Shown here: positions 1 through 10,009 of the stretch, in pieces
Position numbering within the stretch: position 1 is the first letter of the stretch
How the letters are laid out: the number at the start of each line of letters is the position of its first letter
Source of the DNA: Candidatus Eiseniibacteriota bacterium
GTDB taxonomy: Bacteria > Eisenbacteria > RBG-16-71-46 > CAZAMP01
Length of the DNA stretch: 10,009 nt
Assembly: GCA_965224245.1 (NCBI GenBank)
Contig: CBDCYW010000018.1
Location: 1-10,009, forward strand
Direction of reading: 5' to 3'
Position numbers and translations under genes: made by a program
Notes under the pieces: generated by a model
Seen by the model: the letters and a program-made list of their open reading frames with translations, nothing else
The model's database searches: none
Told to the model about the DNA's origin: nothing

Positions 1-222
1 TTGCCGCGCATTCTGCCCCCCATGGTTGGCATCACGTTCTTCCAGCCTTGGATGATTGCTCCAAACGGGGAGCATGCGGGCGGCGAAACCCGTTCGCCGA
101 GGACGCCCACAGCCCACCTACATCAAGGCCCAGCCAGACAGTATAGTGGACTTATTGGGAGTTCGGGAGGGTGCGATAAGGCGGCTTTGCGCACCCATCG
201 GTGTACCACGGTGCTGCTCGCC

Positions 223-483
223 TCAGCGCTTCGGCGGTCTCCCCGGCCTCGGCCGAACGCCGTGGTCCGGGAACGGCTCGCCGGAGTTGTGCTTCCGTTC
301 GAGCCGCGCGCACTCCCGCGCGAGCGCCTCCGCTGCGAACCCTGAAATGGTAGCGAACTCGGGCGGACCCTGGAGCGAAATCACCGTCCGCCGGACGCGC
401 TCGATGAGATCCCGGTCGAGTTGAGCGGTGAACCGCTCCCTGGCCGGCCGGGCCGGCTCGGCTACTCTCTTCCCCTTCGCCAT
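223..483 (-). CDS. Small ribbon-helix-helix DNA-binding protein, ParB C-terminal (pCXC100-type)-like, 86 aa
   Basis: Likely start is the internal ATG (MAKGKR...) at 483-481, overlapping the recombinase stop as TGATG. RFTAQLDRDLIERVRRTV...ISGFAAEALARECARLERKHNSGEPFP...PGRP resembles the strand-helix-helix plus 'LE..yN.G.pFp...GRp' pattern of RHH centromere-binding proteins. Confidence 0.7.
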   Translation of the reverse strand: MAKGKRVAEPARPARERFTAQLDRDLIERVRRTVISLQGPPEFATISGFAAEALARECARLERKHNSGEPFPDHGVRPRPGRPPKR

Positions 484-1421
484 CAGGACGCCTCCCCGGC
501 CACGAGCGCTGCGACGGCCCCCCCCAGATCGGTCCGGTTGTCGTCGTAGATGGCCACGGTCCGCACGTCGCGATGGCGGGAAAAGACCGCGACGTTCCTG
601 ACGTTTCCCCCGGTGACGTCGAGCGCGGCCGTGATCGCGGCATGCCGGAGTCCGTGAGGCCGAACCTTGCCGAGCCCGGCGGCCTTGGCCACGCGGGCCA
701 CGAGCGCCGCAACGCTCTTCCCCGAAAGCCGCATGCCCCGGCTCGCGCGATCGAGGGCGATGAACGCGGCCCCCTCGGCCTCGTGTACGTCGAACCACGC
801 GGCGAGCGCGGCGATGGTCGGAGCGGGGAGCGTGAGGGTCTGGCGCTCGGTGCGGCCCTTGCCGAGCACGGCCACGGTGCCCGCTTCGAGGTCGATATCG
901 GCGCGATCGAGGCGCGTCACCTCGGCGCGGCGCAGCCCGAGGTCGAACAGCAAGCGCAGGATAGCCCGGTCACGACGCACGAGCGGCCTGTCGGACATCC
1001 CATCCAGGGCTGTGAGCATCGCCCGGAAGCCCGAGACGCCCGGTCCGCGCGTGTCTCGGTACTTCTGAGACTTCACGCTCTCGACGTCGAGCGCCCACGA
1101 GACCACGCCCACCGTGCGGGCAAGCTTGACGACCGAGCGGAGCGCTGCGAGCCGGCGGTTGATTGTCGCCGGCGAGAGCCCAGTCTCGATCATGTGAGCG
1201 CGCCAAGCGTGCGCAACTGCGTTCGCCGCACCGTGCCCACGGGAGAGAAGCGCGCCGACGGCCGCGTCCGGATCGGGAGCGTCGACGAACCGGGCGAAAT
1301 CGAGCAAGTCTGAATGATAGGCGCGGCGGGTCGCCTTGGTGCGTCCGGCCAGGAACGCGGCCACGAGCGTATCGCGGGACGGGAGTGCAAGAGCGATATC
1401 GGTGACGGTGGTAAGCGACAT
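483..1421 (-). CDS. Tyrosine recombinase (XerC/phage integrase family), 312 aa
   Basis: Full catalytic set: RDRAILRLLFDLGLRRAEV (R), VLGKG (K), HGLRH (H-x-x-R), SRH (H), AIYD (Y). N-terminal core-binding domain (TRRAYHSDL...SPATINRRLAALRS). SD AAAGGGG 6 nt before ATG. Confidence 0.95.
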   Translation of the reverse strand: MSLTTVTDIALALPSRDTLVAAFLAGRTKATRRAYHSDLLDFARFVDAPDPDAAVGALLSRGHGAANAVAHAWRAHMIETGLSPATINRRLAALRSVVKLARTVGVVSWALDVESVKSQKYRDTRGPGVSGFRAMLTALDGMSDRPLVRRDRAILRLLFDLGLRRAEVTRLDRADIDLEAGTVAVLGKGRTERQTLTLPAPTIAALAAWFDVHEAEGAAFIALDRASRGMRLSGKSVAALVARVAKAAGLGKVRPHGLRHAAITAALDVTGGNVRNVAVFSRHRDVRTVAIYDDNRTDLGGAVAALVAGEAS

Positions 1422-1493
1422 CGGGAACCCCTTTGTTGGCGACCCTAGGGGAATACTAGCTATAATACTCCCATTAGGTCAAATCGGTTCCCG
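1422..1493. repeat. Nested imperfect inverted repeat upstream of the recombinase (candidate recombination site or operator)
   Basis: Outer arms CGGGAACC (1422-1429) / GGTTCCCG (1486-1493). Inner 18-bp arms GACCCTAGGGGAATACTA (1441-1458) / TAATACTCCCATTAGGTC (1463-1480) match at 13/18. Confidence 0.65.
1453..1482 (-). promoter_or_regulatory. Putative sigma70 promoter of the recombinase-RHH operon
   Basis: Minus strand TTGACC (1482-1477), 18-nt spacer, TAGTAT (1458-1453), about 30 nt before the ATG. Confidence 0.5.
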
Positions 1494-1501
1494 TTTGTTT
1501 C

Positions 1502-1865
1502 TCAATCGATGCCGGCGAGCCCCGAAGGCGCCGAACCCGCTTCCGCCGCTTCCCCGGACAGTAGGGCCGCCAGTTCAAGACGATCCGCTGCCAGACGATC
1601 GGGTGAAGAAGCGTCAAGCGCGTTTCGGTCGTACTCGATGACGACATGGGCTATCCCTGTCTGGTGAACCTGCTGGGACGGCCGGCCGTAGGCCGTATCG
1701 CGCAACAGTGCGATTGCCGGAAGCGCTCCCGGTAACGGCAGCCCCGTCTGTGGGTGCGTCGCACTAGCCAGCCGGACGAGGTTTTCGGGCGATCCGCTGG
1801 GCGTACGTGTGGCCGTCTTCGGTCACTTCGTCGAGCGCGGCGCGCATGGCCTCAGAGAGTGTCAT
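1502..1865 (-). pseudogene. Frameshifted terminase small subunit-like / DUF5681-like protein (about 120 aa if repaired)
   Basis: ATG at 1865 overlaps the HTH gene stop (ATGA). It reads MTLSEAMRAALDEVTEDGHTYAQRIAR then stops early. Removing one base from the A4 run (T at 1782-1785 on +) continues NLVRLAS...PAIALLRDTAYGRPSQQV..., joining the 1502-1705 ORF and giving the 'A..IA..LV..A...AI..L.D...G+P.Q' pattern. Confidence 0.55.
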
Positions 1866-2095
1866 GGAGTCGGCCTCCCAGCGTCCGTGCCCAGATCACC
1901 ATTGAACGCGCGGGCCATATCGATGATCGCCGAGACGAATGATCGGGACACTCGCCAGTCCCCGCGCGGCCCGGTCGGCTGGAAACCTAGTAGCACTCCC
2001 CGCTCACACAGGCGTCGCACGTATCGCTGGGACACGCCGAGGAGTTCGGCCACTTCTCGTGTCGTGAGCGTCTCGGTCTTGAGCGTTCGCTTCAT
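1862..2095 (-). CDS. Excisionase-like helix-turn-helix protein (HTH_17/MerR-like), 77 aa
   Basis: LTTREVAELLGVSQRYVRRLCERGVL...GDWRV is a typical Xis-type winged HTH; SD AGGGG upstream. Confidence 0.88.
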   Translation of the reverse strand: MKRTLKTETLTTREVAELLGVSQRYVRRLCERGVLLGFQPTGPRGDWRVSRSFVSAIIDMARAFNGDLGTDAGRPTP

Positions 2096-2125
2096 CGTCG
2101 GTCCCCTGTTGGGTACATAGGCAAA

Positions 2126-2167
2126 AGACTACTAAACGGAGACAATCGGAGCAATCGGAACAATCGG
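2126..2167 (-). promoter_or_regulatory. Putative promoter of the Xis-like gene overlapped by three 9-bp-period repeats
   Basis: CAATCGG at 2143, 2152 and 2161. Minus strand -35 TTGCTC (2154-2149), 17-nt spacer, -10 TAGTCT (2131-2126). Confidence 0.55.
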
Positions 2168-2212
2168 CACCGTGAATGCAGGCAATAGCAGGGCGCGGCG
2201 GTCGGACTACAG

Positions 2213-3085
2213 TCACGCTGGCCTTGCGAACGCCTTCGTCAATAGCTCCACGAGGACGTCTTTCTGCCTCATCGTCTCGCCCTTCGCGAGACGAATTCTG
2301 TAGCGTCCCCAACGGGAGTCGTAGTCCATCACATCCAGGCCAGCGTCGTCCAGACGCGCCTGCGTCTCATCCGAGCGTTCCAGCCGTACCTCCAGCCGAA
2401 GCCAGTCTTTCTTCGGGCGGAAAACGACGAAGTTGTTCGGATGTCCGTTCTTCGCGAGACCAATGTAGAACTTGTTGTACTTCAGCTCTAGGTCGGGGTC
2501 GAGGCCACGGACGACTTCGAGCATCTCGTCGGTCATTGCCAAGGTGTGCTTGCTCGCGCGCCCTTCCCAGTAGGCCCGGTCCGTCACCGCTTGGACTTCC
2601 TCATCATCATCCACGAGGCCGAGCTTCAACTCATCGAGCACCGTCGAGCAGATGAGCGAAACGGTGTCGCCCAGCCGGATCGCGCTCAGTTGGATGGCGA
2701 CGAGCGGGATTGCGCCATTGAAAAGACCGATGACGTTGAGGAAGCGGCTCGTGATGTCCTCAGCCACGATCACTGCCGTGTGATCGTATTGAGGGTAGCG
2801 CTTCCGTTCCAGGTCCCAGTATTCGATCGTACGAATAATGTGCGACTCGTCCGTCTTGCCGAGTTGAACCTCGACCTCGTAGCGCTTGTCCGTTTCTGCG
2901 TCTTGAAGGAGAAGATCAAGCCGACCAGCTCGCGGCTGCGGCCTCTCTCGGTCCTTGAGAACCAGATCTCCAAGACCGAGCAGCCCCGGATCTTCACCGA
3001 TCCGGTCTTGAAGCCATCTCTCATCTAGCTCCGGATGAGCCTTCAACCAAATGCGTTCTGGTTTCGAGTACTTCAACGGGGCCAT
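2213..3085 (-). CDS. NucS/DUF91-like PD-(D/E)xK nuclease domain with probable DUF5655-like C-terminal domain, 290 aa
   Basis: E.WLQ..I..DP..LGLG.L...RE....GRLDLLL......YEVEVQLG.TDESHIIRTIEYW is a NucS-like fold with an E-x-Q variant motif. C-terminal LKYNKFYIGL...NFVVFRPKK region. SD GGAGG 5 nt before ATG. Confidence 0.8.
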   Translation of the reverse strand: MAPLKYSKPERIWLKAHPELDERWLQDRIGEDPGLLGLGDLVLKDRERPQPRAGRLDLLLQDAETDKRYEVEVQLGKTDESHIIRTIEYWDLERKRYPQYDHTAVIVAEDITSRFLNVIGLFNGAIPLVAIQLSAIRLGDTVSLICSTVLDELKLGLVDDDEEVQAVTDRAYWEGRASKHTLAMTDEMLEVVRGLDPDLELKYNKFYIGLAKNGHPNNFVVFRPKKDWLRLEVRLERSDETQARLDDAGLDVMDYDSRWGRYRIRLAKGETMRQKDVLVELLTKAFARPA

Positions 3086-3309
3086 GCGATCCTCCGATCC
3101 TGTCTACACTGTCTTGGGGCTCCCGTAACACGACAAACAAATCGACGGCCTAGAACAGTTACCACGCACTTCGGGTAGGTAACACAACCCCTCAAGCTGA
3201 TGGCACGAGTCTCGTCCACGAGAAGCGCGACAAATCGAAGGTCAAGCGACCAATCGGCACAATCGCAATCCCCGTCGGGGCAGCGCCCAAAACCGAACTA
3301 CTGGCCGCG

Positions 3310-4104
3310 CTATTGGGCAGAAGGCTCAGCGGTCGACGGCCAGAGACGGTCCGCCCTCGCGTCCATTGGATGGTACTGCGCAACCCATATCTCATCGAAG
3401 CTCGGCCGAGTCTCGATTAGTCCTGTTTTGATGCGAGCCAAAACGCCATCGTCGTAGTCAGAATTGTCACAGTGCACTAGCAGCACTACGCCGGACGCTG
3501 GACCATAGCTTTCGATCTTCTTGCGTATCGTCGCAAGAACTCGAACTTCGGTGCGGACGACGCCTTTGCCGCCGCACCCAAACGACCAGGTGACGTCGTT
3601 CGGCAGAGTGAGATCACGCAACCCGTAGACTCGAAGCTGCGAAAACGCGGGCCGGAGCAGCCCATCGATAAACCTTGCATCTTCGGTGTCGTGTAGGAGC
3701 TTGGCTGACATAGTCTGTGGTGTCGCCGTACGTTGTATTGCGAATTGCGTGGCTTCGCAAAGCCGTGCCTTTGCTGTTTGCTTGCCTTTGGAACCCGGCA
3801 GTTCTAGCAGGCGGAACTGAATGTAGTGCCCACCGTGGCCCATCTCGGCAAGATCGCGCTCGATGGCACTGCGGCAATCGTCGAGAAAGGCTCTCGCCCG
3901 CCGCTCTCGTTCATCGCCAGACTCCGCTCGCACGTGCTGAACTTGAAGTGATCTCCCGTCATCCGACGCGACTTCCCAATCCGCGATGTGATTGCGGATT
4001 TCAGTGACGCTGTCCGCTCGAAAGCTCGTGCTGTGAAGTGCGTTGTAGCGCGGCAGGAAGACCGCCAACACTCGATCACGCACGTCTGCCGTGGGTTCTG
4101 CCAA
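3310..4104 (-). CDS. Hypothetical protein with possible restriction-endonuclease-like fold, 264 aa; 5' end hit by IS3
   Basis: The first part of the 388-aa track ORF lies inside the IS and is spurious. Plausible TTG start at 4104 (MAEPTADV...). ADWEVASDDGRSLQVQHVRA resembles a D-x(n)-(E/Q)xx catalytic strand pair; C-terminal IRKKIESY...VLLVH...FDEIWV...LWP. Confidence 0.6.
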   Translation of the reverse strand: MAEPTADVRDRVLAVFLPRYNALHSTSFRADSVTEIRNHIADWEVASDDGRSLQVQHVRAESGDERERRARAFLDDCRSAIERDLAEMGHGGHYIQFRLLELPGSKGKQTAKARLCEATQFAIQRTATPQTMSAKLLHDTEDARFIDGLLRPAFSQLRVYGLRDLTLPNDVTWSFGCGGKGVVRTEVRVLATIRKKIESYGPASGVVLLVHCDNSDYDDGVLARIKTGLIETRPSFDEIWVAQYHPMDARADRLWPSTAEPSAQ

Positions 4105-4169
4105 GGCAACCTTGGAGTTGACCCGGTTTCGTGGACACCGAACCACTACAATGTGGCCAGGAGGTCCCG

Positions 4170-4484
4170 ATGCCAAGATCCCGTCGATCGTACCCGCCAG
4201 AGTTCCGCGAGCAGATGGTCGCACTCGTCCGATCGGGGCGGAGTCCCGAGTCGCTGGCGGAGGAGTATGAGCCCTCCGCGGCGGCCATCCGGAACTGGGC
4301 CAAGCAGGCCGACCTCGACGAGGGTCGTCGCCACGACGGCCTGACGTCCGAGGAGCGCGAAGAGCTCTCTCGCTTGCGCCGCGAGAACCGTGAGCTTCGC
4401 GAAGAGCGAGAGATCCTAAAAAAAGCCGCGGCCTGGTTCGCTCGGGAGACCGAGTCGAACCCGTCGAAGCGTTCACGTTCGTGA
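4170..4484 (+). CDS. IS3-family transposase OrfA (HTH + leucine zipper), 104 aa
   Basis: AGGAGG then ATG at 4170: MPRSRRSYPPEFREQMV...IRNWAKQ...ELSRLRRENRELREEREILKKAAAWFARE. Confidence 0.95.
   Translation: MPRSRRSYPPEFREQMVALVRSGRSPESLAEEYEPSAAAIRNWAKQADLDEGRRHDGLTSEEREELSRLRRENRELREEREILKKAAAWFARETESNPSKRSRS
4418..4425 (+). promoter_or_regulatory. Programmed -1 ribosomal frameshift site (A7G) for the OrfAB fusion
   Basis: CTA AAA AAA GCC in the OrfA frame. The -1 frame is open from here into OrfB (SRGLVRSGDRVEPVEAFTFVKANR). Standard IS3 mechanism. Confidence 0.85.
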
Positions 4485-5332
4485 AGGCGAACCGGGCCGA
4501 TCATGCGGTGGCCACGATGTGTCGGGTGCTGGAAGTCTCCACCAGCGGGTACTACGCGTGGAAGAAGCGGTCGCCGAGTCGTCGGTCGCTCGAAGATCAA
4601 GAACTCCTGGCGGAGATCGAGGCCGTTCACACGATGTCGAAAGGAACCTACGGCGTTCCCCGCATCCATGCCGAGCTCACCGACAATGGTCGTGCCGTGG
4701 GCCGCAAGCGCATCCGTCGACTGATGCTGGTGAAGGGCCTGCGAGGCGTGAGCCGGCGGGCACGACGTCGGACGACGGTGCGCGGCGACGGGTCGCCATC
4801 GCTCGATCTGGTGCAGCGCAGGTTCGAGGCGACCGGACCGGACGAGCTCTGGGTGGCGGACATCACGTACATCCCCACGTGGGCCGGCTTCCTGTTCCTG
4901 GCCGTGGTTCTCGACGCCTGGAGTCGCCGGATCGTGGGCTGGGCGATGGCTAACCATCTCCGCACCGAACTCGTGCTCGAGGCGCTCGAAATGGCGCTTC
5001 ACCGGCGGCGGCCAGAGAACGTGATCCATCACTCCGATCAGGGGTGTCAGTACACGTCCTACGCCTTCGGGCGGCGGTGCCGCGAGGCCGGCGTTCGGCC
5101 GTCGATGGGATCGGTCGGGGACTGCTACGACAACGCCATGTGTGAGAGCTTCTTTGCCACGCTGGAGTGTGAGCTCCTGGAGCGGACGACCTTCCGCAAC
5201 CGGACCGATGCGCGCCGCGAGCTCTTCCAGTTCATCGAGGGGTGGTACAATCGACATCGTCGACACTCGGCGCTCGGGTATCGCTCACCGTCACGCTTCG
5301 AACGGGAGAGCCGGGAGGCGATCCCTAGTTGA
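4481..5332 (+). CDS. IS3-family transposase OrfB (DDE integrase core), 283 aa
   Basis: WVADITY (D), HHSDQGCQYTS (D), DNAMCESFFATL (E), YN..RRHSALGY.SP; GTGA overlap with the orfA stop. Confidence 0.97.
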   Translation: MKANRADHAVATMCRVLEVSTSGYYAWKKRSPSRRSLEDQELLAEIEAVHTMSKGTYGVPRIHAELTDNGRAVGRKRIRRLMLVKGLRGVSRRARRRTTVRGDGSPSLDLVQRRFEATGPDELWVADITYIPTWAGFLFLAVVLDAWSRRIVGWAMANHLRTELVLEALEMALHRRRPENVIHHSDQGCQYTSYAFGRRCREAGVRPSMGSVGDCYDNAMCESFFATLECELLERTTFRNRTDARRELFQFIEGWYNRHRRHSALGYRSPSRFERESREAIPS

Positions 5333-5396
5333 AAACCGTCCACGGAAGCGGGTCAACTCCAACCTCGCCTTCCTCAGTCTGGTGTTCCGACAACGG

Positions 5397-6062
5397 CTAA
5401 GGAGCCAGCGTGACCTTGGCCGTCGCCTCGAAGCCATCATCCGCTCGAAGCGTCGCCAGGTACACGCCCGGAGCGACAAGCCCGCCGTCGGCGTCGCGTC
5501 CGTCCCACGTCACGGCGAAATGATCGACGGCGACGGTGCCGACTCGGATCTCTCGCACGAGCCGGCCGTCGGTCGAGTAGATCGAGACGGCCGCGTCTCG
5601 GAGCGCCTGACCGGTCTCGAAGTCGATCCGTGTGGATTGTGCGAACGGGTTGGGAACCGCTAGGCCACGTTCACCGCTCGCCGGTGGCGACGATGGGACG
5701 CCAATCGGATAACCCGGATAGGCGCCCATGTTTGTCCAGTCCCCGGGGCCATACGTGCCGATCCTCCAACCGACTCCATCGGTCGTCAGAATGGCCAGCA
5801 TCGTCCAGTACTCCATCTCAGAGACGGCGACAGGCCATCCGTATCCGGGTATGTCGAGTTCGATCCAACCCGAGTACAACTGCTGCCAGATGCGTCCATT
5901 CAGGTCGAGGTACACCGGCCAATCCTCTTGGCCCGGTATGTGGGACTTGGCAACCAGCCCCGAGGGACTCTGCAAATCGACTCGGCCAGCGATCGACGTG
6001 GCCGGTGTCACCAGGGCGAGCACGCCCACGGCAACCGCGAGAGACCTGGCGGACCAGCGCAT
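5397..6062 (-). CDS. Secreted protein with C-terminal FlgD-Ig / T9SS-sorting-like domain, 221 aa
   Basis: Signal peptide MRWSARSLAVAVGVLALVTPATSIA. C-terminal PNPF...T.I.F...VSIY..DGRLVR...VTWDGRD..G..VAPGVY...L...KV motif. SD AAAGGGG. Confidence 0.85.
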   Translation of the reverse strand: MRWSARSLAVAVGVLALVTPATSIAGRVDLQSPSGLVAKSHIPGQEDWPVYLDLNGRIWQQLYSGWIELDIPGYGWPVAVSEMEYWTMLAILTTDGVGWRIGTYGPGDWTNMGAYPGYPIGVPSSPPASGERGLAVPNPFAQSTRIDFETGQALRDAAVSIYSTDGRLVREIRVGTVAVDHFAVTWDGRDADGGLVAPGVYLATLRADDGFEATAKVTLAP

Positions 6063-6258
6063 CGCTTCCCCTTTGGTTTGGAGTGGTCCGGTGAGTCTAC
6101 CGCCGATCCCCTGCCAGGCCCGTTCAAACTAGCGGGCCGGCGCGGGACGCCGAGAGCGCATAAACGCGGGCCGATCCGACCTACGGGTCACGTTGACCCA
6201 CGAACGTCGCTCTGAGCGCCCGGCGCGCATGCTGACAGCCATCGCCGTGGGCCCCCGA

Positions 6259-6441
6259 CTAAGTCGGTGGAGGTGTGACCTTGGCATCCGCCGACCGGTG
6301 TAGCGCCGCCTGCGCGAGTCGCGCGTTTATGGCGAACCAGCATGCCAGCCCCACAAGGGTCGGGCCTGCGGTGGCGGCGCTCATCGACACCAACCCGCCG
6401 AACGCGAACAGTACGCCGATTGCTGCTAGCAGTACGACCAT
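6259..6441 (-). CDS. Small two-helix membrane protein, 60 aa
   Basis: GGAGG 4 nt before ATG; two hydrophobic segments (VVLLAAIGVLFAFGGLVSM and PTLVGLACWFAINA). Confidence 0.65.
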   Translation of the reverse strand: MVVLLAAIGVLFAFGGLVSMSAATAGPTLVGLACWFAINARLAQAALHRSADAKVTPPPT

Positions 6442-6592
6442 TGGTCCTCCGGGGGTTCTTCGCCGTGGCGCTTAAGAACGTCGTAACAGTTCATCAATGA
6501 GACGGGGTAGGCACCCTGGCGCGCCTGCTGGTGGCTCGGGGACGCCAATCACGCCGCCGGGCGGCCCGCCCCCCTAAGCGTGACAGTGACAA

Positions 6593-6610
6593 GAGCCCCC
6601 CTTTGGGGCT
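6593..6610 (-). terminator. Possible weak terminator hairpin after the 6673-7380 gene
   Basis: Minus strand AGCCCC-AAAGGG-GGGCT stem followed only by CTTGT, a poor U-tract. Confidence 0.3.
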
Positions 6611-6672
6611 GGCCGCGCCCTGCGGGGGAGGCCCCACAGCGCGAAGGAAACTGCCACTCCAGGGGAGATCCT

Positions 6673-7380
6673 TCAGTCGGCGGAGTAGATATTCCTGATC
6701 GAGCCCCAGCTACCCTCCTTGACTGGGACGGCACAGAGATAGCCGCACGTCGCCACGCCCATACCACCGCCGATCGTCGCGTCACCGATGCCCATCGCCT
6801 GACGGCATATCCGGGAGATCGACTCGTCGCAGGCAGTTGCATGCGCCTGGCCGATGCGTGGGTCTTCGACAACGCGGATGAGTCCCGCCGAGCCTTGGGT
6901 GAGGATGAAGAGGCCGACCTTCGTGACGCCATCAGGGTTGTCCGTGACGAGGTAGCACCCGCCGGGCCACCTCACATCGTTGCCTGTGCCGGTGTCCGGC
7001 CAGACGCCATCAATTGGGTCGGCCTGGGGGCTCTCGGTGCCGCCGGTGCAGAGAAACCAAGTCATGTCAACGGTGGAGTCGTACTCGATTCCAAACTGAA
7101 GACCACCGATGCCGCCGGGAGCGCCAGGGCCTGAGCCATCCGGAACGCCGCCAATGACGACCCAGGCGAAGTTCGGCTCGAACTCACCCACGTCGATCCC
7201 GTTGGGATTGAGAACCCAGCACCTCAGAGCGCCGTCCGACACGGTTCCTTCGGTGCACCCGAGATACGACGGCTCCGTGAAGTGCAGATCCAGCGTATAC
7301 GGGAACTCATCAGCAGCCATGATGGGCGTGGGCAGGGTGAGCACGCCAACGGTGATCCAGACGATAGACTTGGAACTCAT
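6673..7380 (-). CDS. Secreted Cys/Gly-rich protein with C-terminal 'PV...SWG.I+..Y' motif, 235 aa
   Basis: ATG 7380 with GGAG 8 nt upstream is preferred over GTG 7389. Signal peptide MSSKSIVWITVGVLTLPTPIMA; GIGGLQFGIEY core; several Cys; ends CAVPVKEGSWGSIRNIYSAD. Confidence 0.8.
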   Translation of the reverse strand: MSSKSIVWITVGVLTLPTPIMAADEFPYTLDLHFTEPSYLGCTEGTVSDGALRCWVLNPNGIDVGEFEPNFAWVVIGGVPDGSGPGAPGGIGGLQFGIEYDSTVDMTWFLCTGGTESPQADPIDGVWPDTGTGNDVRWPGGCYLVTDNPDGVTKVGLFILTQGSAGLIRVVEDPRIGQAHATACDESISRICRQAMGIGDATIGGGMGVATCGYLCAVPVKEGSWGSIRNIYSAD

Positions 7381-7416
7381 CGACCTCACTCCAATGTTTT
7401 GTTGAACTCCCGCAGA

Positions 7417-7676
7417 GTCTATCGCGCGGCCACAATAGAAGGCTAGACCGACCTGCCTAGCCTTCGGTCTAGTATCCTCGACCTCTGTAACTCTTTATAA
7501 TATATATATTTATATAGAAGGAAGACAGGAGGACTAGACGATAGACGTGGGGCAAGGGCGGATGCAACGAGTGGGCGGGAGAGGGTCTACTGTGGTCTAG
7601 TGTCTAGTCGGGGACCCATCTCGTTCAGGCGCATAGCGTTAGAGGCTAGACGGTCGCTGTCTAGCAGTTGGTCTAC
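7417..7676. other. Candidate replication origin (iterons + A/T-rich unwinding element)
   Basis: GTCTA or TAGAC at 7417, 7444, 7467, 7535, 7542, 7585, 7595, 7602, 7647, 7659, 7671. Pure A/T run TTTATAATATATATATTTATATA at 7494-7516. Non-coding and directly downstream of the replication gene. Confidence 0.75.
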
Positions 7677-7699
7677 TCCGGCGCCCGACGGGCTCGGCG

Positions 7700-9548
7700 T
7701 TACCTCGTCGGCCAGAACCTCACCCCGCGCCGGATACCGTGTCCGCCGGCACCTCGCCAGTCCGGCAGGCCGGCCTTGACTTCGCCCGCCTCGATTTCGA
7801 CATCGAGGATCGGTGGCAGAGTCCGCGCGTCAGCCCATTTCAGCCCCTGATAGAGCGCCGTTGCTCCGGCCCCTGGGTTTCGCCCCAGGAAACCCCGTAG
7901 TGACGCGCGACGCTTCGCCGTCAAGTCGCGCGGATCGGCTGTCCCGATCAGCCGATCCGCGTGTTCGAGGAATAGGTCTCGGATGAACGAGACGAGCTTG
8001 CACGCGGTTCGGACGTGCTCTCGGTCGATCGTGAACGCGTTGGGATCGGGCATGTCGGGGTACTCGCTGGCAATCGCGAATAGGATCGCGATCTTCCACA
8101 CGTAGCTTTCCATGCGTCCAAAGATGGCACCGAAAAGCTCGGGGTTGGCGCTGCGCGCCAGGCGTGCGTGGTGCTCGATCCGCCACGCCTCGAAGTGCTC
8201 GCCAACCTCTTTCGTCATCCTCCAAACGCACGGCTTCGTCATCCCACTCGTGAGCGTGAACAACTCAGCCGCGTAGCTTTCGAGTCGATCTTCGGCGGCC
8301 TGATCCGGCTCGGGCAGGCTCCATAGCTCGGGCTCGGGTTGTCGCGGGGTCGGCAGCACGTACAGGAACCGATCTGCAAACCCCTGCCCGAAGTGCGCTT
8401 CGGTCAAGCTGTCGCGAAACCACCCGAATGGCGCATTCCCGATGATCGACACGAGCGAGTCATCGACGCTGACGGCATCGGTTCCTGTTCGCCGGCCGAT
8501 CGGTCCACCGTCGAACGCGCTCGCAAGTTCCTGTTGAAGTCCCGCGTGTGAGTCGCGTTGGAGCACTTTAAACAGACGTGTGAGTTCATCCTGGACCCAG
8601 AAGCCCGACGTTGTTTGGCGCCTCGACAAGCGACTTGATGAACCCGACGGGTGAGATATCGCCAGGAAGCACCCTGCCCGGTGCCGCTCGGCGGACCATT
8701 CGCGACGCGCGACCGGTCGCTGTGCTCTTGTGGTAGTTCGTCGATGGCGCGACGATCGCGATCCAGAGTGACGGAAAAACCGGGCGTCGCCCGTACCACC
8801 CAACGCCAAACGCCCGCCCTAAGCACGCCGACAGCAGCGTCAGCGCGGCCATGAGATGGAACATCTTCGGCGCGGCGGTCGTGCCCTCGATCGTGCGCAT
8901 GTACTCCCCCACAAACGCGGCCGTGGGGTAGTCGGTGAACTCCCGCGTAAACGCGTCGAGTCGCGCCACGGTGACCACGCCACGCGGAGCGGTCGTGCCT
9001 CCTTTGGCCGCCTCAACTGCGTCGAGGGCTATGCGCCACCTGTCGAGTTCGACGTCTATGATCGCGCCGACATCGACGTTTCCGGGACAGACGCTCGACA
9101 ATCGGTCCAAAGTCTCGGCCGTGTCCCGCGTGAGCAATCGAAGTGCGTGCGCGTCGAGCACGCGACGCCATGCGGCTGAAACCTGTCCGCGCTGAATGTC
9201 GTCGGATTGCTCACTGTACGCTTCCAAGAGCTGCACGACGAAGCCACCGGGATTGTCGCGATGCCCGGTGACGATCTCGTCACGGTCGACGCGATCTCGG
9301 ATAGACTGCCAGTTACCGACGGTCCCCCCAGCGTCTCGAATTGAACGCGCCGCAATCACGACCGCTCGTGGCGCGGCCGTCGCGAATAGATCCTCGGTGA
9401 TCGGGTGATTGTCGGTGATCCTGGCCAGCTTCTCGGGATAGAACGCGAACGCGATGGCGACGCGCCACTCCGAGGGTTCGTCTCGGAAGGTCTCGACGCT
9501 GCCGTGCGGCGCGGCCGTCGCGCGTTGCGCGATCACTTGGGGTGTCAT
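7700..9548 (-). pseudogene. DnaB-N-like + DUF3987/YfjI-family P-loop replication protein, split by a +1 frameshift (about 615 aa if repaired)
   Basis: 5' ORF: DnaB-N-like SEWRVAIAF..YPE...ITEDLF...RAVVIAARSI..., then APKMFHLMAALTLLSACLG...LWIAIVAPSTNYHKST (Walker A-like). 3' ORF: QDEL...AFDG...RRT...VSIIGN...GFADRFLYV. Deleting one base near 8596-8602 gives GLLVQDE (Walker B). Start ATG 9548 (ATGA-coupled) or 9557. Confidence 0.8.
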
Positions 9549-9643
9549 AGCTTCCATGCCGCGCCCAGGACCGCCAGCTCTGCGTCCAGAGATCGCGGCG
9601 GCAGGCCAGCATGCACCTCAACGCCCGTCACGTTGCTGAGCAT
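9545..9643 (-). CDS. 32-aa mini-ORF with DnaB N-terminal helix motif (not in the ORF track)
   Basis: GGAG 5 nt before ATG 9643: MLSNVTGVEVHAGLPPRSLDAELAVLGAAWKL*. Its TGA overlaps ATG 9548 of the replication gene. Confidence 0.5.
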   Translation of the reverse strand: MLSNVTGVEVHAGLPPRSLDAELAVLGAAWKL

Positions 9644-9842
9644 CCCGACTCCGCTCGCGCAAGTATCGAAAGAACAGGCCCTCATCGACGAGGTAACGGC
9701 GGCCGAACGGGACCAAAGCGCCCGAGGCGATGAGAGCCCCTTTCTCGTTGAACAGGAGGTGATAGAGCGACACAGGGCACCGGCCCGATCGCCGAAACTC
9801 GGCGAGGGGTATGAGCGGCTCGCGACTCGACCTGGTTTCCAT
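9618..9842 (-). CDS. Small AlpA/excisionase-like DNA-binding protein, 74 aa
   Basis: Strong SD GGAGG. LIPLAEF...SLYHLLF...LIASGAL..FGRRYLVDE..F..YL fits a winged-HTH pattern. Located just upstream of the replication gene. Confidence 0.7.
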   Translation of the reverse strand: METRSSREPLIPLAEFRRSGRCPVSLYHLLFNEKGALIASGALVPFGRRYLVDEGLFFRYLRERSRDAQQRDGR

Positions 9843-9925
9843 GGATGTATCCTCCGTTAGCGTTCGTGGGCGAAGTTCTGAGTCTTCGCACGAAACCTAC
9901 GGAAGCTCGCCTACTGTTTCCGAAC

Positions 9926-9958
9926 GCGGGTGAAGCGGGTTTGGCGGGTTTGGCGGGT
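9926..9958. repeat. Four GCGGGT direct repeats with 9-bp period upstream of the AlpA-like gene
   Basis: GCGGGT at 9926, 9935, 9944 and 9953. Confidence 0.85.
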
Positions 9959-10009
9959 AATACCGTCCCTCAAGGGACGCGGTCAGGGCGGGGATACCGG
10001 GTAGATACT

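Follow-up and report, generated by a model that had tools for sequence, protein, structure and literature searches.

The window analysed here is an entire 10,009-bp contig (C19; 8.76 kb without its insertion sequence) from a 6.9-Mb Candidatus Eisenbacteria genome assembly, and its gene content looks like that of a small mobile element carried by a member of this group. We suggest, with a probability of roughly one half, that C19 is a satellite working like a PICI that carries a small-terminase (TerS) gene, and that tailed phages of the type of contig C17, from the same assembly, are its candidate helpers. The key observation is that an HTH_17 gene of C19 and the 127-aa gene coupled to it have homologues, arranged alike, in the two genes preceding the large terminase (TerL) gene of C17. 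A satellite had already been proposed in a sequence-only reading of this DNA; that proposal is now better supported, although through other evidence than was cited at the time.

All backbone genes of C19 lie on the minus strand, as the earlier description of a co-oriented series had it, and so do the cargo genes described below. That series is real, but its AlpA-like, DnaB-N and TerS/DUF5681 labels correspond to no family model. A Pfam match of any kind was obtained for nine of 16 ORFs, and seven ORFs had no match at all (Pfam scan of 16, PHROGs scan of 11). The stated lack of capsid, tail and conjugation genes holds for these same scans, which likewise detected no tail, holin, portal or connector gene; the only match to a head or packaging PHROG among the 11 ORFs is that of the HTH_17 protein to phrog_57. 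Both ends of the contig are non-coding, which was counted for the satellite reading: the left end (1–222) is absent from the coverage of run X1, and the right end (9843–10009) carries 2.7 copies of GCGGGTTTG at 9935–9958. The right end also contains one arm (9910–9953) of a 44-nt inverted repeat (73%), the other arm of which lies at 1522–1565.

The HTH_17 gene (1862–2095) encodes an excisionase-family DNA-binding protein, and its stop overlaps the start of the next gene (ATGA). It matches HTH_17 in Pfam (9.5e-10) and TIGR01764 "excise" (35.2 bits, cut-off 28.8), in keeping with its earlier designation as Xis-like, and a MerR match in Pfam falls below threshold. Another match of the protein (7.8e-07) is to PHROG 57 ("terminase small subunit"). 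The gene that follows (1502–1865) is the TerS-like gene, which is frameshifted on C19 in the A4 run at 1782–1785 and, relative to the intact 127-aa form in another assembly (P0153), at two places. Neither the 1502–1786 product nor P0153 has a match in Pfam, NCBIfam, PHROG or PADLOC, with DUF5681 and TerS absent to E 10, and the predicted fold model is unusable (pLDDT 54). When a 5.8-billion-protein index was searched, the product gave two matches at E<=0.01 among 88 candidates, and a profile gave three matches among 8,000 candidates, namely P0153, P0154 and P0155. P0154 is encoded on C17 (24752–25189), directly 5' of the TerL gene and overlapping it, and is 36% identical to P0153 (E 5e-16). 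The TerS/DUF5681 models that had been expected are unmatched, but the gene is homologous to the one before the C17 TerL.

C17 is a 38.4-kb contig of a tailed phage with TerL (phrog_2 3.6e-30, Terminase_6C), portal, protease, major head, tape measure and tail fibre genes, and joining its two ends creates a continuous in-frame ORF of 321 aa, which is what a circular or circularly permuted genome would give. On both C17 and C19, an HTH_17 gene stands 5' of the TerS-position gene. The 3' neighbour on C19 is a recombinase and not TerL, so the position directly 5' of terL is occupied by P0154 and not by the C19 gene itself. The annotated TerS of Thermus phage P74-26, which has a distantly related TerL, sits in a slot equal to that of P0154. 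P0153 and P0154 have no match to TerS models, Pfam, PHROGs, PDB sequences or named phages, and hhalign gave no match to the annotated TerS of the distantly related phages P74-26 and Riverbug; it is by gene position alone that both are candidate TerS proteins. P0155 is identical to P0154 in 77 of 77 N-terminal columns, and its C-terminal part is nearer to P0153 (31/64) than P0153 is to P0154 (21/64), which points to a mosaic variant and to an exchange of domains among members of this small family.

C17 and C19 are tied to each other and to the host by co-membership of one assembly only, which was counted against the satellite reading. By its RecA, the host belongs to Candidatus Eisenbacteria (72–76% identity to the best named matches), which agrees with the uncultured FCB-group host suggested earlier. 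C19 and C17 both have a GC content of 0.635, compared with 0.691 for the chromosome, which was counted for the satellite reading. If the two contigs had been binned together from different organisms, the similarity of their small genes would reflect a shared phage gene pool and nothing more; the 26 small contigs of the assembly with GC below that of the chromosome, and the lack of any nucleotide match between C17 and the chromosome, are in line with such an artefact. It is nevertheless very improbable in our view. Paralogues of the C19 recombinase, RHH, HTH_17, orf60 and cargo genes on the chromosome tie C19 to the host, and some are close (for the recombinase, 85% protein identity and 83% nucleotide identity over 1,028 nt). 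C19 also has an insertion sequence in common with contig C11 at 99.8% identity, and the P0153/P0154 family turned up in a single one of 61 genomes searched, that of the window itself.

The recombinase gene (483–1421) encodes a 312-aa Xer-like protein, confirmed as a tyrosine recombinase by matches to Phage_integrase (1.1e-20) and to the phrog_1 integrase (1.7e-24); the XerC-like match (3.6e-32) is far under the equivalog cut-off. Its stop is overlapped by 1 nt by the start of an 86-aa ribbon-helix-helix-type gene (RHH; 223–483; CB_ParB_C, Pfam 1.2e-06), a paralogue of which adjoins the chromosomal recombinase. The recombinase-RHH-HTH_17 module recurs in a 10.9-kb chromosomal island at tRNA-Arg, which encodes an AAA_25 helicase but lacks a TerS-like gene. 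Identity of the C19 HTH_17 protein is 45% (over 75 aa) with the copy in this island and 36% (over 58 aa) with the one before the C17 TerS-position gene; its being closer to a TerS-less island than to C17 was counted against the satellite reading.

[quoted passage not shown] The first gene, orf74 (9618–9842, with GGAGG 8 nt 5' of its ATG), had been labelled AlpA-like, a label that finds no backing: there is no match in Pfam, NCBIfam, PHROG or PADLOC (E up to 5 in a relaxed search), PF05930 AlpA was not seen on C19, and hhalign against the local HTH_17 proteins gave a probability of 0.1. An AF2 model of orf74 (pLDDT 60; order strand-helix-helix-hairpin-helix) had the TorI excisionase as its best fold match, below significance (E 1.4, TM 0.27). 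The replicase gene (7700–9557) belongs to the DUF3987 family, members of which are 5'-3' helicases of mobile elements as described in PMC11724360, and is the only one in the genome. Its proposed DUF3987 similarity is confirmed (Pfam 3.8e-31 when read through), but it is not a single intact gene: a +1 frameshift near 8604–8616 splits it into two ORFs, 8586–9557 and 7700–8809, which give 3.7e-22 and 6.3e-05 between them. The P-loop APSTNYHKST agrees with the pattern of distant relatives, APSxxx[HR]KS[ST], and the Walker B DE is retained. A match to PHROG 3022 "DNA primase" (4e-11) covers the helicase part only, and the 210-aa N-terminus has no family match at E up to 5; the DnaB-N label is thus unsupported, and the earlier remark that no primase domain is recognisable holds within the HMM searches. 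The iteron origin that had been noted is present as an origin-like region (7443–7664), in which all seven CTAGAC sites of the contig fall, in both orientations, flanking an AT-rich core; shuffles contained 2.68 sites on average and at least seven in one of 200. The core (7484–7523) is the most AT-rich 40-mer of the contig (GC 0.175; next lowest 0.375).

A helicase, an iteron origin-like region, an Xer-like recombinase and an RHH protein of a centromere-binding family would also be found together in an integrative or replicative island or a small plasmid that spreads by other means or is immobile; the HTH_17 and 127-aa genes would then have DNA-binding or regulatory roles and be common to phages as well. 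The recurrence of the recombinase module in the tRNA-Arg island and the lack of a TerS-model match for the 127-aa protein fit this explanation. However, the partition ATPase (ParA), relaxase and coupling-protein families expected of a plasmid were unmatched among the scanned ORFs (Pfam 16, PHROGs 11), the sole relatives found for the 127-aa protein sit at, or derive from, the slot before a phage TerL, and regulation alone hardly explains two-gene synteny with a phage. We regard an island or plasmid as possible but rather doubtful.

Between the origin-like region and the HTH_17 gene lies the cargo. A 238-aa protein (6673–7389), without a Pfam match, belongs to a host-encoded family (19 chromosomal tblastn matches, best 61% identical) and is followed by a small hydrophobic ORF, orf60 (6259–6441), which is 50% identical to an ORF of the chromosomal island and matches no family. 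The next gene (5397–6062) encodes a FlgD_ig/T9SS-type C-terminal domain (Pfam FlgD_ig 4e-09; TIGR04183 21.6 bits, slightly below the cut-off of 23) and has 139 tblastn matches in the genome, the best of which (59% identical) is in the chromosomal island. A further ORF (3310–4108), without a match in Pfam, NCBIfam or PADLOC, is interrupted some 12 codons from its probable start by an IS3-family insertion sequence of 1,248 bp (4113–5360, plus strand; orfA 4131–4484, orfB 4481–5332; target duplication ACCT). The last cargo gene (2213–3085) encodes a 290-aa DUF5655 protein (Pfam 1.4e-07) with a weak match to the PADLOC candidate-defence model PDC-S18 (9.4e-05). The cargo slot described earlier does hold host-like secreted genes, but part of it is the IS3.

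The C19 copy is damaged: the helicase and TerS-like genes are both frameshifted, and a cargo gene is interrupted by an IS3. Contigs of run X1, which are of low depth and apparently do not come from a virus-particle sample, show other states of the locus. One joins 4106 to 5360, the exact empty site of the IS (depth 2, shorter side 24 letters), and a variant contig lacks one letter at 1782 in the TerS-like gene. Over 8597–10009 a short-read contig is identical to C19, helicase frameshift included. Since two backbone genes are frameshifted, and the helicase frameshift recurs in short-read contigs, this copy may be dead, a point against the satellite reading. Such damage is what would be seen in an immobile, decayed remnant of a satellite or prophage, left separate from the chromosome during assembly by strain heterogeneity, and the recombinase region of run X1 varies as well, with 17 of the 23 differences listed (813 to 1311) at third codon positions. 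We consider a remnant unlikely. The helicase motifs are retained, and the presence of an intact TerS-like allele (P0153) and an IS-free form in public data implies recent damage confined to the C19 copy; moreover, a recombinase rather than TerL 3' of the TerS-like gene, together with non-coding ends, poorly fits a random prophage fragment.

Of the att repeats, tRNA target, empty sites and circular junctions to which the sequence-only reading had pointed as checks, none was found for the whole element, which was counted against the satellite reading. Being a complete contig, the window has no flanking DNA. C19 has no terminal repeat, no candidate attB exceeded chance, and the one tRNA match of 14 nt, with none longer, lies inside the IS. 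One contig of run X1 overshoots position 10009 by 88 nt, and among the run X1 matches listed there is no joint between end and start, so a simple circle is not demonstrated.

The satellite reading can be compared with known systems, first of all with the five core components of the SatelliteFinder PICI model (PMC10085698). Like PICIs of the SaPI type as described there, C19 is about 10 kb long and has an integrase-family recombinase (as predicted from the genes), a small DNA-binding gene of the HTH_17/AlpA class, its own replicase followed by a repeat origin-like region around an AT-rich core, an accessory slot, and a small gene akin to the TerS-position gene of a helper, and it lacks tail, holin and portal genes (Pfam 16 ORFs, PHROGs 11). 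For the alpA/merR/stl component, C19 has the HTH_17 protein and its sub-threshold MerR match, and orf74 at the alpA position is unmatched. In contrast to the PICIs of that source, the C19 recombinase is Xer-like, co-oriented with the other backbone and cargo genes, and adjoins the TerS-like gene; a DUF3987 helicase on its own, without a recognisable primase, serves as replicase; the TerS-like protein is unmatched by TerS profiles; no capsid-morphogenesis gene (PHROGs, 11 ORFs) or att site was found; and the host phylum is outside Proteobacteria and Firmicutes, to which that source assigns over 99.9% of its PICIs. The unmatched gene order and the capsid-size gene not seen were counted against the satellite reading, and type B PICIs in the same source also lack one component.

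The PICMIs of Vibrionaceae, marked in PMC10803314 by an integrase (PF00589), AlpA (PF05930/PF12728) and a DUF3987/DUF5906 "primase", are matched by PF00589, PF12728 and PF13148 on C19, and both have a small gene overlapping that of the integrase (on C19 the RHH gene). PICMIs differ in being about 6 kb long, lacking terS, having virulent vibriophages as helpers and inserting beside fis, a mandatory marker in that account; no fis-type gene was seen among 16 Pfam-scanned ORFs of C19. The marine VEIMEs (PMC9618062) were, like C19, recognised by genomics and belong to uncultured hosts, among them Flavobacteria and Verrucomicrobia. Some of these satellites carry small-terminase homologues nearest to those of co-occurring phages, a situation that the TerS-like gene of C19 resembles; they are defined by concatemers inside virus particles, whereas C19 is known from its genes. 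The AgaPP/AgaPH element of Flavobacteriia is a tRNA-associated integrative element with a DUF3987 replication helicase retaining Walker A and B, but with a PriCT domain, a partner primase-polymerase and an Argonaute that C19 lacks, and PMC11724360 describes no link to phages for it.

As a satellite, C19 would replicate from its own origin upon infection by a helper of the C17 type. The 127-aa protein would act as a TerS analogue, its diverged N-terminal part recognising the element's own DNA and its C-terminal part docking on the large terminase of the helper. As in PICMIs, which are packaged as concatemers in full-size helper heads (PMC10803314), C19 would then be packaged by the headful mechanism, with about four copies per C17-sized head.

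The element fills an entire contig of 10,009 bp (C19; GC 0.635), and therefore there are no flanks to inspect. The assembly to which it belongs totals 6.94 Mb (completeness 97.4%, contamination 1.0%) and consists of one 6.45-Mb contig (GC 0.691) and 26 small contigs, all of lower GC; RecA encoded on the large contig is closest to that of named Candidatus Eisenbacteria MAGs (76, 75 and 72% identity). As the sequence-only reading had noticed, the genes form a co-oriented series, with every backbone gene on the minus strand and non-coding DNA at both ends (1-222 and 9843-10009). In reading order, orf74 (9842-9618) is followed by a DUF3987 gene (9557-7700) that is split into two ORFs and, after a 300-bp intergenic region, by cargo genes for a 238-aa protein (7389-6673), a FlgD_ig/T9SS-tail protein (6062-5397), a product without assigned function (about 4108-3310) and a DUF5655 protein (3085-2213), with a 60-aa ORF (orf60) between the first two. 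The series continues with an HTH_17 gene (2095-1862), a TerS-like gene (1865-1502), a tyrosine recombinase gene (1421-483) and an RHH gene of 86 aa (483-223), while an IS3 element (4113-5360) lies on the opposite strand. Pfam matches were obtained for 9 of the 16 ORFs scanned. PHROG families were those of integrases, excisionase/DNA-binding proteins and helicase/primases, together with phrog_57 ('terminase small subunit') for the HTH_17 protein (7.8e-07); besides this last match, head, tail and lysis families were absent. Neither tRNA genes nor Rfam families were found on the contig, and its promoter and terminator scan was at chance level, with a single promoter-like site in front of the recombinase gene. 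The predicted fold of orf74 (pLDDT 60) has TorI excisionase as its best match at E 1.4, which is no evidence.

The two ORFs of the DUF3987 gene meet at '...EAPNNVG' / 'GFWVQDELT...', and an additional base within or close to the 8604-8606 run explains the break. When one step of four letters is taken there, the read-through helicase is 618 aa long and matches DUF3987 at 3.8e-31, in agreement with the earlier assignment. Its P-loop, APSTNYHKST, at first gave the impression of being degenerate; it fits the APSxxx[HR]KS[ST] form of distant relatives, and the Walker B DE is retained. Searches of the N-terminal 210 residues detected neither a primase nor a DnaB-N nor any other domain, so that the claim of a replicase with no recognisable primase stands and the DnaB-N label is unsupported. 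An exhaustive search of 1.84 billion representatives returned 266 proteins at E<=0.001, of which only the helicase itself scored below 1e-30; the next was at 3.4e-11 with 28% identity. A word-index search with the read-through protein gave none at E<=0.001 among 8,000 candidates, and the C-terminal half had no loci in genome contigs or viral contigs. Judged by these comparisons, the helicase is an outlier, and because only remote relatives were found, no homologous backbones could be collected. It is encoded by the only DUF3987 gene in this genome. Helicase activity in the 5'-3' direction has been demonstrated for a DUF3987 protein from a flavobacterial mobile element (PMC11724360). Directly downstream of the helicase gene, all seven CTAGAC sites of the contig fall within 7443-7664, in both orientations (2.7 sites are expected by chance in the whole contig), and they flank a 40-mer at 7484-7523 with a GC of 0.175, the next lowest 40-mer of the contig having 0.375. 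This is the layout of an iteron origin, the feature that the sequence-only reading had proposed. SaPI origins have the same layout, with repeats on either side of an AT-rich core.

The TerS-like gene carries a frameshift at an A4 run (1782-1785) and, relative to P0153, another near 1521. P0153, found by the protein index and encoded on a 5,640-bp contig of another assembly, is an intact 127-aa form that is 99% identical to the C19 product. The index gave one further relative, P0154, and a profile search added only P0155; this family was searched by word index, the exhaustive search being that of the helicase. No model in Pfam, NCBIfam, PHROG or PADLOC matched the product, DUF5681 included, and the TerS/DUF5681 similarity suggested earlier was thus not recovered. 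Family loci were absent from metagenome contigs and from viral contigs. The gene for P0154 (24752-25189) lies on C17, a 38,411-bp tailed-phage contig of the same assembly (GC 0.635), immediately upstream of and overlapping the gene for a 462-aa large terminase (phrog_2, 3.6e-30; Terminase_6C), after which come portal, protease, major head, tape measure and tail fibre genes. P0153 and P0154 are 36% identical (E 5e-16) and have the block ALLRDTAYGRPxQ in common. Upstream of P0154 is an HTH_17 gene (1.1e-07), whose product is 36% identical over 58 residues to that of C19. C19 therefore has, with their order kept, homologues of the two genes that precede the large terminase gene of C17. Thermus phages have large terminases that are distant relatives of the C17 one, and in one of these phages, P74-26, the slot that P0154 has in C17 is taken by the annotated TerS. 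With hhalign, the P0153 family showed no similarity to P74-26 TerS, Riverbug TerS or the Riverbug gene upstream of terL (the predicted fold of P0153 has a pLDDT of 54), and we therefore infer its putative TerS role from gene position.

The right-end ORF of C17 runs on in frame for 115 codons at the left end, the other frames stopping after 31 and 25, and the C17 genome is probably complete and either circular or circularly permuted. Scans of all its 51 distinct ORFs with PHROGs or Pfam gave no match to an integrase family. The idea that C19 is a missing lysogeny arm of C17 was rejected because the C17 ends join in frame on their own. C17 also encodes a portal fused to a head-morphogenesis domain, a 1,722-aa tail fibre, RusA, an O-like replication protein, RecT and a DNA methyltransferase. 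It has no nucleotide matches to the chromosome, and the link between C17 and C19 might be a coincidence of binning, which we regard as very improbable; the two contigs are tied by a gene family that, among 61 genomes searched, was present in one, the window's own. The third family member, P0155, has 142 aa and comes from another assembly, where it is encoded on a contig of 8,134 bp. Over the N-terminal part of the alignment, P0155 equals P0154 in 77 of 77 columns. Over the C-terminal part, P0155 and P0153 agree at 31 of 64 positions, compared with 21 of 64 for P0154 and P0153. These comparisons suggest that the two halves of these proteins re-assort.

For a 10-kb element with such a gene set, the simplest explanation is that C19 is a phage satellite, to which we give a probability of about 0.5. 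This reading follows from its own helicase and origin-like region, its recombination module, its host-like cargo and the absence of virion and transfer genes, and from its private homologue of the gene pair ahead of the co-assembled phage's large terminase. As a satellite, C19 would redirect the helper's terminase in the manner of TerS-carrying PICIs (PMC10085698). The size ratio of 38.4 to 10.0 kb would fit about four C19 copies per headful. For environmental satellites, terS genes nearest those of co-occurring phages have been reported (PMC9618062).

The recombination module includes an Xer-like recombinase, which scores well under the XerC/XerD equivalog cut-offs, and an RHH gene whose first base is also the final base of the recombinase stop codon and whose product has a match of 1.2e-06 to the C-terminal domain of a centromere-binding ParB family. 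PICMI satellites have a small gene that overlaps int and is required for excision (PMC10803314); the overlap in C19 resembles this arrangement, and we take the analogy as one of function only. The HTH_17 gene exceeds the NCBIfam 'excisionase family' domain cut-off. A low-GC chromosomal island of 10.9 kb (C1, about 1,407,068-1,417,995; positions 4069-14995 of locus L001), which lies between the tRNA-Arg(CCG) 3' end and a direct copy of that end (15/16 nt), holds paralogues of the RHH, recombinase (85% at the protein level), HTH_17 (45% identical), orf60 and FlgD_ig genes. The helicase encoded there is an AAA_25 protein, a second, broken integrase adjoins the far repeat, and the island has neither a TerS-like gene nor a CTAGAC cluster. 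It may be two tandem elements or a mosaic. The island shows that integrated elements of this host transport the recombination module and that this module is not in itself tied to phages. The main rival to the satellite reading is that C19 is an integrative or replicative island or a small plasmid and that the two small genes, here matched in order to those ahead of a phage terL, are regulators; we consider this somewhat unlikely.

The sequence-only reading had proposed to look for att repeats at a tRNA gene. No att site was found: when C19 was compared with the 56 tRNA/tmRNA genes and their 30-nt flanks, exact matches reached at most 14 nt, and this longest one lies inside the IS. The contig ends have no repeat in common and no match to the chromosome better than chance, and terminal overlap is absent in C19 and every small contig. 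An exact 44-nt pattern from a contig end matched no other genome. A 44-nt inverted repeat (73% complementary) has one arm at 1522-1565, where the TerS-like gene ends, and the other at 9910-9953 in the non-coding right end, where 9935-9958 holds 2.7 tandem copies of GCGGGTTTG. These repeats could be recombinase sites, packaging sites or chance.

The FlgD_ig/T9SS-tail protein has 139 tblastn hits in the host genome and the 238-aa protein 19; these cargo proteins (5397-7389) are members of large host families, and the element thus has additional copies of surface-protein genes. The DUF5655 protein (2213-3085) has weak PADLOC matches to PDC-S18 (9.4e-05) and PDC-S11, and may be defence cargo; PDB sequence searches with it and with the helicase gave nothing meaningful.

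The condition of this copy was assessed against X1, a public run (depth about 2) that has 83% of sampled words. The X1 contigs equal C19 over 4427-10009, the helicase frameshift site included, and differ at 10 positions over 1960-4112. Over 771-1963 there is a variant contig only, which differs by 43 substitutions and 5 indels; one of these indels lacks a letter at 1782, so that the TerS-like gene is back in frame. Among the 23 differences listed for the stretch 813-1311 of the recombinase gene, 17 affect third codon positions (15 further entries lie outside this count), and the variant is therefore a real allele rather than a read error. Mostly third-position substitutions cluster at 813-933, which suggests recombination within the recombinase gene. 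X1 does not cover 1-770, a gap in contigs that proves nothing; one contig runs 88 nt past 10009, and no joint of the C19 end to its start is listed. The IS3-family element (4113-5360; 1,248 bp) has a 4-bp target duplication, ACCT, and a twin on the small contig C11 (40656-41911, 99.8% identical); copies about 77% identical are present on the chromosome and the small contig C23. Its ends had been placed too widely, as 34-nt inverted repeats at 4103-4136/5338-5371, and comparison with C11 set them at 4113 and 5360. An ORF called at 3310-4476 is in part an antisense artefact of the IS. An X1 joint from 4106 to 5360 is an exact empty IS site, although its shorter side has just 24 letters. Without the IS, the ORF at about 4108-3310 would begin two codons past the FlgD_ig stop, so that the IS cuts it about 12 codons in. 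With the helicase and TerS-like frameshifts, three genes of this copy are thus broken. The frameshifts may be assembly errors, but C17 has ORFs that run without interruption for as many as 1,722 codons. The three lesions all appear to be recent. A dead remnant would have such lesions, and we hold this to be unlikely for C19; the X1 allele has the TerS-like frame restored.

Phage satellites influence gene transfer and phage defence. When compared with known systems, C19 has the int, HTH_17 and DUF3987 markers of PICMI, but the fis context of the PICMI model is absent. The label PICI-like holds in part: of the five PICI components, C19 has the integrase outright and the regulator, replicase and terS partially (terS by phage-gene homology only), whereas the capsid-morphogenesis gene is missing and the gene order is different. 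With these marker mismatches, C19 would work like both families and be a member of neither.

Taken jointly, and only tentatively, C19 and C17 may be a natural satellite-helper pair in an uncultured Candidatus Eisenbacteria, in which the satellite's sole hijacking tool would be the HTH_17 and TerS-like cassette, the TerS family of this cassette would be unrelated in sequence to any described, and P0155, with its phage N-terminus and satellite-like C-terminus, would record ongoing phage-satellite exchange of the TerL-docking half. To our knowledge, nearly all studied satellites are from Proteobacteria and Firmicutes, and the helper of environmental satellites is rarely known. A literature search for Eisenbacteria and phage satellites together found no paper. 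A candidate satellite and a candidate helper in one assembly, tied by a private gene family located at the terminase, make a concrete, testable pairing in a phylum without cultured members, and offer a new small-terminase-position family to characterise. If the joint reading is true, the DNA that is packaged and the motor that packages it could re-assort independently.
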